Shown here: positions 1 through 64,000 of the stretch, piece by piece
Numbering within the stretch: position 1 is the stretch's first letter
Layout of the letters: each line of letters opens with the position of its first letter
Assembly (NCBI RefSeq): GCF_947487575.1
Contig: NZ_CANKXG010000002.1
Span: 167,179-231,178 of the forward strand
Direction: 5' to 3'
DNA length: 64,000 bases
Source: an uncultured Algibacter sp.
Lineage (GTDB): Bacteria > Bacteroidota > Bacteroidia > Flavobacteriales > Flavobacteriaceae
Program-made: the position numbers and the translations under genes
The notes under the pieces: model-generated
The model's input: only the letters and a program-made list of their open reading frames with translations
Databases searched by the model: none
What the model was told of the DNA's origin: nothing

Positions 1-58
1 GTGAATTGCAACTCAAAATGGTTACAAAGACTATGAACATATATATTATATTTTTCAT
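1..58 (-). CDS. 5' end of a probable lipoprotein gene running off the window edge
   Basis: Manual translation from ATG at 58 gives MKNIIYMFIVFVTILSCNS: basic N-terminus, hydrophobic stretch, lipobox ILS-C. Confidence 0.6.
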   Translation of the reverse strand, partial: MKNIIYMFIVFVTILSCNS

Positions 59-108
59 GTTATATTTTTAATTTGAAAGATTACCGCCTTCGCGGAAATG
101 CAAAAAAA

Positions 109-1185
109 CTATTCTAATTTTACTTTTGGGTCCAACCAAACATAAATTAAGTCGACAAAAATATTGATAATTACAAACATAGTAGCAATAACTAACACGG
201 CTCCCATAATTACTGGTAAATCTAGTGTGTTTAATGCGTTTACAATTTCTTTACCTAATCCGTTCCAACCAAAAATATACTCCACAAAAACAGCTCCAGC
301 AAGCATAGAAGCAAACCATCCTGAAATGGCAGTTACAACCGGATTCAATGCATTTTTTACAGCATGTTTTTTTATGATTTGAAATTCGCTTAGCCCTTTT
401 GCTCTAGCTGTTCTAATATAATCTTGATTAAAAACTTCTAATAAAGAATTTCTCATAAGCTGAATAACAACAGCCAATGGACGGATACCCAATACCACGG
501 CTGGCAATATTAAGTTCTTCCATTTGATGTGCATGGCTTCTCCAAAATCATCAAGCTCATATAAACTTCCTGTCATTTCTAAATTGGTAAAATCATGTAG
601 CAAATAGCCAAAGAACCATGCGAATAAAATGGCACTAAAAAATGATGGAATACTCATACCAAAAGTGCTGAAAATTTGAATGGTTTTATCCAGCCACCTG
701 TCTTTATACAGCGCTGAAACTATTCCTAATAAGACTCCTAAGATAATAGCTATTATAATAGCTGATACAGCTAACACAAATGTATTGGGTAAGGTTTCTG
801 ATAATACTTCACTTACGCGCTTCCCTTGTTTTGCAAAAGATTCCCTTAAATAAGGTTTTTTTAAAACTGTTGTTGTACTTCCTAGCGAGAATAGTTTGGT
901 AGCACTATATTTTCCGTTACTAAGAAACGTATAGTCTTCTGAATTGTTGGAGTGAAATGAAATGGGAGATAAATCATTTAAATAATATAAATATTGTGTG
1001 GTTACAGATTTATCAAATCCGTATTTTTTCTTAACGATTGCTAATTGTTCGCTGTCATCATTTTGTCCCATCATCATTTGTGCTGGATCTCCGGGAAGCA
1101 CACTAAATAAAAAGAAAATAACTGTTATTACTCCTATTAAAGTGAGTAATGCATAAAAGATTTTATTTAGTAAGTAGTTTATCAA
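109..1185 (-). CDS. ABC transporter permease, DppB/OppB family
   Basis: PGDPA N-terminal motif, EAA loop (YIRTARAKGL...KHA), multiple TM segments. Confidence 0.9.
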   Translation of the reverse strand: MINYLLNKIFYALLTLIGVITVIFFLFSVLPGDPAQMMMGQNDDSEQLAIVKKKYGFDKSVTTQYLYYLNDLSPISFHSNNSEDYTFLSNGKYSATKLFSLGSTTTVLKKPYLRESFAKQGKRVSEVLSETLPNTFVLAVSAIIIAIILGVLLGIVSALYKDRWLDKTIQIFSTFGMSIPSFFSAILFAWFFGYLLHDFTNLEMTGSLYELDDFGEAMHIKWKNLILPAVVLGIRPLAVVIQLMRNSLLEVFNQDYIRTARAKGLSEFQIIKKHAVKNALNPVVTAISGWFASMLAGAVFVEYIFGWNGLGKEIVNALNTLDLPVIMGAVLVIATMFVIINIFVDLIYVWLDPKVKLE

Positions 1186-1216
1186 TTGTTTGTTGTTAAG
1201 TTGCTAGTTAAAACTA

Positions 1217-2527
1217 TTACTTTTTTAATTCAATTATAACAATACCACTGTAATTACCATTATATAAATGATATATAGAATCTATGACTTTTTTATTGTC
1301 ATGAATAACACGCACCGCTTTTATATTATCTTTGTTTATGGCATCTATTTCAGCTTTTGTTAATGGCTTGTTATCAACAAGGTATAATATATCTTGAATT
1401 TCTTTTACTTGTTCAGATTTTTTCTCAACCTCTGGCAAAATCAAATCATCAATATCATTCCAATGTACTTTTTGCTGAACTAAGCCTTTATCTAACTCTA
1501 ATATTCCTGGGTTAGAACGTACTACTGTTTTAAGCGCTTTCTCATCACATAAATACCAATTAAAATCTATATTATAAGCTTCGTTAATACGCTTTTTCGC
1601 TTCATCTCCTGAAGCTGTTAAGCCTATAATTTGATAATTGTTCTTTCTAGCTTCATCTTGTAAAGCCTTTAGTTTTAAAGCTCCATCTCGTTCAATTTTC
1701 TCTAAACTATAAGATACTACAACTACTAAATTTTCTTGATCTAAAAAGTGGGTTGTTAAATCTTCATCTATACTTTCAATCGAAAAATCTACCACTGGAG
1801 GTGTGTAACCCTCTTGAATTACCTCGGTTTCAACGCTAACAAAATCACCTTCAACTGATGGATATGAACCATTTGTTTTAATCACCTTTTCTTCTCCATT
1901 AACATTAAATTTCCAGCTGTATTCTTGAATTGGTTTTGGAGCATCTTTTGGCACAATCATACCCTCTTGTATATTCTTACCAATGGCGTAAGCTCTAAAA
2001 TCTATAGAAGGTAAGTGCATTAACACATGATAACCAAACCATAAACTGGCTATAAACCCAAATAAAGCGATAACCGTTGTTGGAAGTTTTCCGAATACAG
2101 GTTTTATCTGTTTTACACCTATAAAAAGAATTATAATTAACACTAAAAGTGCAACATCCTTCCAAAATGTTTCCCAAGGTTTTAATTTAATAAAATCTCC
2201 AAAACAGCCACAGTCTTTTACCTTTTCAAAATACGCCGCATAAAATGTTAAAAAGGTGAAGAATACAATCATTGCTAACAAACTCCAAACTGTAAATTTA
2301 GGTTTGTAACCAATGAGTAAAAACACACCTAAAACCACCTCAAATACAACCACGAAAACCGAAATGATTAAAGCATAAGGTTCTAAAAAAGGGATATTTA
2401 AAACATCTGGACTAAAATACTCTTGAAGTTTATACGAAAACCCAAGTGGATCGTTGAGTTTTATAAACCCAGAGAAGATGAATAATACACCAACTAATAT
2501 TCTACTTATTGATACTAATGTTTTCAT
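1217..2527 (-). CDS. DoxX/MauE-like membrane protein (BT_3928-like) with extra C-terminal domain
   Basis: SRILVGVLFIFSGFIKLNDP and DCGCFGD motifs, 4-5 TMs, thioredoxin-like soluble part. Confidence 0.75.
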   Translation of the reverse strand: MKTLVSISRILVGVLFIFSGFIKLNDPLGFSYKLQEYFSPDVLNIPFLEPYALIISVFVVVFEVVLGVFLLIGYKPKFTVWSLLAMIVFFTFLTFYAAYFEKVKDCGCFGDFIKLKPWETFWKDVALLVLIIILFIGVKQIKPVFGKLPTTVIALFGFIASLWFGYHVLMHLPSIDFRAYAIGKNIQEGMIVPKDAPKPIQEYSWKFNVNGEEKVIKTNGSYPSVEGDFVSVETEVIQEGYTPPVVDFSIESIDEDLTTHFLDQENLVVVVSYSLEKIERDGALKLKALQDEARKNNYQIIGLTASGDEAKKRINEAYNIDFNWYLCDEKALKTVVRSNPGILELDKGLVQQKVHWNDIDDLILPEVEKKSEQVKEIQDILYLVDNKPLTKAEIDAINKDNIKAVRVIHDNKKVIDSIYHLYNGNYSGIVIIELKK

Positions 2528-2584
2528 ATATATTTCGTTTGAAAAGACCTTTCGACTGCACGCAAGACAACACCTCGTTTTAAA

Positions 2585-3124
2585 TTACCTTTCGCTTAAG
2601 TGAATCATCGCAAATATCGCGTAGTTAATCATGTCTTGATAATTAGCATCAATGCCTTCACTTACTAATGTTTTTCCTTGGTTATCTTCAATCTGTTTAA
2701 CACGCAATAATTTTTGTAAAATTAAATCGGTTAAACTGCTTACTCTCATATCGCGCCATGCTTCACCATAATCATGATTTTTATCTTCCATAAGCTGCTT
2801 AGTAATAGCTACTTTTTCTTCGTACAATTTTGTAGCTTCTTTTGTAGACATATCTGGTTGCTCAACAACACCTTTTTCTAATTGAATGAGTGCCATAATG
2901 CAATAGTTTATAATACCTATAAATTCGCTTTCTTGCCCCTCATCAACCTTCTGAACATCATTTTGTTGCAACCCTCTGATACGCTGTGCTTTTATAAAAA
3001 TTTGATCTGTTAAAGATGGTAATCTTAAAATTCGCCATGCACTACCGTAGTCACTCATTTTCTTAATAAATAAACTTTTACAGGTATCTATTACCGCATC
3101 GTATTGTTTTGAAGTATCTTGCAT
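2585..3124 (-). CDS. DUF1599 domain protein (two tandem repeats)
   Basis: Repeated K..DYG.AWR motif; usual neighbour of folP in Bacteroidota. Confidence 0.75.
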   Translation of the reverse strand: MQDTSKQYDAVIDTCKSLFIKKMSDYGSAWRILRLPSLTDQIFIKAQRIRGLQQNDVQKVDEGQESEFIGIINYCIMALIQLEKGVVEQPDMSTKEATKLYEEKVAITKQLMEDKNHDYGEAWRDMRVSSLTDLILQKLLRVKQIEDNQGKTLVSEGIDANYQDMINYAIFAMIHLSER

Positions 3125-3228
3125 CTATAAATTCAATTTTCCGTAAATTTCGCATAAATAATTAAAACCTTCAAGGTTTATGGTTTAAAGTTTTAAACTA
3201 TGTACCAACACAATACAAAACACTATAA

Positions 3229-4053
3229 ATGACTATTAATTGCAAAGGCAAACTCATCGATTTATCTTCACCGAAAGTGATGGGTATTTTAAACATTACT
3301 CCAGATTCGTTTTATGATGGCGGTGCTCATAAAAATGAAGCGGAAGTTTTAAAGCATGTTGAACAGATGCTAAACGAAGGTGCTGCCTTTATTGATGTTG
3401 GTGCGTATAGCTCTAGACCAAATGCCGACCATGTTAGTGAAGCTAACGAATTAAAACGTATTCTTCCGATAGTAGAACTAATTCTGAAAGAATTCCCAGA
3501 AACCTTACTTTCTATTGATACTTTTAGAAGCAAAGTCGCTAAACAATGTATTGAAGCAGGTGCTTGTTTGATTAATGATATTTCAGCAGGTTTACTAGAT
3601 AAAAACATGCTGCAAACCATTGCTGATTTATATGTACCTTATATCATGATGCATATGCGAGGAACACCTCAAACTATGCAACAGCTAACCGAATATGACG
3701 ATTTAGTAAAAGATGTTCTATTCTATTTTTCTGAAAGAATAGCAGCTGCAAAAGCTTTGGGTATTGTTGATATTATTATTGACCCTGGATTTGGTTTTGC
3801 AAAAAATTTAGAACAGAATTTTGAATTATTGAATAAACTAGAACTTTTTAAAATGATTGAGAAACCGCTACTAATTGGTGTTTCAAGAAAATCCATGATT
3901 TACAAAACTTTAGACACCTCAGCTAAAGATGCTTTAAACGGAACTTCTGTTTTAAATACCGTTGTACTGCAAAAAGGCGCTTCTATTTTAAGAGTGCATG
4001 ACGTTAAAGAAGCTATAGAATGTATAAAATTAACTAGATTGTTAGATTGTTAG
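3229..4053 (+). CDS. folP: Dihydropteroate synthase
   Basis: MGILNITPDSFYDGG, IDVGAYSSRP, DPGFGF, SRKS, LRVHDV motifs. Confidence 0.97.
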   Translation: MTINCKGKLIDLSSPKVMGILNITPDSFYDGGAHKNEAEVLKHVEQMLNEGAAFIDVGAYSSRPNADHVSEANELKRILPIVELILKEFPETLLSIDTFRSKVAKQCIEAGACLINDISAGLLDKNMLQTIADLYVPYIMMHMRGTPQTMQQLTEYDDLVKDVLFYFSERIAAAKALGIVDIIIDPGFGFAKNLEQNFELLNKLELFKMIEKPLLIGVSRKSMIYKTLDTSAKDALNGTSVLNTVVLQKGASILRVHDVKEAIECIKLTRLLDC

Positions 4054-4058
4054 AAATT

Positions 4059-4742
4059 ATGAGAAAGATTTTATTGGTTATTATATTTATAATTGTTCTT
4101 TCCTGCGGAAATGAAAAAGTACTCCAATTACCAGAAATAAGTTATTCAGAAATTACAGATTTAAAAGATGTATCTCATGCCTATTTATTTTATGATGAAA
4201 CCAAAGAAGACAATGTGGAACTGAACAGAAAAAACCTCATCAGCACCACAAATTGGTTGATTAATGTAGATAAACGCTTAACTCTAAAACAAGCTATTCC
4301 TCATATTAAATACTTACAAGATAAAAAGGCTAATTCTAGTCATAAAAATGAAAAGGCTAAGAATTACTATACTTGTAATGATACGAGTATAAACAACTTA
4401 GGGTTTATTGAATTCACTAATGTTTCTTATAAAAATGAATCATTAGATGATTATTCAGGTATATTATCAAGTGTTGGGGATTCTGAAAACTCAACCGCTA
4501 TTGCTTTTGAAGATTACAATAACATTACAATTGCAAGTACTGTTTTAAAATCCATAGTTTTAGAAACAACCAAAGACAGTTTATCATATTACTTAAAAAA
4601 ATGCGATACTAAAGACGGGCTTATTTTATTGAATTTTCATGAAGAATTATCCTTTCAAAATTACATTGAATACAAATCCATTATTTCTGAAACAGATTTA
4701 AACGACTCAAAAATATCAAACAACGAATTTATTTTTAATTAA
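4059..4742 (+). CDS. Conserved hypothetical lipoprotein
   Basis: MRKILLVIIFIIVLS-C lipobox; ATG at 4059 preferred over the ORF-track start at 4047. Confidence 0.65.
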   Translation: MRKILLVIIFIIVLSCGNEKVLQLPEISYSEITDLKDVSHAYLFYDETKEDNVELNRKNLISTTNWLINVDKRLTLKQAIPHIKYLQDKKANSSHKNEKAKNYYTCNDTSINNLGFIEFTNVSYKNESLDDYSGILSSVGDSENSTAIAFEDYNNITIASTVLKSIVLETTKDSLSYYLKKCDTKDGLILLNFHEELSFQNYIEYKSIISETDLNDSKISNNEFIFN

Positions 4743-4777
4743 CCCTTTTTTCTTAAATTTACCAAAACACACCACTA

Positions 4778-5563
4778 TTGGATATTTTTAAAGACCTTTT
4801 AAAACTTACTGTTGTTGACATCATAGATGTTATATTAGTAGCACTACTACTCTACTATGCTTACAGATTAATTAAAGGCACGGTTGCCATCAATATTTTT
4901 ATAGGCATCATAATTGTTTACGGTGCTTGGAGATTAACGGACTTTCTAGAAATGGAACTACTTACTGGTATTTTTGGTGGTTTTATGAAAGTAGGTATTA
5001 TTGCTTTAATAGTCGTTTTTCAGCCAGAAATAAGAAAGTTTTTGCTCATGGTTGGTTCAACTAATTTTGGTAGGCGACGCAAATTTTTACAACAAATAAA
5101 ATTCTTAAAAACAGAGAGTAGCGATGAAACTGATGTTGATGCCATAATTTCTGCCTGTGATAAAATGTCAGCGTCTAGAACTGGGGCGCTTATCGTTTTT
5201 GAGCGTAATAACAATCTAGATTTCCTATCGCAATCTGGTGATGAAATGAACATTAAAGTCACGCAACCCATTATAGAAAGTATTTTTTTCAAGAATAGTC
5301 CACTGCACGATGGCGCTATAATAGTTAGCGACAATATCGTAAAAGCAACACGAGTTATTTTACCTGTAAACAATGAAAAAAATATTCCGCAACGTTTTGG
5401 TTTACGACATCGAGCTGCTATTGGAGTTACCGAAAAAACAGATGCTCTAGCATTGGTTGTAAGTGAGGAAACTGGCCATATATCGTATTTTAAAGATGGA
5501 GAGTTTGTAGTTTTTGAAGACTCAACTGAACTTAATACCATGATTAAAACCGATTTAGCTTAA
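4778..5563 (+). CDS. cdaA: Diadenylate cyclase CdaA/DacA
   Basis: 3 N-terminal TMs, FQPEIR, PLHDGA and GLRHRAA motifs of the DisA_N domain; TTG start. Confidence 0.92.
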   Translation: MDIFKDLLKLTVVDIIDVILVALLLYYAYRLIKGTVAINIFIGIIIVYGAWRLTDFLEMELLTGIFGGFMKVGIIALIVVFQPEIRKFLLMVGSTNFGRRRKFLQQIKFLKTESSDETDVDAIISACDKMSASRTGALIVFERNNNLDFLSQSGDEMNIKVTQPIIESIFFKNSPLHDGAIIVSDNIVKATRVILPVNNEKNIPQRFGLRHRAAIGVTEKTDALALVVSEETGHISYFKDGEFVVFEDSTELNTMIKTDLA

Positions 5564-5690
5564 TAAAACAAAACTATCTTGCTTCTTTAAGCAACCGACT
5601 TTAACTATAAACAAATACCTAATATAATTTTTTTGATGACATTTTAAAGTTGTCTTTATGTAGAGATATAACACATTAATATCTTTTCGA

Positions 5691-6788
5691 ATGAAGACTC
5701 TATTTAAAATCATTTTATGCTTCATGATTGTTCTTTTTAACTACTCATGCGGACAATCTTCAAAATCATCAGAAACTCAAACCATTCAACTTAACGGAAA
5801 AACCTATACACTAAAAGAAGGTATTAACGCTTCCAAAGTTCAATTAAACAAAAAGCCAGAACCTAAGGTCATTTTTCACAAGATTGACGATACTCAAAGA
5901 AACATGGTAATGGGGTATCAGCCTATGCCAAGTGATTGGAAATACTTAGATAAACAGGATAAAGATGGGGTCTATATAAAAGGGCCAAATAATGTAAAAG
6001 TTTTTATGCCAAAATTCGATTTTTTTGTTTATTCACAACTACCTGGATACAATCAAATGAGCTCTGAAATGGGTCAACAAGTAAAACCCCTAAAAAGCGT
6101 AGAGCAGTTAGTTAAGGAAGAATTTGTTCCCTTATTTGGTAAAGAAGGTGCTAGACTATTAAAACAATATCATTTACCTAAGCTAAAAGCATACGATGAA
6201 AATTATGACCAACTCATGTTTAAATCCGTACCTCAACAAAAATCGTTTGAAGCCTATGCAACAGAATGGGAAGCTAAAGATGATAACAAATTTTTATTTA
6301 TAATTCGCCAGAATATAACTTACACCCAAGAAGCTTGTTATTGGGGATATACGCTAAATGCACTAGAATCTCCAAAACAATATTTTGAAACAGCAAAAAA
6401 CAATTATTTATATACACTAGAAAACACAAAATATAATCCACAATGGCGACATGCATGTTATATGGAAGATGCTCAAAAATCAGCTCAAGCCGGCAAATTG
6501 CATCAACAACGTATGGCCAATTTACGCGCCGAAGGACAAGCCATAATTGAAAGAGGTAAATCACATAGTGCCATGGTAGATAGAAACCACAAACGCTTTA
6601 TGGATGCTCATCTAGAAAGACAAACTGTTTCTACTGGTGGCACAAATTATCAAGTAGACGCTGGTAGTAATGTGTATTGGATAAATTCTAATGGTGAATA
6701 CATTCCTACTAATGATTTTAATTTTGACCCGAATTTAGACCCAAATCTTAACAGCCAAACTTGGACGAAAGGAACTAACAACAACTAA
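5691..6788 (+). CDS. Hypothetical lipoprotein
   Basis: Signal peptide with lipobox (NYS-C); 365-aa ORF, no family recognised. Confidence 0.6.
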   Translation: MKTLFKIILCFMIVLFNYSCGQSSKSSETQTIQLNGKTYTLKEGINASKVQLNKKPEPKVIFHKIDDTQRNMVMGYQPMPSDWKYLDKQDKDGVYIKGPNNVKVFMPKFDFFVYSQLPGYNQMSSEMGQQVKPLKSVEQLVKEEFVPLFGKEGARLLKQYHLPKLKAYDENYDQLMFKSVPQQKSFEAYATEWEAKDDNKFLFIIRQNITYTQEACYWGYTLNALESPKQYFETAKNNYLYTLENTKYNPQWRHACYMEDAQKSAQAGKLHQQRMANLRAEGQAIIERGKSHSAMVDRNHKRFMDAHLERQTVSTGGTNYQVDAGSNVYWINSNGEYIPTNDFNFDPNLDPNLNSQTWTKGTNNN

Positions 6789-6883
6789 AATTATGATAGA
6801 ATTAATACCAAGATAAAAGCTAAGAAAATTGACGTAGCGTTTTTAACATAAAAAGTGTATCTTTCTTGCGCTATTAACAACCT

Positions 6884-7474
6884 ATGCCAGAGAAAAGTAC
6901 ACTTCAAAAAGACTACTCAAGTCAAGAAAAACTTGTTAAGTCCATTCAAGCTAATGATGACAGCGTTCTAAAAAGCTTGTATAATGATAATTTTTATAAA
7001 ACAGAGCAATATATTTTAACAAATAGCGGCTCCGTTGATGAAGCTAAAGATATATTTCAAGAGGCTTTTGTAGCCGTTTGGGAGAATGTTCAGGATAATA
7101 AATTTGTACCAAAAAATGAATCGGCACTAAATGGATATTTATATACCATAGCTAAAAACAAATGGTTAAATCATTTAAATTCTGTTCGATATAGAAAAAC
7201 AAATTCATTTGAAAACCATGTGCAAACGTTAACAAATACAAACACCATTGAAAACGAAATCTTTAAAGAAGAAGATACTAATAAAATAAATGAAGTAGTT
7301 AGTGCTTTTGATAGTTTAGGAGAGGCTTGTAAAAAATTATTGTCTGTTTTTTATTATGATAACAAATCGCTTAGAGACATTTCAAAACTATTTAATGTAA
7401 CAGAAGCATCAGCACGAAATAAAAAATATCGTTGTATAGAAAAATTAAGAACACTGGTATTAAAATCTAATTAA
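6884..7474 (+). CDS. ECF sigma-70 factor
   Basis: Region 2 (DEAKDIFQEAF..W, YLYTIAKNKW) and region 4 (CKKLL...SLRDIS...YRC). Confidence 0.9.
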   Translation: MPEKSTLQKDYSSQEKLVKSIQANDDSVLKSLYNDNFYKTEQYILTNSGSVDEAKDIFQEAFVAVWENVQDNKFVPKNESALNGYLYTIAKNKWLNHLNSVRYRKTNSFENHVQTLTNTNTIENEIFKEEDTNKINEVVSAFDSLGEACKKLLSVFYYDNKSLRDISKLFNVTEASARNKKYRCIEKLRTLVLKSN

Positions 7475-7484
7475 ACCCTATAAA

Positions 7485-8225
7485 TTGGAAAATAGCAACC
7501 CCATATCGCCCGAACTTTTAGATACTATAGAACGGTATTTAAAAAACACCATGAATACAAACGAACGTGAAGTATTCGAGGAAAAATTAAAAGACAATAC
7601 AACACTTCAGCAACAGGTAAAAGATATTGAAACTATACTTTTTGGTGTTAGGAAAGCCATTTTTAAAAATAAAGCAAACCATTTTCATAAAACGCTAATA
7701 AATAAAGATTCAGAAATTAAAGCAGACAAGAAAGTATTTAATTTAAATTTTAAACACATGTCTATTGCCGCATCTGTAGTCTTATTATTGGGAAGTGTTT
7801 GGTTTTTTAATCAAAAAAAATCAAATAGTACCTTATTTGATAAATACTATATTGAAGATAGAGGCTTAGAAACAAACATGGGAGAAACAAACAATTATAC
7901 TTTTGATGATGCCATGGTAGATTATAAGCACGGTAAATATGATAAAGCCATTGAAAAATGGAATCTTCTCCAAAAAAACCAACCAAAAAATGACACCTTA
8001 AATTACTTTTTAGGTGTTGCGCATTTAGCAAATAAAGATGCTGACAAAGCCATTAAATTTTTAGAAACTACAGCAAATAACAGTGAAAGCACTTTCTTAA
8101 ACGAAGCCAATTTTTATTTAGGTCTTTCCTATTTAAAACTAGATAAAACGGATTTGGCCATTGAAACTTTACAAAAAAGTAATTCTGAAAGAAGCAAAGC
8201 GGTAATTGAAGCATTAAAAGAGTAA
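7485..8225 (+). CDS. Single-TM protein with helical N-terminal (anti-sigma-like) domain and C-terminal TPRs
   Basis: IERYL....EREVFEEKL N-domain, TM SIAASVVLLLGSVWFF, TPR-like YFLGVAHL / FYLGLSYL; TTG start directly after the ECF sigma gene. Confidence 0.7.
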   Translation: MENSNPISPELLDTIERYLKNTMNTNEREVFEEKLKDNTTLQQQVKDIETILFGVRKAIFKNKANHFHKTLINKDSEIKADKKVFNLNFKHMSIAASVVLLLGSVWFFNQKKSNSTLFDKYYIEDRGLETNMGETNNYTFDDAMVDYKHGKYDKAIEKWNLLQKNQPKNDTLNYFLGVAHLANKDADKAIKFLETTANNSESTFLNEANFYLGLSYLKLDKTDLAIETLQKSNSERSKAVIEALKE

Positions 8226-8235
8226 AAACCTGAAA

Positions 8236-11200
8236 ATGAATCTAAGATATATTCTTTTTGCTTTAATCACTTTTGTCTACGTACAAATACATTCAGCACA
8301 AAATACATCCACAACAGATTTAAATTATGTAAAAGAATTAATTACAGTAGATAGTCTCTCAAAAGCAGAAACAGAAATAGTATCGCAAATTAGTATATTC
8401 AAATCTAAGAACAATCACGATACTTTAGTACACTATATATATACGTTAGGTAAAATTCAAATACTTAAAAACGCACCTATTGATAAAGCTATTCTACTTT
8501 CAGAAACCATTTCAAAAGTAACAACAAGCAAAATCACACTAAGTAAATTAAATCTAGAACTAGCAAAATTGTACTTTGAAAAGGGAAATCAATCTGAGGC
8601 TTACCAATATGCAAAAAAAGCCAAAATGTTTGCTGAAGGTCTTACAAATAAAAGCTTATTGTTAGAAGCAGAATATTATCTAGGTGATTATTCCATGAAA
8701 CTAGGAAATATAACAAACCTAGAAAACCACATACGTGCTGCAAACAGCTTAATTAAAAAAAACAAAGATAAACCTTATGCTTACACAGCACGTGTTTTAA
8801 ATTTAATGGGAGCAGTTATGTTTTTTTCCTCAAAACAAGATAGTGCCGTTTACTACTTTGAAAATGCTTTAAAAAATATTAATAATCTTCCCAATAACAT
8901 AGAAAATCAATTATACCTGCCTGCTGCCATAAAAGGGAACTTATTTCTTATTAAACTTAATCAAGGTAAACATTCAGAAAGCAGGAAACTAGTTGAGGAA
9001 TCTTTAATTCTAAATCAAAAATTTTTAAACCAAACCAACAACCATCCCCTATTAAAACGAGTAAAACGAAATATTGCTCTAGGTTACACCAATTTATCTA
9101 GTTTGTATTTTGATTTAGGTGATTTTAACCGTTCAGACCAAATCACACAGTTATCTCTTGGTTTTGCTAAAGAAAACTTCTTGCCAAAAACTGAAGAATA
9201 CTTTTTAACCACATTAGCCGTAGCTGAAGTTAAGCACGCCAAACTTGAATTAAAAAAAGCACTTATATATCTTAAAGAAGCAGAAGCCTGTTTAGATAAT
9301 ATGCCCCAAGAAAACAATCAGCTTAGAGCATATTTATATAACGATTATGGTTCAACATTTTATAAAATGAAGAATTATGAAAAAGCTTTGTTTTATTTTG
9401 AAAAGAGTAATACGTTCCATGAAAAATCTAATCCAGATGAGTACGACTCCAATAGATTATATCAAACCATGAATTTTGGGATTCTATTAGGGAAAACAGG
9501 GCAAAAGGAAAAAGCAATAGATTATGTTACAAACGCCTACAATTATGTGGTAAAAGAAAAAAGGCAAAATAATTATTTAGAAAATGTTTTAATCTTAACA
9601 TTAGCAACTATAAATTTTGATTGTAACGATTATGAGCAAACTATAAAATGGTGTAATAAAAGCTTTAACATCTATAATAAAAACTCGAAAAACAAAGGAT
9701 ATGACAAACTCCTTTTTGAAGAAAAAAAAGCAGAACTCATTTTATTAAATGCTAAATCCAAATACCATTTAAATCAAGATAAAAGTGTTACATTTTTAAA
9801 AAGCCTATTATTAGAAATTGAAGAAGCTATACTAATTCTTGAAAACCGAAAATCTATAATTTCCTCACTTGAAAGTGTAAACACCCTATTAGAAGAAAAT
9901 AAGTCAGTTTTTGATTTTGCTAAAAAATTGAATTTAGAATTGTACAATTTAACAGAAGATTCAGCGTATTTAACCAAAGTTGTAAGTCTTCATGAATCTG
10001 CATTATATAATAGAATTAGGTCTCGTTTAAATATTAACAAAGGGACTTCTTTTGCAGATGTACCTCTAGAAATTATTGCAAAAGAGAATGAAATTAAAAA
10101 TAAACTAAATATCAAAATTGAGGAACAGGACAGTCAAGAAACAGCAATAGAAAATATTGTAAAAAGTAATGTAGAATGGCGTGAGTTTTTAGAGAATATT
10201 AAGAAAAACCATCCAAAGTATTACAAGATGCGTTATGGAACTATTGGAGAATCTTTAGCATTTTTACAAGATGATATAAACGAAAACACTTCTGTATTAC
10301 GATACTTTTTTATTGATGATGCATTGTATGTGTACTTACTAAAAAGAGAGAGTCAAAAATTATTTAAACTAGACCATAAATTAATTAAAAAACATATTGA
10401 TAAGCTTAATGAAAATCAATCTCAACTTTCAGAAACTAGTGATGTATTATATGAATTATATCAGAGTTTATGGAAGCCTTTTGAAGATGAAATAACCACT
10501 AAAAATATCATTATAATTCCAGACGGTAATTTATACAACATTAGTTTTGAAACGCTTACACCAAAGAAAATTAAAACGTTTAAAGATTTAGCTACAAATA
10601 GTCTTTTAGCAAATTATAACATCTCTTATAATTACAGTTTGTACTTGTTAGGGCAATATGAAAACACGACTAGTTATAAAAACAAGTTTATTGCCTTTGC
10701 ACCAGAGTTTAATGATGAAATGAAAAAGAATTATAAGCTTGCAATCACAGACTCTTTAAGTTATGATAAAACGTATCTAACATTACTGCAACAACCCTTT
10801 AATGTAGATTTAGCAAAAGCTTATGCTAAACTATTTGATGGCAACTACTTTTTAAATGAAAACTCAACGGAACGTATTTTTAAACAAAATGCCAGCGAGC
10901 ATAAAATTATACATATAGGCACGCATGCAGAATCAAACAATATAAGTCCAGAACTCTCACGTTTGCTTTTTGCTAAAAACGTTTCCAACGATAATGAAGA
11001 TGGTTTCTTATATGCTTACGAGATTTACGACACCAGCCTAAACTCTAATTTAGCTATCCTAACAGCATGTGAAACTGGAAAACCAAGTTACCAAGCTGGA
11101 GAAGGTATGATTTCTTTAGCACACGCCTTTAATTACGCTGGAAGCGAAAGCATATTAACAAGTTTATGGAAAGTCGATGAGCGCTCAACAGCAGAAATTA

Positions 11201-11448
11201 TTGAATCGTTTTACAAAAATATAGATGCTGAAAAACCAAAAGATGAAGCACTAAGATTAGCAAAACTAGATTATATAAATAATACTGAAGGTAGAACGGT
11301 TGCTCCAAAATTTTGGGCGGGATTAGTTTTAATGGGAGACGCTACGCCTATTGAAATCTCAAACGGCATGCCTATTTGGCAATGGTTACTTATTATTGGA
11401 AGTATTGTACTCGGAATTTTCTTTTTAAACAGATATAAAAAACGCTAA
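8236..11448 (+). CDS. TPR + CHAT (caspase-like) protease, exported and C-terminally membrane anchored
   Basis: Signal peptide, TPR array, IIIPDG.L, catalytic HIGTHA (His 10924-10926) and LTACETG (Cys 11068-11070), SLWKV, FWAG, C-terminal TM plus basic tail. Confidence 0.9.
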   Translation: MNLRYILFALITFVYVQIHSAQNTSTTDLNYVKELITVDSLSKAETEIVSQISIFKSKNNHDTLVHYIYTLGKIQILKNAPIDKAILLSETISKVTTSKITLSKLNLELAKLYFEKGNQSEAYQYAKKAKMFAEGLTNKSLLLEAEYYLGDYSMKLGNITNLENHIRAANSLIKKNKDKPYAYTARVLNLMGAVMFFSSKQDSAVYYFENALKNINNLPNNIENQLYLPAAIKGNLFLIKLNQGKHSESRKLVEESLILNQKFLNQTNNHPLLKRVKRNIALGYTNLSSLYFDLGDFNRSDQITQLSLGFAKENFLPKTEEYFLTTLAVAEVKHAKLELKKALIYLKEAEACLDNMPQENNQLRAYLYNDYGSTFYKMKNYEKALFYFEKSNTFHEKSNPDEYDSNRLYQTMNFGILLGKTGQKEKAIDYVTNAYNYVVKEKRQNNYLENVLILTLATINFDCNDYEQTIKWCNKSFNIYNKNSKNKGYDKLLFEEKKAELILLNAKSKYHLNQDKSVTFLKSLLLEIEEAILILENRKSIISSLESVNTLLEENKSVFDFAKKLNLELYNLTEDSAYLTKVVSLHESALYNRIRSRLNINKGTSFADVPLEIIAKENEIKNKLNIKIEEQDSQETAIENIVKSNVEWREFLENIKKNHPKYYKMRYGTIGESLAFLQDDINENTSVLRYFFIDDALYVYLLKRESQKLFKLDHKLIKKHIDKLNENQSQLSETSDVLYELYQSLWKPFEDEITTKNIIIIPDGNLYNISFETLTPKKIKTFKDLATNSLLANYNISYNYSLYLLGQYENTTSYKNKFIAFAPEFNDEMKKNYKLAITDSLSYDKTYLTLLQQPFNVDLAKAYAKLFDGNYFLNENSTERIFKQNASEHKIIHIGTHAESNNISPELSRLLFAKNVSNDNEDGFLYAYEIYDTSLNSNLAILTACETGKPSYQAGEGMISLAHAFNYAGSESILTSLWKVDERSTAEIIESFYKNIDAEKPKDEALRLAKLDYINNTEGRTVAPKFWAGLVLMGDATPIEISNGMPIWQWLLIIGSIVLGIFFLNRYKKR

Positions 11449-11810
11449 GCCCAACAAAACTGAAATTGTTGTTTAAATTAAAAAACATATCTTCAATACT
11501 ACTTGGAGTTCCGACAAAGTCGGAATCAACGATTTTCAGAAATAATAAGCTAAAAACATTGTTAAAAGCCTAAATCTAGGATTAAAACTCTAAAGTCATT
11601 AAAAAAACTAAAACATTAATGTATTGGCTAATGGTGCGCAGTAATTTCCTAATAAATCGTTTTGATTTTTTGGTTCGTTTTGCATCAAGGCAAAATGAAC
11701 AAAGTGAAAAAGAGAATCTTGTAACTAAAATTAAACGCCAATACTATTATTTGATAATTGTTTTTTTGTATCAACCAAAAAAAAATAATTAACAAATTCA
11801 TAAACTTCCT

Positions 11811-13580
11811 TTAAGCCACTTCCTCCTGTAAAAACTGAACTTCATACAAGTTCCTGTAATACCCATTTTCCTTTTTAAGCAGTTCTTCATGTGTGCCTTG
11901 CTCAACAATTTTGCCAGCATCCATAACAATAATTTTATCTGCTTTTTTAATGGTTGCTAAACGGTGCGCAATCACGATAGACGTTCTGCCTTTGGTAATT
12001 TTATCAGTCGCATTTTGTATGAGTTGTTCCGAATATGAATCCACAGAAGATGTGGCTTCATCCAACACCAAAATACTAGGGTTAGTTACATAAGCACGTA
12101 AAAACGAAATCAATTGACGCTGGCCAGAAGACAACATCACGCCACGCTCTTTAACGTTATAATGGTAACCATTAGGCAAGGTCATAATAAAATCATGAAT
12201 CCCAATATCTTTGGCAGCTTGATAAACCTGTTCCTCAGTAATCTCTAGATTATTTAAGGTAATATTATTCAAAATAGTATCGGCAAATAAAAACACGTCT
12301 TGTAAAACCACAGCAATCTGCGTTCTTAACGACGCTAAAGTCACATCTTTAATATCAATACCATCAACCGAAATCACACCACCATCAATTTCATAAAAAC
12401 GATTCAGTAAATTAATAATTGTCGATTTTCCAGCACCAGTAGCACCAACAATAGCAACAGTATCGCCAGCTTTCACATCAAAAGAAATCCCTTTAAGTAC
12501 TTCTTCATCTTCCACGTAACTAAAATATACGTCATCAAATTTTATATCACCTTTAAACGAATCGGCAATATGCGTTCCTTTATCATCAATTTGAGACGTC
12601 GTATCAATTATTTTAAAAACACGGGTTGCAGCCACCATGCCCATTTGTAATGTATTAAACTTATCTGCAATTTGTCGTAATGGTCTAAACAACATAGGCA
12701 TAAACATCACAAATGCAATTAAATCACCTTGAGTTACAGAGCTACTTTCAAGAATAATATTTAAACCACCATACCAAGTTACCAAACCTATACAAATTGA
12801 AGAAACCAAATCTGGCAACGGGAAAAATATAGAGTTATACCAAACCGTTTTAACCCAACCTTTTTTATGACGTTCGTTAATGGCTTTAAAATTATCGTAT
12901 TCCACATCCTCGCAGGTAAATAACTGCAAAATTTTCATGCCCGTTAATCGCTCTTGCACAAAACTATTCAAGTTAGAAACCTCGGTACGTACTTCCTCAA
13001 AAGCCTTTTTCATATACTTCTGAAAAATACGAGTGGCGTAAAGCAAAATAGGCAACATAATTAAAACAATACCGCTCAACTTAAAATTAAGATACACCAT
13101 AACTCCAAAAACCACAGCCATGGCCAGTAAGTCTTTAAAAATCATGAATAAACCCTGACCAAAAATATCGGCAATACGCTCCATATCTGTCACGGCGCGT
13201 GTAATTAATAAACCAACCGAAGAATTATCATAATACTTCATTTTAAAATTAAGCAAGTGATCAAAGAGTTTTACACGCACATCCTGAACCAAATTCTGTC
13301 CCAACCAAGCCGCATAGTAAATAAACAGCAACTGAAAAACAGTTTGCACAATCAAAACCCCAAGCATCAATATAATGTAAAACAAAAAGTCTTTAGCATC
13401 ATGCGCTTCTATACTATCATCAATGGCATATTTGGTAATGTAAGGTGTTGCGGCACTAAAAACAGCCAACAAAACCACTAGCAAAATTAAACTAAAGAAA
13501 ACCACTTTATAAGGCTTTATGTATTCAAACAGGCGCTTAAAAAGTTTAAAATCAAATATGTTTTCTTTCTTATTACTCAT
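11811..13580 (-). CDS. ABC transporter, fused permease/ATPase (MsbA-like exporter)
   Basis: 6 TM N-domain, Walker A GATGAGKST, LSSGQRQ signature, LDEATS, IAHRL. Confidence 0.92.
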   Translation of the reverse strand: MSNKKENIFDFKLFKRLFEYIKPYKVVFFSLILLVVLLAVFSAATPYITKYAIDDSIEAHDAKDFLFYIILMLGVLIVQTVFQLLFIYYAAWLGQNLVQDVRVKLFDHLLNFKMKYYDNSSVGLLITRAVTDMERIADIFGQGLFMIFKDLLAMAVVFGVMVYLNFKLSGIVLIMLPILLYATRIFQKYMKKAFEEVRTEVSNLNSFVQERLTGMKILQLFTCEDVEYDNFKAINERHKKGWVKTVWYNSIFFPLPDLVSSICIGLVTWYGGLNIILESSSVTQGDLIAFVMFMPMLFRPLRQIADKFNTLQMGMVAATRVFKIIDTTSQIDDKGTHIADSFKGDIKFDDVYFSYVEDEEVLKGISFDVKAGDTVAIVGATGAGKSTIINLLNRFYEIDGGVISVDGIDIKDVTLASLRTQIAVVLQDVFLFADTILNNITLNNLEITEEQVYQAAKDIGIHDFIMTLPNGYHYNVKERGVMLSSGQRQLISFLRAYVTNPSILVLDEATSSVDSYSEQLIQNATDKITKGRTSIVIAHRLATIKKADKIIVMDAGKIVEQGTHEELLKKENGYYRNLYEVQFLQEEVA

Positions 13581-14342
13581 TTATAGTGTAATGTCTTTTG
13601 GGTATTCAATATGTGTTAAATATAAACCATGCGCCGGAACCGAAAACCCAGCCTCACTCCTATTTTTAGATTTTATAATGTCGTGCAACGCGTCCACTTC
13701 CATTTTCCCTAATCCAATATTAATTAGGGTGCCTACAATGGCGCGCACCATATTTCTTAAAAAACGATTGGCTTTAATCACAAAATGCAACTCATCATCC
13801 TTAACCAACCATTCTGCTTGCATGATATCACAATTATACGTTTTTACATCGGTATGTGTCTTAGAAAAACATTGAAAATCTTTATACTCAAATAGAATTT
13901 TCGCAGCCGCATTCATTTTCTCAACATCCAAACCGTGCTTTACATAAAAACTAGTATCAACGTTAAACACATTTTTTTCAACAGCCACGCGGTACACATA
14001 CGCTCTACTCAAGGCATGAAATCGGGCATGCACATCAGGTTTTACTTTAAAAATATCACGAATTGCAATATCGGCAGGCAAAAAAGAATTTAGTTTAAAA
14101 ATTAAATTCTGAGGTTCAAAAACAGCATCCGTATCAAAATGCGCGAACATTTGTGTAGCATGCACACCAGCATCCGTACGTCCGGCACCCATAATAGAAA
14201 TTGGCGCGCCCAAAAGTGTTGTTAAACCCGTTTCAACAACCTCTTGTACCGTTATCGCATTGGGTTGACTTTGCCAACCATGATATACGCTGCCATTATA
14301 AGAAAGCTCAATAAAATACCGCAATACCTTTGTTTTTATCAA
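13581..14342 (-). CDS. truA: tRNA pseudouridine(38-40) synthase
   Basis: GAGRTDAGVHA, RFLRNMVR, PAHGLYL motifs. Confidence 0.96.
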   Translation of the reverse strand: MIKTKVLRYFIELSYNGSVYHGWQSQPNAITVQEVVETGLTTLLGAPISIMGAGRTDAGVHATQMFAHFDTDAVFEPQNLIFKLNSFLPADIAIRDIFKVKPDVHARFHALSRAYVYRVAVEKNVFNVDTSFYVKHGLDVEKMNAAAKILFEYKDFQCFSKTHTDVKTYNCDIMQAEWLVKDDELHFVIKANRFLRNMVRAIVGTLINIGLGKMEVDALHDIIKSKNRSEAGFSVPAHGLYLTHIEYPKDITL

Positions 14343-14346
14343 ACAG

Positions 14347-14354
14347 CAAAGATA
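14347..14354 (-). promoter_or_regulatory. Bacteroidota -7 promoter box (TATCTTTG) for truA
   Basis: Exact TAnnTTTG match just upstream of truA. Confidence 0.6.
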
Positions 14355-14416
14355 ACTACATTTGGCGGTCCTAAAAAAAGAGGCGTCTTAATTATATATT
14401 AAAAAAAGTTTTTTGA

Positions 14417-14526
14417 TTTGGGCGTTACCGCACCCTTCGACTGCGCCCAGGACAGGCGGTCGGGCTTTCACTACTCACTCCTTCCTTCGTCAGGGAGTTC
14501 AAACATGCCGTTCAATCCCTAACGCG
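14417..14526. repeat. Flavo-1-like structured intergenic repeat, copy A, with nested REP (14435-14456)
   Basis: TTTGGGCGTTACC...GGTCGGGCTTT...CAATCCCTAACGCG, ends shared with 5 other copies. Confidence 0.7.
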
Positions 14527-14584
14527 GGATTATCTGCTAGCTCGTGTTTTTAAAATGTAAGTTGGTTTGTTTTTGGGAAGGTTC

Positions 14585-14716
14585 GTTTAACGTGTTTGTA
14601 TATGGTTTGTTGCGTGATTTAAGCACCTAAATTAGCAAATACAAACCGAATAGAAAATCCGCGAGGATTTTCGTAAGTAGGCTAGAACTAGCAATAAATT
14701 ATATACGGTGTTGGCA
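14585..14716 (-). mobile_element. attC-like recombination site
   Basis: Minus strand: TGCCAAC-ACCGT-ATAT...TTGC...GCAA...ATATAC-AAACAC-GTTAAAC imperfect palindrome, internal GAAAATCC/GGATTTTC stem, directly after the ORF stop. Confidence 0.75.
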
Positions 14717-15723
14717 ATAGTAGTTATTCTAACTTCTTTTTTTCCTCTTCTTCTCTTTCTTCTCTAATTTTTATCTTCATTGGATTTATTACTCTTTCAA
14801 TAAAAACTTCATTATAAATCGGCTCATAATCATAAATTACAATTCTTCGATTTGTGTCAATAAGATTAGATAATAATTTTGAAGCTAAATCCGCAACTGT
14901 TCCTGGTATTTTCCCAAAAGTCACATCGACTATTTTAGGTGTAATAGATAATGTTGTAAGAATACTTTTTTTAATATTAATTAATCCGTTATGTTTTCTG
15001 TAAAGGTTAATACTATTCTGCTGAATGTTTGACAAAGCAGTATTTTTATTAACTTCTTCTTTATCTAATTCTGAATGAGCGGTTTTATAATCTAAAAAGG
15101 GCTTTTCTTTGAAGACTTTTTCAAAACGTTTAAAATCTTCTTTACTCAAATAATGTTTTGTATTCGGTAAATCAATAGTGTCTTGACAAATTGAATTTAT
15201 TAAATATTTAATTGGATGGAAAAGTTCTAGAGGTAGGACTTCTTTTGATTTTTCTAAATCTTGAGTTATTGTACTAACTTTTCTAAATAATGATGTTCCA
15301 GTATTTGAAGCTATCATAATATCTTGAAGAAGCGTTTTAATACTCCATACTTCCTGATATTTTTCGTCTCTATGGTAATCTTCAGGAAGATAATATTGAA
15401 ATATATCTTCTATCGATTTTAGAGCGTTTTCAACTTTACTTTCCGAAATATTAGTTGCTTTTTCTTTTAAGAAATTATAGAGTCTTTTTTCGTGTTTTTC
15501 AGATACAAAATTATTGTAATCTTTCATTGAACTCGTAGCGAAAGAGTCTACGCCACATTGCATTAGATAATCAAATGTTACTGCATAAGTATTGATTTCT
15601 TCGATTTTCAGAGATTCAATAAATACGTCTTCATTAGATATCTGTTCAACAACTGACATTTGACCTAATAAATATGGACTTACATATAATTTTCTGCTAC
15701 TCATTTTCTTCTATTATTGCCAA
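14591..15723 (-). mobile_element. Integron-type gene cassette (1133 bp), solitary
   Basis: Starts TTGGCAAT, single ORF, ends ATTGCCAAC + attC; start and end boxes are complementary as in cassettes. Confidence 0.7.
14724..15704 (-). CDS. Orphan hypothetical protein (cassette gene)
   Basis: 326-aa ORF filling the cassette; no signal peptide, no family recognised. Confidence 0.75.
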   Translation of the reverse strand: MSSRKLYVSPYLLGQMSVVEQISNEDVFIESLKIEEINTYAVTFDYLMQCGVDSFATSSMKDYNNFVSEKHEKRLYNFLKEKATNISESKVENALKSIEDIFQYYLPEDYHRDEKYQEVWSIKTLLQDIMIASNTGTSLFRKVSTITQDLEKSKEVLPLELFHPIKYLINSICQDTIDLPNTKHYLSKEDFKRFEKVFKEKPFLDYKTAHSELDKEEVNKNTALSNIQQNSINLYRKHNGLINIKKSILTTLSITPKIVDVTFGKIPGTVADLASKLLSNLIDTNRRIVIYDYEPIYNEVFIERVINPMKIKIREEREEEEKKKLE

Positions 15724-15772
15724 TACAAAGATAAAGTTCCGTTTCAATGAACTTTATCGATTGTTAAACGAA
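15718..15772 (-). mobile_element. Upstream att-like site (TTCGTTTAAC, 10-bp hairpin, A|TT junction)
   Basis: GATAAAGTTC (15730-15739) / GAACTTTATC (15749-15758) perfect inverted repeat; GTTAAACGAA at 15763-15772 mirrors TTCGTTTAAC at 14582-14591. Confidence 0.55.
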
Positions 15773-15800
15773 GTTAGTTGATTTTTTTGACAAAGTCAAA
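15769..15800 (-). promoter_or_regulatory. Putative sigma-A promoter reading into the cassette (TTTG-N20-TAACTTCG); second -7 box TATCTTTG at 15726-15733
   Basis: Matches Bacteroidota -33/-7 consensus with one mismatch and 20-nt spacing. Confidence 0.5.
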
Positions 15801-15881
15801 GAAAATTCCTCAAAAACATTTACAACTGATTAAAATTAAAACCAAAATCAATAGCATTAAATTCCTGCAACATGGGAAAAC

Positions 15882-15911
15882 AAAAAAGCTCCAGCGTTAA
15901 CTGAAGCTTTT
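15882..15911. terminator. Intrinsic terminator after the NRAMP-like gene
   Basis: AAAAAAGCT..CAG...CTG.AGCTTTT hairpin flanked by A/T runs. Confidence 0.55.
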
Positions 15912-15951
15912 AAATACATTTATAATTTTACTATATGTTTACCAGTTTACA

Positions 15952-17205
15952 CTAAAAAATTACAACCCAGCCATAATAAAGCGCTAAACACGACAAGAAA
16001 AAGATGCCAGCATAGGTTAACAATTGTAATCCTCTTTTGGGTTTATAAGCTTCCGGAACATCGCTACTCATTACATTTTTTAAGTTCATATAGCCAACAA
16101 TTGGCGCCAACATAAATGAAATAGCAGTTGCAACAGCTAGAATTAACCCCATATTAGTACTTAAAGTATACAACACCATAATGCTGATAACAGATATAAT
16201 AATGATACTAGCGGCATAGTACTTTTTCCCTGTGAATTTTTCATGCTCTCCAACGAGCAGTCCTGTAATATCAACGCCAACTCTTGCAACAGCATCAACT
16301 GCGGTTAAGCATGTGCTATACATGGTGGCAAAGGCAGACACCGCAATAAAAACGTAGGCCCAATTACCAATATGCGTTGTAAACAGGTTTATAACTTGGT
16401 CTGCAAAGGTTACGGCATTTCCGCTTAATTCGGTTCCGGAACCATAGAGTGTCATGCACCCAATAGCTAGAAAGAAAATGGCAAGCACAGCAGTTAATAA
16501 ATAGCCTGTATTAAATTCTTGAAGTGCGTCTTTAAGTGGTGGTTTATTCTTGTCCACTTTATACTTTTCTGCACTCCATAGGCTTAGCCAACTACTAGCT
16601 TCAACAGCGGTAGGCATCCAACCAATAAGTGTAATTAGGAATAAAATACCAAATTCATCAAAAAGCTCAGGCGGATTAAAGTTAACTATGGCAGTTACAG
16701 GCCCTGCATTAATTACAAATAATGTGGTTGCCAACAAGGCAACAAATAGAATAGGAATTAGAAATTTTAAAGTGGTCTCTAAAAGTTTATACTTACCAAT
16801 AATTAAAATAATACTATTAAGTACAAATAAGCAAAGCGCAACCGTAGTTAACGACACACTTTCTATTCCAAAAAGGTTTATTAAAAGTCCTGCAGTAACA
16901 GCACAAAGCGCGGCAGGACCAGCGAAACTTGTAGCTAAGGTAATAAACGCGTAGCCCCACAAATAGCCTTTACCTCTGTTAAGGTAGCCTTCAATAATAC
17001 TTTTGCCTGTAACATTAGTATAACGAATTCCAAACTCGAAAAATGGATATTTTAAAACGTTAGCCAAAATAATCGGGATGACCATAAACCAACCATATTG
17101 CGCTCCAGCTTTTGTTGAAAGCACCAAATGCGAGGTTCCAATAGCCATACTTGCGAATAATAGTCCGGGACCAAGGTTTTTTATCAGTGTTTTAAATTTT
17201 GACAT
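15952..17205 (-). CDS. NRAMP/MntH-like (APC superfamily) divalent metal or solute transporter
   Basis: GPGLLFASMAIGTSHLV...GAQYG N-terminal motif, about 11 TMs. Confidence 0.75.
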   Translation of the reverse strand: MSKFKTLIKNLGPGLLFASMAIGTSHLVLSTKAGAQYGWFMVIPIILANVLKYPFFEFGIRYTNVTGKSIIEGYLNRGKGYLWGYAFITLATSFAGPAALCAVTAGLLINLFGIESVSLTTVALCLFVLNSIILIIGKYKLLETTLKFLIPILFVALLATTLFVINAGPVTAIVNFNPPELFDEFGILFLITLIGWMPTAVEASSWLSLWSAEKYKVDKNKPPLKDALQEFNTGYLLTAVLAIFFLAIGCMTLYGSGTELSGNAVTFADQVINLFTTHIGNWAYVFIAVSAFATMYSTCLTAVDAVARVGVDITGLLVGEHEKFTGKKYYAASIIIISVISIMVLYTLSTNMGLILAVATAISFMLAPIVGYMNLKNVMSSDVPEAYKPKRGLQLLTYAGIFFLSCLALYYGWVVIF

Positions 17206-17347
17206 AGTTAGTGGTTAGTTTAAGAACTTGAACAAGTTCGACATTTTTATGAAAATGACAAAAACTGATATCACCAATGGTTTGAATACGCTTAAAACAT
17301 TAACCTATAACTTTTCCACCAAAATTAGGCTTACTGCCAAAAAAAAA

Positions 17348-17390
17348 TGCCTGTTGCGTAGAACAAACAATTCATTTTACGCAACAGGCA
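17348..17390. terminator. 13-bp inverted repeat, probable terminator
   Basis: TGCCTGTTGCGTA ... TACGCAACAGGCA downstream of the NTF2-like gene. Confidence 0.55.
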
Positions 17391-17409
17391 AATTATAGAA
17401 CACTTCTTA

Positions 17410-17895
17410 TTATTCGTTTTTGTTTAATGGTGAATGATGCTCATGGACCATTTTCCAACCTGCCTTGGTTTTAACAAAAAGTAACGTAATTTGATCGTTA
17501 ACAACTACCAAGTCTTCTCCAAACTTCAATTGAAAATCGGAATGAAAAGTAAGATTTGCAACATCACCGTAAACGGCAATTTTTAAATCTTTCGCATCGA
17601 ATTTCACGACTTCGGTTACTGCACCAAAAACATTACGTTCGTGAGTTTCATTTGCCTCACCTCCGTTTCGTGGTTCTCCATTCTTAAATTCTGTAAACTT
17701 TGGGCCATACGCATGATACGATATTAGCTTATCTAAATCACCATCTTTAATGCTTTGAGCAATTGCCCCAAAGGTTCCCATAACTTCTTGTTGTGCCTCG
17801 GGAAACTCATCGTTTATAAGATCCACTTGTGCGTTGCAACTAGTCCCAAAGCATACTAAAAACATAATACTTACTACTGTTAATTTTGATTTCAT
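17410..17895 (-). CDS. Exported NTF2/SnoaL-like (DUF4440) protein
   Basis: Signal peptide; D.KIAVYGDVA, T.LF.K...GWK.VHEH.S pattern. Confidence 0.75.
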   Translation of the reverse strand: MKSKLTVVSIMFLVCFGTSCNAQVDLINDEFPEAQQEVMGTFGAIAQSIKDGDLDKLISYHAYGPKFTEFKNGEPRNGGEANETHERNVFGAVTEVVKFDAKDLKIAVYGDVANLTFHSDFQLKFGEDLVVVNDQITLLFVKTKAGWKMVHEHHSPLNKNE

Positions 17896-18069
17896 AATAT
17901 TTAATTTAATGGTTAAAAGATTGTTTTAATTACAGTACAATTTTAGAGGATATTCTAAATTATGGCATGCACTATTTTTTCAAAAACTAGGACAGTTTAT
18001 GAAAATTATAGAATTTGAAGATGGCGTTTTGAGTAACAAATTGCCTGTATATAGGACTTTTACGCTATA

Positions 18070-20844
18070 TTATTTTGATATCGCACTTGGCGCATTACCA
18101 AATTCTTTTTTAAAAGCCCGACTAAAATATGAGGGGTCATTAAACCCAACATCATAAGCAATTTCAGAAATTATTTTATTGGTAGTTTGAAGTAATTCTT
18201 TGCCTTTTTGCAGTCTTATAGATCTTATAAACAGTGCTGTAGATTTTCCGCTTGTAGCTTTTAATTTTCTATAAAGTTGCGATTCACTTAAACCCAATTG
18301 AATGGCTAATTCCAAAGGTCCGAATTCTGCCTGAGTTATATTATCATGAATAGCGGTTATAATTTTATTAAGAAATTTTGTTTCAGAATTTTTAATGTTT
18401 TTATTTAGAAGTCTGTCTATTCCTGTTTTTTCAAACTTATTCAACATTGTTTTACGCAAAAGAATTAGTTGATCTATACGCGTTAATAATTCTTCTTTCT
18501 TGAATGGTTTTGTTAAATAAGCATCAGCGCCATGAGAGAGCCCAGTTAATCTATCCTCAAAAGTAGCTTTAGCTGTAAGCATGATTATTGGAATATGATT
18601 GGTGAGTTCATCTGTTTTTAATAGTTCACAAACTTCAAAACCATCTTTTTCCGGCATCATCACATCGCTAATAATAATATCGGGTATTTTTTCAAGTGCC
18701 ATTTCTATACCTATACTTCCATTAGGTGCATGTAAAATTTGATAGTTTCCTTGTAGGCAGGTTTTAATATAATGTGCCACATCCCTATTATCTTCTACAA
18801 TAAGAACTAAAGGATGATTTTTGTTAGGCGTGTTAGAAAATAGATTATCATCTACTAAAATTGATTCATTATTGAATTTTGAAACAGTTGATGTCGTAAT
18901 TAATTCTGAATCATCTAATTGATTTGCATCGTTAGTAATAGGTATTTTTACACTGAATACACTGCCTTTCCTGAGTGTACTTTCCACATGTATAGACCCA
19001 TGCATTAATTCAACAAACTCTTTAGCTAATGCCAATCCTATCCCCGAGCCTTTCTCTAGTTTGGATGATGAGTCATCTACTTGATAAAATTTATCAAAAA
19101 CATGCTGCTGGTCTTCTTTTGATATGCCTAAACCACTATCTTTTACTTTAAAGTAAAAACAGGGCGCGTGTTTTTTCTGAACCTTTTCAATAAAAACTTC
19201 AACTTTACCATGTTGCGCAGTAAATTTAATGGCGTTAGAAATTAAATTGGTGACAATGGCTGTAAATTTATTCACGTCTAAATCCATATTAAGACGCTCT
19301 AATTCGCAGTTTACTGAAAAATCAATATGCTTATCTTCAGCAAGGGATTGAAAACTTTGAGTTAGATATTTGGTAAAAGGAATACTATCAATTTGAACTA
19401 AATTTAACTCCACATGACCACTTTCAATCTTAGCTAAATCTAGCATCTCATTTATTAAATTTAATAAACTATCACTATTCCTATCAATAATCTCTACTGC
19501 TTTTTCAAGATGGTCAGTTTGTTGATTATTTAAATCCGATTTAATATTACTCGTCATTCCCTTAATAACGGTAAGTGGCGTTCTAAATTCATGTGTAATA
19601 TTTGTAAATAAAGCGTTTTTTAGCTGGTTAATCTCCTTCAATCGTTTACTTTCATTAGCTGTAATTCTTCTAGAAATAAGAAAATAGGCTCCGGCAATTA
19701 GTAACACCAATAACCCAATAATTAAAAACAGATTCTTCTCTCGATTCTTTTTTCGCAAACCCTCTTCATAAGTTATATTCAATAATTCTTTTTCCTGAGC
19801 TTGAGCAATACTGTCTGCAACTAGCTGATTATTAAAAATAATATTTTGAATTTCTGTTCTGGCTTTATCTTCTTTTTTATCATTTATTAAAACTTGATAC
19901 TTTTCATAAAAATCAAGAGCTATTGCGGGTCTGTTTAATTTTTTATTAATCTCGTAAAGACTTTTTAAAAGATTAGACTCCGGATTCCAGTTATTAGATT
20001 CATAAATTTTCAAACAAGCTTCACATTCTTTTAAGGCTTTATTATATTTTTTTAATCCATAATCTATTTGACATTGCCATAAATGAATATCCATTGAAAA
20101 ATTCCTTGAATATTTTGGCGTAGCAAATTGTGCTGTAACCGTTTTATATTCATTTAAATATTTTACGGCTTCGGCGTATTGTTTCTCTTTTATATAGAGT
20201 GAAAGCAAGTAACCAGTTCCAACAGTGGCATACTCTTCAAGACCTATTTCTTTTGATATTCGAATAGCTTCCTTCCAATGTTTTATGGATTTTGGAATAT
20301 CACCCATTTTACTATAAACGTTAGCTAAATTCCCGTTGGCTCCAGAAATACTACGCTTAATTCCATATTTCTCACTTAATCGTAAATGTTCCAAATGGTG
20401 CTTTTCTGCCTCTTTAAAATCTCCCAATGTTTGAAAGATGAAACCTTGGTAAGTAGCACTCCAGCCTTCATTCAATCTATCTCCTAATTCTCTGTAGTGT
20501 TTTTGAGATTTTTGTAGCGATTTAAAGGCATTAATATAATCATCGTATTTCAAATATAAATCTCCAGAGCGATAGGCTTTACCCATCAAAATATTAGCAT
20601 CAATTTGAAATCGATTACTGTTTTTCTTTTTAGCCAAATCAAGCATTTGCTTTCCTAAAACAAGTGCACTATCCGTTTTTGTAAATAAATAATAATCTTC
20701 AATCAAATTTGTCATGGATTCAAATCTAATAGAATCATGAAGCGTTTCGGTATGCCAAATTTCAAAAAGGGAATCTTTTCTTTTTTGAGCAAAAATAATC
20801 CCCAAAAAAAACAGCGAAAATATAAACGTAAAAGTGAGTTTCAT
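18070..20844 (-). CDS. Hybrid sensor histidine kinase/response regulator with TPR sensor and AraC HTH
   Basis: TPRs, TM, NITHEFRTPLT (HisKA), NLISNAIKF/GSGIGL (HATPase), VEDN...SDVMMP (REC), C-terminal AraC (GFNDPSYFSRAFKK). Confidence 0.92.
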   Translation of the reverse strand: MKLTFTFIFSLFFLGIIFAQKRKDSLFEIWHTETLHDSIRFESMTNLIEDYYLFTKTDSALVLGKQMLDLAKKKNSNRFQIDANILMGKAYRSGDLYLKYDDYINAFKSLQKSQKHYRELGDRLNEGWSATYQGFIFQTLGDFKEAEKHHLEHLRLSEKYGIKRSISGANGNLANVYSKMGDIPKSIKHWKEAIRISKEIGLEEYATVGTGYLLSLYIKEKQYAEAVKYLNEYKTVTAQFATPKYSRNFSMDIHLWQCQIDYGLKKYNKALKECEACLKIYESNNWNPESNLLKSLYEINKKLNRPAIALDFYEKYQVLINDKKEDKARTEIQNIIFNNQLVADSIAQAQEKELLNITYEEGLRKKNREKNLFLIIGLLVLLIAGAYFLISRRITANESKRLKEINQLKNALFTNITHEFRTPLTVIKGMTSNIKSDLNNQQTDHLEKAVEIIDRNSDSLLNLINEMLDLAKIESGHVELNLVQIDSIPFTKYLTQSFQSLAEDKHIDFSVNCELERLNMDLDVNKFTAIVTNLISNAIKFTAQHGKVEVFIEKVQKKHAPCFYFKVKDSGLGISKEDQQHVFDKFYQVDDSSSKLEKGSGIGLALAKEFVELMHGSIHVESTLRKGSVFSVKIPITNDANQLDDSELITTSTVSKFNNESILVDDNLFSNTPNKNHPLVLIVEDNRDVAHYIKTCLQGNYQILHAPNGSIGIEMALEKIPDIIISDVMMPEKDGFEVCELLKTDELTNHIPIIMLTAKATFEDRLTGLSHGADAYLTKPFKKEELLTRIDQLILLRKTMLNKFEKTGIDRLLNKNIKNSETKFLNKIITAIHDNITQAEFGPLELAIQLGLSESQLYRKLKATSGKSTALFIRSIRLQKGKELLQTTNKIISEIAYDVGFNDPSYFSRAFKKEFGNAPSAISK

Positions 20845-20968
20845 TTAGAATGCATAATAAACGAAGTTATCTTTTTTTTATGATAAAGTCAAACAATCCT
20901 TATTATCTGGCTTTATAAATTAAACCAATAATCCATAACTTTACCAACTCAACTTACTATTACAATTA

Positions 20969-21475
20969 ATGACCAAAATACTCCTACTTTCTGACACACA
21001 CAGTTATATAGACAATAACATATTAAAGTATGTAAAACAAGCCGATGAAGTATGGCATGCCGGTGATATTGGAGATTTAAAAGTTACAGATACTATTAAA
21101 ACTTTAAAACCCTTACGTGGTGTTTATGGTAATATTGACGATGCTAAAGTGCGATTGGAATATCCAGAGCATAACCGATTTATGTGCGAAGGTGTTGATG
21201 TTTGGATGACGCACATTGGTGGCTACCCGCCAAAATATAATTTAAGAGTAATTGATACTATAAAAGTAAACCCTCCCAAATTATTTATCTGTGGACATTC
21301 ACATATTTTAAAAGTTATGCCTGATAAGAAACTAAACCTCATCCATATGAATCCTGGGGCGGTTGGTAAACATGGGTTTCATAAGGTTAGAACCATGCTA
21401 CGTTTTACAATTGACGGTAAAAAGATTGATAATTTAGAGGTGGTTGAGTTTCCGGTTAGGCATCCTAAAGGATAA
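20969..21475 (+). CDS. Metallophosphoesterase (YfcE-like)
   Basis: LSDTH, HAGD, GN.D, CGHSH, NPG motifs. Confidence 0.9.
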   Translation: MTKILLLSDTHSYIDNNILKYVKQADEVWHAGDIGDLKVTDTIKTLKPLRGVYGNIDDAKVRLEYPEHNRFMCEGVDVWMTHIGGYPPKYNLRVIDTIKVNPPKLFICGHSHILKVMPDKKLNLIHMNPGAVGKHGFHKVRTMLRFTIDGKKIDNLEVVEFPVRHPKG

Positions 21476-21502
21476 ATTAAATAAAAAGAGAGACCAAGTG
21501 AA

Positions 21503-21643
21503 TTAAAATTGTTTCCTTGCCTTTCTATTTCTACTGCTTCGGAAATTCCTCCCACTTCTAGTAAAGTAACTTACTAAAGCCATTGCTACACCTACAATAA
21601 TAACAAGAATTAGTATTTGATATGCTTCTTCTGGAATGTTCAT
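21503..21643 (-). CDS. Small single-TM protein, 46 aa (not in ORF track)
   Basis: Manual translation MNIPEEAYQILILVIIVGVAMALVSYFTRSGRNFRSSRNRKARKQF. Confidence 0.5.
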   Translation of the reverse strand: MNIPEEAYQILILVIIVGVAMALVSYFTRSGRNFRSSRNRKARKQF

Positions 21644-21690
21644 ACTTTAAATATACAAAAAAATTCTAAGCTTCTTGTTAGCAGATGACT

Positions 21691-21829
21691 GCGTTTGATA
21701 TTGCAGTGAAACATTTAAGTTCATGAATTCTTATATCTAAATAGATATCTATGAATTAAAGCCCACAGCACGACGAAGGAGTTGCGAGGACTTGAAAACG
21801 TAAAGCCCGACCCTTGGATAACGCCCAAA
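21691..21829. repeat. Flavo-1-like repeat, copy B (inverted)
   Basis: GCGTTTGATATTGCAG...AAAGCCCGACCCTTGGATAACGCCCAAA. Confidence 0.65.
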
Positions 21830-21907
21830 TAACAAAATAAAAGCATTCGTTTTACTTGATATGTTGTAAATTTGCGCGATTAAAAAAACAGTAAAGATTA
21901 TATATTT

Positions 21908-22336
21908 ATGAGTCAAGTAAAAGAGAATGATACAGTAAAAGTGCATTACACTGGAAAGTTAGGTAACGGGCAGGTTTTTGATAGCTCTTTGGAGCGTGAG
22001 CCGTTGGAGGTAACTTTAGGTCAAGGAATGCTTATTCCTGGTTTTGAAAAGGGTATTATTTCGATGGAAGTAAACGAGAAGAAAACGATTAATATTCCGG
22101 TTGCAGAAGCTTATGGCGAGGTGCAAAAAGAATTGTTTTACGATGTGAAGAAAGAGCAATTACCACAAGATATGGCTCCTGAGGTTGGTATGGGACTAGC
22201 TTCTAAAGATGAAAATGGTAGAGAAGTACAGTTTCGTATTGCTGAAGTTAAGGAAGACCATATTGTTGTTGATGCCAACCATCCGTTAGCTGGACAAGAT
22301 TTAACTTTTGAATTGGAACTTCTTGAAATAAAGTAA
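21908..22336 (+). CDS. FKBP-type peptidyl-prolyl isomerase (short SlyD type)
   Basis: VKVHYTG, FDSS, IPGFE, VDANHPLAG.DLTF; TAAATTTG -7 box at 21866-21873. Confidence 0.93.
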   Translation: MSQVKENDTVKVHYTGKLGNGQVFDSSLEREPLEVTLGQGMLIPGFEKGIISMEVNEKKTINIPVAEAYGEVQKELFYDVKKEQLPQDMAPEVGMGLASKDENGREVQFRIAEVKEDHIVVDANHPLAGQDLTFELELLEIK

Positions 22337-22418
22337 CGTTTCCATTTATACGAAAAAAAATTAAAAAGCCAGAATATAATACTCTAGGCTTTTTTTATAT
22401 TCTAACTGTGAGGAATTA

Positions 22419-22448
22419 AAAAACCCAAAGCTTTCGCTTTGGGTTTTT
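22419..22448. terminator. Bidirectional intrinsic terminator
   Basis: AAAAACCCAAAGC-TTTC-GCTTTGGGTTTTT between convergent genes. Confidence 0.75.
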
Positions 22449-22475
22449 CGCACTAATACTACTAAGATGTTAGGT

Positions 22476-22886
22476 TTAACGTAACCTATCCACAGATTTT
22501 ACAAGCTCTTCATCCTTCTTGATGGCCTTATTGGCTAGTGCCAACAATACGATAGAAACAATAGGGAGAAGCATCCCAATACCTTTCTTTGAAACCGCCG
22601 TTTCTCCAGATACATTTAGTGATTGATACACGAAAAATCCTAGTAAAATAAAGTTTAATATGATGTTAAGTCGTCCCAGCATAAATTGGGACTTCCTATT
22701 TTTATAACGAAATATAGCTACCATAGAGAAAAAAGCAGATGTTAAAAAGGCAGCAAATACGTAATTAACGTCGGCTGCAAATACTTTTATATCGGCTTCT
22801 GTTACCCATAATTCAAATACAAATATAAGTCCTGCAGAAACTCCTGCGGCTAATAATAGATATACTGTTTGAATACGTTGTAACAT
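22476..22886 (-). CDS. DUF4293 family membrane protein
   Basis: MLQRIQT N-terminus, F.YKNRK.Q, AI.KDE.LVKS.DRLR C-terminus. Confidence 0.85.
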   Translation of the reverse strand: MLQRIQTVYLLLAAGVSAGLIFVFELWVTEADIKVFAADVNYVFAAFLTSAFFSMVAIFRYKNRKSQFMLGRLNIILNFILLGFFVYQSLNVSGETAVSKKGIGMLLPIVSIVLLALANKAIKKDEELVKSVDRLR

Positions 22887-23069
22887 GTTTTTTGCTAACT
22901 AGACCGCAAAAATAATAGATTTAACGCTAATAAATAAAATAAATTTGTATTATTGCAGTAATAATTCACAACAACCGCACTTACAAGTGGTTAATTCTTC
23001 AAGATTTTAAAAATCATTTTTCAGAATAACTCTAACAGTATTCAAATAAAAATATCCAACTAAACATAA

Positions 23070-24686
23070 ATGTTTGAAATTTCACAATTAAAAGAAAAAA
23101 AACTCACTGATTTACAGGAGATTGCAAAAAAATTGAATGTCCCAAAATACCGTTCAATGAAAAAACTAGATTTAGTTTACCAAATACTAGATCAACAAGC
23201 TGCGGATCCAAAAGCAGTAAAAGCTGTCGCTCCAGAAGCAACTGCAGATACCCCTAACGAAAAGCCCGCCAGAAAACCAAGACAGCGTGTGCAAAAGCCT
23301 GCTCCTAGAAACGAGCAACCGCAAAGCAATGATAAGGATAAGGTAGCTGATAACAATTCTGTTCCTGAAGCTGAGCCAAAAGCTGAAGTGCCTCAAAATA
23401 AAGAGGAGAAAAAGCCGGTACATAAGCCAAACCCTAGACCGCAAAACGAAAATAAAAACAAGCCAAACCCTAGACCGCAAAACAAACATCAGCATAAAAA
23501 TCAAAAAAACGGCAATGTTGACAAGGGTAATAAAGATAGTAGAAACCGTTACCGTGAACCAGATTATGAGTTTGATGCCATTATTGAAAGTGAAGGTGTT
23601 TTAGACATTATGCAAGATGGTTATGGTTTTTTACGCTCTTCTGATTACAACTATTTATCATCTCCTGATGATATTTATGTATCACAATCTCAAATTCGCT
23701 TGTTCGGTTTAAAAGTTGGTGACACCGTATTTGGAAACGTAAGACCTCCAAAAGAAGGCGAAAAATATTTCCCTTTAATTAAGGTAAGTAAAATTAATGG
23801 TCAAAACCCTAATGTAGTTAGAGACCGTGTCTCTTTCGAGCATTTAACGCCATTATTCCCGCAAGAAAAATTCAATATAGCAGAACGTCAAAGCACGATT
23901 TCTACGCGTATTATGGATTTATTTGCACCTATTGGAAAAGGGCAACGTGGTATGATTGTATCGCAACCAAAAACGGGTAAAACCATGTTACTTAAGGATG
24001 TTGCCAATGCTATTGCAGCAAACCATCCAGAAGTTTATCAAATGATTTTATTAATTGATGAACGTCCGGAAGAGGTAACAGACATGCAACGTAATGTACG
24101 TGGGGAAGTTATTGCATCTACCTTTGATAAGGAAGCCCACGAACACGTAAAAATTGCAAACATTGTTCTTGAAAAAGCAAAACGATTAGTAGAATGTGGG
24201 CACGATGTGGTGATTCTTTTAGACTCCATTACACGTTTGGCAAGAGCATACAACTCGGTACAACCTGCCTCAGGTAAAATATTAAGTGGTGGTGTAGATG
24301 CCAATGCATTACACAAACCAAAACGTTTCTTTGGTGCTGCGCGTAACATAGAAAATGGTGGTTCGCTTACCATTATCGCTACTGCACTTACCGAAACAGG
24401 TTCTAAAATGGACGAAGTTATCTTTGAAGAATTTAAAGGAACTGGTAATATGGAACTTCAGTTGGATAGAAAAATATCTAACCGTAGAATTTTCCCTGCT
24501 ATCGATTTAACCTCTTCAAGTACGCGTCGTGATGATATTCTATTAGATGCCGTTACCGTACAACGCATGTGGGTAATGCGCAAATATCTTGCAGATATGA
24601 ACCCAGTTGAAGCTATGGAATTTATAAACGATAGATTCAAACAAACTAAAAATAACGAAGAATTCTTAATATCTATGAATGGGTAA
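23070..24686 (+). CDS. rho: Transcription termination factor Rho with N-terminal disordered insertion
   Basis: [41 protein letters not shown]; 24-bp tandem copy at 23424-23447/23460-23483 in the insertion. Confidence 0.97.
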
Positions 24687-24734
24687 AACCATTCCCGTGT
24701 AGACGGCACACTAACTATAACTAACTCAAACTAG

Positions 24735-24766
24735 AAAAAGCCTTAACCATTTGTTGAGGCTTTTTT
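24735..24766 (+). terminator. Intrinsic terminator after rho
   Basis: AAAAAGCCTTAAC...GTTGAGGCTTTTTT. Confidence 0.7.
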
Positions 24767-24777
24767 GCGTTTCTTAA

Positions 24778-24869
24778 TTTGGGCGTTACCACAAGGGTCG
24801 TGCTTTCCGTTCATAGTTTTGCCTCGATGCGCGCCTCGGCAAAAGCTAACCACTGCAATCACTAACGCG
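24778..24869. repeat. Flavo-1-like repeat, copy C
   Basis: TTTGGGCGTTACCACAAGGGTCG...CTGCAATCACTAACGCG. Confidence 0.7.
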
Positions 24870-24974
24870 GGTTAGCAACTTCAATTAAGCATTATTTATA
24901 ATTTCAAAAAAAAAAGCCTTAGCAAAAATTTATGCTAAGGCTTTAATCTATATTCTAAAAAATGTCTTTTTAAA

Positions 24975-25337
24975 TTAGTAACTATTCAAAAGATCTCTAT
25001 ACTCTTTTAAATCGGCAACGTTACCTTTATTATTAAGGTTTTTCATTAGTGCAATAACATATTTTAAGCTTTCTACAGGAGCAACCTCTTCATTTGCTTC
25101 AACCTCTCCATCCTCTTCAATAGGCTCATCATCAAGTATAGGAATCATAAAAGATTCTGTTTCTTGAATATGCTCATAAGTTAACCTGAGTACTTTTACC
25201 ACTAAAGGCACTTGTTGCTCTAAAGCGTAAGTTCTTAATTCCTTTAAGTCTTCAATCAATTTATCTGTATTAATACCTGACTTATCTAAATTTTTAAGAA
25301 TCTTGTCTATTAATTCTATTGCTTTTTTATTTTCCAA
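24975..25337 (-). CDS. Conserved hypothetical protein
   Basis: 120-aa acidic helical ORF with TAAATTTG -7 box at 25380-25387. Confidence 0.7.
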   Translation of the reverse strand: MENKKAIELIDKILKNLDKSGINTDKLIEDLKELRTYALEQQVPLVVKVLRLTYEHIQETESFMIPILDDEPIEEDGEVEANEEVAPVESLKYVIALMKNLNNKGNVADLKEYRDLLNSY

Positions 25338-25422
25338 AAGGGGGTAATATTAAATGGTTATATAATTTTGTGATAATTGCAAATTTATATTATTAAACTG
25401 AAATCTGATTAAAAAAAATCAT

Positions 25423-25453
25423 AAAAAAAGCTTCTCATTTCTGAGAAGCTTTT
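25423..25453 (-). terminator. Intrinsic terminator after rpsT
   Basis: AAAAAAAGCTTCTCA-TTTC-TGAGAAGCTTTT. Confidence 0.75.
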
Positions 25454-25478
25454 AAATATTTTAGACTTTAAAATGATA

Positions 25479-25730
25479 TTAAAGTGCAGCAACAAATTTT
25501 GCTAAACCAGACTTAAGGTTTGCAGCTTTATTTGCATGAATAACGTTTTTCTTTGCTAACTTATCTAACATAGAAACTACAGTAGGAAACATTTTTTCCG
25601 CCTCTTTCTTATCAGTTAACTCTTTCAATTTTTTAATTGCATTACGAGTTGTTTTATGCTGATATTTATTAGTTAAGCGTTTTGCTTCGTTACTTCTAAT
25701 TCTCTTTAATGCTGACTTGTGATTTGCCAT
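25479..25730 (-). CDS. rpsT: 30S ribosomal protein S20
   Basis: [12 protein letters not shown]...[11 protein letters not shown]. Confidence 0.97.
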
Positions 25731-25757
25731 TTTGTTTCTTTCTTAATTTTTTAATTG

Positions 25758-25829
25758 TAGCCCGTAGGGGAATCGAACCCCTCTTACATGGATGAAAACC
25801 ATGCGTCCTAGCCGATAGACGAACGGGCC
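25758..25829 (-). tRNA. tRNA-Glu (anticodon TTC), CCA not encoded
   Basis: GGCCCGT/ACGGGCT acceptor stem, CATGG-TTTTCAT-CCATG anticodon arm, GGTTCGATTCC T-loop; -7 box TATTTTTG at 25915-25922. Confidence 0.95.
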
Positions 25830-25999
25830 ATTTGTTTTAAGTGTGCAAATACCATTACTAAAATCAATACTTGCTATACCTTTCAAATAACTTACAACGT
25901 TTCCATTGCGGATGCAAAAATACAACTATTTTTAAATGTTGCAAGAGGTAAATAATATTTTTTTAAAAAAAATTATTTTAGCCTGATTTTCAATACTAT

Positions 26000-27478
26000 T
26001 TAGTACGCTTTTGCGAACAACACTCTACGTTTTGAAGGTTTTCCAGAATACACACAAACACCTGCCTCAACCTTACCCACTAAAGGAATACATCGAATAG
26101 TTGCTTTAGTTAATTCCTTTATCTTGTCTTCTGTTTCATTTGTACCATCCCAATGTGCAGAAATAAAGCCCGTTTTTGTTTCTAAAACCGTTTTAAATTC
26201 ATCAAACGTTTCTACTTCTGTAATATGCTCATTTCTAAAATCTAAAGCTTTACTAAATAAAGAATCTTGAATGTCTTTTAATAAGGTTTCAATCTTTTCA
26301 TTTAATGTATCAAGAGCAACAACTTCTTTAGTTAGGGTATCTCTTCTTGCAATTTCAACAGTTCCATTAGCTAAATCTCTAGCTCCAATAGCAAGTCTCA
26401 ATGGCACACCTTGCAACTCGTGTTGTGCAAATTTAGCGCCAGGTCTATGCGTTGTTCTATTATCAAATTTAACAGTAATGTTTTTTGCTCTTAAATCTTT
26501 TATAATATCATTAGCCACTTTGGTAATGGCATTTAAATCTTCATCACTTTTATAAATAGGAATAATAACTACTTGATTTGGTGCTAAACTTGGTGGTAAT
26601 ACTAAACCATAATCATCACTATGCGTCATAATCAATGCTCCCATTAATCGTGTAGAAACACCCCAAGAGGTAGCCCATACATAATCTTGCTTACCTTCTT
26701 TATTAGCAAACTTTACATCGAAAGCTTTAGCAAAATTCTGCCCCAAAAAGTGCGATGTTCCTGCTTGTAGCGCTTTTCCATCTTGCATTAAGGCTTCAAT
26801 ACAATATGTTTCATCAGCACCTGCAAAACGTTCGCTTTCTGTTTTTAAACCTTGAATAACAGGTATTGCCATAAACTTTTCTACAAAGGTGGCATATACA
26901 TTATTCATTAATGCAGCTTCATCCACAGCTTCTTGCTTGGTTTCATGAGCAGTATGACCTTCTTGCCATAAAAACTCTGCTGTACGCAAAAATAAACGTG
27001 TACGCATTTCCCATCGTACCACATTGGCCCATTGGTTTATTAATAAAGGTAAATCTCTATACGATTGAACCCAACCTTTAAAGGTATTCCAAATAATAGC
27101 TTCACTAGTTGGTCTTACAATTAATTCCTCTTCAAGTTTTGCTTCTGGATCTACACGCAACTTCCCAGGTTTATCTGGATCATTTTGCAATCTATAATGT
27201 GTAACAATAGCACACTCTTTTGCAAAACCTTCGGCATTTTTTTCTTCTGCTTCAAACAAACTTTTAGGAACAAAAAGAGGAAAATAAGCATTTTGATGCC
27301 CAGTTTCTTTAAACATTTTATCTAATTCTGCCTGCATTTTTTCCCAAATTGCATAACCATAAGGTTTAATCACCATACAACCTCTTACTGCCGAATTCTC
27401 AGCTAGGTCAGCCTTGACAACCAATTCGTTATACCATTTTGAATAATCTTCTGCTCTACTGGTAAGTTTTTTACTCAT
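26000..27478 (-). CDS. proS: Proline--tRNA ligase (eukaryote/archaeal-like type)
   Basis: [36 protein letters not shown]-terminal FAKAY. Confidence 0.97.
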
Positions 27479-27576
27479 ATCTTAGTTTTGGCACAAATAT
27501 TGTGTCTATTAGAAATATAAAATAGTTCAGCAAAACTAACTATTTTTGTTATGTTCAACAATAAAATTATAGAGAT

Positions 27577-28740
27577 ATGCAATTTAACAACTACTTAAAA
27601 GAAAAAGTGCCATTTATAGCCCTAATTGGTTTACTATTTGGCTTGGTTTCTTGCGGTTCTTACCAATATGTTGGTATGGATAGTGATGGAATTTATGGGG
27701 ATACTCCACAAGTGCAAACTCAAAACACTTATGAAACAGTTGTTGAAGTTCCAAACGAAGGAAATAGCAATTATTACAAAAACTACTTTAAAACAAAATC
27801 TATAGAATCTGAAAACATTTATGCAGGTGATGAAATTTTCACCGATATAGATGCCTATGAAAGTGATAATTATGTTGAAAATGACTCTCTGCAAAACAAC
27901 TATAGAGGATATGCTGGTTGGGGCCAAGACAGCAATAGCGTTACCATTAACTATGTAAATAACGGCTGGAACAACTGGGGTTGGAACGGTGGTTTTGGTT
28001 GGGGCGGCGGCTTCGGCTGGAATGACTGGGGTTATGGTGGCTGGAACAATTGGGGCTGGAACCGATGGAACAACTGGGGTTGGGGCGGAGGCCTTGGCTG
28101 GGGTTGGAATAATTGGGCTTGGAGCGGTGGTTTTGGTTGGGGCGGCGGCTTCGGCTGGAATAACTGGGGCTTCAATAGAGGATTTTACAACAATCGAGGA
28201 TTTTATAATGGAAGAGGCATATATAATAGAGGAATCGCCTACAGTACCGGTAGAAGAAATAGTTACGCTTCAAACAATTCTAGAAGAAATAGTGTAAGCT
28301 CTAATAGCAGATTAAATAGACGTAGCTCTATAAATTCTCAACAAAGGACAACTACATCAAAATATAATACAGCAAGAAGAAGTAGCGTAAATAGAAACTC
28401 GACAACAATTAATAGGAGAAGTTACAACGCTAATGGCACTCGTACATCTTCGGGTGTTACAAGACGATCAACTACCGTTAGAACACCATCTACAAACTCT
28501 AATGCTAGAGCTTCGTCTTCAACAGCAAGGAGAAATTCAAGCACTGTTTATAGACAACCTTCAAGAAATAGCTCTGGTTCGAATACAGTAAGAAGATCAT
28601 CATCTTCAAACAATAGAAGTTACACACCTAGCAGAAGTTCATCTAGTTCAAGATCAAGTTCTGCCTCTAGGTCATCATCAAGTAGCAGAAGTTCTTCAGG
28701 TAGAAGTAGTTCAAGATCTTCAAGCAGCAGAAGACGTTAA
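27577..28740 (+). CDS. Lipoprotein with G/W/N-rich repeats and S/R-rich tail
   Basis: Lipobox LVS-C; low-complexity C-terminal half. Confidence 0.75.
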   Translation: MQFNNYLKEKVPFIALIGLLFGLVSCGSYQYVGMDSDGIYGDTPQVQTQNTYETVVEVPNEGNSNYYKNYFKTKSIESENIYAGDEIFTDIDAYESDNYVENDSLQNNYRGYAGWGQDSNSVTINYVNNGWNNWGWNGGFGWGGGFGWNDWGYGGWNNWGWNRWNNWGWGGGLGWGWNNWAWSGGFGWGGGFGWNNWGFNRGFYNNRGFYNGRGIYNRGIAYSTGRRNSYASNNSRRNSVSSNSRLNRRSSINSQQRTTTSKYNTARRSSVNRNSTTINRRSYNANGTRTSSGVTRRSTTVRTPSTNSNARASSSTARRNSSTVYRQPSRNSSGSNTVRRSSSSNNRSYTPSRSSSSSRSSSASRSSSSSRSSSGRSSSRSSSSRRR

Positions 28741-28766
28741 TCTTATTTATTAAAGAAAAAACATAT

Positions 28767-30344
28767 ATGAAAAAGTTGAATTTACTATTTATAGGTTTAC
28801 TATCTATGTCTACAATTTACGCGCAAGATATAAGCGATGCACTAAGATATTCGCAAAGTGAAATTCAAGGAACTGCTCGTTTTAGAGCCTTAAGTGGTGC
28901 TTTTGGAGCCTTAGGTGGCGATATGAGTGCGGTTAGCGCAAATCCAGCAGGTTCTGCGGTTTTTAGCAGAAGTCATGCCTCTTTTACAGGGTCAAATGTT
29001 GGTGTTGAAAATAATACTAATTATTTTAATGCTTCAAGCAACTCAAGCACATCTAATTTTGACATAAATCAAGGTGGTGCAGCGTTTGTTTTTGCTAATA
29101 ACGATTCTAATTCGCCTTGGAAAAAATTCACTTTAGCTGTTGCTTACGATAGAACTAATAATTATGATAATAATTGGGGGTTCAGAAATGGTATAAATAC
29201 TAATGATTTTGTGATTGTTGATAATAATGATAACGAGTTATCACCCGTGAATTCAATAGCTAATTATTTCTTTCAATATTCCGAAGACCCAGATATAGCT
29301 GTAGCTATAGGAGATATTTTATTAAATGGAAGACCAGAAAGTCGAGCTTATGAAAATGTTTTAAGCGAATTTGGTTTTGTACATCAACAAGTTTTTCTTG
29401 GTCTTCAATCTGGCATTTTAGGAGAAGACCCTAATAGTGAAGATTTTGAAACAGATGATAATACGCTTTATAGATCTGAGGCACTTGGTGGCAATTTTAC
29501 TCACAATTACAACTACATAGAAACTGGGTATAATGGTAAAATTACTTTTAATTTTGCTACTCAGTACGAAGATAATCTCTACATAGGACTTAATTTAAAT
29601 TCACATTTTATAGATTATCAGCGTTCTGTAGAACTCTCAGAAACAAATTCTAATGGTGGTTTTATAACTGTAATTGATTTTGATAACACCTTATCTACAA
29701 CAGGTAACGGATTTTCTTTTCAATTGGGAGGTATAATGAAATTAAGTCAAGAATTTAGAGTAGGAGTAACTTATGATTCACCTACTTGGTACTCAATAGA
29801 TGACGAAACAACACAATTTTTAGATACTAACGTACTTGTTGAAGAGAATGCATCCGTATTAGGAGCGCAATCTATTAATGTTTTTCCTAGATACACATTA
29901 AAAACACCTTCAAAAATCACAGGTAGTTTGGCCTATGTTTTTGCTAAAAAAGGGCTATTTAGTTTTGATTATTCTAAAAAAGATTATGGTGACACAAAAT
30001 TCACTCCAACATCTGATTTTACTAATTTGAATAATGGCATTAGCGATGTTTTAACTGATGCTTCAACATATCGCTTTGGAGCCGAATATAAACATCAACA
30101 ATTTAGTTTTAGAGGAGGGTACCGTTTCGAGGAAAGCCCTTACATTGATGGCGTAACTGTTGGAGACTTAACAGGGTTCTCATTAGGTATAGGTTATAAT
30201 TTTGGCAATTCCAAACTAGATATTACTTATGATAAATGGGAGCGCACTGATGAAACTCCACTTTATAATGTTGGATTAATAGATACTGCTACTATAAATA
30301 GAGAAAACTCAAACATCACGCTATCACTAAGTTTTAATATTTAG
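28767..30344 (+). CDS. OmpP1/FadL-family outer-membrane beta-barrel
   Basis: GTARFRALSGAFGALGGD..A...NPAG motif, signal peptide, C-terminal aromatic (FNI). Confidence 0.82.
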   Translation: MKKLNLLFIGLLSMSTIYAQDISDALRYSQSEIQGTARFRALSGAFGALGGDMSAVSANPAGSAVFSRSHASFTGSNVGVENNTNYFNASSNSSTSNFDINQGGAAFVFANNDSNSPWKKFTLAVAYDRTNNYDNNWGFRNGINTNDFVIVDNNDNELSPVNSIANYFFQYSEDPDIAVAIGDILLNGRPESRAYENVLSEFGFVHQQVFLGLQSGILGEDPNSEDFETDDNTLYRSEALGGNFTHNYNYIETGYNGKITFNFATQYEDNLYIGLNLNSHFIDYQRSVELSETNSNGGFITVIDFDNTLSTTGNGFSFQLGGIMKLSQEFRVGVTYDSPTWYSIDDETTQFLDTNVLVEENASVLGAQSINVFPRYTLKTPSKITGSLAYVFAKKGLFSFDYSKKDYGDTKFTPTSDFTNLNNGISDVLTDASTYRFGAEYKHQQFSFRGGYRFEESPYIDGVTVGDLTGFSLGIGYNFGNSKLDITYDKWERTDETPLYNVGLIDTATINRENSNITLSLSFNI

Positions 30345-30366
30345 TATAGTTCATAAATAATAAATT

Positions 30367-30400
30367 AAAAGCTTGAACTTAATAATGTTCAAGCTTTTTT
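30367..30400 (+). terminator. Intrinsic terminator
   Basis: AAAAGCTTGAAC...GTTCAAGCTTTTTT. Confidence 0.75.
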
Positions 30401-30584
30401 TACTTATAATTTTTAAGAGACTTACGAGACTAACCGGTTTCCCGCTTTCGCGAGAATAACAAATTCAATTGAAACCTCGATTTAATAAATCGAGGAGTTC
30501 TTAAATAATTAATTATTTGCAAACATAAAGTGTAACAAAAAGTGAAATGCTTATCTTTGCAAATTAAATTTTGACACACATATC

Positions 30585-31262
30585 ATGGCTTTTGATAGCA
30601 ATATAGAAGATTTTGACGCATTAGAAAATGACCACATTGGCACTTCTGAAGACACACCAATGCGAAATGATGCCTTTAAATTAACAAACGACGAAAAAAT
30701 AGATATTATCAAGGATGATGTACGTCATATTATGGAGACTCTTGGTTTAGATTTAACAGACGATAGCTTAAACGGCACACCAAACCGTGTTGCAAAAATG
30801 TTTGTTAATGAAATTTTTGGAGGTTTAAATCCAGATAAAAAACCAAAAGCTTCAACTTTTGATAATAAATACAAGTACGGAGAAATGCTTGTTGAAAAAA
30901 ACATTACGGTATACTCAACTTGTGAGCATCACCTCTTACCTATTGTTGGACGCGCACACATTGCATATATTTCTAATGGAACTGTTGTAGGTCTATCTAA
31001 AATGAACCGTGTTGTTGATTATTTTGCAAAACGCCCACAAGTACAAGAGCGTTTAACCATTCAAGTTGTTAGAGAGCTTCAAGAAGTTTTAGGCACTAAA
31101 GATGTAGCTTGCGTTATTGATGCAAAACACCTTTGTGTAAATTCAAGAGGTATTAGAGACATTGAAAGTAGCACGGTTACTTCAGAATTTGGAGGTCAAT
31201 TTAAAGATATCGCTACACGAAGAGAATTTCTAGACTACATCAAATTAGACACGAAGTTTTAA
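30585..31262 (+). CDS. folE: GTP cyclohydrolase I
   Basis: [35 protein letters not shown]; TATCTTTG at 30552-30559. Confidence 0.96.
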
Positions 31263-31297
31263 TAAAACTCAAATTAATAACTCATCAACAAACCAAA

Positions 31298-32779
31298 ATG
31301 CAGTTATACCAATCAAACCAAATAAAAGTATACAATTCACTTACTGGTCAAAAAGAAATATTTAAACCTATAAACGAAGGTCATATAGGCATGTATGTTT
31401 GTGGTCCTACAGTTTATAGCAATGTGCATTTAGGCAATGTAAGAACCTTTATGTCTTTTGATATGGTATTTCGTTATTTGAAGCATTTAGGATATAAAGT
31501 TAGATACGTTAGAAATATAACTGATGCTGGTCATTTAGAAAATGATGCAGATATTGGCGAGGATAAAATCACAAAAAAAGCACGTTTAGAACAGATTGAA
31601 CCTATGGAAGTGGTTCAACGCTACACTGTTGATTTTCATAATGTTTTAAGAACCTTTAATTTTTTACCACCAAGTATAGAACCTACAGCAACTGGTCATA
31701 TTATTGAGCAAATTGAATTGATAAGTAAAATTATTGAAAATGGATTTGCCTATGAAGTTAATGGTTCTGTATATTTTGATGTTCATAAATTTGATGAAAC
31801 GAATGAATATGGTAAATTAAGTAAACGTAAGCTTGAAGATTTAATTCACAACACACGTACTCTAGACGGACAAAGTGATAAAAAGAATCCGCAAGATTTT
31901 GCCCTTTGGAAAAAAGCTGAACCCCAGCATATTATGCGTTGGCCTTCCCCTTGGAGTGATGGTTTCCCAGGTTGGCATTTAGAATGTACAGCGATGAGCA
32001 CCAAATATTTAGGTAAACAATTTGACATCCACGGTGGTGGAATGGATTTAAAGTTTCCGCACCACGAATGTGAAATCGCCCAGAACGAAGCAGCTATAGG
32101 CGTTAGTCCAGTCAATTATTGGATGCATGCCAATATGCTTGAATTGAACGGACAACGTATGTCAAAATCAACGGGAAATACGGTAAACCCAGATGAGTTA
32201 TTATCTGGAAACAATAGCTTTTTTAGTAAAGCCTACTCCCCTAGCGTTATCAGGTTCTTTAATGCACAATCGTCATATAGAAGTGTTTTAGATTTAACTG
32301 ATGATGGCTTATTAGCCAGTGAAAAGGGGTTTTACAGATTAATGGATGCTGTAAATTTACTAGATGATTTAAAAGCTTCCTCAGCATCTTCAATTGACGT
32401 TTCTGCATGGAAACAGAAATGCTATGATGCTATGAATGACGATTTTAATTCGCCTATTTTAATTGCGCATTTATTTGAAGCTGCAAAATATATTAATCAA
32501 GTTAAAGAGGACTCTGCAACTTTATCTTCTGAAGATTTAGATTTATTAAAAGAAACGATTAACAGTTTTGTTTATGACGTTTTAGGTCTCGAAAATAATG
32601 CGAAAACAGATTCTGGAACGGATAAACTTTCTGGAGCTGTAGATGTTTTAATTCGTTTAAGACAAGACGCTAGAGCTAATAAAGATTTTGCAATGTCTGA
32701 TAAAATTCGTGATGAACTTGCTGAAGTTGGTATTCAACTTAAAGATGGTAAAGACGGGACTACGTTTTCTGTGAATTAG
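31298..32779 (+). CDS. cysS: Cysteine--tRNA ligase
   Basis: [34 protein letters not shown]. Confidence 0.97.
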
Positions 32780-32822
32780 TTTGGTTATTCTTCTTGTGAA
32801 AGTCATTTATTATTAAGTGTTT

Positions 32823-32900
32823 TGTCATTCCGCACTTGATGCGGAATCCATTATAAACTAGAATTATATTAATAAGATTCCTGCTTTCGCAGGAATGACA
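32823..32900. repeat. Inverted REP doublet (TGTCATTCC class)
   Basis: TGTCATTCCGCACTTGATGCGGAATCC (32823-32849) and GATTCCTGCTTTCGCAGGAATGACA (32876-32900); relatives at 79-101, 30436-30461, 43832-43856, 47457-47482. Confidence 0.75.
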
Positions 32901-32906
32901 AGCCTT

Positions 32907-33146
32907 ATGTTAAAAAAACTACTCATAGCACCATTTTTATTTTTGATTAAAGTGTATCAAACCTTGATATCACCTTTAACACCAGCTACTTGTAGATACA
33001 ATCCAACTTGTTCTCATTACTCCAAAGAAGCTTTAAAAAAACATGGTTTATTTAAAGGTGGTTGGTTGGCTGTGAAACGTATTTTTAGTTGCCACCCTTG
33101 GGGAGGTTCAGGTTACGACCCAGTACCAGATAAGGATGACAACTAA
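32907..33146 (+). CDS. yidD: Membrane protein insertion efficiency factor
   Basis: [27 protein letters not shown]; true start likely 32907 because the ATG at 32895 lies inside a REP. Confidence 0.9.
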
Positions 33147-33338
33147 AAAATGCCATCGCGCAAGCTCGTATGTTCGTTAAAAATGTACACCTTACATTTT
33201 ATTAATACCCTATTGTCTTAAAAGGTTCCGATTACTACCCAACAACTTTAAAACTTATTAATAAATTCTATTTTAATTTATGAAAGAAATTTATTATTAA
33301 ATTCGTAAGTTTACTTTCTAACCCAATCATTTTTAAAA

Positions 33339-34670
33339 ATGAAACCTACTTTTAAATCCCCCCTTCTTCTTGTATTATTTTTTATTTCTTGCTCAAATGA
33401 AGACCATACTACAGAACCTGAAAATAAGGAAGCAACTGAAGAATTTGTGATTTTTTCCAACGAAGATTATCCTGAGATTCCAAAAGAAGAAATCTTAATA
33501 TCAAATCAAAGGTTTTTAGGTGGTACAAATGCTAGTGATTCTAATGACGGATCGCAAAATGCACCATGGGCAAGTTTTAATAAAGCACTACAAGAACTAT
33601 GTGCATCTAAAACTTGGTACTGTTTAAATATAGCATCAGATATAGCGGTTAACGATTTTATTGACACTAAATTCTATGGTGGTGGTCCTGGAACTCCTTC
33701 ACAATATGTTTATATACGAAGTTTACCTTCACTATCCATACCAGTCACCATAACTTTAAACGCAAGAGTAGAAATAGATGGACAACAAAACTGGTTATGG
33801 TATGGTTTTAACATGAAAGGTTCTGAAGGCATTAATTTAGGTCAAGATTTAAGAACAAATCACCACACTATTAGGAATATTAGTGGTGTAATGACTGGAG
33901 AGGGTGGAGATAACCACGGCTTTTTTCAAGCTCTTAACAGTAATGCAGACTATTTTGGTGTATTTAATTGTTATTTCAAGGGACCTGGAATAGATGGTGT
34001 TCATGGAAACACATCTAATATCATTGCTTTTGGAATTTCGCATATGCGGATAGAAAATAATATTTTTACAAACGCTCCTAGCCCCTTCTACTTCAAACAT
34101 TCGAATAAAGCAGAACGAGGAGCTGCAGATATACATTTTAAAAATAATTTTCAGCAAGAAACGTCAATAGGTGAATCGTGTTTTTTTGCAGGAAGAGCAC
34201 AAGGAGGCATTTTTGAAATTTCAAATAATATTTTCGCAAGCAATGTTAAGATATCTAACGGTGGGGGTTCTGAACAACCAGAAGGGCATTTTATCTCTCA
34301 TAATACGTTTTTATCAAACTTAATCTTAGATAAAGGCAATGACCCTGTAATTAATGCTACTTTAGAGAATAACATCATTATTGGAGATTTAGAATTACTT
34401 AGATATAGTAACCATATAAATACCAATATTTCTGACTATGAATTAATAGGAGGACGTATTTATTATCAGTCTAATAATTACACACTATCTCAATGGCAAG
34501 AAAATGCTGTTCCAAGTGGTCAAGATAAAAATTCAGTTACTGGTTTGCCTGTATTTAATGGAAGTATTAACCCAATAGATTTTAAGCTAGCAAGTAATTC
34601 TCTTGGTAAAAATTTAGCAAGTGAAGGTGGAGATATAGGTGCTAATGTAGATTATGTTGGCACTAAATAA
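33339..34670 (+). CDS. Lipoprotein with right-handed parallel beta-helix (pectin-lyase-like fold)
   Basis: Lipobox FIS-C; SDSNDGSQNAPWAS motif; repeated I.NN.F strands; C-terminal GGDIGA. Confidence 0.6.
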   Translation: MKPTFKSPLLLVLFFISCSNEDHTTEPENKEATEEFVIFSNEDYPEIPKEEILISNQRFLGGTNASDSNDGSQNAPWASFNKALQELCASKTWYCLNIASDIAVNDFIDTKFYGGGPGTPSQYVYIRSLPSLSIPVTITLNARVEIDGQQNWLWYGFNMKGSEGINLGQDLRTNHHTIRNISGVMTGEGGDNHGFFQALNSNADYFGVFNCYFKGPGIDGVHGNTSNIIAFGISHMRIENNIFTNAPSPFYFKHSNKAERGAADIHFKNNFQQETSIGESCFFAGRAQGGIFEISNNIFASNVKISNGGGSEQPEGHFISHNTFLSNLILDKGNDPVINATLENNIIIGDLELLRYSNHINTNISDYELIGGRIYYQSNNYTLSQWQENAVPSGQDKNSVTGLPVFNGSINPIDFKLASNSLGKNLASEGGDIGANVDYVGTK

Positions 34671-36134
34671 CTAAGATTTTACAGGAATCTCCTTCAAAAT
34701 CTCCAAAACAAATTTCCAATATTTTTGAACCGATGAAATTTGAGCACGTTCATCGGGAGAGTGCGCCCCTTTAATATTTGGCCCAAAACTTATCATGTCC
34801 ATTTCTGGATAATTTTGCCCAAGAATACCACATTCTAACCCTGCATGACAAGCTGCTACATGCGGTTTTTCTCCGTTAAGTTTTTCGTAAAGTTTAGTCA
34901 TTACTTTTAAAATGGCTGAATCCATATTTGGAGTCCACCCCGGATAATCACCTGAGAATTCTACTTCACATCCAGTTAGTTCAAAAGTTGCACGTAACAT
35001 ATTTGCTAAATCCATTTTAGAACTTTCTACAGATGAGCGTGTTAAACATGCTATTTTAACGTTACCGTCTTTAACAATAACTCTAGCAATGTTGTTTGAA
35101 GTTTCCACAAGTTCTGGAATATCAGCACTCATTCTATACACACCATTCAATGCACTGTACAAAGCTCTTGTTAATCCTTCTTGAACACCTAAGTCCATAA
35201 TTTTATTAGGTGTATCGATTTTAGAAATATTGATTTCTAAATCGGGTTCCATGGTTCTTAACTCCTTTCTGATGGTTGTAGACATTAAAGCCATTTCTAA
35301 TAAAAAGGCATCTTCATGAATGGCATCAATAGCTACAATAGCATTACTTTCTCTAGGGATAGCGTTTCTTAAGCTTCCTCCATCAATTTCTGAAATTCGT
35401 AATCCGAAATTTTCAAAACCATCAAATAAAACACGGTTCATTATTTTATTGGCGTTTCCTAAACCTTCGTGAATTTGCATTCCTGAGTGTCCGCCTTGTA
35501 AGCCTTTCACTGAAATTTTATAACCTATTTTAAACTCAGGTGTCTCCTCTTCTTCATAACTTCTTGTTGCGGTAACATCTGTACCTCCTGCACAGCCTAC
35601 TCCTATTTCGTCATCTTCTTCGGTATCAAGGTTTAATAAAACACCTCCAGAAAGCAAGCCGCCTTTTAATCCCATAGCCCCGGTCATACCTGTTTCTTCA
35701 TCAATGGTAAATAGAGCTTCAATTGCTGGGTGCTTAATATCAGTACTTTCTAAAATTGCCATGATTGTTGCAACGCCTAAACCGTTATCTGCTCCCAAAG
35801 TTGTACCTTTTGCTTTTACCCAATCGCCTTCAATAAACATTTCTATACCTTGAGTGTCAAAATCGAAAACAGTATCATTGTTTTTTTGATGTACCATATC
35901 TAAATGGGACTGCATAACCACAGTTGTTCTGTTTTCCATTCCTGAAGTCGCTGGTTTTTTGATGATAACGTTTCCAACTTCATCTTCTATGGTTTCTAAA
36001 CCTAAGCTTTTACCAAAATCTTTCATGAAAGCAATAACACGTTCTTCTTTTTTTGATGGTCGTGGTACAGCATTTAAATCTGCAAATTTATTCCACAATG
36101 CTTTGGGTTCTAGTTGTCTTATTTCTGAGTTCAT
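34671..36134 (-). CDS. pepD: Aminoacyl-histidine dipeptidase (M20C)
   Basis: VPRPSKKE, QSHLDMV, TTLGADNG, DEETG, HAGLECG, HSPDE; start 36134 supported by TACCTTTG box at 36155-36162. Confidence 0.93.
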   Translation of the reverse strand: MNSEIRQLEPKALWNKFADLNAVPRPSKKEERVIAFMKDFGKSLGLETIEDEVGNVIIKKPATSGMENRTTVVMQSHLDMVHQKNNDTVFDFDTQGIEMFIEGDWVKAKGTTLGADNGLGVATIMAILESTDIKHPAIEALFTIDEETGMTGAMGLKGGLLSGGVLLNLDTEEDDEIGVGCAGGTDVTATRSYEEEETPEFKIGYKISVKGLQGGHSGMQIHEGLGNANKIMNRVLFDGFENFGLRISEIDGGSLRNAIPRESNAIVAIDAIHEDAFLLEMALMSTTIRKELRTMEPDLEINISKIDTPNKIMDLGVQEGLTRALYSALNGVYRMSADIPELVETSNNIARVIVKDGNVKIACLTRSSVESSKMDLANMLRATFELTGCEVEFSGDYPGWTPNMDSAILKVMTKLYEKLNGEKPHVAACHAGLECGILGQNYPEMDMISFGPNIKGAHSPDERAQISSVQKYWKFVLEILKEIPVKS

Positions 36135-36199
36135 AGTTTTGTGATAATTGTACACAAAGGTACATATTACTATTAGGATTTATAAATAGTTTCCTATTT

Positions 36200-37273
36200 T
36201 TGAGCATGCTGAAAGAGAAAAAAACAATTATTGCACTGTTGCTGATTCCTCAAATTTTATTAGTAAAGCTACTCGCCAATTTCCCAGAGTTTATAGAGCA
36301 ATATTATAGCAATGGATTATACCCAATAATTTCAAGAGTTTTTAGATTTACGTTGGGTTGGTTGCCATTTTCATTTGGAGATTTAATTTATACCATTGTG
36401 TCTCTTTATGTGATAAGATGGTTTTTTAAAAATAGAAAGCGTTTACGAAAAGACACAAAACGTTGGTTGGTCGATATAATTGCTGCATGCTCGATATTTT
36501 ATGGTGTTTTTCATTTGTTTTGGGGATTGAATTATTATCGTTTACCATTACATAAAAGCTTGAATTTAGAACATGATTATACTACAGAACAATTAGTAAG
36601 TGTAACCAAATCTTTGATTAAAAAATCGAATGCTTTGCACTTCGAAATCACTAAAAACGATACAATTAAAGTTGATGTTCCTTTGAGTAAAAGTGAAATT
36701 TTTAAAATGGTTCCATCTGGATATAATAATTTAAAAAGTATTTTTCCACATTTAGAATATTACCCAAAAAGTTTAAAGAAATCGATATACAGTTACCCTT
36801 TAACGTATATGGGATTTAGTGGGTATTTGAATCCATTTACCAATGAGGCACAGGTAGATGGGTTGATTCCAACCTATAAATTCCCAACAACTTCAACACA
36901 TGAAGTAGCTCATCAATTAGGATATGCTGCAGAAAACGAAGCTAATTTTATTGGTTTTATGGCTGCTACTAGCCACGAGAATATCTATTTTAAATATACA
37001 GGCTATACGTTTGCTTTACGCTTTTGTTTAAATGAAATTTACAGACGTGATGAAGCGTTATACGAAGCAGTTGTTGAAAACGTTAACACAGGTATTTTAA
37101 AAAACTACAAAGAGGTTCGGGATTTTTGGAGTACACATGAAAATCCCGCTGAACCACTTTTCAAACTATTTTATGGTAATTTTTTAAAGGCTAATAGCCA
37201 AAGTAAGGGCATGCAAAGTTACAATTATGTTGTTGCCCTATTGGTAAACTATGCCGAGAAACACCCTTTGTAA
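36200..37273 (+). CDS. DUF3810 family membrane protein (putative zincin)
   Basis: YSNGLYP, WGLNY.R, GYLNPFTNEA, HEVAHQLG..EN EANF. Confidence 0.85.
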   Translation: MSMLKEKKTIIALLLIPQILLVKLLANFPEFIEQYYSNGLYPIISRVFRFTLGWLPFSFGDLIYTIVSLYVIRWFFKNRKRLRKDTKRWLVDIIAACSIFYGVFHLFWGLNYYRLPLHKSLNLEHDYTTEQLVSVTKSLIKKSNALHFEITKNDTIKVDVPLSKSEIFKMVPSGYNNLKSIFPHLEYYPKSLKKSIYSYPLTYMGFSGYLNPFTNEAQVDGLIPTYKFPTTSTHEVAHQLGYAAENEANFIGFMAATSHENIYFKYTGYTFALRFCLNEIYRRDEALYEAVVENVNTGILKNYKEVRDFWSTHENPAEPLFKLFYGNFLKANSQSKGMQSYNYVVALLVNYAEKHPL

Positions 37274-38062
37274 TTACTCCATAAGTTGTGCACCAGCTGG
37301 CACATCAAAAATACTTGAGTCTGGTTTTTCTGTTGAAATTTTAATGTCTGTAAATTCTAAATCGTTTCGTTTAGATGCTGGTAAATTATTCTCTACTTTA
37401 AACCAAGTTAGCGTTTTTGGTAATATTAAACCTTCTACGGTTTGCCAATCACTATATTTTATAAAATGCCATTCTTTACTTTTTTCTTTTGAAAAATAGG
37501 TTACTGTATAACCTAACCATGCCATTTTGTTGGTTTCAGAATCGTAATATAAAATGTATTCATCTTCTGGGGATTCACCTACGCCACTTTCATAAGAAAT
37601 CTTAATTCCTAGATATGATTTCCCTTCAAATTCTAATGCTGCTACATCTTCATATATTATTCCATCATCTGCTAAAATAAATGGCATTGCATAGAAATAG
37701 AACATCAAATTATAATAGAATTTTGCATTGCCTTTATACGTTGCTGTATCTTTATTTTTTAGCCAAACGGTTTCACCATCAAAACCAATAGTGTGATTTG
37801 GCATCTCAATCAGAGATTTTCTATTTTTTAAGTTGGTGGTTGTAATCTCATCGCCATTTGGTTTTTTCATGGTGAACTTTAGAGATTTCATGGTATTCCA
37901 TTTATCTAAACTCCCGTGAGCATCAAATACTTTTGTAATGTTTTCTGGGTAGACACTAGTTGTTACATCAAGTGTTTCTTCTGAATAATCAACTTTTGGT
38001 GCTGTTTTATTTTTACAAGCTAATATTGAGATTGCTAGAACTATGAGGAGTGATTTTTTCAT
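37274..38062 (-). CDS. Conserved lipoprotein (DUF6503-like)
   Basis: Lipobox ILA-C; AHG.L..W, FYAMPF.LAD.G, GESPED.YILY. Confidence 0.65.
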   Translation of the reverse strand: MKKSLLIVLAISILACKNKTAPKVDYSEETLDVTTSVYPENITKVFDAHGSLDKWNTMKSLKFTMKKPNGDEITTTNLKNRKSLIEMPNHTIGFDGETVWLKNKDTATYKGNAKFYYNLMFYFYAMPFILADDGIIYEDVAALEFEGKSYLGIKISYESGVGESPEDEYILYYDSETNKMAWLGYTVTYFSKEKSKEWHFIKYSDWQTVEGLILPKTLTWFKVENNLPASKRNDLEFTDIKISTEKPDSSIFDVPAGAQLME

Positions 38063-38137
38063 TTTTGCTCTTATGATTAGGTTTTCTTCTTTGACGAAGT
38101 TAGTAGAATATAATTACATAAAAACAATTACTTTTGT

Positions 38138-38965
38138 TTGATTGATATGAAAGAAATAACAAGTCCGCAGAATACATACATCAAACAACTTGTTCAATTA
38201 AAAGACAAGTCGAGAGAACGTAAAAAAACAGGTACTTTTTTAATTGAAGGTGTTCGAGAAGTTTCGTTAGCTTTAGAAGGCGGTTATGAATTAGAGACCG
38301 TTTTATTTTATTCTGATTTATTCTCAGAAGAACAATTAAACGATTTAACTTCAAATGTTAGGTTGAGCGCAGTCGAAACCCAATTAAACTGTATTGAAGT
38401 TTCAAAAGAAGTTTATCAAAAATTAGCTTACCGCGATACTACTGAAGGTGTTTTAGCAGTTGGAAAATCAAAGACAAATAGTTTAAGTGATTTGAGTTTT
38501 GAAACGAAAAACCCATTAATTCTAATCGCTGAAGCTCCAGAAAAACCTGGAAATATTGGTGCTATTTTAAGAACCGCTGATGCTGCCAATGTAGATGCGG
38601 TAATTATTGCTAACCCTAAAACCGATTTATACAATCCGAATATTATTCGCTCTAGTGTAGGCTGCGTGTTTACCAATCGAATTGCTACTGGAAATACTTC
38701 TGAAATTATTGATTTTTTGAAATCAAAAAACATTGCTGTTTATTGTGCAGCGTTACAAGCTTCTGTTGATTATCATACTCAAGATTTTAAAAAACCAACT
38801 GCTATTGTTGTTGGTACTGAAGCTACTGGTTTGAGCGATGCATGGTTAGAAAACTCGACTCAAAATATTATAATTCCCATGCAAGGTGAAATAGATTCTA
38901 TGAATGTTTCGGTTGCTGCAGGAATTCTTATTTTTGAGGCTAAGAGGCAGAGAGGATTTAAATAG
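38138..38965 (+). CDS. TrmH/SpoU family RNA methyltransferase
   Basis: EKPGNIGAILRTA, VGTEATGL, IPMQG..DSMNVSVAAGI..FE. Confidence 0.92.
   Translation: MIDMKEITSPQNTYIKQLVQLKDKSRERKKTGTFLIEGVREVSLALEGGYELETVLFYSDLFSEEQLNDLTSNVRLSAVETQLNCIEVSKEVYQKLAYRDTTEGVLAVGKSKTNSLSDLSFETKNPLILIAEAPEKPGNIGAILRTADAANVDAVIIANPKTDLYNPNIIRSSVGCVFTNRIATGNTSEIIDFLKSKNIAVYCAALQASVDYHTQDFKKPTAIVVGTEATGLSDAWLENSTQNIIIPMQGEIDSMNVSVAAGILIFEAKRQRGFK
38356..38380 (+). repeat. REP copy embedded in the methyltransferase coding sequence
   Basis: TGTTAGGTTGAGCGCAGTCGAAACC, 24/25 identical to the reverse complement of 57074-57098. Confidence 0.75.
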
Positions 38966-38974
38966 ACTATAAAC

Positions 38975-39289
38975 ATGTATTTCTATTATGTCTATATCTT
39001 AAAATGTTCTGATAATTCTTATTACACGGGAATAACCAATGACTTAGATAAACGAATTAAAGAACATACCTACGGAAAATATAGAGATTGTTACACTTAT
39101 AAGCGAAGACCAATAGAAGTTAAGTTTTACGAAACTTTTAATGATGTATTGCAAGCCATATATTTTGAAAAGAAAATAAAAAGATGGACACGTGCAAAGA
39201 AAAAAGCCTTAATTGATGGGGATTTTGATATGCTTCAAATATTGGCTGAGTGCAGAAATGCAACTCATTATAAATATAGAGGTAAATAA
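38975..39289 (+). CDS. Small GIY-YIG nuclease (UPF0213/YhbQ-like)
   Basis: YVYILKC...YYTGITNDL..R..EH, A...EKKIKRW.R.KK.ALI. Confidence 0.9.
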   Translation: MYFYYVYILKCSDNSYYTGITNDLDKRIKEHTYGKYRDCYTYKRRPIEVKFYETFNDVLQAIYFEKKIKRWTRAKKKALIDGDFDMLQILAECRNATHYKYRGK

Positions 39290-39352
39290 GCACATCGAAT
39301 TAGCTTGACATAATCTAAATTTAAAAACTACCATATTCAAAAGCTTTAACTG

Positions 39353-39425
39353 TGTCATGTTGAGCGCAGTCGAAACACATTAAAAAACGGAATTATCATG
39401 CACTTCGACTACGCTCAGTGTGACA
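39353..39425. repeat. Inverted REP doublet (TGAGCGCAGTCGAA class)
   Basis: TGTCATGTTGAGCGCAGTCGAAAC (39353-39376) and CTTCGACTACGCTCAGTGTGACA (39403-39425). Confidence 0.75.
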
Positions 39426-39458
39426 GAATAGTTTAATTTAGCCTCTCAAATATATAAC

Positions 39459-40691
39459 ATGAATTCAACTACTCTATTTTACATCATCATCGCCATTATT
39501 GTTATTAATTTTATAGTTGATAAAGTACTTGACGCGTTAAATGCAAAACATTTTAATGACACACTACCTGCAGAATTACAAGATGTTTATGATGATGCTG
39601 AATATAAAAAATCGCAAAACTATAAGGCTACAAATTATAAATTTGGGCTACTAACCTCAACGTTTTCACTTCTTTTAACTTTAGGGTTTTTATGGTTTGA
39701 TGGTTTTGAGTTTGTAGATAACATAGCTCGAAATTATAGTGAAAACCCAATTATTTTAGCACTCATTTTCTTTGGAATTATTATGATTGGTAGTGATATT
39801 TTAACCACACCATTTTCCTACTACAGCACCTTTGTTATTGAAGAAAAATTTGGGTTTAATAAAACCACAGTAAAAACTTTCTTTTTAGATAAAATTAAAG
39901 GTTGGTTAATGATGGCTATTGTTGGCGGTGGTATTCTGGCGTTGATTATTTGGTTTTATCAAGCTACAGGGAAACACTTTTGGTTATATGCTTGGGCTCT
40001 AGTGGCTATTTTTACGTTGTTTATGAATATGTTTTATTCCAAGCTTATTGTGCCGCTTTTTAATAAACAAACACCTTTAGAAGAGGGCACCTTGCGCGAT
40101 AAAATTTCGACATACGCAGAAACGGTTGGATTTAAATTAGATAAGATTTTTGTTATTGATGGCTCTAAACGAAGCACCAAAGCCAATGCCTATTTTTCTG
40201 GGTTTGGTAGTGAAAAACGCGTAACGCTTTATGACACTCTAATTAACGATTTAGAAGATGAAGAGATTGTTGCTGTTCTGGCACACGAAGTTGGACATTA
40301 CAAGAAAAAACACATTATTTTTAATTTGTTTGCTTCTATTTTATTGACGGGTTTGACGCTTTATATTTTATCGTTGTTTATTTCGAATCCGATGTTATCT
40401 CAGGCTTTGGGTGTTGAAACTCCTAGTTTTCATATTGGGCTAATTGCTTTTGGGCTACTCTACTCGCCTATTTCTGAAATTACTGGGTTGATTATGAATG
40501 TATTTTCTAGGAAGTTTGAATACCAAGCGGATGATTATGCTAAAAACACGTATAAGAGCGAACCACTTATTACATCACTAAAAAAACTTTCTAAAAATAG
40601 TTTAAGTAATTTAACGCCACATCCTGCTTATGTATTTATGCATTATTCGCATCCTACACTTTTGGAACGGATTGGGAATTTGAGGAAATAA
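39459..40691 (+). CDS. M48 family Zn metalloprotease (Ste24-like)
   Basis: DGSKRSTKANAYF, AVLAHEVGH, EYQAD, YSHPTL. Confidence 0.93.
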   Translation: MNSTTLFYIIIAIIVINFIVDKVLDALNAKHFNDTLPAELQDVYDDAEYKKSQNYKATNYKFGLLTSTFSLLLTLGFLWFDGFEFVDNIARNYSENPIILALIFFGIIMIGSDILTTPFSYYSTFVIEEKFGFNKTTVKTFFLDKIKGWLMMAIVGGGILALIIWFYQATGKHFWLYAWALVAIFTLFMNMFYSKLIVPLFNKQTPLEEGTLRDKISTYAETVGFKLDKIFVIDGSKRSTKANAYFSGFGSEKRVTLYDTLINDLEDEEIVAVLAHEVGHYKKKHIIFNLFASILLTGLTLYILSLFISNPMLSQALGVETPSFHIGLIAFGLLYSPISEITGLIMNVFSRKFEYQADDYAKNTYKSEPLITSLKKLSKNSLSNLTPHPAYVFMHYSHPTLLERIGNLRK

Positions 40692-41009
40692 GATCATTGC
40701 GAGGCACGATATAATCTCAGAAAATTTTATATCAACAAGTTGTAAAATGATTTTGATTTACTTTATTTGTTTAAAAGATTTCGGCTTGCTTCATTTAACG
40801 TTGAGGTTAAAGTATCTTCTACTGAACTTATTTTAGTATTAAAAGGACACAAATCTACGGGCCATTGCTTGCAATTACAGCTTCGAACAACACAATTTAT
40901 TACAAGTAATTTCTTTTCTCATTTTTGAATCATAACTACATATCTAATAATATTTAGTATCTTAACTTAATCATTGAAATTTTCAAATCCAATGCAAATC
41001 GCAAAATAT

Positions 41010-41897
41010 ATGAAGAGAGTACTCCTTTTAATTCTAATACTATCTTGTCTATCAATGGGAACAAAAGCTGAAAAAGCACTCCCCATCTTAGGAATAGCCC
41101 ATGTGGCGTTTCAAGTATCAAGTTTAGAGCAATCGCGTGCATTCTATACGGCTTTTTATGGATTTGAATTTGCATTTGCTGCGTATGAAGATCAAGAGGC
41201 TTGGTATTTAAAAATAAACGACGACCAGTTTGTGAAGTTAGTCTCAAAACCCGAGGGGACAGATGACAACCGGTTAGTTGAAATCGCATTTCAAGTTTCA
41301 GATATCGAGACTACTATTGCTATGCTCAAAGACAGAGGGCTCAACCCAACGCCTGTAGAAAAAAATTCCGATGGTACCTTAGCGAGTGTTCTAGTAGATC
41401 CAGACGGACATAACCTTAAGTTTGTTGAATACACATCTAATTCCAAGCAAACACTAGCTAAAGGCAAGCATTTAGGGTCTAGGCGAGTTTCCGATCGTTT
41501 GCTGCATGTAGGCATCACTATTACTGATGAAAAGGCGGCCAACACATTGTATCGAGATGCTTTAGGTTTTAAAGAAATTTGGCGCGGATCGCGTAAAGAT
41601 GGTGGTCCAGATGCTTGGGTGAATATGCAGTTACCGGGAGATAGCGGTGACTACGTTGAGTACATTCTTATAAACGATATAAAACTGAGTAGAAGGCAAA
41701 TGGGCACAATGCATCATATGTGCCTTTTAACTGATGATATTCAAAAAGCGCATCGCGATATGTTATTTAATGCCTTACCTGATCTTGAACGTTACGAACC
41801 TTTGGTTGCCCGTAACAACCGCTGGGTGTGCAATGTGCACGATCTCGATGGTACGCGTTGTGAATTAATGGAATCAAAAGAAGCTGTAACTAAATGA
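41010..41897 (+). CDS. Exported two-domain VOC/glyoxalase-family protein
   Basis: Signal peptide from Met at 41010; HVAFQV...FY...GF, DPDG..L.FVE, HVGI, HMCLL, DLDGTR.ELME. Confidence 0.8.
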   Translation: MKRVLLLILILSCLSMGTKAEKALPILGIAHVAFQVSSLEQSRAFYTAFYGFEFAFAAYEDQEAWYLKINDDQFVKLVSKPEGTDDNRLVEIAFQVSDIETTIAMLKDRGLNPTPVEKNSDGTLASVLVDPDGHNLKFVEYTSNSKQTLAKGKHLGSRRVSDRLLHVGITITDEKAANTLYRDALGFKEIWRGSRKDGGPDAWVNMQLPGDSGDYVEYILINDIKLSRRQMGTMHHMCLLTDDIQKAHRDMLFNALPDLERYEPLVARNNRWVCNVHDLDGTRCELMESKEAVTK

Positions 41898-43186
41898 TAA
41901 ATAAGATAATACCACTTCGTTTCTCTCTGCTGAAAATTCTATTTTTAGTGATGAGTCCATTTGTTCTCTCGCAAGCTGGTTTTGCACAAGACGAGTCAGC
42001 CACGGTTTTAGCTGTGAAAGAGCATCCTCATTTCTTTGGTGCAAGACGCGGAGCCTTACCAATTGTGAAACAAGACATTGCGCGAGGTGACACCTCACTT
42101 ATGCCAGCCTATAACGCTCTACTTATCACAGCCAATAAAGCCTTAGCGACTGAACCTCCAACGGTAACTGATAAAAAACGGCATCCTGTTAGCGGAAATC
42201 TGAATGACTATTACACTCAGGCTCCTTACCTCTGGCCCGATCCTTCAAAGCCAGACGGTTTACCATACCTACCAAAGGACGGTATCATCAATCCGGAATC
42301 TCGAAACCCCGATTTTGCGGACTATTCACGCGGTCAAGAAATTGGCCACTTAGTCGAATCGCTTGCCCTCGCATATTACCTCACGGGTAAAGAATCGTAC
42401 GCTGCACATGCAGCTCGATGCCTTCGTGTTTGGTTTATCGATTCTGCTACGCGGATGAACCCACACCTTAAGTATGCACAAGCTGTACCTGGTAGAAACC
42501 AAGGACGTTATATTGGAATGATTGAAGCAGGTGGCGTAGTACAAGCAGTGGATGCTGCTGGTCTTTTAGATGGATCTAAACATTGGAGCAAAAACGACCG
42601 AGCAGCACTAGATATTTGGATAACGAACTTTCTGGATTGGTTTATAAATAGCGAGTATGGTAAAGAAGAAATTCAGATGCGACAGAACCATGGCACTATG
42701 TTCGATGTAAGAGTCGTGCGCTTAGCGCTAGCTTTGGGTAAATACGAACTAGCACGCGAAAGGCTAGAATTGGTAAAAGAGAACCGTATTGCTCGCCAAA
42801 TAGAACCTGATGGTGCCCAACCCATGGAGCTGCGACGCACCAAGTCTTTTAACTACTCCGAAATGAATTTAACGGGGCTTACTGAACTAGCGACACTTGG
42901 AGAGTGGGTTGGAGTAAATTTGTGGTCCTACGAGACAGCAGATGGCCGGAGCATAAGGCGAGCGCTGGAGTTCCTTAGACCTTATGTTGAAGAAGTACCC
43001 GAAGGTTCTCCGCCTAGGGTTTGGCACTACAAACAGGTTGTTCCGTTTCTGCCAGAAATTCTCGCTCCAGCATTTCGTATGGCTAGCATTGGATATCAAG
43101 ATGAGGCATACGAAGCTATTGCTTCTCAGTTCTCTGATTTCAAAGCATCAAGCTTTCAGTTAACACATCCGAAAGGCTCGTTTTAA
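41894..43186 (+). CDS. Alginate-lyase family protein (PF05426-like)
   Basis: Signal peptide; DYYTQAPYLWP, DG..NPE, MNPHL.YAQ..PG, NHGT, I.PDG.QP.EL.RT.SF.YS; ATGA overlap with the VOC gene. Confidence 0.85.
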   Translation: MINKIIPLRFSLLKILFLVMSPFVLSQAGFAQDESATVLAVKEHPHFFGARRGALPIVKQDIARGDTSLMPAYNALLITANKALATEPPTVTDKKRHPVSGNLNDYYTQAPYLWPDPSKPDGLPYLPKDGIINPESRNPDFADYSRGQEIGHLVESLALAYYLTGKESYAAHAARCLRVWFIDSATRMNPHLKYAQAVPGRNQGRYIGMIEAGGVVQAVDAAGLLDGSKHWSKNDRAALDIWITNFLDWFINSEYGKEEIQMRQNHGTMFDVRVVRLALALGKYELARERLELVKENRIARQIEPDGAQPMELRRTKSFNYSEMNLTGLTELATLGEWVGVNLWSYETADGRSIRRALEFLRPYVEEVPEGSPPRVWHYKQVVPFLPEILAPAFRMASIGYQDEAYEAIASQFSDFKASSFQLTHPKGSF

Positions 43187-43396
43187 GGAATTTAGTAGCT
43201 CATTCTGCTTATGTATTTATGCATTATTCGCATCCTACACTTTTGGAACGGATTAGGAATCTGAGGAAATAACGTTTTTTTAAGGCACACCCAGTTCCGA
43301 GTACTTTTCGGGAAAGCAATCTCAAGAATTATCTCCTGCAAAGGCGCTAAATCGTAAAGCTAATACTTGATTTTGTAAAAATTTTCATCTACCTTC

Positions 43397-43446
43397 GTTT
43401 AACGTCGGATATAAAACATTAAAACGTTGTCATATCCGCATAAGTT
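43397..43446 (+). mobile_element. Short attC-like site with overlapping promoter-like TTG-N20-TACCTTCG (43367-43397)
   Basis: GTTTAAC-GTCGG-ATAT...ATAT-CCGCATAA-GTT; same AAC-N5-ATAT / ATAT-N8-GTT spacing as the site at 14585-14716. Confidence 0.55.
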
Positions 43447-43566
43447 GGAGTGAATTCCTGCGTCATTCACTCCAACGTCCCGCGAATAAGATTTGGAGCG
43501 ACTGCCAAAAGGCACTCACACCAACAACGAATAAAATTCATTGAAACAAATCTTATTCGCGGGACG
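43445..43566 (+). mobile_element. Gene-less cassette-like unit (122 bp)
   Basis: TTGGAG...CTCCAAC complementary boxes (12-bp hairpin 43444-43476), then 22-bp perfect inverted repeat (43474-43495/43547-43568) ending G|TTAAACGAA. Confidence 0.5.
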
Positions 43567-43652
43567 TTAAACGAAACTTCAAAATTACACAAAAAAGCAT
43601 TAAACAGATTAGCACAGTCGTACCTCCTTGGCAATGACGTTGGCAGATACTT

Positions 43653-43801
43653 GCGTTAGGGATTGCAGCGGCATCCTTTTTTTAAAACACCCAAAAATTT
43701 TATTTAGAATTAGGTTTAGGCAGATTGCCACGTCGAAAACTCCTCGCAATGACGTAAAAAAAGATATAGCGTAAAGCCCGACCCTTGTGGTAACGCCCAA
43801 A
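43653..43801. repeat. Flavo-1-like repeat, copy D (inverted), with nested REP at 43722-43754
   Basis: GCGTTAGGGATTGCAGCGGCATCC...AAAGCCCGACCCTTGTGGTAACGCCCAAA. Confidence 0.75.
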
Positions 43802-43866
43802 TAATTATAAGAAACCAACTAATTTTAAAAAGATTCCCTCCTTCGAGGGAATGACGATTATTTATC

Positions 43867-43874
43867 TATCTTTG
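43867..43874 (+). promoter_or_regulatory. -7 promoter box (TATCTTTG) for the DEAD-box helicase gene, implying an approximately 120-nt 5' UTR
   Basis: Exact TAnnTTTG match. Confidence 0.6.
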
Positions 43875-43999
43875 CGCCTTGAAACTCAAAATGAGTTTAC
43901 TCCTCAGGGTGAGGATGTGTTACTGGAAGTTTAAGTTTAGTATGTCGATGCGCTTCTTTATGTAACACCACATAACAATATCGCATACATTAAACAATA

Positions 44000-45814
44000 A
44001 TGAGCACATTCCAAGATTTAGGTCTTAATGACGACCTATTACAAGCCATTACAGATTTAGGATTTGAAAAACCTAGTGAAGTACAAGAAAAAGCAATCCC
44101 AATTTTATTAGAGTCTGAAACCGATTTAGTGGCTCTGGCCCAAACGGGTACGGGTAAAACCGCCGCATTTGGTTTCCCGATGTTAGAGAAAATTGATGTA
44201 GCTAGTAGAACCACGCAGGGTTTAATTTTATCGCCTACCAGAGAGCTTTGTTTACAGATTACCAACGAGATGAAATTGTATGGTAAATATTGTAAGGGGC
44301 TTAATGTGGTAGCGGTTTACGGTGGATCGAGTATTACAGACCAAGCACGTGAGATTAAACGTGGTGCACAAATAATTGTGGCGACTCCAGGCCGTATGAA
44401 AGATATGATTAACAGACGTTTGGTTGATATTTCTAAAATCCAGTATTCGGTTTTAGATGAGGCTGATGAGATGCTTAACATGGGCTTTAAAGAGGATATT
44501 ACTGATATTTTATCGCACACACCAGAGGATAAAAACACGTGGTTATTTTCTGCAACAATGCCTCGTGAGGTGTCTAGAATTGCTAAAAACTTTATGCATA
44601 ACCCACAGGAAATTACTGTTGGAAATAAGAATGAGAGTACAAGTAATGTATCTCATGAATATTATTTAGTAAATGCTAGAGATAGATACCAAGCATTAAA
44701 ACGTTTAAGTGATGCTAATCCGGATATATTTTCGGTTATTTTTTGTAGAACAAAACGTGATACACAAAAGGTTGCTGAAAAACTGATTGAAGATGGATAT
44801 AGTGCTGGGGCTTTACATGGGGATTTAAGTCAAAATCAACGTGATATCGTGATGAAATCGTTTAGAAACAAACAAATACAAATGCTAGTAGCTACCGATG
44901 TGGCGGCACGTGGTATTGATGTTGATGATATTACACACGTAATAAATTACCAATTACCTGACGAGATTGAAACCTATACGCACCGTTCTGGTAGAACAGG
45001 ACGTGCTGGAAAAACGGGAGTTTCAATGGTTATTGTTTCTAAAAGTGAAGTGCGTAAAATTAAAAGTATTGAGCGCATTATTAAACGCCAATTTGATAAA
45101 AAAGAAATTCCTGATGGTGCTGATATTTGCGAAGTGCAATTGATGTCTTTGGCTAATAAAATACACAACACAGAAATTAATCATGAAATTGATAAGCATT
45201 TGGCTAATATTAATGAGTTATTTGCTGATACGGATAAAGATGAATTGATTAAAAAATTCTTCTCGGTTGAGTTTACTCGTTTTTACAATTACTACAACAA
45301 ATCTAAAAACCTTAATGTAGCAGAAGGTTCTTATGATAGTAGTGAAGGCAGAAGCAGAGGTGGTAAATCTACACGCTACTTTATTAACGTTGGTGGTAAA
45401 GATGGATTTGATTGGATGAAGTTAAAAGACTTCTTGAAAGAGCAATTAGACCTTGGTAGAGATGATGTCTTTAAAGTGGAAACTAAAGACAGCTTCTCGT
45501 TTTTTAATACAGAAAACGAACTTAAAGAGAAAGTATTAGCCCATTTTACCGACTTTAAACATGAAGGTCGTTTTGTAAATGTTGAAGTTTCAGAAAACCG
45601 TGGTGGAGGACGACGTGGAGATAGACGCGGCGGCGGTGGAAGACGTGATGGTGGAAAAAGACGTGACGACAGACGTGGTGGCGGTAAACGCGATGACAGA
45701 AAAGAAAGCTCTGGAAACAGAGGTGATAGACGCAGAAGTGATAGTGGCTCTAAACCTAGACGTTCTAATTCTAGCGATTTTGGAAGTTCTAGACCTAGAC
45801 GTTCTAGACGATAA
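44000..45814 (+). CDS. DEAD-box RNA helicase (DeaD/CsdA-like) with DbpA-type domain and R/G-rich tail
   Basis: AQTGTGKT, PTRELC, DEADEM, SAT, ARGID, HRSGRTGRAG. Confidence 0.96.
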   Translation: MSTFQDLGLNDDLLQAITDLGFEKPSEVQEKAIPILLESETDLVALAQTGTGKTAAFGFPMLEKIDVASRTTQGLILSPTRELCLQITNEMKLYGKYCKGLNVVAVYGGSSITDQAREIKRGAQIIVATPGRMKDMINRRLVDISKIQYSVLDEADEMLNMGFKEDITDILSHTPEDKNTWLFSATMPREVSRIAKNFMHNPQEITVGNKNESTSNVSHEYYLVNARDRYQALKRLSDANPDIFSVIFCRTKRDTQKVAEKLIEDGYSAGALHGDLSQNQRDIVMKSFRNKQIQMLVATDVAARGIDVDDITHVINYQLPDEIETYTHRSGRTGRAGKTGVSMVIVSKSEVRKIKSIERIIKRQFDKKEIPDGADICEVQLMSLANKIHNTEINHEIDKHLANINELFADTDKDELIKKFFSVEFTRFYNYYNKSKNLNVAEGSYDSSEGRSRGGKSTRYFINVGGKDGFDWMKLKDFLKEQLDLGRDDVFKVETKDSFSFFNTENELKEKVLAHFTDFKHEGRFVNVEVSENRGGGRRGDRRGGGGRRDGGKRRDDRRGGGKRDDRKESSGNRGDRRRSDSGSKPRRSNSSDFGSSRPRRSRR

Positions 45815-45915
45815 GTTTAAACCTTTCTGTTAATATTTAGTCAAAATAAAAAGCTTAATTCTATTGCTAAAGTTTTCTTTAGTACTTTTATAAAAAAATT
45901 AGCGTTGAATATTTC

Positions 45916-46692
45916 ATGAGGTATTACCTATTTATCATTTTTATGTTTTGCTTTTCTGCTATTGGTATGGCACAAGAAGCAGATAAGGTTTTAGGTATTG
46001 TACTTAATTCTGCTGATAAAAGTGCCTTAGAAAACGTTAATATTGTAAACCTTAATCAAGTTATAGGAACAACCACGAACAAAAAAGGAGAGTTTCAAAT
46101 TTCGGCTAAAGTTAATGATACGCTTCACTTTTCCTATTTAGGTTTTAAATCCATAAAAGTTAGAGTAACTAATGACTGGTTAAAGTTTGGAAGCTCAAAT
46201 ATTGAACTTACAGAACTCGCTTTAGCACTAGAAGAAGTGGTTGTAAATCAACTAAAGCTTACGGGCTATTTAGAAGTAGATATAAAACAAGTGCCAGATA
46301 TTAACACCAACTACCGTTACAGTATTTCTGGCTTACAAGGCACTGGTTACGAGGCAAGTAAAAAATCTGGATTAACCAAAGTTATAGGCTCCATTTTTAA
46401 CCCTGCCGATTTTTTACATCGTATGTTTGGCAAAAAACCAAACGAGCTGCGTAAGCTCAAAAAGATGAAAGAAGATGATGAGATCCGAAACCTATTAGCA
46501 TCTCGTTTTGATAGGGAAATGCTAACTGTTTTACTACAAGTAGAACGTGTAGATTTGGATGAGATTGTTAGTCAATGCAACTACTCTAGAGGTTTTATAC
46601 AAACTGCCAACGATCTTCAAATACTTGATGCCATTAGTGAATGTTACGAAGAGTACAAACTACTAAGTCGCGGTAGAAGCAGAAAAATTTAA
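45916..46692 (+). CDS. Exported protein with carboxypeptidase-regulatory-like domain
   Basis: Signal peptide; GTTTN..G.F.I....NDTL.FSYLGF. Confidence 0.75.
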   Translation: MRYYLFIIFMFCFSAIGMAQEADKVLGIVLNSADKSALENVNIVNLNQVIGTTTNKKGEFQISAKVNDTLHFSYLGFKSIKVRVTNDWLKFGSSNIELTELALALEEVVVNQLKLTGYLEVDIKQVPDINTNYRYSISGLQGTGYEASKKSGLTKVIGSIFNPADFLHRMFGKKPNELRKLKKMKEDDEIRNLLASRFDREMLTVLLQVERVDLDEIVSQCNYSRGFIQTANDLQILDAISECYEEYKLLSRGRSRKI

Positions 46693-46696
46693 ATTA

Positions 46697-46758
46697 TTTG
46701 GGCGTTACCACAATCCCGATAGCTATCGGGAGGGTTTTCCACTGCAATTCCTAACGCG
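46697..46758. repeat. Flavo-1-like repeat, copy E (short), containing a TCCCGATAGCTATCGGGA hairpin
   Basis: TTTGGGCGTTACCACAA...CTGCAATTCCTAACGCG. Confidence 0.65.
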
Positions 46759-46764
46759 TGTTAG

Positions 46765-47421
46765 CTATTTATTTTCATAAAAGCGTTCAACAATCTCATC
46801 ATAACTTTTAATTGTTTTTTTACACCAATCTAAACGTTTTTCAGCCATTTCATCTTTAGATAATTGCCAATTCATATCTAATTTTCTAAGTTTTGTAGTA
46901 ACATGTTGTAAAATAATGGCTGCCGAAACAGAGATATTCAAACTCTCTGTAAATCCAACCATTGGAATTTTTAAAAAACCATCTGCGCTATCTAAAACTT
47001 CTTTAGATAAACCTTCGGTTTCTCTTCCAAAGAAAAAACAAGACTTTTTAGTTACATCAAAATCATGTAATTCACAATCATCAGTATGTGGTGTTGTGGC
47101 AATAATTTGATAGCCTTTCTGCTTTAAATTTGATATACAATCTTCAACCGAATGGTATCTATTTAAATCTACCCATTTCTGAGCACCCATAGCAATTTCT
47201 CTATCAATATGTTTAGAGTTTTGCTCTTCAACAATATTTAATTCTTGAATTCCAAACACATCACAGCTTCGCATAACAGCACTGGTGTTATGAAGTTGAT
47301 ATACATCTTCTGTAGCAACTGTAAAATGTTTTGTGCGTTGTGATAAAACGTCGCTAAAACGCTCTTTTCTATGTTCTGTTAGGTAGGTTTCTAAATGATT
47401 TAAGAGTTTAAGGTCTATCAT
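46765..47421 (-). CDS. TrmH family tRNA/rRNA methyltransferase
   Basis: HNTSAVMRSCD.FG, AMGAQKW, FGRETEG, IPMVGFTESLNISV; start likely 47421 (upstream ATG lies in a REP). Confidence 0.9.
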   Translation of the reverse strand: MIDLKLLNHLETYLTEHRKERFSDVLSQRTKHFTVATEDVYQLHNTSAVMRSCDVFGIQELNIVEEQNSKHIDREIAMGAQKWVDLNRYHSVEDCISNLKQKGYQIIATTPHTDDCELHDFDVTKKSCFFFGRETEGLSKEVLDSADGFLKIPMVGFTESLNISVSAAIILQHVTTKLRKLDMNWQLSKDEMAEKRLDWCKKTIKSYDEIVERFYENK

Positions 47422-47504
47422 AATTAAGTTAAAAATCGAATTTAATAAAAATGAGTGGATTCCTGCCTTCACAGGAATGACAAATTAATACGTATTTTTA
47501 TAAA

Positions 47505-48176
47505 ATGAAACACCTAGTTATACTTACAGGAGCTGGCATGAGTGCCGAAAGTGGTATAAAAACATTTAGAGATGCTAATGGTTTATGGGAAGGGCACGAT
47601 GTTATGGAAGTGGCTACTCCCGAAGGTTTTGCTGCCAACCCAGAATTAGTGCTAGATTTTTACAACCAACGCAGAAGACAATTATTTGAAGTTAAGCCAA
47701 ATCAAGCGCATTTAGATTTAGCCGAATTAGAAAACAACTTTAAAGTAACTATAGTAACCCAAAATGTAGACGATTTACATGAACGCGCAGGGAGTACTAA
47801 CGTCATCCATTTACATGGTGAATTGTTAAAAGTTAGAAGCACAAAAAACGAAAACGATATTAAAACATGGAAAACCGATTTAGTTTTAGGTGATACTTGC
47901 AAAAAAGGTTATCAATTAAGACCTCACATTGTTTGGTTTGGAGAAGATGTACCCATGATTGAAAAAGCAGTCGAAATTTGTAAAACTGCAGATATTTTAA
48001 TCATTATTGGAACGTCCATGCAAGTATATCCTGCAGCTGGTTTAATGCATTATGTTTCTGAAAACACACCAACTTATTTTATAGATCCGAAACCGAGTAT
48101 TGATAGTAAAGAAAGTTTAACTGTGATTGCTGAAATTGCTTCTGTTGGAGTTAAAAGAATGATAGAATTAATATAA
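47505..48176 (+). CDS. cobB: NAD-dependent protein deacylase (sirtuin)
   Basis: TGAGMSAESGIKTFR, TQNVDDLHERAG, HLHG, RPHIVWFGE, GTS.QVYPAA. Confidence 0.92.
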   Translation: MKHLVILTGAGMSAESGIKTFRDANGLWEGHDVMEVATPEGFAANPELVLDFYNQRRRQLFEVKPNQAHLDLAELENNFKVTIVTQNVDDLHERAGSTNVIHLHGELLKVRSTKNENDIKTWKTDLVLGDTCKKGYQLRPHIVWFGEDVPMIEKAVEICKTADILIIIGTSMQVYPAAGLMHYVSENTPTYFIDPKPSIDSKESLTVIAEIASVGVKRMIELI

Positions 48177-48179
48177 TGA

Positions 48180-49427
48180 TTAGTTTTTATTCTTCTCTTC
48201 AATCCATTTACTCATAAACTTGGTGCTTTGTAAAGTATGATGTTGAAGCATTTGACCTGTAAAATTATTTAGTCGTTGCTTGTTAAGGTCTTTAGTCGTC
48301 TCTTCTATTTTATTAAAAAACTTGTTTTGATATTCAATTTTATTGAAACGCTTATTAATTATAGAAAATCCATGTTCTTGTTTCTCTTTCCATAGCGTTT
48401 CATTCTTATACAACTCTATGGCTTTAATAGAAAATAGCTCCAGATTATCTTCAACAAAACCATTAGGCTCAACATCTCCAAACATACCCTCTGCGCCAAC
48501 TATTGAAGTCACGCATGGCGTTCCATTTTTCATAGCATCAACCAATTTACCTTTTAAGCCTGCTCCGAATCTAATTGGCGCTAAACATACTTTAGCGTTT
48601 TGCATCACTCCATTGACATCTTCAGCAAATCCTTTAATTAAAAAGCCTTCTTTTTCATTATGAAGCTGATTCACTTTTTGGGAGGCATAGGCACCATAAA
48701 TATGTAATTCTGCTTTTGTCAGTTGTTTTCGTATTAAAGGCCAAATGGTTTCTTTTAAATATAAAATAGCGTTGTAATTTGGTTCATGCAAAAAGTTTCC
48801 TATAGTTACAAAATGGTTTCTATTTTCAAATTTTGGCAGCTCATCTATGTCTTCTTTTGAAATAGAATCTAGCATAAAAGGCAAATACATCAAAAGAGAG
48901 TCATCAACCTTAAACTGATTTTTAAGAATATCTATTTCAGCTTCAGAAATAATTAAACTTAAATCGCTTCTATAAATACTGGCTATTTCTCGCTTTGCTG
49001 TTTCATTGAATAAAAAAGTTTCGTTGAATGTTTTATTGTCTTTAAATGCTTGATGTCTGCCCTTCCTTAAGCAATGTAAATCTTCAGTATCTAAAACCTT
49101 AAGAGCTTCGGGGCATTGTTCAGTAACGCGCCACCCGAATTGCTCTTCCATCATAAAACGGTCAAATAAAACGATACTTGGATTTAATTCTGCAACAAAA
49201 TCATCAAAAGACGTATGATTTAATTCGATGGAAGTTTGAGCTACCCCAATACTTTCAAGATTAAAGGCATTGTTACTTTTAGCACAAGGGCTTGCAAAAG
49301 TAATTTGATATTTTTTTGACTGAAAAGCTTCAATCAATTGCATCATTCTACTACCGGCCGCAGAACTTTTGGGCTCTGGCCATACAAAACCAATAATGAG
49401 TAAATTTTTATTCATAAAATTTTCCAA
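48180..49427 (-). CDS. Glycosyltransferase (GT4-like)
   Basis: WPEP.SSAAG, IGNFLH.PN, APIRFGAGLKGK..DAM..GTP.VT. Confidence 0.82.
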   Translation of the reverse strand: MENFMNKNLLIIGFVWPEPKSSAAGSRMMQLIEAFQSKKYQITFASPCAKSNNAFNLESIGVAQTSIELNHTSFDDFVAELNPSIVLFDRFMMEEQFGWRVTEQCPEALKVLDTEDLHCLRKGRHQAFKDNKTFNETFLFNETAKREIASIYRSDLSLIISEAEIDILKNQFKVDDSLLMYLPFMLDSISKEDIDELPKFENRNHFVTIGNFLHEPNYNAILYLKETIWPLIRKQLTKAELHIYGAYASQKVNQLHNEKEGFLIKGFAEDVNGVMQNAKVCLAPIRFGAGLKGKLVDAMKNGTPCVTSIVGAEGMFGDVEPNGFVEDNLELFSIKAIELYKNETLWKEKQEHGFSIINKRFNKIEYQNKFFNKIEETTKDLNKQRLNNFTGQMLQHHTLQSTKFMSKWIEEKNKN

Positions 49428-49510
49428 ATCTCAAAAAATATAAAACAAAATTCCAATTGTGAAGTGTATCTCCTTGGAATTTGGAATTTGTTTTTTTTGA
49501 GATTTTATAT

Positions 49511-49984
49511 TTATTCTGGTTTAGGCTCCAAACCATATTTTAATCGTACTAATTTTGCCCAATCAATTACAGCCTTTATTTGTTTATCATTAAGTTTTGC
49601 TTCAGAATGTGTCCAGGCATAAGAATTTAAAGGCATCTCTTTATTTTCAACTATTTCTATGAGTTCTTCGAATTTATGATCTTTCCTTTTAATTGAATTG
49701 CCTTCCCAATTAGACATATTGAAGTGCTTTTTCCCATCCTTCACGTGGCTAGCTAACCAATAATTTACTGGCGTTATGTTATTATACCACGGATATCTAG
49801 TAATATCACTATGGCAATCAAAACAAGTTTCCTTTAAAATAATTTTCACATTTTCTGGTGGATTAGTTTCATCCATAAAAGCATTTATTGAAGTTAAATC
49901 ACCTTCATTTTTATCTGGCCTAAAAAATTGAGCTATTACAAATACAATTAACAATAGTAATAACAGCTTTTTTATTATTTTCAT
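49511..49984 (-). CDS. Haem-binding domain protein
   Basis: CFDCHS (CxxCH), YPWY..I.P, EMPL.SY...H.EA.L. Confidence 0.85.
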   Translation of the reverse strand: MKIIKKLLLLLLIVFVIAQFFRPDKNEGDLTSINAFMDETNPPENVKIILKETCFDCHSDITRYPWYNNITPVNYWLASHVKDGKKHFNMSNWEGNSIKRKDHKFEELIEIVENKEMPLNSYAWTHSEAKLNDKQIKAVIDWAKLVRLKYGLEPKPE

Positions 49985-50021
49985 TTTAAGTAATTTTAAA
50001 AATTAAAAATAAGAAAACCTT

Positions 50022-50600
50022 TTGACTACAGAACAACTCTATAATGAATTAAACTACGTAAATCATTCGCGTGAAAAACGTTTGTTTTATGCCCTATTGA
50101 TGCAAGACAACCCAAATTTGGTTCCTAAATTATTAGATATTCTTTTTATGGTTGACGACAAAATATCACCACGAGCAGCTTGGGTTTTTGAGTTTATGTG
50201 CAACCACAATATTAATACTATAATTCCATATTTAGATATGTTTACTGAAAATATGCATAAAGTACACTTAGACTCTGCTGTTCGGCCAGTTGCTAAAATA
50301 TGCGAAATTTTAGCAAAGACTTACACCAAGAAAGAAGATAATTACATCAAAAAAAATCTAACAGAAACTCACAAAGAACGTATAATTGAAAACTGTTTTG
50401 ATTATATGATAAATGATGAAAAAGTAGCACCTAAAGCATACGCAATGAGTACACTATTTTTATTTGGAAAAGATTATGAATGGGTTTACCCTGAGTTGGC
50501 TCGTATTTTAGAAGACGATTTCTCAAAACAAACTGCCGCTTTTAAAGCAAGAGCTCGTCATATTTTAAAAAAAATCAAAAAAACTACACCTAAAAACTAA
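50022..50600 (+). CDS. Conserved helical-repeat protein upstream of purB
   Basis: RAAWVFE, RPVAKICE, KVAPKAYAM patterns; no lyase motif. Confidence 0.65.
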   Translation: MTTEQLYNELNYVNHSREKRLFYALLMQDNPNLVPKLLDILFMVDDKISPRAAWVFEFMCNHNINTIIPYLDMFTENMHKVHLDSAVRPVAKICEILAKTYTKKEDNYIKKNLTETHKERIIENCFDYMINDEKVAPKAYAMSTLFLFGKDYEWVYPELARILEDDFSKQTAAFKARARHILKKIKKTTPKN

Positions 50601-50676
50601 AAAACTTCAAGCTTCTGGCTTCCGTCTTCAGTCTTAAAAACCTATCTTTGCAACTTCAAAAAATCAAACATAAATT

Positions 50677-52020
50677 ATGTCATTATCAGCATTAAATGCC
50701 GTCTCTCCTATTGATGGACGCTATAGAAGTAAAGTAAGTGAATTGGCGCCGTATTTCTCTGAAGAGGCTTTAATAAAATATCGTGTTTTAGTTGAAATAG
50801 AATATTTTATTGCGCTTTGCGAAATTCCTTTACCTCAACTTCAATCTATTGACAGCGGTGTTTTTGAAAGCTTAAGAGCTATTTATAAAGATTTTTCCTC
50901 TGATGATGCAATGGCAATCAAGAAGATTGAAAGTGTTACTAATCATGATGTAAAAGCAGTTGAATATTTTATAAAAGAGCAATTTGATAAGCTAAACTTG
51001 AGTGCGTATAAAGAATTTATCCACTTTGGTTTAACGTCTCAAGATATAAACAACACTGCTATTCCTTTAAGTATTAAGGAAGCCATGAACGCTATTTATG
51101 TACCTGAATATTTTATAGTTTTAGAAAAACTTAAAAGTTTATCTAAAGATTGGAGTGCCATTTCTATGCTGGCTAGAACACACGGACAACCAGCATCTCC
51201 AACAAGACTTGGTAAAGAAATTGAAGTATTTGTTGTTCGTCTTGAAGAGCAATTTAATTTACTAAATGATATTCCAAGCGCTGCCAAATTTGGTGGAGCA
51301 ACTGGTAATTTTAATGCACACCATGTAGCGTATCCAGATATTGACTGGAAAGCTTTTGGAAGCCAATTTGTACAAGAGAAATTAGGTTTACAACACTCTT
51401 TTCCAACAACTCAGATTGAGCATTACGACCATATGGCGGCTTTATTTGATACCTTGAAACGTATTAACACCATAATTCTAGATTTAGATAGAGATATCTG
51501 GACCTACGTATCTATGGATTATTTTAAACAAAAAATTAAAGCTGGTGAAGTTGGAAGTTCTGCAATGCCACATAAAGTTAATCCTATAGATTTTGAAAAT
51601 TCTGAAGGGAACTTAGGTATAGCAAACGCTATTTTTGAGCACCTATCAGCTAAACTACCTGTTTCAAGATTACAACGCGATTTAACAGATAGTACTGTAT
51701 TGCGTAACGTTGGTGTTCCTTTTGGACATACGCTTATTGGTTTTAAATCGACTTTAAAAGGTTTGAATAAATTATTGTTGAACGAAAGTAAATTTGCTGA
51801 AGATTTAGAAAACAATTGGGCAGTTGTTGCTGAGGCCATTCAAACTATTTTGCGTCGTGAAGGTTACCCTAATCCTTATGAAGCTCTAAAAGGTTTAACA
51901 AGAACTAACACTAAAATAAATCAAAATTCTATTTCTAATTTTATTGATACATTAGAAGTTTCAAACACAATAAAAGAAGAATTAAAACGTATTACACCTA
52001 GTAATTACACAGGGATTTAA
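50677..52020 (+). CDS. purB: Adenylosuccinate lyase
   Basis: SPIDGRY, TNHDVKAVEY, RTHGQ.ASPT, GSSAMPHKVNPIDFEN; TATCTTTG at 50643-50650. Confidence 0.97.
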   Translation: MSLSALNAVSPIDGRYRSKVSELAPYFSEEALIKYRVLVEIEYFIALCEIPLPQLQSIDSGVFESLRAIYKDFSSDDAMAIKKIESVTNHDVKAVEYFIKEQFDKLNLSAYKEFIHFGLTSQDINNTAIPLSIKEAMNAIYVPEYFIVLEKLKSLSKDWSAISMLARTHGQPASPTRLGKEIEVFVVRLEEQFNLLNDIPSAAKFGGATGNFNAHHVAYPDIDWKAFGSQFVQEKLGLQHSFPTTQIEHYDHMAALFDTLKRINTIILDLDRDIWTYVSMDYFKQKIKAGEVGSSAMPHKVNPIDFENSEGNLGIANAIFEHLSAKLPVSRLQRDLTDSTVLRNVGVPFGHTLIGFKSTLKGLNKLLLNESKFAEDLENNWAVVAEAIQTILRREGYPNPYEALKGLTRTNTKINQNSISNFIDTLEVSNTIKEELKRITPSNYTGI

Positions 52021-52039
52021 ATATTAAATAATATACAAT

Positions 52040-52237
52040 ATGTTAACCGATAAACAATCTATAGTACTTACTGGACTTATGGCTGTTAGTATTTTTGTTT
52101 TTGGAATACTGAATATTCTAGATAACTTTGTTGTTTTAACTGTTCTTACTATTATATTTTTTAGCATTGTTATTAATATACTTTATTCTAAGTATAAACC
52201 AGAAAAGATAACTCAAGACCAAAACAATTCCAAATAA
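52040..52237 (+). CDS. Small 2-TM membrane protein
   Basis: 65 aa, two hydrophobic helices, followed by a terminator. Confidence 0.6.
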   Translation: MLTDKQSIVLTGLMAVSIFVFGILNILDNFVVLTVLTIIFFSIVINILYSKYKPEKITQDQNNSK

Positions 52238-52263
52238 AAAAGGCTTCCACTAGGAAGCCTTTT
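52237..52263. terminator. Bidirectional intrinsic terminator
   Basis: AAAAAGGCTTCC-ACTA-GGAAGCCTTTT between convergent genes. Confidence 0.75.
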
Positions 52264-52286
52264 AACATTAACATAATTACTATAAG

Positions 52287-52829
52287 TTATTTGAAGAAAT
52301 TCATAATATTTTCTATCTGACCTTCATCTACATTTGCATTTTGAAATGCGTTAATTAAAGTAACCATCTTTTCAGGGTTCATATCATCACCTAATATTCT
52401 AACAATACCAAAACCCATATCTTTGGCGCTACCAAACACTATTACCTCATCTGCTTCTTCATCTGTGCCAATATATTTTACTGATATTTTATTGCCTTTG
52501 TCGCTAAACTCCATTAAATCCTTATACTTACCATTACTTAAAATAGTTTTCACTTTTGCTATTTCAGCTTTATAAGTTTCAGTATCTGTTTCATTAACCT
52601 TATAGCCTAAAAAATTTAATTTATCTACAGAGTTATAAGCTTCTTTTTGCTCTTTTGTAAAGTTAGATTTGTCTATCTCTATCAATGAAAGTGGCAAGTC
52701 TTGAGATATAAAATTTTTCGCCTCTTGGTTATCTACATAATAACGTTGCAAACTAACATCATTACCACAGCTAATAAAAATAACTGTGGTAAATAATGTG
52801 TATGCTAAATATTTGATTGTTCGTTGCAT
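52287..52829 (-). CDS. DUF4252 family lipoprotein
   Basis: Lipobox FIS-C; SLQRYYVD, VRILG..M.P. Confidence 0.75.
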   Translation of the reverse strand: MQRTIKYLAYTLFTTVIFISCGNDVSLQRYYVDNQEAKNFISQDLPLSLIEIDKSNFTKEQKEAYNSVDKLNFLGYKVNETDTETYKAEIAKVKTILSNGKYKDLMEFSDKGNKISVKYIGTDEEADEVIVFGSAKDMGFGIVRILGDDMNPEKMVTLINAFQNANVDEGQIENIMNFFK

Positions 52830-52844
52830 TGATTGATGATTATT

Positions 52845-53405
52845 TTATTTATCTTTTTCTAAGTGCTTACCTCCTGGTATGTTCATTTTATCAGTAAGTT
52901 TAGAAATTTCATTAAGATCTATATCTCCTGTAAGTGATACTACAACGGTTTCAATTTTACGTTCTTTCCCATTAATTTCAATCTTATCATTCATCATTTT
53001 ATCAATACCGTTTACAAAAATTAAAAGTTCTTTTACATGGTCAGAATCTTTACCTTCTTTAACATAAAACTTCACCTCGGTTCCATCGTCCTTAACTTCC
53101 ATTAATTCTTCTAAACCTCCAGAACGTGATTTTACCCATTTAGAAATATCAGCAGAAATAGAAGCGTTATCCGTTACAATAGTTTTAAAACTGGTAATGC
53201 TTTTTACCATATCCATATATGCTTTTGCCTCTGCATCTTCCACATTAATTCCCATTTTTGCTATCATTTGAAACATTTTAGGTTTAATGTTTACATAAGT
53301 AACGTCATTATTGTCACTATACTTTTCAAAAATATTCTTTTGTGCCATTCCCGCTAATGGTAATAACATAATGGCCATTACTAGTACTATTAATTTATTT
53401 TTCAT
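52845..53405 (-). CDS. DUF4252 family exported protein
   Basis: Signal peptide from MKNKL; FEKY....V..V.I..KMF, LTGDIDL..ISKL. Confidence 0.78.
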   Translation of the reverse strand: MKNKLIVLVMAIMLLPLAGMAQKNIFEKYSDNNDVTYVNIKPKMFQMIAKMGINVEDAEAKAYMDMVKSITSFKTIVTDNASISADISKWVKSRSGGLEELMEVKDDGTEVKFYVKEGKDSDHVKELLIFVNGIDKMMNDKIEINGKERKIETVVVSLTGDIDLNEISKLTDKMNIPGGKHLEKDK

Positions 53406-53500
53406 TGTTCTTGTTTTTAATTTATTTGAATTATTCATTGTTTTTTTTGATACTGAAATACTGAAACAAGTTCAGCACAAGCAAGTTCAGTACACGTTAA

Positions 53501-53974
53501 TTAGTTTTTAAAAATTATACTTGTTGTGTTTTCAACTTCGTTAAGGTATCCTAAAGCTGAAGTCCCTTTATTTACTTCATTTAAGTATCCAACCGTTGAA
53601 GCACCTTTATTGAATTTAGAAGAAATCATTTCCATTGATTTTGAAAATTCATTAAAAGCTAATTGGGGATCTTCATAAGTACCTAGTTCGCCAGTGTTAA
53701 GCGTTGTACCAAAATAAAACCCAAGCATAAGCGCCACTAATGCTGCGACAGAAATCCATTTGTAATTAAAATTACGATTTGTTTTTAATGGAACGTCTTT
53801 AGTAAATTGCTCCTGCTTATTTACCAAAAAATACGTAAACATGGGTTTGTACATTTCTAAATGTGGCGGTACAGTTTCTTGTGTAAAATAGTATTTTAAC
53901 TGCTGCTCTTCTTTAAGCGATGTTTCTCCGTTTTCGTACTTTTCTAGTAATTTTTCTATATTATCTAACACCAT
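53501..53974 (-). CDS. Putative anti-sigma factor (single TM)
   Basis: IEKLLEKY.NGETS..EE N-domain, TM WISVAALVALMLG; overlaps the ECF sigma stop. Confidence 0.65.
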   Translation of the reverse strand: MVLDNIEKLLEKYENGETSLKEEQQLKYYFTQETVPPHLEMYKPMFTYFLVNKQEQFTKDVPLKTNRNFNYKWISVAALVALMLGFYFGTTLNTGELGTYEDPQLAFNEFSKSMEMISSKFNKGASTVGYLNEVNKGTSALGYLNEVENTTSIIFKN

Positions 53975-54470
53975 AATTATGTGTATTTGTTAACTTCTCT
54001 CTTATTGTTTTTCTTGCTCTTGATAAGGCCACACGAACCGCTGTATTATTCATATCCAGCATTTTTGCAATCTCATCAAAATCATAATCTTCTATATCTC
54101 GTAATTGAATTATCATTTTCTGTTGTTCAGGTAAATCAGCTATAATTTTTGCTACCCAATTTACACTATCATTTAATTCAACCTGTTTTTGTAATGGCGT
54201 GTTATTTTCCTCATAATTACTATGTACAATTTTTAAATTCTGTGATTGCTTCGATTTTAATTTATCAAAACAATAATTCTTTGTCATAGTCATAGAAAAA
54301 GCCTCAACATTTTTATACTCAGAAATTTTTAATTTGTTTTTCCATAATTTCAACAACACTTCCTGTGTGGCATCTTCAGCTTCTTCCGTAGATACAAGTA
54401 ATCGTTTTGCTAAACGAAATACTTTATCCTTAAAAGGCATTACAATATTTAAAAACTCTTTTTGAGTCAT
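53961..54470 (-). CDS. ECF sigma-70 factor
   Basis: AEDATQEVLLKLW, LPEQQK..IQLRDIE.Y...EIA, VRV.LSRARK. Confidence 0.92.
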   Translation of the reverse strand: MTQKEFLNIVMPFKDKVFRLAKRLLVSTEEAEDATQEVLLKLWKNKLKISEYKNVEAFSMTMTKNYCFDKLKSKQSQNLKIVHSNYEENNTPLQKQVELNDSVNWVAKIIADLPEQQKMIIQLRDIEDYDFDEIAKMLDMNNTAVRVALSRARKTIREKLTNTHNYGVR

Positions 54471-54569
54471 TTTGGTTTGGTTTAAATAAACAGCTTAGTT
54501 ACGGCTATTTAATATTACGACGACCATGTATTCGTTTTGTTACATTACAAATAAAAAAAATAAACTTTA

Positions 54570-54647
54570 TGGCGTAACCCAATCGGGTCGGGCTTTCATA
54601 AGTCGCTCTCTGCGAAGAGCTCCAACAATTGCTCAATTCCTTACGCG
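54570..54647. repeat. Flavo-1-like repeat, copy F (degenerate)
   Basis: GGCGTAACC...GGGTCGGGCTTT...CAATTCCTTACGCG. Confidence 0.55.
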
Positions 54648-54810
54648 GGCTTATAAGCTAAGTTCAGTAAAACATTAACTTTTACCTTTATTTAAAAAAG
54701 CTATAGACCTACCTACACTCAACGAATTATCAAGTGTTTATTTTTTATTACACAATAATGTAAGTAAATTTATGGTTTTAAGGACTACTTATATAAAATT
54801 GCAGAAAAAA

Positions 54811-56289
54811 ATGAAAAGATTAAACGTTGCCCTAATACTAATTCTTGCTGCTTTATTTTTAACCAGTTGTTTTGAAGATAGTGATGACACAGCTGTTACA
54901 GTTAGGGATATTAACGACTTTATTTATAAAGGTTTAAATATTTTTTATTTATATAAAGATGATGTACCAGATTTGGCAAACAATCGCTTTTCTAATGATA
55001 ATGAGTATAATGATTATTTAAATGCTATCCCCTCACATTTCGATTTTTTTTACAACCTTAGACATCAACCAGAAAACATAGATAGATTCAGTAGGCTTTT
55101 TAGCAATTATATTGCTCTTGAACAGCTTTTAGACGGTGTGTTCACAACAAACGGTATGGAATATAAAGCGTTTACTTTCTCATCATCATCAGATATTAGA
55201 TATGGTATTGTAACTCACGTGCTACCTAATACAGATGCTGAATCTCAAGGCGTTAAACGTGGTGATATTTTTTATGCTATTGATGGTGTACAACTTACAA
55301 GCAAAAATCGCTTTCAATTAACAGGTGGAGATAGCTATAGTATTAATTTAGGTGCATATAACGACAACCTTACACCCAATGATACTTCAGACGATTTTAT
55401 TGATGAAACCACAGAAACCATTACTTTAAGTAAATCTCAATACTCAGAAAACCCAATTTTTATAAACACCATTTTAAACATAGAAAGTAAAAATATTGGA
55501 TATTTAATGTATAATGGTTTTACAAGTCCATTTGACAGTCAATTAAACACTGTTTTTGGTACGTTTAAAAATCAGAATATTGATGAATTAGTTTTAGATT
55601 TAAGATATAATTCTGGTGGCTCAGTAGATACAGCCATTTTACTATCAAGTTTAATTACTGGACAATTTACTGGAGATGTTTATAGTACCGAAGAATGGAA
55701 TACTGAATTCCAAGCTTTTTATGAAAACCAAGACCCTGAATCGCTTATTAATAGGTTTACAGACAGTAATGATGGTTCTGCAATAAATAGCCTTGGCTTA
55801 TCTAAAGTTTATATTCTAACTACAGGATCAAGTGCTTCTGCAAGCGAATTGGTTATAAACTCTTTAAGACCATATATTCAAGTCGTTCAAATTGGAACAA
55901 CCACAACTGGTAAATATCAAGCCTCAACAATTGTTTATGACTCTCCAAATTTCAGAAGATCTGGTGCGAACCCAGGGCATACTTATGCTATGTTGCCATT
56001 AATTTACAAATCATTAAATATTAATGGTGATACCGATTATTTCAATGGTTTAGACCCTGATATTTTAATTGCAGAAAACGTCAATAACCTAGGTGTTTTA
56101 GGTAATCAAGACGAACCCTTACTTGCAGCAGCAATTGCAGATATTACTAATTCTGGGCGCTTTATACAGCAAAAAAACAGCACCGTTCAATTTACAAGTC
56201 ATAGCAAAGATTATATCCCAGCAGGATTAGGTATGTATTCAGATAAAGATATTCCAACTAATTTATTTAAAGAAATCCTATTTGAATAA
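54811..56289 (+). CDS. S41 family C-terminal processing peptidase, lipoprotein with PDZ domain
   Basis: Lipobox LTS-C; GVKRGD (PDZ), LDLRYNSGG, SASASE, TTGKYQ. Confidence 0.88.
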   Translation: MKRLNVALILILAALFLTSCFEDSDDTAVTVRDINDFIYKGLNIFYLYKDDVPDLANNRFSNDNEYNDYLNAIPSHFDFFYNLRHQPENIDRFSRLFSNYIALEQLLDGVFTTNGMEYKAFTFSSSSDIRYGIVTHVLPNTDAESQGVKRGDIFYAIDGVQLTSKNRFQLTGGDSYSINLGAYNDNLTPNDTSDDFIDETTETITLSKSQYSENPIFINTILNIESKNIGYLMYNGFTSPFDSQLNTVFGTFKNQNIDELVLDLRYNSGGSVDTAILLSSLITGQFTGDVYSTEEWNTEFQAFYENQDPESLINRFTDSNDGSAINSLGLSKVYILTTGSSASASELVINSLRPYIQVVQIGTTTTGKYQASTIVYDSPNFRRSGANPGHTYAMLPLIYKSLNINGDTDYFNGLDPDILIAENVNNLGVLGNQDEPLLAAAIADITNSGRFIQQKNSTVQFTSHSKDYIPAGLGMYSDKDIPTNLFKEILFE

Positions 56290-56993
56290 ACACAAAACCT
56301 ACTTCAACTGGAGTTCGGGTAAAGATTCAGCATTAGCACTTTATCATTTATTGCAAGATAATCGCTACTCGGTAGATGAATTAATAACCACAGTTAATAG
56401 TCATTTCAACCGTGTTTCGATGCATGGTCTTAGAAAAGAGTTATTAATCGCCCAAACCAATGCCTTAAATATACCTGCAAGTTTAATTGAACTTCCAGAA
56501 ATGCCAAGTATGGAAGTCTATGAGCAAAAGATGATAGACACCGTTTTAAGATTAAAAAAAGATGGCTTTACGCATACGGCTTTTGGTGATATTTTTCTTG
56601 AAGATCTAAGAGTTTATAGAGAAAACCAATTAGCAAAACAAAATATAAAAGCAGTATTCCCTCTATGGAAAAGAGATACCAAAGCATTGCTAAATGAGTT
56701 TTTAAATTTAGGTTTTAAAACTATCATAGTTTGCGCAAACTCTAAATACTTTGATGAGGATTTTGTGGGAACAGTGATTGACGAAAATTTTATTAAAAAC
56801 CTACCTGAAGGTGTAGACCCTTGTGGAGAAAACGGAGAATTTCACACCTTTTGTTTTGATGGTCCTATTTTTAAAACACCCATTAAATTTAAAGGTTTAT
56901 CGAGAATATAACATTCCAAAACAAGACGATAACTCTATTTGTAAAAGCAATTCAGAAAAATACGGGGTTTGGTATTGTGATTTGATACCATAA
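56282..56993 (+). pseudogene. Diphthine-ammonia-ligase-like (PF01902) ATP-binding protein with frameshifted C-terminus
   Basis: WSSGKDS, FGDIFL, DPCGENGEFHT; frame 0 stops at 56911 while KVYREY...GVWYCDLIP continues in the +1 frame 56892-56993. Confidence 0.7.
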
Positions 56994-56994
56994 A

Positions 56995-57131
56995 AAAGAG
57001 GTTGTCTAAAAAACAAGTCTACTGTCACATTGAGCGCAGTCGAAATGTTTTAAATTGTTGATAATCAGAAATAGGTTTCGACTGCGCTCAACCTGACAAA
57101 ATGAAATAAAGACCTTTTAGACAACCTCTTT
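56995..57131. mobile_element. MITE/REPIN-like element: 17-bp terminal inverted repeats enclosing an inverted REP doublet
   Basis: AAAGAGGTTGTCTAAAA (56995-57011) / TTTTAGACAACCTCTTT (57115-57131); REPs at 57023-57047 and 57074-57098. Confidence 0.7.
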
Positions 57132-57156
57132 AATAAAATAGTTAAGATTTATATTT

Positions 57157-59028
57157 TTACAAAGTCAACTGAAAACCTAATCTAGCATTTCTTCCTTTTG
57201 TAGTAAATCCTAAAATTTCTTCATAATCTTCATTTAATATATTGTCTATACCTGCAAATACTTTCATATTTTTCATAAGGTTATGACTAAAATATAAATT
57301 AAGCAAACTAAAACTATCAAAAATAACTGGTGTTGCTGGAAAAGTACTAAAATCATTAACCGTTCTATCTGATGTATATTGATAAGATAGTGAAGCAAAT
57401 GAGTTTTCAGATAAATCATATCCTAATTGTAAATTAGCTTTATGCTTTGGAATACCTATAGCAACAGCATCTCTATTTTCTACAAAGGTATAGTTTGCTG
57501 TAACCTTTAAATCCTTAGTAGGTGTAGCATTTACTTCTAACTCTAATCCTTGTGTTTTAATTTTGTTTTCAGCATTCATATATCCTAATGTAAAATCGTA
57601 TATAAAAAAGTTCTCTTCAGTTCTATTAAAATAAAGTGCATTAACTCGTAAATTATTTGATAATTTAAATTCAACCCCACCCTCTATAGTCGTATTTTCT
57701 TCTGGGTCTAATTCTGGATTGGGACCAAAAAACCCGAATAATTGAGTTAATGACGGCGCAATAAACGATGTACTATAAGAACCAAACAATTTAGTATATC
57801 TATCATCAGCATGCTTAATCACATAAGATGGGTTAATATTGTAAGTGAAATGAGACCCATACTCACTATGACTATTTAACCTACCACCTAAATTAACATT
57901 TAAGCCAAAATTTGACACATATACAAAATTTAGGTAAGGATCTATATTTGTAAATATTTCTTCCTCTGCAAACTGTGCTTCATTTTCACTAGCATTTAAA
58001 CCAATAATAGTGTAGAAAGAGTCGTTAAAATTATATTTATTGTAAAGGTCTAAAACTTTGTTTTTAGAAAATGGTTCTGATGGAAAATTAGAAATAAATT
58101 CCCTTTCATATTCGCTAAAAGCAGCATTTAAATTAATACTTCCATTTTTATAACTGAATTTAGAAGATATACCAACTCTAGATTGTTTGCTTTTAAAAAC
58201 ATTAGCAGCATCGAAAAATGCACCACCATCGTATTCAGAATTAATATTAGTAAGATTTCCAAAAATATGTAATGAAAATGCATCGCTAAATCGATATCCT
58301 AAATTTACGTCCAATCCATATTTAGAAAATTTATCTTTTTCATTTTCATCTGTAATTGCTGCAGACATACCATCTGCAAACTGCTGATTTAAAGCAGTAC
58401 GATACGTGAATTTATTTAAAGTTCCACTTATTGCGACACTATTATTAAAATCTGCAATATCATAATCTTGGTCTGATTCAGATTGGTTACTACCTATACT
58501 AGATGCAAACACAGCTTGAATCTTTTCCTTACCTGCCTTTTTAGTTGTAATATTAATAACTGCTGCTGCTGCGCCATTTCCATACAATGTACTAGCAGCT
58601 CCTTTTATAATTTCAATAGATTCTATTTGACTTAAATTCAAAAGTCTAAAATCATACTCGCCATTAAGTTGAGATACATCGCTAACCTGAATACCATCAA
58701 TTAAAACCAATACCTGACGATTACGCCCGCCTCTAACATAAACCCCAAGGTTTTGCCCTGTATTACTTCTACTACCATTAATCTCAATACCAGACTGAGT
58801 GTTAATTAATTCTGAAACCGTTCTTCCTTGATTTCTTTCAATCTCTTGTTTTGAAATCTTAATTACTGTTTTACCTGAATTTTCACGTTTTAAAGCAAAA
58901 CGCGAATCTGTAATAACAACTTCATCAAGTTGCTGTACTTTTGTTGAATCTACCGCTTGTTTTTGTGCAAATCCAAATACCGATATACCAAAACATAGTA
59001 TACCAATAACTTTTGTCTTTTTGTTCAT
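57157..59028 (-). CDS. btuB: TonB-dependent receptor, probable cobalamin transporter
   Basis: LDEVVIT, plug RGG...VLVLIDG, IESIEIIKGA.STLYG, C-terminal GR....G...L; downstream of a cobalamin riboswitch. Confidence 0.82.
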   Translation of the reverse strand: MNKKTKVIGILCFGISVFGFAQKQAVDSTKVQQLDEVVITDSRFALKRENSGKTVIKISKQEIERNQGRTVSELINTQSGIEINGSRSNTGQNLGVYVRGGRNRQVLVLIDGIQVSDVSQLNGEYDFRLLNLSQIESIEIIKGAASTLYGNGAAAAVINITTKKAGKEKIQAVFASSIGSNQSESDQDYDIADFNNSVAISGTLNKFTYRTALNQQFADGMSAAITDENEKDKFSKYGLDVNLGYRFSDAFSLHIFGNLTNINSEYDGGAFFDAANVFKSKQSRVGISSKFSYKNGSINLNAAFSEYEREFISNFPSEPFSKNKVLDLYNKYNFNDSFYTIIGLNASENEAQFAEEEIFTNIDPYLNFVYVSNFGLNVNLGGRLNSHSEYGSHFTYNINPSYVIKHADDRYTKLFGSYSTSFIAPSLTQLFGFFGPNPELDPEENTTIEGGVEFKLSNNLRVNALYFNRTEENFFIYDFTLGYMNAENKIKTQGLELEVNATPTKDLKVTANYTFVENRDAVAIGIPKHKANLQLGYDLSENSFASLSYQYTSDRTVNDFSTFPATPVIFDSFSLLNLYFSHNLMKNMKVFAGIDNILNEDYEEILGFTTKGRNARLGFQLTL

Positions 59029-59111
59029 TTTAATGAATAATTACTCGAGAATCGTATGGATTATCATACGCAAACTTCTATCCCGAAAGTTTAACTTATT
59101 TGTTTTGAAAA

Positions 59112-59292
59112 TGGCAGGTCTCCTGACTTGCGTCTTCATGTTGGTCTTCCCAAAGATTGCTCTTCAGTGACATTGAAGTTGAACATGAAGCTTTGTAGCT
59201 CACAGTTGCGGGAACAGTTCTGGAATTGATTAAAAATTCTCACCAGATTCCCTTTTAATCCGTTCAATTAAAATTGAACAAGAACCAAAATT
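59112..59292 (-). ncRNA. Cobalamin riboswitch
   Basis: Minus strand AAAAGGGAATCTGGTGAGAA..CCAGAACTGTTCCCGCAACTGT..GTCACTG..GGGAAG..AGTCAGGAGACCTGCC; -7 box TACTTTTG at 59298-59305. Confidence 0.92.
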
Positions 59293-59514
59293 CGCTGCAA
59301 AAGTAGATGTTTTTAGTATAAGTAGATAAACAAACTTTACTTTTTCTTATTCAATTTATAAACAAGATAAATAAAGCCAATAAGAAAATGAGCTATTATA
59401 ACTCCACCTACTATATATATTGTTAAATTTGAACCGTCTCGCATAGGTTTTATGTTTATTTACAAAATTAAAAACCTAAAAGGTTTTAATTTGCTACAAA
59501 TGTTACATCATTAT

Positions 59515-60663
59515 ATGAAGTTTAATTATTGTCTATTATTCATTGTTTTTGTTTTTTTTAACTGTAAAAGTGAACCTTCAAAAAAACTCAAAGAAAATAT
59601 TACAGGTATTTCAATCAAACTTAAATATGCTAAAGGATTTTCAATAAAAAAGTATGAAACGCACAAAATTTTAGAAGTAAAAAAACCTTGGCCAGAAGCA
59701 AATAGAAGCTATAGGTTTGCTTTACTAGAAAACAATTATGACGCTGATTATTGGATTTATGAAAGAGAACGCTTTGATAATACCATAGCATTACCAATTC
59801 AAAAAATAGTAGTCACATCTACAACCCATATCCCTGCTTTAGAATTATTGGGAGTTGAACAAACCCTAGTTGGATTTCCTGGAACGGATTATATTTCATC
59901 TGAAAAAATAAGACAACAAATAAACAAAGGAAACATAAGAGAACTTGGAAAAAACGAAAGTTTAAATACAGAAGTGCTTTTAGAATTAAACCCCGAATTG
60001 GTTGTTGGTTTTGGTATTGATGGCAACAATCGCTCCTTAGAAACTATTAAAAAATCTGGAATTCCAGTAATTTTTAATGGCGATTGGATTGAAGAATCTC
60101 CTTTAGCTAAAGCGGAATGGATAAAATTTTTTGGAGCTTTATACAATAAAGAAAAAGAAGCTGATTCTATTTTTAATCGAATAGAAAAAGGATATTTAGA
60201 AGCTAAAAAGTTAGCCGAAAATGTAAAACACAAACCCACTATTTTAAGTGGCGCCATGCATGCTGATATTTGGTATTTACCAAACGGAACAAGTACTGAA
60301 GCACAACTTTTAAAAGACGCCAATGTAAATTATCTTTGGAGTGATACAAAAGGCTCTGGGAGTTTAAAATTAAATTTTGAATCTGTTTTTGTAAAAGCAA
60401 AGGATGCTGATATTTGGCTTAGCCCTTCAAATTATTCAAGTCTAGAAGCTTTGAAAAATGGCAATCAAAATCATACTATGTTTAATGCATTTCAAAATAA
60501 AAACATATATACATTCACCAATACCACTGGGGATTCTGGGGGTGTTTTATATTACGAATTAGGAATGACAAGACCCGATTTAGTACTCAAAGATTTGATG
60601 AAAATTTGTCATCCAGAACTATTAGAAAATTATAAGTTATACTTTTATAAACCATTAAAATAA
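59515..60663 (+). CDS. ABC substrate-binding lipoprotein (BtuF/FepB-like)
   Basis: Lipobox FFN-C from Met at 59515; YAKGFSI, STTHI, E..PLAKAEWIK, RPDLVLKD. Confidence 0.85.
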   Translation: MKFNYCLLFIVFVFFNCKSEPSKKLKENITGISIKLKYAKGFSIKKYETHKILEVKKPWPEANRSYRFALLENNYDADYWIYERERFDNTIALPIQKIVVTSTTHIPALELLGVEQTLVGFPGTDYISSEKIRQQINKGNIRELGKNESLNTEVLLELNPELVVGFGIDGNNRSLETIKKSGIPVIFNGDWIEESPLAKAEWIKFFGALYNKEKEADSIFNRIEKGYLEAKKLAENVKHKPTILSGAMHADIWYLPNGTSTEAQLLKDANVNYLWSDTKGSGSLKLNFESVFVKAKDADIWLSPSNYSSLEALKNGNQNHTMFNAFQNKNIYTFTNTTGDSGGVLYYELGMTRPDLVLKDLMKICHPELLENYKLYFYKPLK

Positions 60664-61695
60664 TTGTCAAATAAAAAAACATATCACAAATCCTTTATAG
60701 CACTATTAGCTATTCTAATCTTTTGTTTTTTTATTAATATTAGTTTAGGCTCTGTGTCCATTCCTTTAAAAGATATATTTAATAGCCTTATTAATAATGC
60801 AACAGAACAAGAAACTTGGCAACATATTATCCAAAACTACAGATTACCAAAAGCCATAACCGCAATTATTGTAGGCTCAGGGTTAGGCATTTCTGGCTTG
60901 CTTATGCAAACCTTGTTTAGAAATCCATTAGCTGGCCCTTTCGCTTTAGGAATAAGCTCTGGTGCTAGTTTGGGGGTTGCTCTTGTAATACTAGGTTCTA
61001 GTTTTTTTGGTGGTGTTCTGGCATCACTTTTTATTTCAAAATGGGGCATTGTTATTGCCGCAAGTTTAGGAAGCTTTTTGGTGTTGTTAGCCGTTTTGGC
61101 AGTTTCCATAAAAGTAAGAGACACTATGGCTATTCTTATTATTGGACTCATGTTTGCAAGTATTACAGCAGCAATTGTTAGCGTGCTTTCTTATTTTGGC
61201 TCTGCAGAACAATTACAGCAATATATTTTCTGGGGATTCGGTAGTTTAGGGAATTTAACTTGGCACGATATTCTCATTTTGTTGTTTATTTATGGATTAG
61301 GAATCATTATAAGTGTTCTATCTATAAAACCTTTAAACACGTTACTTTTAGGAGAAAATTATGCCAAAAGCTTAGGGCTAAATATTAAGCAAAGTCGCCT
61401 AATAATAATTATAGCCACAAGTTTACTAGCCGGAACGATTACAGCTTTTACTGGCCCTATTGCTTTTATTGGTTTAGCAATTCCTCATATAACTAGGCAG
61501 GTTTTCAATACATCAAATCACAAAATACTATTACCAGCAGTTTTTATACTTGGCGCCATTGTCATGCTTATTTGCGATAGCATAGCTCAATTACCAAATA
61601 GTGATTATACGCTACCTATCAATGCTATTACATCGCTAATTGGTGCTCCTGTTGTTATTTGGTTATTAGTTAGAAAACGTAAAATGGTGTTTTAA
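60664..61695 (+). CDS. FecCD/BtuC-family ABC permease
   Basis: YRLPKA, LFRNPLAGP..LGISSGA, GE.YA.SLG, GPIAFIGL..PH. Confidence 0.9.
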   Translation: MSNKKTYHKSFIALLAILIFCFFINISLGSVSIPLKDIFNSLINNATEQETWQHIIQNYRLPKAITAIIVGSGLGISGLLMQTLFRNPLAGPFALGISSGASLGVALVILGSSFFGGVLASLFISKWGIVIAASLGSFLVLLAVLAVSIKVRDTMAILIIGLMFASITAAIVSVLSYFGSAEQLQQYIFWGFGSLGNLTWHDILILLFIYGLGIIISVLSIKPLNTLLLGENYAKSLGLNIKQSRLIIIIATSLLAGTITAFTGPIAFIGLAIPHITRQVFNTSNHKILLPAVFILGAIVMLICDSIAQLPNSDYTLPINAITSLIGAPVVIWLLVRKRKMVF

Positions 61696-62489
61696 TGAAA
61701 AACAATAACCAACATATCATTTTAAAGACCGAAGATTTATCCATTGGTTACACTTCAAAAAAAGCAAAAACTATTGTTGCCTCAAATATCAATATTGAAT
61801 TGCATAAAGGAGAATTTGTTGGACTAATCGGCGCCAATGGCATTGGAAAATCTACTTTAATAAGAACATTAACTCAAGTTCAAGCACCTTTAAATGGTTC
61901 TATTCATTTAAACAAAAAAAATGTAGTAGACTATAACCCTTTGGACTTGGCAAAAGTGATGAGTTTGGTTTTAACCGAACAAATAGCTTCAAAAAATTTA
62001 TCGGTTTTTGAATTGGTGGCTTTAGGAAGACAACCTTATACCAATTGGGTTGGAAATTTATCTAGAAATGATATCGAAATTGTTGATAAAGCATTAATAC
62101 AAACAAACTTATGTGATTTAAAAACCAAAAAATGTTTTGAACTTAGCGATGGCCAATTACAAAAAGTAATGATTGCACGAGCTTTAGCCCAAGACACAGA
62201 TTTAATTATTCTAGATGAACCTACTACACATCTAGATATGTACCATAAAGCATACATATTAAAGTTACTTCAAAAACTTGCTAAAGAAACGAATAAAACT
62301 ATTTTATTTTCATCTCATGAGATAGATTTAGCTATTCAGCTTTGTGATAAAATGATTGTTATGACCGATAAAGAAGTGGTTTCGGATGAACCTTGCAACT
62401 TAATTGCGAAGGGCACCTTTGAAACCTTATTCCCTAAAGACTTGATTTCATTTGATGAAACCACAGGAACATTTCGAGTAATGAATTAA
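61695..62489 (+). CDS. ABC ATP-binding protein (FepC/BtuD-like)
   Basis: GANGIGKST, LSDGQLQK, LDEPTTHLD, SSHE. Confidence 0.92.
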   Translation: MKNNNQHIILKTEDLSIGYTSKKAKTIVASNINIELHKGEFVGLIGANGIGKSTLIRTLTQVQAPLNGSIHLNKKNVVDYNPLDLAKVMSLVLTEQIASKNLSVFELVALGRQPYTNWVGNLSRNDIEIVDKALIQTNLCDLKTKKCFELSDGQLQKVMIARALAQDTDLIILDEPTTHLDMYHKAYILKLLQKLAKETNKTILFSSHEIDLAIQLCDKMIVMTDKEVVSDEPCNLIAKGTFETLFPKDLISFDETTGTFRVMN

Positions 62490-62599
62490 GCATTCTTACT
62501 TCTGTTAATTTTTACTATATTTACATATCTGAAAATCAAAACATTACCTTTTCTCTCCTTTTTTAAATGATTTTCAAATCGAACTTAAAAACTAATTTA

Positions 62600-64000
62600 A
62601 TGAAATCATTAAAATTTATTTTGCCTGTTTTTGGGCTATTGTTGTGCTTTAATTGTAAAAACCCTAAACCTAATCCAGCATTAGCATCTATCGATTTTCA
62701 AAGAGGCGATTTACTATTATGTGGCAGTGGCCAATTTGGTGAATTAAAATTTTCACTTTCCTGTGATTATGAAACCAGAAAAGCATTTGATTTAGCTGTA
62801 GCTTTACTACATTCATTTCAATATAGCGAATCTGAAAAAGCATTTGTAAAAGTGATTGATGCAGACCCTAATTGCCCAATGGCATATTGGGGCGTTGCTA
62901 TGAGTATTTATCATGCTGCATGGTTCCCTCCTTCCAATGAAGATTTAATTAAAGGCTCAGCTGTTTTGAAAATTGCCAAAGAATTATCGATGGATGAAAA
63001 GCAAAGAGATTATATTAATGCTATTGATGCCTTTTATACCAATTGGGAGACTATAGACCATAAAACAAGAGCCAAAAGGTTTGAAAATAAAATGGAAGCT
63101 ATTCACTTAAAATATCCCGAAGATATTGAAGCAGCCATTTTTTATTCCTTAGCATTATTTTCTACAAGAGATAGAGTTGGTAAAGCATTTAAAAATGAAA
63201 GAAAGGCAGGGAAAATTCTTGAAGGCTTATTTGCCGAGAATCCAAACCACCCAGGGATTGCACACTATATAATTCATAATTATGACAACCCTGTATTAGC
63301 TCAAAAAGGATTAGAAACGGCACGTAGATATGCCAGTATTGCTCCATCTTCAGCTCATGCGCAACATATGCCATCACATATTTTTACCAGATTAGGCATT
63401 TGGCAAGAGTCTATAACATCTAATTTATTATCGAGTGAAAGCTCAAGGTGTTATGAAGAAGCTGCAAATTTATCTGGAGCACATTTTGAAGAAATTCATG
63501 CCATTGATTATTTAGTGTATGCCTATATACAAAAAGGAGATAATTCAAGTGCTGAAGAACAATATAGTATAATAAAGAATAAAAAAGTTTTTTATCCTAT
63601 GATGCTAACCGCTGTAACTTATCCTTTAACAGCTATTCCTGCAAGACTAGCCTTAGAAAACAAAAATTGGGAACGCGCTGCTCGTCTTACTTTACAAGAT
63701 GTAGAACTAGATTGGGATAAATTTCCGTGGCAAAAAGCTATACATCACTTTGCAGTAGCAATGGGAGCAGTAAATACAAATGATTTTAAAACTGTTGAAT
63801 CTGAAATTGAAATATTGAAAAGTTTACATAAAAACTTAATAGACCAAAATGATAAAACAAAAGCCATTCAAGTTAAACTAGTTGAAATACAAATTAAAAC
63901 AACACAAGCTTGGCTAAGTTTTAGAAAAAATGATTCAAAAAGTGGCCTTGCATTAATGCAAGAAGCTACCGAAATAGAACGACACACAAGCAAACACCCT
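62600..64000 (+). CDS. TPR-like lipoprotein, 3' truncated by the window end (not in ORF track)
   Basis: Manual translation MKSLKFILPVFGLLLCFN-C..., AYWGVAM, NHPGIAHYIIHNYD, AHAQHMPSHIF; open frame where checked. Confidence 0.8.
   Translation, partial: MKSLKFILPVFGLLLCFNCKNPKPNPALASIDFQRGDLLLCGSGQFGELKFSLSCDYETRKAFDLAVALLHSFQYSESEKAFVKVIDADPNCPMAYWGVAMSIYHAAWFPPSNEDLIKGSAVLKIAKELSMDEKQRDYINAIDAFYTNWETIDHKTRAKRFENKMEAIHLKYPEDIEAAIFYSLALFSTRDRVGKAFKNERKAGKILEGLFAENPNHPGIAHYIIHNYDNPVLAQKGLETARRYASIAPSSAHAQHMPSHIFTRLGIWQESITSNLLSSESSRCYEEAANLSGAHFEEIHAIDYLVYAYIQKGDNSSAEEQYSIIKNKKVFYPMMLTAVTYPLTAIPARLALENKNWERAARLTLQDVELDWDKFPWQKAIHHFAVAMGAVNTNDFKTVESEIEILKSLHKNLIDQNDKTKAIQVKLVEIQIKTTQAWLSFRKNDSKSGLALMQEATEIERHTSKHP

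Follow-up and report, generated by a model that had tools for sequence, protein, structure and literature searches.

The locus is a conserved four-gene unit of a marine Flavobacteriaceae genome, and encodes a lipoprotein, an alternative sigma factor, a membrane anti-sigma factor and a periplasm-facing caspase-like protease with a CHAT domain (Table 1). The last three genes are tightly packed and co-oriented, with gaps of 10 nt, at exactly the coordinates given by the first-pass annotation of this DNA. A terminator was looked for between 5691 and 11448, and none was detected.

Table 1. Features of the unit, numbered from the first letter of the window (the whole 64,000-nt stretch of DNA that was analysed)
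Feature	Position	Strand	Basis
ECF-type promoter, TGATGACATTTT-N9-TTTATGT	5634..5661	+	Sole match in the window; 0.01 expected by chance
Conserved lipoprotein, fold unknown, 365 aa	5691..6788	+	Signal peptide and Cys20
Conserved sigma-proximal element, GTATCTTTC	6857..6865	+	18 nt before sigma start codon
ECF (group 4) sigma-70 factor, 196 aa	6884..7474	+	TIGR02937, Sigma70_r2 and r4 matches
Anti-sigma ORF, 246 aa	7485..8225	+	TTG start codon
Cytoplasmic anti-sigma-like N-domain, residues 1-72	7485..7700	+	Three-helix bundle, no zinc ligands
Single TM helix of anti-sigma, residues 89-109	7749..7811	+	AF2 helix; hydrophobic stretch conserved in alignment
Ordered juxtamembrane loop, residues 122-136	7848..7892	+	D125, G127, L128, T130, M132 invariant in 71 sequences
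Periplasmic three-repeat TPR domain and capping helix, residues 137-245	7893..8219	+	Pfam TPR matches
CHAT protein ORF, 1070 aa	8236..11448	+	
CHAT signal peptide, residues 1-21 (...IHS/AQN)	8236..8298	+	Hydrophobic N-terminus
Hypervariable TPR superhelix, residues ~29-600	8320..10035	+	AF2 helical repeats, pLDDT ~90
Caspase-like protease domain, residues 737-1035	10444..11340	+	PF12770, E=7e-44
Catalytic His897 (GTHAES)	10924-10926	+	Invariant in 71/71 homologues
Catalytic Cys945 (ACETG)	11068-11070	+	Invariant in 71/71 homologues
C-terminal TM anchor, residues 1044-1066, then basic RYKKR	11365..11433	+	Hydropathy 2.05

Proteins of the unit

The sigma factor scores 76.7 bits against the TIGR02937 ECF model (cut-off 42.9) and matches Sigma70_r2 with E=3.5e-8. 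In the AF2 model of the anti-sigma (pLDDT 87), helices at residues 9-19, 25-37 and 39-72 form the N-domain, and a disordered linker joins this domain (9-72) to the TM helix. The N-domain matches anti-sigma models weakly (NF047528, E=7e-4; RslA 3hug_B, E=0.076). A zf-HC2 match occurs in 6 of 89 members of the anti-sigma family, and in one relative (L136) the aligned position has HxxxCxxC. On the periplasmic side the modelled TM helix ends at residue 109 and the first helix begins at 113, leaving almost no flexible linker. The juxtamembrane loop beyond is non-helical (pLDDT ~82-85) and is a candidate contact or cleavage region; the broader juxtamembrane motif LYxxYFxP is common to CHAT-less relatives too, and is not CHAT-specific. 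Pfam places the TPR repeats at residues 139-232, and the best Foldseek matches of this domain are three-TPR peptide-binding modules (among them HOP, CHIP and CTPR390-peptide complexes).

The TPR profile of the CHAT protein matches kinesin-light-chain-type TPRs. This superhelix is presumed to be a sensor arm; its mean pairwise distance is ~1.7 and it is uncoupled from all other domains. The catalytic dyad does not vary in any of the 71 homologues, and selection must therefore be keeping the enzyme active. Within the catalytic core pLDDT falls below 50 (residues 807-980), and the active-site geometry is unreadable from the AF2 model. The only PDB sequence match is to 8rot_B, around the catalytic Cys, with E=2.4; this entry is a 991-aa CHAT protein, equal in length to that given for DdvA.

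The hydrophobic N-terminus followed by a conserved AQ was found in 10 of 10 CHAT homologues and also in the convergent partners, and the C-terminal TM segment with its basic tail (AF2 helix 1047-1069) is kept in all homologues examined, again including convergent ones. With a signal peptide at one end and, at the C-terminus, a TM segment that has a basic cytoplasmic tail, the protein has its bulk facing the periplasm. The earlier proposal that it shares a compartment with the anti-sigma TPRs agrees with these conserved topology signals. The domain and model matches likewise bear out the earlier identities: an ECF sigma, an anti-sigma-like protein with a helical N-domain, one TM helix and periplasmic TPRs, and an exported TPR-CHAT protein with an intact His-Cys dyad, its Cys codon placed as before.

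Linkage, covariation and predicted regulon

Functional coupling of the three genes had been suggested, with a synteny survey as a check. With the TM-TPR anti-sigma protein as the probe, 80 loci were examined, essentially all from Flavobacteriaceae. A sigma gene lies upstream in every one (80/80) and a CHAT gene directly downstream in 78/80. This linkage far exceeds chance and supports the coupling. The genome carries two paralogous systems, which differ in their -10 boxes; both of its CHAT genes belong to triads, and the whole module is duplicated as a unit. Adjacency also holds where gene order differs: a convergent CHAT gene is still adjacent in 6 of 13 distant relatives, close relatives of one convergent CHAT keep it in 11 of 11, and under divergent order it is likewise kept in distant relatives. 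In some loci a sigma/anti-sigma pair is accompanied by two CHAT genes in tandem. Anti-sigma relatives of the same architecture exist with neither an adjacent CHAT gene nor any substitute protease, and therefore the anti-sigma family can be regulated otherwise.

Distances were also compared domain by domain. Those of sigma correlate most strongly with the anti-sigma N-domain (r=0.65), and those of the anti-sigma TPR domain with the catalytic domain of CHAT (r=0.64; partial Mantel r=0.53, p=0.001). The value for sigma against the CHAT catalytic domain (r=0.46) is 0.18 below the latter (bootstrap CI 0.06-0.26). This pattern points specifically to a pairing of the catalytic domain of CHAT with the anti-sigma's periplasmic TPRs; covariation speaks to partnership, not to who cuts whom.

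The lipoprotein gene, the promoter before it and the predicted regulon are additions to the first-pass annotation. The lipoprotein, which has no match in Pfam or NCBIfam, is the fourth member of the module and is predicted to be the first gene of an autoregulated unit. The genome holds exactly two copies, one beside each triad, and a reverse probe with the lipoprotein found the triad downstream on the same strand in 18 of 21 loci. The promoter has a -35-like GATGACA and a -10-like TATGT, and the lipoprotein start codon follows 30 nt further on. Scored with a matrix trained without this genome, the site reaches 19.8 bits, against a maximum of 7.4 in shuffled sequence. The motif lies upstream of sigma in 65 of 72 loci, and its -10 variant follows the sigma clade. 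We infer that the promoter is sigma-dependent. In this genome the matrix from other genomes matches only before genes for exported proteins, and the predicted regulon consists of the module itself plus roughly four unlinked genes that encode lipoproteins and a small barrel of the outer membrane.

Closer to the sigma gene, GTAT[AC]T sits 16-42 nt upstream of the start codon in most loci. In this genome the element is unique to the two sigma operons, and it is possibly a basal housekeeping-type promoter. CHAT genes in convergent and divergent loci are separate transcription units with no sigma-type upstream element; the convergent cases show that CHAT is more than just one of the sigma's outputs.

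Relation to known systems

The concept of a periplasmic TPR-CHAT protein as the site-1 protease of an ECF anti-sigma is not new. It was proposed in 2024 for DdvA of Myxococcus xanthus, a fused protein that, once truncated, becomes an RseP substrate (PMC11506125). In the literature on DdvA we found no direct evidence of CHAT cleavage, and the authors of that study met DdvA-like proteins nowhere outside Myxococcota and a single Comamonas (PMC11506125). DdvA/DdvS (PDB 8ROT/8RW5) and the present system both place an ECF sigma under an anti-sigma that crosses the membrane once and has a small three-helix domain in the cytoplasm. Both also have a large TPR-CHAT module in the periplasm, with its His-Cys dyad intact, and for both the proposed order is a site-1 cut by CHAT and then one by RseP. 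DdvA, however, is one 991-aa polypeptide that dimerises, with self-cleavage proposed in trans. Here there are two genes: one encodes an anti-sigma that has a small TPR domain of its own, the other a TPR-CHAT protein that has its own signal peptide and is anchored at the C-terminus. In sequence the two systems are remotely related (E=2.4), the N-domain here lacks the zinc motif, and DdvA has a long linker after its TM helix where this anti-sigma has almost none in the AF2 model. The island driven by DdvS is one of CBASS/CRISPR defence, whereas the regulon predicted here is of envelope lipoproteins; no neighbour of the module matches a defence model, and the neighbours are housekeeping genes.

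In craspase (type III-E CRISPR), Cas7-11 works with the TPR-CHAT protein Csx29, whose substrate, Csx30, is bound to an ECF-like sigma. This TPR-CHAT protease is allosterically gated and acts on a sigma-factor regulator (PMC11506125; PMC10028731), as is proposed here. Craspase is cytoplasmic, RNA-guided and CRISPR-encoded, whereas the CHAT protein here is exported and membrane-anchored. The earlier view that no CRISPR is involved holds: the 64,000-nt window contains no arrays, no cas gene lies nearby, and the one Cas1 that the genome has is encoded on a different contig.

The proposed mechanism has the outline of classical regulated intramembrane proteolysis (RseA/DegS/RseP; RsiW/PrsW; RsiV): a periplasmic cue leads to a site-1 cut of an anti-sigma with one TM helix, an M50 protease makes the site-2 cut, the sigma is released, and the operon is autoregulated. 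The classical site-1 enzymes are serine proteases (DegS), metalloproteases (PrsW) or signal peptidase; the candidate here is a cysteine protease of caspase fold that the operon itself encodes and that carries a TPR sensor of its own. In separase, too, a CHAT/caspase-like domain comes after a TPR-like superhelix, and human entries are among the best fold matches, with over 1000 aligned columns at a low TM-score (~0.26) and with an unreliable catalytic core in our model. Separase is eukaryotic, cytoplasmic or nuclear, and securin-regulated.

Role of the CHAT protease

It is likely that the protease and the anti-sigma jointly control this sigma. Our tentative choice for how they do so is that CHAT is the site-1 protease of the anti-sigma. 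At rest, the three-helix N-domain would hold the sigma in the cytoplasm, with the small periplasmic TPR domain beside the membrane-tethered protease. A periplasmic cue read by the hypervariable superhelix would activate the His897/Cys945 site, and CHAT would clip the periplasmic domain. The single M50/RseP-type protease encoded in the genome, a site-2 candidate, would then make the intramembrane cut. The freed sigma would transcribe from promoters of the type found at the locus, giving positive feedback that begins at the lipoprotein gene, and would switch on the unlinked regulon genes. Linkage, duplication as a unit, topology, the invariant dyad, covariation, the M50 protease, the lack of a sigma-type element before CHAT in convergent loci, the promoter and regulon, and the DdvA and craspase precedents all argue for this reading. 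The CHAT-less relatives, the general occurrence of LYxxYFxP and a linker so much shorter than DdvA's argue against it.

The short linker is also a point for an unlikely alternative, in which CHAT makes the signal. It would cleave another periplasmic protein (such as a lipoprotein of the regulon or an envelope protein that has misassembled), and the resulting peptide would bind the anti-sigma TPR domain and release sigma via a general protease or a conformational change. In the sigma-E pathway, C-termini of outer-membrane proteins activate DegS in an analogous way. The anti-sigma domain most resembles modules that clamp short peptides, its covariation with the CHAT catalytic domain suits docking as much as cleavage, and the module has lipoprotein genes in tight linkage that bear its promoter. 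No candidate substrate covaries specifically, however (lipoprotein against CHAT TPR, r=0.00); the lipoprotein gene is missing from ~40% of loci, and the module has neither a dedicated second protease linked to it nor a gene for a small GG-leader peptide in its vicinity.

Somewhat less probable still is that CHAT is an effector and the anti-sigma its keeper, the TPR domain holding CHAT inactive as securin holds separase. A cue would free both, CHAT remodelling or degrading envelope proteins and sigma supplying replacements. In this clade, co-transcription with likely positive feedback puts CHAT under the promoter of the sigma itself, the handful of other motif targets are all envelope proteins, the covariation suits an inhibitor-enzyme pair, and separase is among the best whole-protein fold matches. 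Against this, CHAT lacks a sigma-type element in convergent and divergent loci, its hypervariable arm resembles a sensor and not a fixed-substrate effector, and tandem CHAT pairs suit several inputs with one output.

An RseB-like, non-proteolytic co-sensor or scaffold, attached to the periplasmic domain of the anti-sigma and shielding it from a general site-1 protease until the TPR arm binds ligand and using its catalytic residues for, e.g., self-processing, would draw on the same linkage and covariation and on DdvA, whose dyad mutants behaved like wild type in the conditions tested and whose bulky domain sterically blocks RseP (PMC11506125), but is improbable given that His897, Cys945 and the surrounding motifs are invariant in 71/71, as for an active enzyme with a conserved substrate, and that the module has no general site-1 protease linked to it.

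The locus is a split form, not described before, of a system that is known from a single Myxococcus protein. The split form occurs in at least 265 species genomes. In this organism, a small set of envelope-protein genes is probably the output that the four-gene unit switches on.

Composition and linkage of the gene unit

The window carries a triad of genes for an ECF sigma factor, an anti-sigma-like transmembrane TPR protein (the middle protein) and an exported TPR-CHAT protease. The first-pass annotation described three co-oriented reading frames separated by 10 nt, and the ORF table agrees, with the anti-sigma-like gene beginning 10 nt 3′ of the sigma gene. The observation itself is confirmed, and the unit now takes in a fourth gene, a candidate promoter and a predicted regulon. 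Coordinates are collected in the table.

Features of the module, its surroundings and its predicted targets (window positions unless a contig of the same genome, G000, is named)
Feature	Coordinates	Description
folP	3229-4053	Directly upstream of module
cdaA	4778-5563	Diadenylate cyclase, CdaA_N and DAC domains; directly upstream of module
Candidate promoter, TATGT form	5634-5661	Before window lipoprotein gene; one of five such sites in G000
Lipoprotein (fourth gene)	5691-6788	365 aa, signal peptide, Cys20, no family match (ORF and domain searches)
Sigma-proximal element	6857-6865	GTAT(C/A)TTTC, conserved, some 25-30 nt ahead of the start codon in most sigma genes
ORF 1, ECF sigma factor	6884-7474	196 aa (ORF table)
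ORF 2, middle protein	7485-8225	246 aa, TTG start (ORF table)
ORF 3, CHAT protein	8236-11448	1070 aa (ORF table)
Further ORF	14724-15704 (- strand)	326 aa, no Pfam match, glutamate/lysine-rich tail
Predicted TATGT-form target		387-aa repeat lipoprotein
Predicted TATGT-form target		169-aa lipocalin-like lipoprotein
Predicted TATGT-form target		175-aa lipoprotein
Predicted TATGT-form target		239-aa eight-strand-type outer-membrane barrel
Candidate site-2 protease	G000:C10:87366-88619	443 aa, the one PF02163 gene
Paralogous module (L010)	G000:C7:~111573-119969	Outer-membrane barrel gene, lipoprotein, two more lipoproteins, sigma, anti-sigma, CHAT

The three genes of the triad travel together. The genome of the window (3.5 Mb in 36 contigs) holds exactly two CHAT-domain genes, and the second, on contig C7, is likewise preceded by genes for a sigma factor (47% identical) and a TM-TPR protein (43%). 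Both upstream genes were present in 7/7 loci found with the CHAT protein as query. A TM-TPR profile found 265 relatives in a collection of species-representative genomes, the nearest among the matches being from Hyunsoonleella aquatilis (72%). A synteny survey, as proposed in the first-pass annotation, was run on the best 80 of the 265, which are essentially all from Flavobacteriaceae: the sigma gene lies immediately upstream in 80/80 and the CHAT gene immediately downstream in 78/80. Anti-sigma and CHAT are separate ORFs in all 80+ related loci. Of the two exceptions, locus L018 has a split CHAT gene displaced by about 4.6 kb, while locus L042 has an intact anti-sigma, a truncated sigma (123 aa) and a CHAT gene decayed to a 113-aa remnant. 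A third decayed module, L027, has a frameshifted CHAT gene.

Among 401 genomes sampled from across the phylum, 8 have close matches (E<1e-45), and more have weaker full-length relatives of the same architecture. Twenty neighbourhoods from this sample were inspected. CHAT is adjacent in all seven close ones and in 7 of the 13 distant ones, in six of these facing the anti-sigma gene tail-to-tail from the other strand. The remaining six distant neighbourhoods have no CHAT nearby; a substitute protease was looked for beside these CHAT-less relatives and rejected, the neighbours being helicase, GNAT, DsbD and VWA proteins. Convergent-type anti-sigmas align too poorly to serve in a locus scan, so one convergent CHAT protein was used as probe instead. 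It found 11 close relatives in Gelidibacter, Cellulophaga, Mariniflexile, Polaribacter and Maribacter, all convergent with an anti-sigma/sigma pair, and two distant relatives with the pair head-to-head. An association kept through three gene orders argues for a functional tie, not mere operon hitch-hiking.

Variants of the arrangement also occur. Several genomes (loci L009, at 2665-9225, L015, L022, L040 and L168) have two tandem TPR-CHAT genes per sigma/anti-sigma pair; the copies are only about 40% identical and may be two sensors feeding one switch. An odd split form is found in locus L136 (6848-10896), where the anti-sigma gene is followed by one for a 250-aa protein consisting of the CHAT catalytic end and C-terminal TM only, and an 855-aa TPR lipoprotein is encoded convergently. 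In the convergent loci L161-L171, a GC-rich hairpin with a T-run after it (AAGCTCTCC...GGAGGGCTTTTTTT) lies about 30 nt before the CHAT start, abutting the annotated ATG, and could be the terminator of the upstream gene or a regulatory hairpin.

The fourth gene encodes a lipoprotein and precedes the triad in 5 of the first 9 loci. G000 has exactly two copies, one per triad. With the lipoprotein as probe, the triad lies downstream on the same strand in 18/21 loci; in two of the other three, the contig breaks off before this can be judged. Some loci have one or two extra lipoprotein genes between this lipoprotein and sigma. The lipoprotein as a ligand of the CHAT TPR arm was considered and rejected (covariation r=0.00), and no GG-leader peptide gene was found in the 360-nt gap downstream of the triad or nearby. 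A contig labelled Corallococcus carmarthensis, from a Myxococcota assembly (L159), carries a lipoprotein homologue (33% identity) and ends right after the gene; this could be contamination or horizontal transfer.

Domains, topology and covariation of the three proteins

The assignment of ORF 1 to the ECF sigma factors holds: TIGR02937 matches at 76.7 bits against a cut-off of 42.9 and Sigma70_r2 at 33.6 bits (cut-off 24, E=3.5e-8), with weak Sigma70_r4 matches at 19 bits. With predicted sigma-2 and sigma-4 domains, a score above the curated threshold and a length in the range of about 170-200 aa, it fits the ECF (group 4) family.

The middle protein has the helical N-domain, single TM helix and TPRs ascribed to it, according to a confident AF2 model (pLDDT 87) and TPR matches at residues 139-232. 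In the model, a three-helix N-domain (9-72; helices 9-19, 25-37 and 39-72) is followed by a disordered stretch (73-88), the TM helix (89-109), a short helix (113-121), an ordered non-helical loop (122-136) and a periplasmic part of three TPRs and a cap (137-245). A helical N-domain followed by a single TM helix, from a gene adjoining sigma in 80/80 loci, is the layout of a class I anti-sigma. Matches of the N-domain to anti-sigma models are weak only, with NF047528 at E=7e-4 (below cut-off) and M. tuberculosis RslA (3hug_B) at E=0.076; zf-HC2 matches weakly in 6/89 members of the anti-sigma family. The window protein has no zinc ligands, and the L136 relative has the canonical HxxxCxxC at the aligned position (HLIDCPLC). 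The N-domain is probably a zinc-less class I anti-sigma domain. Weak matches to Pfam Nif11 in 17/89 N-domains of alignment A5 (best E=6e-5) outnumber those to zf-HC2 and probably reflect similarity among short helical domains. A juxtamembrane motif was considered as a CHAT-specific cleavage site and rejected, as its LYxxYFxP core is common to CHAT-less relatives.

The signal peptide (a hydrophobic N-terminus), TPRs, His-Cys dyad and C-terminal TM noted for the CHAT protein are all present, and the Cys945 codon is at 11068-11070, exactly where it had been placed. The CHAT domain (PF12770) spans residues 737-1035 at 150.9 bits (cut-off 24, E=7e-44), and TPR repeats are also found by domain search. 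Across 71 aligned CHAT proteins, His897 (in GTHAES) and Cys945 (in ACETG) are invariant in 71/71 together with long flanking motifs, and the N-terminal half is nearly unalignable. A domain above threshold with a His-Cys dyad marks the protein as a predicted clan CD caspase-like cysteine protease. The CHAT proteins of the closest relatives (L011, L012, L020, L049 and L089, from Hyunsoonleella and relatives) are about 950-957 aa long and start at profile position ~140, so they have about 115 fewer N-terminal TPR-arm residues than the window protein.

The single strong C-terminal hydrophobic segment of the CHAT protein (1044-1066) is followed by RYKKR. The signal peptide, with a conserved terminal AQ, and the C-terminal TM with its basic tail are kept in both co-directional and convergent CHAT partners. 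By the positive-inside rule, these two signals would anchor the TPR-CHAT module to the inner membrane with its bulk on the periplasmic side.

Covariation suggests which domains touch. Per-domain pairwise distances from 72 triads were correlated, with a bootstrap over taxa and partial Mantel tests. Sigma covaries best with the anti-sigma N-domain (r=0.65; partial r 0.55 with CHAT catalytic distance removed), and the anti-sigma TPR covaries best with the CHAT catalytic domain (r=0.64; partial r 0.53 with sigma removed, Mantel p=0.001). The values are lower for the anti-sigma TPR with sigma (r=0.51) and for sigma with the CHAT catalytic domain (r=0.46), and r is about 0.04-0.09 for the anti-sigma TPR with the CHAT TPR arms. 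The differences, 0.18 (CI 0.06-0.26) and 0.15 (CI 0.06-0.22), withstood the bootstrap. These values are evidence for two predicted interaction blocks, one pairing sigma with the anti-sigma N-domain and the other pairing the periplasmic TPR with the CHAT protease domain, and do not give the direction of action.

A candidate promoter and its predicted regulon

A scan with the sigma-70 consensus performed at chance (30 promoters found vs 30.5 expected), that consensus not being applicable to promoters of this phylum. The first candidate for a regulon promoter was the sigma-proximal element GTATCTTTC, which takes the form TTTG-N19-TAnnTTTC in the larger clade, apparently resembling the Bacteroidota housekeeping -33/-7 promoter. 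Neither the 48-nt nor the core matrix found other sites for it in G000, and it was set aside. The predicted regulon motif lies instead upstream of the lipoprotein gene.

This second, stronger motif has two blocks, TGATGACATTTT-N8/9-(T)CGATGT. It is found on the strand of sigma within 4.5 kb upstream of it in 65/72 loci, often once before each lipoprotein gene, or 90-250 nt ahead of sigma if no lipoprotein gene intervenes. A weight matrix trained on other genomes only, with G000 left out, scored 10 sites in G000 at 12 bits or more, against a maximum of 7.4 bits in a shuffled 600-kb control. At least 8 of the 10 lie 3-30 nt ahead of genes for small exported proteins. The site before the window lipoprotein is the sole match in the window, where 0.01 were expected. 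No + strand terminator was detected before 11448.

The -10 block has two forms, which follow the sigma clade: T(T/G)TATGT in all five loci of the clade to which the window's sigma belongs, and CGATG at 69 sites elsewhere, with two exceptions. Within G000, three lipoprotein genes that belong or are related to the C7 locus have a CGATG-form site ahead of them. The window's sigma is predicted to act at C2:172812 (window 5634), C1:390618, C1:119320, C4:273328 and C7:119969. We infer that the two-block motif is a sigma-dependent promoter, from which the window unit would be autoregulated, and that the two paralogous systems of G000 are insulated from one another. The promoters of the C7 module have the CGATG -10 box, those of the window module TATGT; one TATGT-type site at the C7 module, before its barrel gene, hints at cross-regulation between the two systems.

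A possible proteolytic switch and its relatives

The best-supported reading of these data is that the periplasmic, TPR-gated CHAT protease would act on the periplasmic domain of the anti-sigma. The single M50 protease of G000 would cut next, and the freed sigma would transcribe the module itself and a few envelope-protein genes. The first-pass annotation had proposed CHAT as site-1 protease of the anti-sigma, with release of sigma. The protease/anti-sigma partnership gains from covariation and linkage, and we consider it quite probable; the proposal as a whole is borne out only in part. The specific site-1 cut by CHAT is tentative and, to our minds, slightly more apt to fail than to hold. Some anti-sigma relatives have neither CHAT nor a substitute protease beside them, the juxtamembrane motif extends beyond CHAT loci, and in the AF2 model hardly any linker separates the membrane from the first periplasmic helix. 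Even for DdvA, the fused anti-sigma-TPR-CHAT protein of Myxococcus xanthus, cleavage by CHAT is a proposal only (PMC11506125).

There are several other ways to connect the two proteins. The protease may generate a peptide ligand for the TPR clamp of the anti-sigma; the closest folds to the anti-sigma periplasmic domain are three-repeat TPR modules that clamp short peptides. The relation could also be securin-like, with the anti-sigma restraining an effector protease. Human separase is among the top fold matches of the CHAT model, at low TM-scores and from a model whose TPR superhelix is good (pLDDT ~90) and whose catalytic core is unreliable (807-980 below 50). CHAT may also be a non-proteolytic shield; the dyad kept in every aligned protein argues against this. 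Last, CHAT could be purely an output of sigma, which is weakly disfavoured since CHAT in the convergent loci does not have the element that is conserved ahead of sigma in that clade.

The preferred reading, a CHAT protease acting on an anti-sigma, has a precedent in DdvA. This transmembrane anti-sigma is one chain of 991 aa, with an N-domain of the zinc type and its TPR-CHAT part in the periplasm; its CHAT domain is the proposed site-1 protease, and RseP was shown to degrade truncated DdvA forms (PMC11506125). The TPR-CHAT part of the window protein is likewise predicted to be periplasmic. However, DdvA is one polypeptide, whereas the window has two ORFs with separate targeting signals. DdvA also controls an adjacent CBASS/CRISPR defence island, and the window module has none: its neighbours are folP, cdaA, an ABC exporter and truA, with no PADLOC match. 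The housekeeping genes cdaA and folP do not keep their adjacency to the module in other genomes. When the CHAT half was compared with the PDB by sequence, the sole match was 8rot_B, around the catalytic Cys at E=2.4, which indicates a remote relation; 8rot_B is a 991-aa CHAT protein, equal in length to that given for DdvA. Domain-restricted profiles were needed here, single-sequence and full-length profile searches having given TPR proteins only. With separate genes, marginal sequence similarity and no defence island, the window module resembles the DdvA proposal in its working and is not a member of the DdvA family.

Craspase, the type III-E CRISPR protease, shares a TPR-CHAT protein (Csx29) and, on the site-1 reading, a sigma-regulator substrate with this module, but it is cytoplasmic and CRISPR-bound. 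Csx29 is encoded with Cas7-11 and activated by target RNA, while the window protein is predicted to be exported and has no cas context. The view that no CRISPR is involved stands, with no CRISPR array in the window and Cas1 on another contig.

The authors of the DdvA study place DdvA-like proteins in Myxococcota and one Comamonas only (PMC11506125). No description of the split module was found in full-text literature searches, and this split, Flavobacteriaceae-wide, envelope-directed form of the known DdvA-like design appears to be new. It is tempting to go further, though more tentatively than for the cut itself, and to see exported TPR-CHAT proteins as widespread, previously unrecognised ligand-gated site-1 proteases of ECF anti-sigmas. 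In that view an enzyme of caspase fold, whose TPR sensor arm evolves fast, would cut the small periplasmic TPR of a separate anti-sigma (or dock on it and be controlled by it), paralogous modules would be insulated by their own protease/anti-sigma surface and -10 box, and the fused DdvA would be a derived special case of a general Bacteroidota mechanism.

DdvA is so far the one case in which the tie of an ECF sigma to a periplasmic CHAT protease has been studied, and its protease and presumed substrate form a single polypeptide, an obstacle to testing the site-1 idea. The split form has protease, anti-sigma and sigma on separate genes, which allows clean single-gene tests, and our analysis provides a predicted promoter that can serve directly as a reporter, a small set of envelope proteins as predicted regulon and a domain pair expected to touch. 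The two putatively insulated copies in G000 are a natural specificity experiment. If the protease does gate sigma, a caspase-fold enzyme would join the small list of site-1 proteases, and a gene module of hundreds of marine Flavobacteriaceae would be explained.

Follow-up and report, generated by a model that had tools for sequence, protein, structure and literature searches.

A solitary gene cassette upstream of truA in an Algibacter genome probably belongs to an integron-like gene-capture system

The region upstream of truA in an uncultured Algibacter sp. raises the question of how a single orphan gene, followed by a long palindrome, came to lie behind a promoter-like sequence with no recombinase nearby. 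The window, that is, the whole stretch of DNA analysed here, comprises 64,000 nt of contig C2. The initial annotation had read this locus as a lone integron-type cassette, and all the sequence elements that it listed were found again in place on the minus strand (Table 1). The segment 14591-15723 very probably represents one single-gene cassette from a gene-capture system of integron-like type, common in marine Flavobacteriaceae, and was most likely set into a docking platform by a recombinase acting in trans.

Table 1 Features of the cassette locus and of associated loci
Feature	Position	Strand	Basis or remark
truA (tRNA pseudouridine synthase), conserved downstream gene	13581..14342	(-)	PF01416
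GC-rich Flavo-1-kind repeat GCGTTAGGGATTG...GAAAGCCCGACC...GGTAACGCC	14420..14525	(-)	pattern match, conserved termini shared
Right half of platform: TTAAACGAAC and conserved A-rich spacer CTTCCCAAAAA...TTTTAAAAA...AGCTAGCAG	14526..14590	(-)	
attC-like recombination site, 132 nt	14585..14716	(-)	37-61 genome copies, stem covariation, array rule
R' GTTAAAC of attC-like site	14591-14585	(-)	crossover between G14591 and T14590
L' stem of attC-like site	14613-14598	(-)	
Inner hairpin of attC-like site	14672-14653	(-)	
L'' stem of attC-like site	14706-14691	(-)	
R'' TGCCAAC of attC-like site	14716-14710	(-)	
Mobile cassette, 1,133 nt, first bases TT, last base G	14591..15723	(-)	limits from L167 homology
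Cassette ORF, 326 aa, orphan protein	14724..15704	(-)	open reading frame; no family match
Cassette leader TTGGCAATAATAGAAGAAA, 19 nt	15705..15723	(-)	sequence, inverted repeat I9
Left half of docking platform	15724..15800	(-)	profile match, E 3.7e-14
Spacer TTTGT, then crossover base A	15724	(-)	end of left platform half
Perfect 10-bp hairpin GATAAAGTTC / GAACTTTATC	15758-15749 / 15739-15730	(-)	sequence
R''-type left outer box TTCGTTTAAC	15772-15763	(-)	sequence
Promoter-like boxes TTTG, 20 nt, TAACTTCG	15800-15797, 15776-15769	(-)	sequence
Terminator-like hairpin with T-run, 3' of Nramp-like gene	15884..15911	(-)	12-pair stem, then TTGTTTT
Second platform copy in window (C2:210545)	43367..43575	(+)	Flavo-1 match directly after
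Flavo-1 match behind second platform	43648-43787		reaches RF01705 gathering score
Xer-like tyrosine recombinase, 393 aa	C6:249200-250378	(+)	intact open frame, all catalytic residues

On the minus strand the left junction of the cassette reads A(15724)|TTGGCAAT (15723...). At the other end, ATTGCCAAC at 14718-14710 is followed by a palindromic element of about 130 nt that runs to G(14591)|TTAAACGAA (14590-14582). The cassette consists of the leader, the orphan ORF and the attC-like site, and the first 9 nt of the leader are the reverse complement of the R'' box in the same cassette. Metagenome contig L167 carries the same cassette (97% amino acid and about 95% nucleotide identity) within an array, between two other cassettes and without any platform. 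The homology extends from TTGGCAAT to ...ACG|TT exactly and the flanks are unrelated; its limits are thus the two TT crossovers, as the proposed integron geometry implied. Only one attC copy was found at the window locus in both the single-sequence and the profile search. The cassette may still be mobile today.

The ORF has no family in Pfam, NCBIfam, PADLOC or PHROGs. Its best match, to a Cmr8 model (E 0.004 over 90 residues), was treated as noise. Nine homologues were detected among 5.8 billion proteins and none in the 30 relatives examined, and an AlphaFold2 model built on a 10-sequence alignment reached a pLDDT of only 59. Where remoter homologues occur, they too adjoin a G|TT or A|TT junction, and the R'' boxes match. 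The homologue on L083 has the junction ATATAACAAG|TT, which resembles the entry site of the arrays described below; its placement as the first cassette behind a recombinase gene was rejected, as the 165 nt upstream hold no recombinase C-terminus. The gene upstream of the cassette is Nramp-like (PF01566 match), and the terminator-like hairpin behind it would be expected to separate the cassette from upstream transcription. The only Rfam match in the region, a Phe-leader on this hairpin, was at chance level; at E ≤ 1 the scan gave nothing for the platform, the repeat next to it or the attC-like site.

The attC-like site occurs in 37 copies in the genome according to a single-sequence search and in about 61 according to a profile search, and the palindrome does recur beside unrelated ORFs, as would be expected of a cassette system. 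The copies have the imperfect-palindrome build of attC sites, R''(RYYYAAC)-L''...L'-R'(GTTRRRY) with an unpaired central spacer. AAC and GTT are near-invariant, and conservation ends exactly after GTT. The L stem has 16 bp, with 8 covarying pairs, and the spacer is unpaired and asymmetric (3 nt vs 6 nt). In the covariation analysis 87.5% of the stem cells were paired, as against 24-41% when the partners were slid; compensatory changes were seen in ten pairs, and the observed values were reached by none of 500 shuffles. RNAalifold recovered the same L stem independently. Minimum-free-energy folding of a single copy preferred local hairpins over the long-range L stem; because single-copy DNA folding misses this stem, it is backed by covariation and not by energy.

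The two strands of the site are not equivalent. The partners 20/122 and 25/116 read A·C on the strand of the ORF in 29 and 28 of 30 copies, respectively, which corresponds to G·T on the opposite strand, and pairing amounts to 83% on the top strand vs 96.5% on the bottom strand. Since the sense-strand mismatches become G·T on the other strand, the bottom strand appears to be the folding strand, as in integrons. No bulged extrahelical bases were seen in the folded site, where these fixed A·C/G·T positions were found instead. Recombination probably proceeds on single-stranded DNA.

A co-oriented array of at least 31 attC-like copies occupies C6:251283-286489 and extends to the contig end. Within the array, the 7 nt 3' of GTT are the reverse complement of the 7 nt 5' of the next site's AAC in 25 of 30 adjacent pairs, compared with 25 of 900 non-adjacent pairs. 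A G|TT crossover with a cassette start complementing its own R'' box, as classical integrons have it, is seen in the array, in the platforms and in the limits of the L167 homology. The recurrence of the 130-nt element, of the platform module and of the junction rule far exceeds chance.

No tyrosine recombinase had been noticed near the cassette, and none is detectable on the whole of contig C2. On C6, however, the array begins some 35 nt past the stop codon of a co-directional Xer-like recombinase gene, whose product is the best match in the genome to the integron-integrase model. As this only integrase-like candidate lies on a different contig, it would have to act in trans, in agreement with the service in trans suggested in the initial annotation, and it is most likely the enzyme of cassette insertion. 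The term "IntI-type" fits its apparent mode of working but not its family. The protein has an N-terminal extension of about 100 aa and is without the IntI-specific domain. Against TIGR02249 it scored 212.8 bits in two stretches, below the cut-off of 265, leaving model positions 178-240 (the additional domain with the I2 helix) unmatched; in comparison with VchIntIA (PDB 2A3V), 22 query residues (278-300) stand opposite 65 IntI4 residues (182-247). The Xer models gave 205 (XerA_Arch), 183 (XerC) and 179 bits (XerD). For classical integrons, single-strand attC recombination is considered to require this segment (PMC7790495).

A search with the single recombinase sequence returned only an unrelated actinobacterial match, and an alignment-based scan found its relatives. 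Orthologues with 49-62% identity occur in two other complete genomes; counted over the 20 kb behind each of them, the sites of this attC family number 21 and 27. The same linkage of recombinase and array was found in named species, e.g. Polaribacter marinivivus, Winogradskyella bathintestinalis and Seonamhaeicola aphaedonensis, and an entry site ATATAAC(C/T)AG|TT just 3' of the recombinase gene's stop codon is conserved in five genomes. A second clade of the family, 36-39% identical, is likewise array-linked. Relatives in Bacteroidales MAGs showed 36-38% identity.

The anatomy described here could also be served by a different enzyme, a housekeeping XerC/XerD-type or other tyrosine recombinase acting on folded hairpins. 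CTX-phi-type elements use a folded single-stranded dif-like site, and the R box GTTAAAC presumably resembles the XerD arm of dif. The genome encodes further Xer-like recombinases (C5:68957-69778 and C7:249678-250481), and the array recombinase itself scores about equally on the XerA, XerC, XerD and integron-integrase models. Moreover, platforms exist in genera without a homologue of the array recombinase at E ≤ 1e-60 (e.g. G090, G059, G067 and G077). Among 201 genera a recombinase homologue was present in 25 of 40 platform-positive and 78 of 161 platform-negative genomes; a strict co-occurrence of the two was thus rejected in favour of a weak tie, which leaves room for another enzyme or for relic sites. 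Against a different enzyme, the array-linked gene is intact here, with an open frame free of stops, and in many genera it lies directly upstream of, and co-oriented with, the same attC arrays, with the entry site at about 35 nt. The array linkage of the second clade also counts against it and explains a large share of the genomes that seemingly lack an orthologue. On balance we consider a different enzyme unlikely and retain the C6 recombinase as the candidate.

The site that received the cassette is itself a repeated structure. About 37 profile matches to the platform, 31 of them distinct and full-length, were found in the genome, with a conserved order of Bacteroidetes-type promoter, mini-attC hairpin and TTAAACGAAC before the Flavo-1 repeat. 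Most of the 31 hold one cassette, and four (C1:416225, C9:198515, C4:5857 and C5:36678) are empty. About 20-25 loci with a solitary cassette or an empty site also have the right-half sequence behind it. A dispersed, promoter-bearing landing pad of att type, as had been supposed, is therefore borne out by a conserved module with empty copies in the same genome. The second platform of the window carries a 122-nt gene-less insert that starts at G|TTGGAGTGA, ends before TTAAACGAA and has the R'' box TCACTCCAA. Both junctions were locatable in 19 occupied modules, and in 17 of these the opening 9 nt of the insert reappear in reverse-complement form with at most 1 mismatch, mostly about 118-131 nt 5' of the right junction. 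The Bacteroidetes promoter consensus is TTG...TAnnTTTG. By this consensus and by conservation in about 31 copies, the boxes of the platform are predicted to form a promoter that may be active; a sigma-70 consensus scan, which does not cover Bacteroidetes promoters, did not list it.

The outer flanks of the cassette had been said to form one self-complementary site when joined, and they do form an outer stem with a hairpin (z = -6 vs shuffles) that folds like the genuinely empty platforms of the genome. It had also been suggested that ATT in place of GTT at the upstream crossover locked the cassette in place. This reading was rejected: no left junction is commoner in the platform family than A|TT, which is present in the empty C9 copy as well (...AAAACA|TTAAACGAAC).

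A GC-rich repeat of the Flavo-1 kind always lies 3' of the platform. The Flavo-1 RNA motif is Rfam RF01705 (Weinberg et al. 2010, PMC2864571). At E ≤ 1 the repeat at 14420-14525 gave no RF01705 match and thus stays short of the gathering score of 42, vs 48.3 and 43.7 bits for two other copies in the window. The Flavo-1 pattern has 211 matches in the genome, a minority of which are chance matches inside genes; only about 20-25 genome copies have a platform in front. The repeat is a high-copy element and not part of the cassette, and it is also found upstream of truA in relatives free of the platform. The motif thereby gains its first consistent genomic partner.

The truA locus varies among relatives. 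The truA gene is present in 30 of 31 genomes. Of 13 congeners examined, two hold the same platform with different cargo at this locus and three have the same neighbours without a platform; in the other eight the position upstream of truA is taken by a different gene or lacks the platform. The precise empty junction, which related strains had been expected to display, was thus found at paralogous sites in this genome but not at the truA locus, where none of the 13 congeners has an empty platform. In the three congeners with the Nramp-truA neighbours, the Flavo-1 repeat is present without the promoter-hairpin module, which indicates gain or loss of that module at the locus.

Such gain or loss would suit a second explanation, in which platform, cassette, attC-like site and repeat move jointly as a composite element of MITE or transposon type rather than by recombination at G|TT. 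The platform module was found in 40 of 201 Flavobacteriaceae genera (best 4 candidates per genome scored) and is up to 97-100% identical between genera, which suggests horizontal spread. The composite element is nevertheless very improbable: empty platforms exist, different cargo stands behind the same platform at one locus in three genomes, and the same cassette occurs platform-free in an array, where the TT crossovers mark the limits of homology. In addition, only cassettes that come and go in circular form would lead one to expect an insert start matching the R'' box of the same insert, as seen in 17 of 19 platforms. The notion that the palindromes of 130 nt serve as RNA elements, be it terminators, small RNAs or REP-like repeats, without a role in recombination, beside ORFs that vary for unrelated reasons, can practically be dismissed, for although the inner hairpin with its T-run is terminator-like, a true high-copy repeat, Flavo-1, adjoins the region and covariation alone cannot separate DNA from RNA structure, the G·T positions put the stable fold antisense to every cassette ORF and not on the mRNA strand, conservation stops sharply behind GTT, and the neighbour rule of the array and the exact limits of cassette homology would stay unexplained.

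Recombination of cassettes at G|TT may then proceed as follows. The cassette circle would consist of TT, leader, ORF and attC-like site ending in G, with the junction ...ACAAACACG|TTGGCAATAATAG. The site would fold as single-stranded DNA, on the strand opposite the ORF, into an R stem (AAC/GTT), the asymmetric unpaired spacer (3 nt vs 6 nt) and the 16-bp L stem. A tyrosine recombinase would have joined it to the docking site upstream of truA, between (A/G) and TT. This docking site itself has the make-up of an attC in miniature, with TTCGTTTAAC, a short L-type hairpin and (A/G)|TTAAACGAA in this order, and is situated directly downstream of the Bacteroidetes-type promoter and upstream of the Flavo-1 repeat, and insertion there would therefore set the promoterless ORF behind a resident promoter. 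The empty junction is predicted to read CTTTATCTTTGTA|TTAAACGAACC, i.e. ...TTTGTA|TTAAACGAAC. The at least 31 cassettes on C6 would serve as the store and the 31 platforms as slots, on which, though dispersed, the C6 recombinase would act in trans. Whether all this amounts to a "distributed integron" of marine Flavobacteriaceae is to us an even call; in such a system an Xer-like recombinase free of the IntI domain would shuttle cassettes between a silent store and dispersed expression slots, the slots would number dozens, each with a promoter and a miniature attC hairpin before a Flavo-1 repeat, and strand choice would come from the fixed G·T/A·C positions and not from bulged bases read by the I2 helix.

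Integrons are the textbook gene-capture device, held to be defined by the IntI-specific domain and by a single attI site beside the integrase for expression. Marine Flavobacteriaceae are major degraders of algal polysaccharides, and their accessory genes are mostly unexplained. If active, the system would provide a natural test of the need for the I2 helix in single-strand recombination and a way to trace how integrons arose from Xer recombinases, and it would account for many single-gene "islets" in the genomes of marine Flavobacteriaceae. If the distributed arrangement is real, single-strand cassette recombination predates the IntI domain or arose without it, and gene capture and gene expression are physically apart in this lineage. 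Bacteroidota have been reported to be nearly integron-free (PMC9024848), and no account of docking sites or integron-like arrays for Flavobacteriaceae was found in the literature covered, which is incomplete.

The closest known systems are integrons, including SALIN insertions into attG sites of the genome (Loot et al., bioRxiv 10.1101/2022.09.11.507474; IntegronFinder, PMC4889954, PMC9024848), and the rAID-1 arrays of Bacteroidales. With integrons the present system shares promoterless single-ORF cassettes, an imperfect palindrome with AAC...GTT core boxes, unpaired central spacer and L stem, the G|TT crossover with a cassette start complementary to its own R'' box, a folding strand opposite the ORFs, a large co-oriented array beside a tyrosine recombinase, and single cassettes away from the array behind a resident promoter, which is here a predicted one. 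Unlike in integrons, the recombinase lacks the IntI-specific domain and falls below the curated integron-integrase cut-off, its gene is co-directional with the array, with the entry site after the stop codon, and in place of bulged extrahelical bases the attC-like site has two fixed positions, A·C when read on the top strand and G·T on the bottom. As in SALIN insertions, a single cassette with one attC has no integrase or other att site nearby. The target, however, is not an unstructured attG free of attC/attI structure; it is a dedicated, conserved, promoter-bearing mini-attC module, which occurs 31 times in the genome and combines a conserved hairpin with R and L boxes of its own.

The rAID-1 clusters of gut Bacteroidales (recombinase-associated acquired interbacterial defence; Ross et al. 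2019; bioRxiv 10.1101/471110) have intergenic repeats that the authors, in the accessible part of that source, call reminiscent of integrons. They belong to the same phylum, and in them an array of small orphan genes likewise runs in one direction with an XerD-like tyrosine recombinase at its 5' end; the layout given there, a recombinase with at least two co-directional genes and repetitive intergenic sequences, is seen on C6. The definition given in the same part asks for at least 44% identity to the recombinase BF9343_RS08045 of B. fragilis and for a cargo rich in orphan genes of immunity to interbacterial toxins. The Bacteroidales relatives found are only 36-38% identical to the recombinase family described here. 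That part of the text describes no dispersed docking platforms, G|TT cassette boundaries or strand-specific folding. Compared with integrons, this flavobacterium thus appears to follow the same cassette logic with another build, in which the recombinase is without the IntI domain and 31 promoter-bearing docking sites stand instead of one.

On the minus strand, every coordinate of the initial annotation proved exact and the layout it described was confirmed as a whole (Table). The cassette start and the sequence past its ORF form an inverted repeat matching at 14 of 16 positions.

Features of the truA locus and Flavo-1 type repeats in the window
Feature	Position	Strand
Terminator-like hairpin 3' of Nramp-like gene	15911-15884	-
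Promoter-like boxes: TTTG, 20-nt gap, TAACTTCG	15800-15797; 15776-15769	-
TTCGTTTAAC box	15772-15763	-
Perfect 10-bp hairpin	15758-15749 / 15739-15730	-
Spacer TTTGT, then A, the base before the left junction	A at 15724	-
Cassette start, TTGGCAATAATAG...	after A 15724	-
Cassette ORF, 326 aa	15704-14724	-
ATTGCCAAC box after ORF	14718-14710	-
Palindromic element of ~130 nt, ending ...ACACG	end at 14591	-
TTAAACGAAC, then A-rich spacer	14590-14581	-
GC-rich repeat, Flavo-1 type	14525-14420	-
truA	14342-13581	-
Flavo-1 type repeats in the window	14420-14525; 24792-24877; 43648-43787	

A search of 5.8 billion proteins yielded only nine homologues of the 326-aa ORF, and it was absent from the 30 related genomes searched, 15 of which were congeners. 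The nearest homologue (97% amino acid identity) is encoded on a metagenome contig within an array ordered site, cassette, site, cassette, site. In the alignment of this contig with the window, identity of ~95% spans TTGGCAAT to ...ACGTT only and falls to background level outside. The base preceding TT is G in the array copy and A in the window, and the bases past GTT are GTACTTAAT and AAACGAACC, respectively. Remoter homologues occupy other junctions (G|TTGGCAATAATAG; A|TTAGCGATAATAG past a platform-type arm; G|TTAGCGTGAATAGG), and in each case the R'' box past the ORF matches. Therefore, 14591-15723 is a cassette in the integron sense, as had been claimed, and we regard its insertion into a dispersed docking site by site-specific recombination as very probable. 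On another metagenome contig (L083:1197-2987), an ORF homologue keeps the R'' box alone of its attC. A GmrSD_N (type IV restriction-like) gene comes directly after it, with a complete attC behind that gene; the arrangement looks like two cassettes fused through site loss. The GmrSD-like neighbour is only a hint to the function of the ORF.

Further copies of the palindrome, which the annotation had proposed to search for, numbered 37 in the same genome by single-sequence search and 61 by profile search. About 31 of these attC-like sites share one orientation in a single array of contig C6 (251283-286489), 0.5-3.4 kb apart and reaching the contig end; the small contigs C22 and C24 appear to be additional fragments of this array. 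Conservation among the copies starts from ...AAC and ends right after ...CGTT, and the outer bases vary between copies. Within the array, the 7 nt past GTT of a site and the 7 nt preceding AAC in the site that follows were reverse complements in 25 of the 30 adjacent pairs; among control pairs that were not adjacent, this was so in 25 of 900. Units circularising and recombining at G|TT leave exactly such a signature.

The fold of the site was tested on 30 copies of one attC subclass, using a model that combined the R stem (AAC/GTT) and the inner hairpin with an L stem of 16 bp. Paired cells made up 87.5% of the alignment, compared with 24-41% when the 3' partners were slid by 1-3 columns. Compensatory changes occurred in ten pairs, none of 500 shuffles reached the observed covariation, and RNAalifold independently recovered the same L stem. 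The attC-like site is a structure under selection. Two L-stem positions are A·C on the ORF strand (29 and 28 of 30 copies) and G·T on the complementary strand; with G·T counted, pairing is 83% on the top strand and 96.5% on the bottom strand. There are no bulged bases, and the unpaired spacer is asymmetric (3 nt vs 6 nt). Since a purely duplex-acting site would have no reason to retain this asymmetry, the pattern fits single-strand folding, with the bottom strand (opposite the ORFs) as the probable folding strand, like in integron attC. The inner hairpin (window 14653-14672, minus strand; GAAAATCC-TCGC-GGATTTTC), like that of every copy of the subclass, is followed by a T-rich run and scored as terminator-like; therefore, transcription may end at each cassette, limiting expression to the first one behind a promoter.

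The landing pad had been proposed to be a dispersed att-type site, and 31 distinct full-length copies of it were found in the genome. Upstream of solitary cassettes lies a conserved 76-nt module consisting of TTGACTTTGT-N-TA(A/C)CTTCGTTTAAC, a short hairpin (often GGATATAAAAC / GATTTCATATCC), ~5 nt and (A/G)|TT, and the sequence past nearly all of them is identical, G|TTAAACGAAC-CTTCCCAAAA.... Most platforms carry one co-oriented ORF of 116-335 aa. In 17 of the 19 occupied platforms with both junctions locatable, the first 9 nt of the insert recur as the reverse complement (at most one mismatch), in most ~118-131 nt ahead of the right junction. Four modules are empty (C1:416225, C9:198515, C4:5857 and C5:36678), providing the expected precise empty junctions, at loci other than truA; the C1:416225 copy is perfectly palindromic, TTCGTTTAACGTCGGATATAAAAC...GATTTTATATCCGACGTTAAACGAA. 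The joined flanks of the window cassette resemble these true empty copies, folding into an outer stem and a hairpin (-14.9 kcal/mol, z = -6). The module boxes GTTTAAC and GTTAAAC fit RYYYAAC and GTTRRRY, and the A·C position of the cassette sites is shared by the common module hairpin; the docking module is therefore a miniature attC. The ATT junction had been suggested to lock the cassette in place. This idea falls, because A|TT is the left junction of most platforms, one empty copy included. The platform boxes are taken to be a putative promoter on the basis of the Bacteroidetes consensus and of their conservation in all copies; it was not listed by a sigma-70 consensus scan, which does not cover Bacteroidetes promoters.

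Some platforms vary from this pattern. A second one in the window (43367-43575, plus strand) holds a 122-nt gene-less insert starting G|TTGGAGTGAATTCCTGCGTCATTCACTCCAA. The same start is found behind at least four other platforms (C8:30257, C6:8351, C12:65763 and C8:65207) and after four attC sites (one on C22, the others in the C6 array); the insert behaves like a mini-cassette lacking an ORF, or like an attC of very short length. Platforms at C2:309945 and C4:75752, and one at the truA locus of a congener (L059:1426-1524), have an extra hairpin of ~24 nt (CCTGTGCTGAACTTGTTTCAGTA) in the mini-attC loop.

The A-rich spacer past TTAAACGAAC always runs into a GC-rich repeat, GCGTTAGGGATTG...GAAAGCCCGACC...GGTAACGCC. 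With the first 13 nt of this repeat as the pattern, the 3.5-Mb genome gives 211 matches (at most two mismatches), a minority being chance matches inside genes, and ~20-25 of the 211 have att sequence in front. For Flavo-1 (RF01705), the gathering score of Rfam is attained by two copies in the window, one of them right behind the second platform, and not by the copy at 14420-14525. The repeat has conserved ends with variable inserts between, and a 68-nt core variant occurs in ~40 copies at ~90% identity. Its behaviour resembles that of a REP-type element and not that of a gene for a small RNA. Flavo-1 is a computationally defined motif, and its matches in a transcriptome study were oriented either way with respect to transcripts (PMC9723704).

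The region upstream of truA, where an empty allele had been anticipated, was compared in 13 congeners. Three have Nramp, a Flavo-1-like repeat and truA without the promoter-hairpin module, and eight have another gene or no platform there. The other two carry the same platform with different cargo: in one, a 329-aa ORF whose attC belongs to another subclass, and in the other, an insert of two genes whose attC is of the window subclass (start TTGGCAGTA, R'' TACTGCCAA). The locus is therefore a hot spot at which cargo can be exchanged; none of the 13 congeners showed an empty platform here.

As annotated, no integrase is nearby: no tyrosine recombinase was detected on the whole of contig C2, which contains the window. 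The genome-wide search suggested at the outset did find a candidate beside the array, an intact Xer-like gene at C6:249200-250378 that is the best match to the integron-integrase model, is co-directional with the array and has complete catalytic residues. The first cassette begins 35 nt past its stop codon, at ATATAACTAG|TTGTGCGTA, and the entry motif ATATAAC(C/T)AG|TT also follows orthologues in four other genomes. The protein comprises SAM-like and catalytic domains and an N-terminal extension of ~100 aa assigned to no domain. It scores 212.8 bits against TIGR02249 (cut-off 265) and 205 bits against archaeal XerA, and relative to VchIntIA ~43 residues are missing exactly at the IntI-specific domain, a segment held to be the innovation enabling single-strand recombination (PMC4792948, PMC7790495). 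The label IntI is therefore withdrawn along with the locked junction; the initial interpretation is otherwise supported.

Of the 201 genera of the family, 103 have homologues of the recombinase (E <= 1e-60), publicly annotated as generic tyrosine recombinases; ~45 of these matches are full-length at >=42% identity. Two complete genomes have 21 and 27 sites of the attC-like family within 20 kb behind the orthologue. Recombinase and sites are also linked in Polaribacter marinivivus, Subsaximicrobium wynnwilliamsii, Winogradskyella bathintestinalis, Flavobacteriales bacterium ALC-1, Seonamhaeicola aphaedonensis and Arenibacter, and the linkage includes a second recombinase clade of only 36-39% identity. 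The platform module is present in 40 of the 201 genera, with identity reaching 97-100% across 72-79 nt (e.g. G090:C28:25971-26049 and G079:C3:65852-65923, in other genera at 97-100%). This is far above expectation for adjoining coding sequence, suggesting horizontal spread or very strong constraint. By our tally, platform and recombinase homologue are only weakly associated (25 of 40 platform-positive and 78 of 161 platform-negative genera), so that housekeeping Xer proteins or another recombinase are possible as the enzyme. We consider the C6 recombinase the probable acting enzyme. A second Xer-like recombinase gene (C7:249678-250481, plus strand) has a weak platform-like match (E 0.22; C7:249167-249217, minus strand) in divergent orientation ~460 nt upstream, possibly by coincidence.

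The flavobacterial system works like integrons, and the solitary window cassette has its counterpart in SALIN (Loot et al.). However, its recombinase departs from IntI in two defining tests, and its putative strand marks are A·C/G·T positions instead of the bulged bases of attC. Unlike the unstructured attG of SALIN, the target is a dedicated mini-attC with a putative promoter, in dozens of copies. In Bacteroidetes, IntegronFinder 2.0 reported In0 elements and one complete integron only, and our search of the literature on integron-like systems found no description of a flavobacterial cassette-platform system. In the same phylum, rAID-1 of Bacteroidales shares the recombinase-first, co-directional, repeat-punctuated layout; the accessible text of Ross et al. 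describes neither cassette boundaries nor dispersed sites. Judged from sequence, the flavobacterial system would represent integron-like gene capture by a recombinase without the I2 domain, using distributed docking sites with putative promoters.

Follow-up and report, generated by a model that had tools for sequence, protein, structure and literature searches.

The window analysed here is a 64,000-nt stretch of DNA from an uncultured Algibacter sp. Within it, an intact M48 metalloprotease gene and a DEAD-box RNA helicase gene enclose a cassette with two genes, two copies of a docking repeat (hereafter socket A and socket B) and a second copy of the M48 gene end. All features lie on the forward strand:

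39459..40691, +, intact M48 (CAAX-prenyl-protease-like) metalloprotease gene, 410 aa (Pfam PF16491, PF01435)
40692..40758, +, spacer A, about 66 nt from the M48 stop codon to socket A, 100% identical in two other Algibacter genomes (G008 and A. aquimarinus, G010)
40759..40866, +, socket A, a putative diverged long-loop variant of the ~100-nt docking repeat, ending in ATT directly before the cassette start
40867..43203, +, 3'-truncated gene cassette (start sequence, promoter region, VOC-fold gene, lyase gene and 17-nt tail)
40867-40893, +, cassette-start sequence GCTTGCAATTACAGCTTCGAACAACAC, a 20/27 match to the post-socket sequence in H. jejuensis
about 40925-41009, +, putative own promoter region of the cassette
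41010-41897, +, VOC-fold (two-domain VOC/glyoxalase) gene, 295 aa, product predicted to be exported (Pfam)
41894-43186, +, PL38-like alginate-lyase-family gene, 430 aa, with signal peptide (PF05426)
43187-43203, +, conserved 17-nt tail after the lyase stop codon
43201..43272, +, right copy of the repeat, 68-72 nt of non-coding sequence derived from the 3' end of an M48 gene, stop codon included
43273..43356, +, spacer B, native-type M48 downstream sequence running into socket B
43357..43446, +, socket B, a docking repeat of canonical type whose hairpin is intact (nhmmer E 8e-25), ending in GTT, the insertion point at which species differ in what they carry
43447..43565, +, gene-less cassette of ~120 nt with 22-nt perfect inverted repeats, ~10 copies at at least 96% identity in the genome
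43566-43575, +, socket right half GTTAAACGAA, 3' of the gene-less cassette
43648..43787, +, Flavo-1 RNA motif (Rfam RF01705, scoring 48.3 bits, gathering threshold 42)
44000..45814, +, DEAD-box RNA helicase gene (Pfam), conserved right flank

The VOC-fold and lyase genes, which share an ATGA overlap and are always translationally coupled, form a horizontally acquired, widely transferred two-gene unit. The module is 77-83% identical at the nucleotide level in 13 genomes of other genera, never beside M48, the carriers being Hyunsoonleella, Seonamhaeicola, A. onchidii, Maribacter, Wenyingzhuangia and Saprospiraceae MAGs. Its GC content (42.9% for 40925-43204) is well above that of the genome (32.2%) and of the M48 gene (32.7%), so that the higher GC of the cargo, which a first-pass annotation of this DNA had put forward as a visual impression, is now borne out by computation; the GC of the module exceeds that of its flanks in every carrier genome. 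The product of the second gene matches lyase structures over nearly its full length (PDB 3nfv, E 1.5e-74; BoPL38, 8bdq/9fht, E 8e-60), and from the role predicted for this lyase the module is expected to break down seaweed polysaccharide.

A second copy of the final 72 bases of the M48 gene (40620-40691) lies at 43201-43272, identical at 69 of 72 positions, and whole-genome comparison finds this gene end exactly twice in 3.52 Mb. The alignment and the translated ends (HPAY...IGNLRK on the left and HSAY...IRNLRK on the right, each followed by a stop codon) agree with the first-pass annotation, which called the duplication att-like, described the islet as integrase-less and suggested that the incoming DNA had brought its own version of the gene end. 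Self-comparison of the window extends the direct repeat to 107 nt at 85% identity (40601-40707 versus 43182-43288). An M48 origin of 43182-43200, to which the in-frame 'VLRNLVA' (13/20) seemed to point, was nevertheless rejected: genera without a nearby M48 have the same stretch as a conserved 3' end of the lyase module. Given that this segment belongs to the module, the part derived from M48 begins at 43201-43205 and measures 68-72 nt, and the junction of the cassette tail with the M48 fragment is CAT(T) at 43201-43204. The apparent C>T change, which is the junction T, and one real change, T>C, are common to the right copies of this genome (G000) and A. aquimarinus, and the third change, G>A, occurs in G000 only. 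The 'P to S' difference probably marks the junction and not a mutation. The annotation had named an assembly artefact and a tandem M48 paralogue decaying in place as findings that would overturn its reading, and neither held. The former is very unlikely because both junctions and the second M48 fragment are also present in the independent assembly of A. aquimarinus JCM 18287. As for the latter, M48 orthologues in 15 congeners are 88-98% identical, no relative has a tandem paralogue, and a second, partial match exists in G000 and G010 only. A tRNA or other RNA target was likewise rejected, the sole Rfam match being the Flavo-1 motif.

Between the repeats there are two real ORFs only, those of the VOC-fold protein and the lyase, with no Phage_integrase or resolvase Pfam match; the first-pass annotation had likewise stated that no recombinase remains. 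A decayed island, that is, an element inserted in the M48 3' end by a tyrosine or serine recombinase, together with a replacement gene end, that later lost its integrase, would explain the direct repeats, the reconstituted M48 gene, the cargo of foreign GC content and the empty sites in relatives, and it would resemble the islands known from the 3' ends of tRNA, tmRNA and protein genes, in which target-derived direct repeats flank foreign cargo and the target stays intact. Unlike such islands, however, the locus lacks an integrase, conserved island ends and a site-specific core, and on the right it is bounded by a cut through a cassette that is known elsewhere in complete form. Neither an integrase nor a remnant of one was detected among ORFs of at least 50 aa, the 2.5 kb being fully filled by socket A, the module and the tail, and the module occurs in the 13 other genomes without M48 or repeats. 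In 13 of 16 Algibacter species the helicase gene adjoins M48 (the other three lack this synteny); the M48-DEAD intervals of these 13, 0.3-6 kb long, contain cassettes, hut genes or a protease and no integrase. A decayed island is accordingly a highly improbable explanation. Of the alternatives posed in the annotation, a decayed island or a homology-directed capture, the latter comes close to the data. Alignment of the M48 loci of relatives did reveal sister species without the insert, as the annotation had proposed, but not the integrase-bearing islands it had looked for. Its suggestion that the incoming DNA carried its own gene end holds insofar as the two M48 ends have different histories and M48 is intact; what speaks against an integrative element with a 72-bp att site is that the right junction lies inside a truncated cassette, together with the left boundary, the junction sequence and the mode of spread described below.

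The complete form of this cassette is found in H. jejuensis, where the module sits between a socket (..CAGTT/AGTAGCAATTACC.., the slash here and below marking the boundary) and a socket right half (..GGT/AAACGAACCTCC) and runs on for ~240 nt after the lyase stop codon, to its own recombination site. The last part of the H. jejuensis cassette, a 150-nt 3' element, has 82% identity with the 3' terminus of a cassette unrelated to it in the present genome (C8:208885-209036), which itself ends ..GACC/GTTAAACGAACCTC. In the window, homology to the module ceases at 43203-43204, 17 nt past the lyase stop codon, and the M48 fragment follows; the 3' recombination element and the socket right half, both present in the H. 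jejuensis copy and at the C8 cassette, are missing from the VOC-lyase cassette here. In G050, a sister species of H. jejuensis, the whole socket is absent, so the empty site is not comparable. When the sequences at the joint are compared, the cassette tail (..AGTAGCTCAT/TCTGCTT) and M48 (..CGCCACAT/CCTGCTT) have CAT in common and possibly more: 3-4 nt of microhomology are certain, and up to ~10 nt would be available if the lost tail was like that of H. jejuensis.

On the left side, the foreign DNA functionally begins not at the M48 stop codon but at an RTT site in a repeat element ~175 nt downstream of it. The socket boundary, ..GGGCCATT/GCTTGCAATTAC, falls between 40866 and 40867, and H. jejuensis has the same start after its socket; the VOC-lyase cassette hence adjoins the RTT crossover of a docking site, albeit a diverged one. 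The GC content of 40692-40924 (29.6%) is native-like. Socket A is probably a decayed docking repeat. BLAST aligns it with two further platform copies of this genome (E 1e-4 and 3.5e-4), and in a full-length MAFFT alignment with 32 copies it is closest to the long-loop copies at C2:309920 and C4:75722. Our assignment rests on BLAST and the multiple alignment because the profile HMM gives it only 5.4 bits (E 0.61), a score that ranks first among 500 shuffles, but marginally; the hairpin of socket A no longer folds. Sockets A and B belong to different sub-variants, and the two spacers are weakly collinear (AGGCAC, AATCTCA) and about 50% identical.

The socket behind M48 is a genuine hotspot of insertion. 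The docking repeat, ~100 nt long, is present in about 32 copies in the genome, and a socket is located 50-120 nt past the M48 stop codon in G011, G015, G009, G013 and G023. It is empty (RTT/AAACGAA) in G010 and G015; its contents elsewhere are a 122-nt cassette in the present genome, a 364-aa ORF with a T9SS tail in G008, a 162-aa ORF in G009, two ORFs in G013 and a GH29 fucosidase in G023. The gene-less cassette of the window is precisely absent in G010, and in G008 the 364-aa ORF takes its place. All alignable junctions (G000, G008, G009, G010, G013 and G015) place the start of the insert at one and the same RTT; the socket right half comes after the cassette in G000, G008, G009, G013 and G023. 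This presence/absence polymorphism is seen at socket B behind M48 and not for the VOC-lyase cassette itself.

Every verified socket/cassette boundary carries a G/TTAAAC core. A tyrosine recombinase (PF00589 and PF13495) encoded elsewhere in the genome (C6:249200-250381) stands at the head of an array of more than 35 kb in which the ORFs run in one direction (C6:249200-285768) and, judging from domains and gene context, is the candidate enzyme of this integron-like cassette system. Integron cassettes include solitary ones inserted at genomic sites away from the integrase, and integron integrases can use secondary sites. The similarities to integrons are a tyrosine recombinase beside a long one-directional cassette array, a ~150-nt structured 3' element followed by GTTAAAC (which fits GTTRRRY), and a promoter-proximal docking site that sister species fill with different promoter-less or self-promoted cassettes at one G/A-TT crossover. 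The differences are the Flavobacteriaceae host, the dispersal of about 32 docking sites in place of one attI, and the composition of the VOC-lyase cassette, with two genes and a putative promoter of its own. A literature search on integrons in Flavobacteriaceae gave nothing relevant. Given that the genome has such a recombinase and many sockets, the enzyme might have acted in trans on a secondary site at the M48 3' end and moved the M48 end, socket A and the cassette as one, and the junction A/TTC does loosely resemble the RTT crossover. Such an event appears very unlikely, however, since there is no hairpin at the junction, and both the M48 site (CACAT/CCTGC) and the M48/cassette junction bear no resemblance to the G/TTAAAC core. 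We also consider it improbable that the unit of M48 gene end, socket A and cassette is a mobilisable module, moved by the integron-like recombinase or by RecA acting on the 72-bp repeat, with the spare gene end sparing M48; were this the case, such 'socket hopping' would seed new docking sites behind conserved genes.

Given that the cassette is cut off and fused to an M48 fragment, and that the sequences beyond the two M48 stop codons are nearly unalignable, we read the repeat as a microhomology junction of two alleles of the M48-socket locus, most likely a scar and not an att site. Under this scenario, the two-gene cassette would have been captured in a hairpin socket just downstream of M48 in Algibacter, one of the about 32 docking sites served by the distant recombinase, which would yield allele A (M48, 66 nt, socket A, VOC-lyase cassette). 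A microhomology-mediated join (CAT/CTGCTT) would later have linked this cassette, 17 nt after the lyase stop codon, to the M48 gene of allele B (M48, 94 nt, socket B and further on the DEAD-box helicase) at 68 to 72 nt before its stop. The join would have deleted the 3' recombination site of the cassette and the right half of socket A, placed a second, functional socket B behind the cassette and left the 72-bp M48 fragment as a passenger; with its 3' site lost, the cassette would be immobilised and, in terms of function, has ceased to be one. We rate this account as a whole as somewhat better than an even bet. The repeat, the foreign nature of the module, its truncation, the variable filling of the socket and the tract shared between species are observed; the succession of events, the recombination route and any part of the distant recombinase are inferred. 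No genome with an intact allele A, that is, socket A with the complete cassette behind M48, was found in a scan of the genus Algibacter (the only carriers being G000, G010 and, without the M48 fragment, G008), in metagenome contigs (0 matches to a 31-nt probe for spacer and socket A) or in the cluster of lyases at least 90% identical (G000 and G010 only), so this precursor is hypothetical.

M48 ends that are 96-97% identical next to unalignable spacers would be expected if both ends had been parts of functional genes in separate lineages, but not from duplication in place. A tandem duplication of the M48 end with its downstream region, after which the copies diverged and the cassette entered between them, could produce a direct repeat with a socket-type repeat at a similar distance after both copies (66 versus 94 nt). 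Yet a neutral fragment at 96-97% identity beside spacers at ~50% is incompatible with a single date of duplication, the identity breaks exactly at the stop codon and tandem paralogues are absent from relatives, which makes this origin hardly credible. The M48 ends differ at only 2-3 positions in 68-72 nt, a low number for alleles with unalignable spacers; gene conversion or a crossover inside the repeat could also give so few differences. The latter corresponds to a Campbell-type insertion, in which a circle carrying the last ~72 nt of M48, spacer A, socket A, the VOC-lyase genes and the 17-nt tail enters the resident M48 3' end by a single RecA crossover and both copies become chimeric. Direct repeats of a homologous segment around an insert are the classic product of such an event, the small number of differences is accounted for, and the cassette system does make circles. 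Two rare events would nonetheless be needed, an illegitimate circularisation creating the tail/M48 joint and recombination on only ~70 nt, an allele-A donor would still be required and the truncation is explained no better, so that we regard this route as unlikely.

For the favoured two-allele join, the most economical route would be homology-facilitated illegitimate recombination (HFIR), with an incoming allele-B fragment anchored by homology on the DEAD-helicase side and its left end joined illegitimately. HFIR was reportedly described for naturally transformable bacteria by de Vries and Wackernagel in 2002. As in HFIR (the term is used in PMC6382021), one end would lie in long homology (the DEAD helicase or M48) and the other is a 3-10-nt microhomology joint of unrelated sequences, with foreign DNA added and resident DNA deleted, as judged here from the sequence. 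Unlike in HFIR, both partners appear to be alleles of one locus, and the product has a short duplicated gene end.

Over 39.8-44.4 kb, the window and A. aquimarinus are 98-100% identical (a 4.6-kb block that includes the repeat), as opposed to 72-86% elsewhere across 40 kb (~80% background), and the identity falls from 98% to 87% at about 44400, inside the DEAD-box helicase gene. Given this block against the background, the islet spreads by recombination in its flanks, and the locus now moves between Algibacter species by homologous recombination in the M48 and DEAD-helicase genes; these flanks evidently act as recombination arms today and may have played the same part in the original event. 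In G008, which shows a mosaic tract of 92-99% identity, socket A and the VOC-fold gene are present without the M48 fragment. Given that 7 lyase codons remain there, we read this absence as a secondary loss; another possibility is that the M48 fragment arose after allele A had spread.

Apart from conjugative elements and whole polysaccharide-utilisation loci, little is understood about how CAZyme genes travel among marine Flavobacteriaceae. The present locus suggests three layers acting on one lyase module: capture as a cassette in an integron-like socket, the same one that a GH29 fucosidase fills in another species; fixation once an illegitimate joint removes the recombination site of the cassette; and sweeps across species boundaries (about 80% ANI) via recombination in conserved flanking genes. 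For annotation, it cautions that a duplicated gene end beside foreign DNA is insufficient for calling an att site. BoPL38 of Bacteroides ovatus is a PL38 alginate/glucuronan lyase (PDB 9FHT-9FHV; bioRxiv 10.1101/2024.12.11.627697). The 430-aa cargo protein, a putative polysaccharide lyase, is like BoPL38 along almost the entire chain; unlike BoPL38, it is coupled to an exported two-domain VOC-fold protein.

A repeat finder detected one strong direct repeat within 38-46 kb of the window (40601-40707 versus 43182-43288; 107 nt, 85%), and pairwise alignment with column counts reproduced the 72-bp duplication at the end of the M48 protease gene claimed in the first-pass annotation, with 69 of 72 positions identical between the left copy (40620-40691) and the right copy (43201-43272). 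The translations (HPAY...IGNLRK* and HSAY...IRNLRK*) also match those originally quoted, so this observation is confirmed. The entire 3.52-Mb genome contains the repeat in these two copies alone. As had been judged by eye, the insert between them (the islet) is more GC-rich than its flanks, with GC rising from 30-34% to 40-48% between approximately 41.0 and 43.2 kb, and it encodes no recombinase, only the genes for a VOC-fold protein and an alginate-lyase-family protein (hereinafter, the module; GC 42.9% compared to 32.2% genome-wide). The features of the islet and of the region behind it are the following:

from 41010 (true start ATG by conservation), two-domain VOC/glyoxalase-fold protein (PF00903, PF13669) with a predicted export signal
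overlapping the VOC gene by ATGA, alginate-lyase-family protein of 430 aa (PF05426)
43357-43446, element of ~100 nt (socket B), 32 genomic copies
43447-43565, gene-less element of ~120 nt within socket B, with 22-nt perfect terminal inverted repeats
43648-43787, Flavo-1 RNA motif, after the right half of the socket

Among PDB entries, the lyase matches 3nfv (1.5e-74) and the BoPL38 chains 8bdq/9fht (8e-60); entries 9FHT-9FHV are BoPL38 alginate-lyase complexes. The VOC-lyase pair was found at 77-83% nucleotide identity in four species of Hyunsoonleella, two of Seonamhaeicola, A. onchidii, Maribacter, a Flavobacterium sp., Wenyingzhuangia and two Saprospiraceae MAGs, with no M48 gene near the module in any of these carriers. 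The homology spans from ~85 nt before the VOC start (about 40925) to 17-18 nt past the lyase stop (43203-43204). Given that the 17-nt tail after the lyase stop (GGAAT..GCTCAT) is kept across genera, the M48-like extension of the repeat before 43201 belongs to the module, and an M48 origin of this stretch was rejected. The GC content of the module exceeds that of the flanks by 4-12 points in all 13 loci compared (L038-L050), and the module is therefore foreign to every one of these genomes. The next-closest lyase homologues (45-49% aa identity) come from Verrucomicrobiota MAGs, which hints that the module might have originated outside Bacteroidota.

Downstream of the right M48 copy, the sequence is a mosaic of repeats. 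The ~100-nt element is a docking repeat, denoted socket; the ~120-nt element within socket B, of which there are about 10 genomic copies at >=96% identity, is bordered by GTT on both sides (43444-43446 and 43566-43568). When the M48-downstream sockets from eight genomes were aligned, their occupancy was found to differ at one exact RTT site:

Sockets downstream of M48 and their occupants (G000, this genome; G010, Algibacter aquimarinus JCM 18287; other G numbers, comparison genomes; the slash marks the insertion point)
G010, ..CCGCATAAGTT/AAACGAAAC, empty, the ~120-nt element being precisely absent
G015, ..ATT/AAACGAA, empty
G000 (socket B), GTT/GGAGTGAATTCC.., ~120-nt element
G008, GTT/ATATTTAATTG.., 364-aa ORF with a T9SS sorting tail
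G009, ATT/GTGCTTAATTTAGC.., 162-aa membrane ORF
G013, GTT/GGGAGTC.., 161-aa ORF and 579-aa ORF (weak MmeI-methylase-like match)
G023, locus L142 1313-3250, GH29 alpha-L-fucosidase

The sequence GTTAAACGAA follows the insert in G000, G008, G009, G013 and G023; no match to it was found in G011. A tyrosine recombinase (PF00589 and PF13495) is encoded at 249200-250381 of another contig of this genome (C6), at the head of a one-directional ORF array of >35 kb. In this array (C6:249200-285768), which reaches the contig end and is presumed to be the cassette store of the socket system, the ORFs lie on one strand and their ~130-nt 3' elements recur. For this locus, the occupancy pattern and the recombinase support the view that the ~100-nt repeat belongs to an integron-like cassette system as its hairpin docking site.

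The 230 nt past the left M48 copy are native-like in composition (GC 29.6%) and include, at 40759-40866, a putative, full-length diverged socket copy (socket A), a sub-variant with a ~24-nt longer loop. This is a weak call, made from BLAST matches to two other socket copies (E values of 1e-4 and 3.5e-4 in a genome search) and a full alignment. Given that the profile HMM yields only 5.4 bits and the hairpin no longer folds, socket A looks decayed. It meets the cassette start at ..GGGCCATT/GCTTGCAATTACAGCTTCGAACAACAC. In H. jejuensis, a genome with at least 15 sockets, a canonical socket ending ..CTCAGTT/AGTAGCAATTACCACTTCAAATAACAC precedes the module, and the cassette start is identical to that of the window at 20 of 27 positions. 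The cassette ends there at ..AAAAGGT/AAACGAACCTCC, about 240 nt beyond the lyase stop, and its final 150 nt show 82% identity to positions 208885-209036 on contig C8 of G000, where a small, unrelated cassette has its 3' end (..GAGACC/GTTAAACGAACCTC). From these boundaries and the comparison with the window, VOC-lyase is a complete cassette in H. jejuensis; the window copy retains the cassette head and lacks the entire 3' recombination element. Flavo-1 also follows the socket right half after the H. jejuensis cassette (L043, about 7585-7690); a single, larger repeat may comprise the socket, the cassette and Flavo-1.

The right M48 copy starts exactly at the end of the module tail (..AGTAGCTCAT/TCTGCTTATG, versus ..ACGCCACAT/CCTGCTTATG in M48). 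The proposal that the duplication is the att site of an integrative element is unsupported, one point against it being that the right copy begins at the end of a cassette that lacks its 3' recombination element. This copy runs via the stop codon into spacer B (the stretch between the M48 stop and the socket) and socket B, the layout typical of the genus; the left copy runs into spacer A and socket A, and the two sockets are different sub-variants. The coding ends of the copies differ at 2-3 of 68-72 positions; past the two stops, the sequences are near-unalignable (9/16 identical up to a 23-nt indel, with scattered matches beyond it). Between Algibacter species that show 5-11 differences in the 72 positions of the M48 end, the spacers behind M48 align no better. 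The sharp break in identity at the stop codon implies that both ends were once under purifying selection in working genes and, hence, belonged to two separate lineages before joining. The structure, as read from these junctions, appears to consist of two alleles of one locus placed head to tail, one (A) comprising M48, spacer A and socket A with the VOC-lyase cassette and the other (B) M48, spacer B, socket B and the DEAD-box helicase gene, with the cassette tail joined inside M48 at a microhomology of 3-4 nt that may extend to about 10 nt. Intact allele A was not found in the genomes examined.

Homology-facilitated illegitimate recombination is the simplest single event that would produce this arrangement. 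In this scenario, a piece of allele B with its left end within M48 would have recombined through homology on the DEAD side and been joined illegitimately, at that left end, within the cassette tail on a chromosome carrying allele A, taking the place of the cassette's 3' element and of socket A's right half. Homology-directed capture, which the first-pass annotation had offered as an alternative, is close to this two-allele illegitimate join. Four other routes are possible: Campbell-type integration of a circle via the 72-bp repeat, recombination at a secondary site by the tyrosine recombinase, a decayed integrase island, and duplication in place. All are less parsimonious than homology-facilitated illegitimate recombination or at odds with some of the observations.

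The helicase gene is next after M48 in 13 of 16 Algibacter species, with the M48-DEAD interval ranging from 0.3 kb (G006, G015, G001) up to 6 kb across 13 Algibacter species. One ORF in the G012 interval of about 6 kb encodes an amidohydrolase-family protein (PF01979); three further ORFs are read, on the basis of length and N-terminus alone, as histidine-utilisation genes and a LysR-type regulator. Among the Algibacter surveyed, the VOC gene is carried only by G000, G010 and, partially, G008, and the lyase with the second M48 fragment by G000 and G010 only. The closest match is A. aquimarinus, which has the same islet at 99% identity. In G008, seven codons (MINKVIA*) are left at the former lyase, followed by unrelated DNA, in which the opposite strand bears an ORF of 281 aa, and then by socket B; this genome has probably lost the lyase secondarily. 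Hyunsoonleella rubra, flava and aquatilis (L038, L039, L041) each carry a second VOC-lyase module about 5.7 kb from the first, with an intact VOC gene and a lyase fragmented by internal deletions, which parallels the retention of VOC and loss of the lyase in G008.

Between G000 and A. aquimarinus, identity is 98-100% over ~39.8-44.4 kb, compared to 72-86% over the rest of 21-62 kb, with one break-point within M48 and the other within the helicase gene; this block, scar included, therefore recently crossed species by homologous recombination. A mosaic tract in G008 spans 37-47 kb with 92-99% identity, against a background of about 80%. The current movement of the islet would thus proceed by homologous recombination in the conserved flanks, making an integrase unnecessary. 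The locus, of moderate interest as a variation on known processes, serves chiefly to illustrate how, in marine Flavobacteriaceae, a polysaccharide-lyase module can be captured as a cassette, become fixed and spread across species.

A second short tract, at ~33000-34000 of the window, is 98.9% identical to G008 against a background of about 80-88%, which suggests a further patch of recent recombination between species. A stand-alone GIY-YIG nuclease gene (38975-39289), located between the SpoU methylase gene and M48, is present in G000, G008 and G011 (99.5-100% identity over 39000-39400, 89-95% in the flanks) and missing from G010, G015 and G009, where M48 begins a few bases past the methylase gene; from this distribution, it looks recently mobile.

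Follow-up and report, generated by a model that had tools for sequence, protein, structure and literature searches.

A 122-bp gene-less cassette in an Algibacter genome probably occupies one of many dispersed docking sites of an integron-like gene-capture system

We suggest that the element at positions 43367-43575 of the window, the 64,000-nucleotide stretch of an uncultured Algibacter sp. genome analysed here, is very probably a docking site, one of some 30-37 dispersed over the genome, in an integron-like system for gene capture, and that its present occupant is a cassette made up of a recombination site only (attC-only), probably a selfish one. In the explanation that best accommodates the data, this system of docking sites, hereafter called sockets, spans Algibacter and related marine Flavobacteriaceae.

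When read directly from the sequence, all of the structural elements that a first, sequence-only reading had placed between 43367 and 43575 are found where it put them. Together with the adjoining parts and a companion site in the same window they are:

43367..43397, plus strand: promoter-like box of the docking site, with -33 TTG (43367-69), a 20-nt spacer and -7 TACCTTCG (43390-97)
43394..43403, plus strand: left outer box TTCGTTTAAC, with R''-like GTTTAAC inside, pairing with 43566-75
43404..43439, plus strand: docking hairpin, GTCGGATATAAAAC / loop CATTAAAACG / GTTGTCATATCCGC, with covariation over 23 copies
43444..43565 (equal to 43445-43566, by the GTT ambiguity), plus strand: 122-bp gene-less cassette, exactly absent in a relative (G010)
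43470..43476, plus strand: cassette R''-like box CTCCAAC, the exact complement of the cassette start GTTGGAG (43444-50)
43477..43565, plus strand: long cassette hairpin, with arms 43477-95 and 43547-65 and a 51-nt loop (43496-546)
43566..43575, plus strand: right outer box GTTAAACGAA, which serves the docking site as its R' box and has been pushed rightward by the insertion
43576..43647, plus strand: flank to the right of the docking site, a diverged version of CCTCTCCAAAAACAAAaCAACTTTCGATTTAAAA with a small extra repeat CCTCCTTGGCAATGACG inside
43648..43787, plus strand: Flavo-1 repeat/RNA motif RF01705 (48.3 bits in Rfam, where the gathering score is 42)
14582..15772, minus strand: companion docking site belonging to this family and occupied by a gene cassette with a 326-aa orphan ORF (14724-15704, minus strand)

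The promoter-like box overlaps the left outer box, and an ATAA lies between the docking hairpin and GTTGGAG. The cassette itself is laid out as G|TTGGAG (the bar marks the crossover), followed by the 19-nt TGAATTCCTGCGTCATTCA and then by an attC-like site of its own. Its 12-bp hairpin (arms 43444-55 and 43465-76) ends in CTCCAAC, and a perfect 22-nt inverted repeat occupies 43474-95 and 43547-68. When the element is folded, both strands reach z scores of about -11 against shuffles, with -53.9 kcal/mol for the bottom strand against -48.6 for the top. The payload is non-coding, as the sequence-only reading had claimed: only two ORFs (69 and 55 aa) touch the 122 bp, both extend into the flanks, and a stretch of this length is too short and cannot hold a gene. 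That reading had also named an end-to-end match to a known ncRNA or REP family as the outcome that would tell against it; the whole-window Rfam search returns no family at the gathering threshold for 43367-43575, and at E <= 10 over 43300-43660 the best hits are miRNA/sRNA noise, with E values of at least 0.047 and scores far under gathering.

The 10-mer TTCGTTTAAC occurs four times in the window (14582 plus, 15763 minus, 43394 plus, 43566 minus) against an expectation of 0.30, and none of 100 shuffles reaches four. The four occurrences form two inverted pairs, so the outer 10-mers are indeed shared with the locus at 14.6-15.8 kb. At this companion site the left junction, A|TTGGCAA, is complementary to TTGCCAAC, which stands at -126 from the right box; its 326-aa ORF has no Pfam match. 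It had further been claimed that the short stem of our element repeats the AAC-N5-ATAT...ATAT-N8-GTT spacing of the companion. What can be confirmed of this is a mirror-image resemblance only, and nothing depends on it.

The source genome (G000; 3.52 Mb, 32% GC) contains many more such sites. The 10-mer marks two conserved types of end genome-wide: an A end, cTTGACTTTGTAAAAAATTTCAaCTAcC|TTCGTTTAAC followed by the hairpin, and a B end, ...GTTAAACGAA|CCTCTCCAAAAACAAAaCAACTTTCGATTTAAAA. The Bacteroidetes promoter consensus is -33 TTG / -7 TAnnTTTG, and the A-end box, which is kept as cTTGACTTTGTAAAAAATTTCAaCTAcCTTCG in about 29-37 copies genome-wide and whose conservation begins sharply at CTTGAC, fits a predicted promoter of this Bacteroidetes type. 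With nhmmer we find about 37 A ends, 26 of them paired with a B end lying 47 bp to 4 kb away. This is the genome-wide catalogue of 10-mer pairs that the sequence-only reading had proposed, and the cargo it lists is diverse: four pairs are empty, their two boxes closing a palindrome of about 57 bp, while the occupied units hold one to four ORFs, with the main ORFs co-directional with the predicted promoter (the restriction-modification unit on contig C12, a methylase/endonuclease pair, also has a 298-aa ORF against it). Besides that pair, the units carry lipoproteins, membrane proteins and orphans. The cargo is unrelated between units, and apart from weak domain similarity the proteins show no cross-matches; their mutual unrelatedness rules out a paralogous gene family with conserved UTRs.

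What the sites share is their architecture. Across 23 copies the socket stem covaries around the constant loop CATTAAAACG: 81% is paired against 70% in shuffled alignments, 6 of 12 pairs show compensatory changes, and the covariation score is 0.284 against 0.096, a value that none of 500 shuffles attains and below which slid controls fall far. The outer boxes co-vary as well, at four loci (C8:65205, C2:82495, C6:8349 and C12:65765), where the altered pairs are TTTACC/GGTAAA twice, GCTAAC/GTTAGC once and one compensated deletion. The 5' motif of Flavo-1 follows 12 of the 26 right ends at a fixed distance of 20-27 nt (0.004 expected by chance), and in the window Flavo-1 has the orientation of the adjoining docking site.

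The most direct evidence comes from relatives that carry the same sockets with other contents. The sequence-only reading had taken 43445-43566 for a segment that some strain might lack exactly, and such an allele exists: Algibacter aquimarinus JCM 18287 (G010) has either flank at 99% identity and is without exactly these 122 bp, its junction reading ...CATATCCGCATAA|GTTAAACGAA, that is, CATAA|GTTAAACGAA. The sole ambiguity between the empty and the filled allele is the 3-nt GTT, as expected for a G|TT crossover. The 99%-identical stretch covers only about 39459-43942 of the window, against a background of 76-82%, so the insertion or loss is later than a recent exchange of this segment. In another Algibacter (G008) the same point holds a 1.28-kb cassette, CATAA G|TTATAT..., in which an ORF for a 364-aa protein bearing a T9SS sorting domain is followed by ATATAAC, by a hairpin about 120 bp long and by AAC G|TTAAACGAA. 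Reuse of the landing site for different cargo, as the sequence-only reading had claimed, is thereby shown at this very locus. Elsewhere among the relatives, the socket of G011 is decayed and contains another gene here, and G004 is without the socket.

Other sockets behave in the same way. At C7:198200 the source genome has a 116-aa cassette, G|TTGTAGC ... GCTACAAC ... G|TTAAACGAA, and the G011 counterpart is empty, A|TTAAACGAA; at C9:198517 the source genome is the empty one, and G008 has 1.65 kb, A|TTGTATGCC ... GGCATACAAC ... G|TTAAACGAA, in which TTGTATGCC is complementary to GGCATACAA. In G004, G008, G010 and G011, further sockets are empty or occupied by different cargo. From these exact empty and occupied alleles it follows that the sockets are orthologous and stable and that their contents turn over. 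Insertion and loss are specific for both site and orientation; the point used, G|TT or A|TT, is where the hairpin of the socket gives way to its right box.

Bacteroidetes are rich in invertons, and one might take the inverted 13-mers to bound an invertible, phase-variable promoter segment of that kind. The geometry is suggestive: an intergenic, perfect 13-nt inverted repeat (43394-406/43563-575) encloses 156 bp beside a promoter-like box. We nevertheless consider this reading highly improbable, since the promoter-like box stands outside the repeats and the same repeats enclose 47 bp to 4 kb of unrelated cargo in the socket family. We reject it on the comparison of alleles, the relatives differing by exact insertion or absence and showing no inversion.

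The contents of the sockets, for their part, obey a common rule. In 13 of 19 socket units the first 7 nt past the crossover are the exact reverse complement of the unit's own 3' box; when left and right ends of different units are deliberately mismatched, only 38 of 342 pairings have such a 7-nt match. The crossover lies 46-53 nt from the left box and the complementary box usually about 125 nt before the right box, while the 7-nt start itself differs from cassette to cassette (TTAGCAG, TTCTATG, TTAGGTG, TTGTAGC, TTACAAA, TTATGCA and others). The 122-bp unit follows the rule, its GTTGGAG pairing with CTCCAAC. Judged by these junctions, R'/R'' complementarity is the grammar of a circularisable integron cassette. 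The strand complementary to the coding strand is predicted to be the more stable one at 17 of 17 sites of a cassette array on contig C6 (mean difference -3.0 kcal/mol), and among the 23 socket hairpins in 16, a bias that is consistent with the bottom-strand substrate of integrons and that we offer as an energetic hint. The socket and cassette hairpins are near-perfect, and the extrahelical bases typical of attC sites were not identified in them.

That the element might be a chance palindrome or a REP-like intergenic repeat devoid of mobility of its own is a notion to which we give next to no credence. Its intergenic surroundings are repeat-rich, including Flavo-1 and elements of the GCAATGACG type, as such a notion would have it; the 10-mer statistics, the exact 122-bp allele and the cassette grammar all contradict it.

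The 122-bp unit is far from unique in its genome, of which it is the most abundant cassette. We find 11 copies, 97.6-100% identical, placed as follows:

Contig C6, inside the array: three copies
End of the short contig C22: a fourth, incomplete copy, after an array-type site
Sockets: at least five copies, in the window and at C8:30336, C8:65244, C6:8426 and C12:65689
C2:102507: one copy, the last cassette of a four-gene socket unit
End of contig C11: one incomplete copy

All nine copies with a readable left junction read x|GTTGGAG and lie at a G|TT box belonging to a hairpin site, the ten readable right junctions are GGGAC|GTTx or GGGAC|GTx, and orientation relative to the predicted promoter or to the array is identical in all 11. 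Two arm variants occur, CCCGCG/CGCGGG and CCCCGCG/CGCGGGG, in which the extra C on one arm is matched by a G on the other. Outside this genome the unit has no high-identity match among the matches listed from 30 relatives, an exact 36-mer of it is absent from 185,579 species representatives, and a search of JGI metagenomes with two patterns found nothing.

Short, hairpin-rich, multi-copy and near-identical, the unit has much of the appearance of a miniature transposon, whether a MITE or a palindrome-associated element of IS200/IS605 type, moved by a transposase and unrelated to any tyrosine recombinase. GTT occurs a single time in the empty allele but flanks the insert on either side, which would, on that reading, resemble a 3-bp target-site duplication. 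We think this very unlikely. The ends of the unit, GTTGGAG... and ...GCGGGAC, are not mutual inverted repeats, and the 13-nt inverted repeat around it belongs to the docking site and is still present in the empty allele. Moreover, the first 7-8 nt have their complement in an internal box, which is also the rule for the gene cassettes of the system, gene cassettes of 0.6-2.4 kb share the same junctions, and all nine readable left junctions fall at hairpin G|TT boxes in one orientation. On the junction grammar, together with this specificity for site and orientation, we reject a MITE or IS200-type reading.

A reading of greater weight, although still an unlikely one, is the one already raised by the sequence-only reading, that the unit is a functional RNA-only cassette, giving rise by transcription from the predicted socket promoter to a structured small RNA of about 190 nt that is selected and not selfish; in a variant of it, the unit would act in cis on the DEAD-box helicase gene downstream, as its leader or as an insulator. 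At least five socket copies lie directly downstream of the conserved promoter-like box in one orientation, the fold is very stable (z = -11), and ORF-less cassettes are recognised in integrons (PMC8618304). Against this, three or more of the copies are members of the array, in which the socket promoter module was not found; there is no Rfam match, no homologue in the genomes searched and no U-tract after the hairpin; covariation and conservation are limited to the one compensated indel; and a recombination hairpin alone accounts for most of the sequence. We note that an RNA-only reading is compatible with the unit being a cassette.

We return to the recombination-site reading, under which the unit is better described as a minimal attC-only cassette than as 'RNA-only'. 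High copy number, near-identity, lack of cargo and restriction to one genome together point to recent self-propagation of a minimal cassette, and on this comparison of copies the unit is most likely selfish, having recently propagated itself to 11 copies.

The array on contig C6 would supply the rest of the system. A 393-aa Xer/IntI-like tyrosine recombinase is encoded at G000:C6:249200-250381 on the same strand as the array, whose first cassette, G|TTGTGCG, begins 32 nt past the stop codon of the recombinase gene. The array is more than 36 kb long and reaches the contig end; the B-end model has about 16 same-strand matches on C6 between 252.8 and 286.7 kb. It consists of small, co-oriented, unrelated ORFs between palindromes of about 125-135 bp that have the form nnnnAAC-GTATAnnnnTTGC ... 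GCAAnnnnTATAC-G|TTnnnn, and its cassettes 1-4 all keep the R'/R'' rule. The first site of the array, equivalent to attI (GATTACTTTAGTAATC...CTAG|TT), shows no likeness to the socket hairpin, and no Pc promoter was identified for the array. Within the source genome no gene-bearing cassette is common to sockets and array, so that the 122-bp unit alone speaks for traffic between the two.

The recombinase is not an ordinary integron integrase. Integron integrases carry a specific domain that is thought necessary for recognition of the folded attC site. The best NCBIfam model of the C6 enzyme is indeed the integron integrase, TIGR02249, with 212.8 bits against a cut-off of 265 (XerA scores 205), and the match is split between model positions 2-177 and 241-314. 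Against VchIntIA (2A3V), residues 9-182 and 247-318 align and 64 residues are replaced by 21, while XerA (4A8E) is the best PDB relative; there is also an extra N-terminal stretch of about 100 aa that has no Pfam match. By these alignments the C6 recombinase is without the IntI-specific domain (the alpha-I2 region) and is hence no canonical IntI. The integron-type interpretation of the sequence-only reading is supported both by the cassette grammar and by a recombinase with an array elsewhere in the genome, with the qualification that the enzyme is no canonical IntI. The genome has two other Xer-like recombinases. Of 100 Flavobacteriaceae genera sampled, about 25 have full-length homologues of the C6 enzyme (44-62% identity), many of them encoded close to the end of a contig, and in one complete genome (G115) the recombinase is followed by a similar array.

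We can now outline how such a system might work. The socket would consist of a conserved predicted promoter of Bacteroidetes type, a small hairpin recombination site between inverted TTCGTTTAAC and GTTAAACGAA, and a conserved right flank. Circular cassettes would enter by site-specific recombination at the G|TT or A|TT that separates the socket hairpin from the right box, and only in the orientation that the predicted socket promoter can read. After insertion the socket would retain its R''-stem-loop-stem and acquire the TTnnnnn of the cassette, while the hairpin of the inserted cassette would acquire the TTAAACGAA of the socket. The socket promoter would then read into the cassette, whose main ORFs run in that direction and typically begin about 100 nt downstream. 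In the occupant of our socket, CTCCAAC would be R'' and G|TTGGAG would be R', with a 19-bp stem and a 51-nt loop making up the hairpin and 19 nt left over; as a single-stranded circle, these 122 bp would form a dumbbell whose stem, about 34 bp long, is perfectly paired. The C6 Xer-like recombinase is likely the enzyme, acting on folded hairpins of the bottom strand, and we infer that the 122-bp cassette has no function of its own.

Taken together, these parts would amount to a 'distributed integron': one Xer-like recombinase without an IntI domain, a silent array, some 30-37 promoter-equipped sockets and a selfish attC-only minicircle. We put this full picture forward tentatively, as one that has somewhat less than an even chance of being right in all its parts. 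If it is, each socket expresses whichever cassette is plugged into it, and the 122-bp element is the minimal natural substrate, hairpin geometry and G|TT boxes being sufficient for mobility. The alleles described here are in any case base-exact natural evidence of a cassette system that is active, or was so recently, in marine Flavobacteriaceae. The 122-bp cassette is about the smallest substrate conceivable, a ready reagent for assays of excision and insertion, and useful for asking how single-stranded hairpins are read by an enzyme of Xer type.

In Proteobacteria, integrons are the textbook machinery for capturing genes, and the likeness to them, above all to sedentary chromosomal integrons with an 'inverted integrase' layout, is considerable. 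Here too, a tyrosine recombinase lies beside a long co-oriented array of mostly single-ORF cassettes, each closed by an imperfect palindrome (about 125-135 bp) that follows R''/L''/L'/R' logic and has a G|TT crossover; cassette starts are complementary to their own R'', the non-coding strand folds better, and ORF-less cassettes occur. Unlike the integron integrases, the recombinase lacks the IntI-specific insert and scores under the cut-off of their model; unlike attC sites, the hairpins are near-perfect and extrahelical bases were not identified; and in place of one attI with one Pc there are about 30-37 additional promoter-like docking sites over the chromosome. Such a multitude of orthologous docking hairpins with predicted promoters is a feature undescribed for integrons, and it would make expression possible at many places. 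Almost no integrons are reported in Bacteroidota by IntegronFinder 2.0, and in the part of the literature that we searched there is no account of dispersed docking sites or of flavobacterial arrays.

Solitary cassettes far from an integrase are known as SALINs, inserted at attG, the loosely defined, double-stranded and unstructured genomic GWT sites (Loot et al., bioRxiv 10.1101/2022.09.11.507474). They are the closest published concept for cassettes of this kind: our cassette, too, is solitary, distant from the recombinase and inserted at a GTT-type point. For SALINs, expression from a neighbouring promoter and re-excision are possible. The target here, in contrast, is a dedicated, covarying hairpin with a promoter-like module, orthologous between species and reused. 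Cassette junctions without an ORF are likewise seen in integrons (PMC8618304); the 122-bp unit differs from these in being a recombination site plus 19 nt only and in having 11 copies, and that a unit with no cargo should reach this number points to self-propagation, not to cargo. MITEs and palindrome-associated elements are, like it, short, structured, multi-copy and non-coding. The 122-bp unit, however, has no terminal inverted repeats of its own and shows strict specificity for site and orientation.

A parallel within the phylum is rAID-1 of the Bacteroidales, which has repetitive intergenic sequences that its describers found 'reminiscent of integrons' (Ross et al. 2019, bioRxiv 10.1101/471110), and which is defined by an XerD-like recombinase (>44% identity to BF9343_RS08045) located 5' of at least two co-oriented low-GC genes (bioRxiv 10.1101/471110). 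The C6 locus, which we liken to it by architecture alone, similarly has its recombinase 5' of a co-oriented array of short genes. Accounts of rAID-1 mention neither a grammar nor a mechanism of recombination, nor any hairpin substrate, dispersed socket or cassette without a gene, and the cargo of the Algibacter system does not visibly consist of immunity genes. The parallel nonetheless suggests that the rAID-1 arrays of gut Bacteroidales may work in a similar way.

RNA features of the window

43648-43787, same orientation as the docking site and beyond its right end: Flavo-1 (RF01705)
24792-24877, minus strand: second Flavo-1 copy
25758-25829, minus strand: tRNA
59096-59304, minus strand: cobalamin riboswitch (99.8 bits)

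The last three are all ordinary annotations. The first follows the docking site at 43367-43575 (a promoter-like box, then a hairpin between inverted outer boxes), and the arrangement recurs: genome-wide, 12 of the 26 docking-site right ends are followed by a co-oriented Flavo-1 5' motif, GCGTTAGGGATTG, at a constant spacing of 20-27 nt past the conserved flank. The genome holds approximately 211 such motifs, and about 0.004 per site would be expected by chance behind a right end; at the promoter-side ends an upstream motif was found at just one of 29. We suggest that Flavo-1 may be part of the docking module, or its preferred neighbour.

Two docking sites elsewhere in the source genome (G000) are unusual. 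The one at C8:65205-65407 lacks the usual hairpin: its outer boxes, TTCGTTTACC and GGTAAACGAA, which are compensated, directly enclose the 122-bp gene-less unit that the window carries at 43444-43565. This hints that recombination at the left box can remove or replace even the socket hairpin. The cargo at C12:21261-23780 consists of two genes, a 364-aa ORF resembling a DNA methyltransferase and, in reverse, an ORF of 298 aa; together they are probably a restriction-modification pair. In no other docking-site unit does a large ORF oppose the promoter.

The docking site at 43367-43575, together with an alginate lyase gene (41894-43186), lies within a segment (~39459-43942) that matches Algibacter aquimarinus (G010:C4:72255-76618) at 98-99% identity, whereas the regions on either side are only 76-87% identical, a disparity that points to a putative recent horizontal or homologous exchange of ~4.5 kb. 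At 43939/43940, both G010 and a second relative, G008, have ~160 bp more than the window (L021 1816-1980; L022 2463-2627), probably another small repeat insertion.

The 393-aa Xer/IntI-like tyrosine recombinase lies upstream of the cassette array (C6:249200-250381), and in several draft assemblies of other genera (G100, G108, G053, G074, G080, G123, G091) the gene for its homologue ends 134-226 nt from a contig end, in most cases 157-162 nt. Such spacing would be consistent with assemblies breaking at a repeat, the first array site, located a set distance downstream of the gene. Residues 1-100 of the recombinase (C6:249200-249500) constitute an N-terminal extension of ~100 aa that has no match in Pfam and is kept in full-length homologues across Flavobacteriaceae genera; this extension may be what recognises the conserved loop of the hairpin or its geometry.
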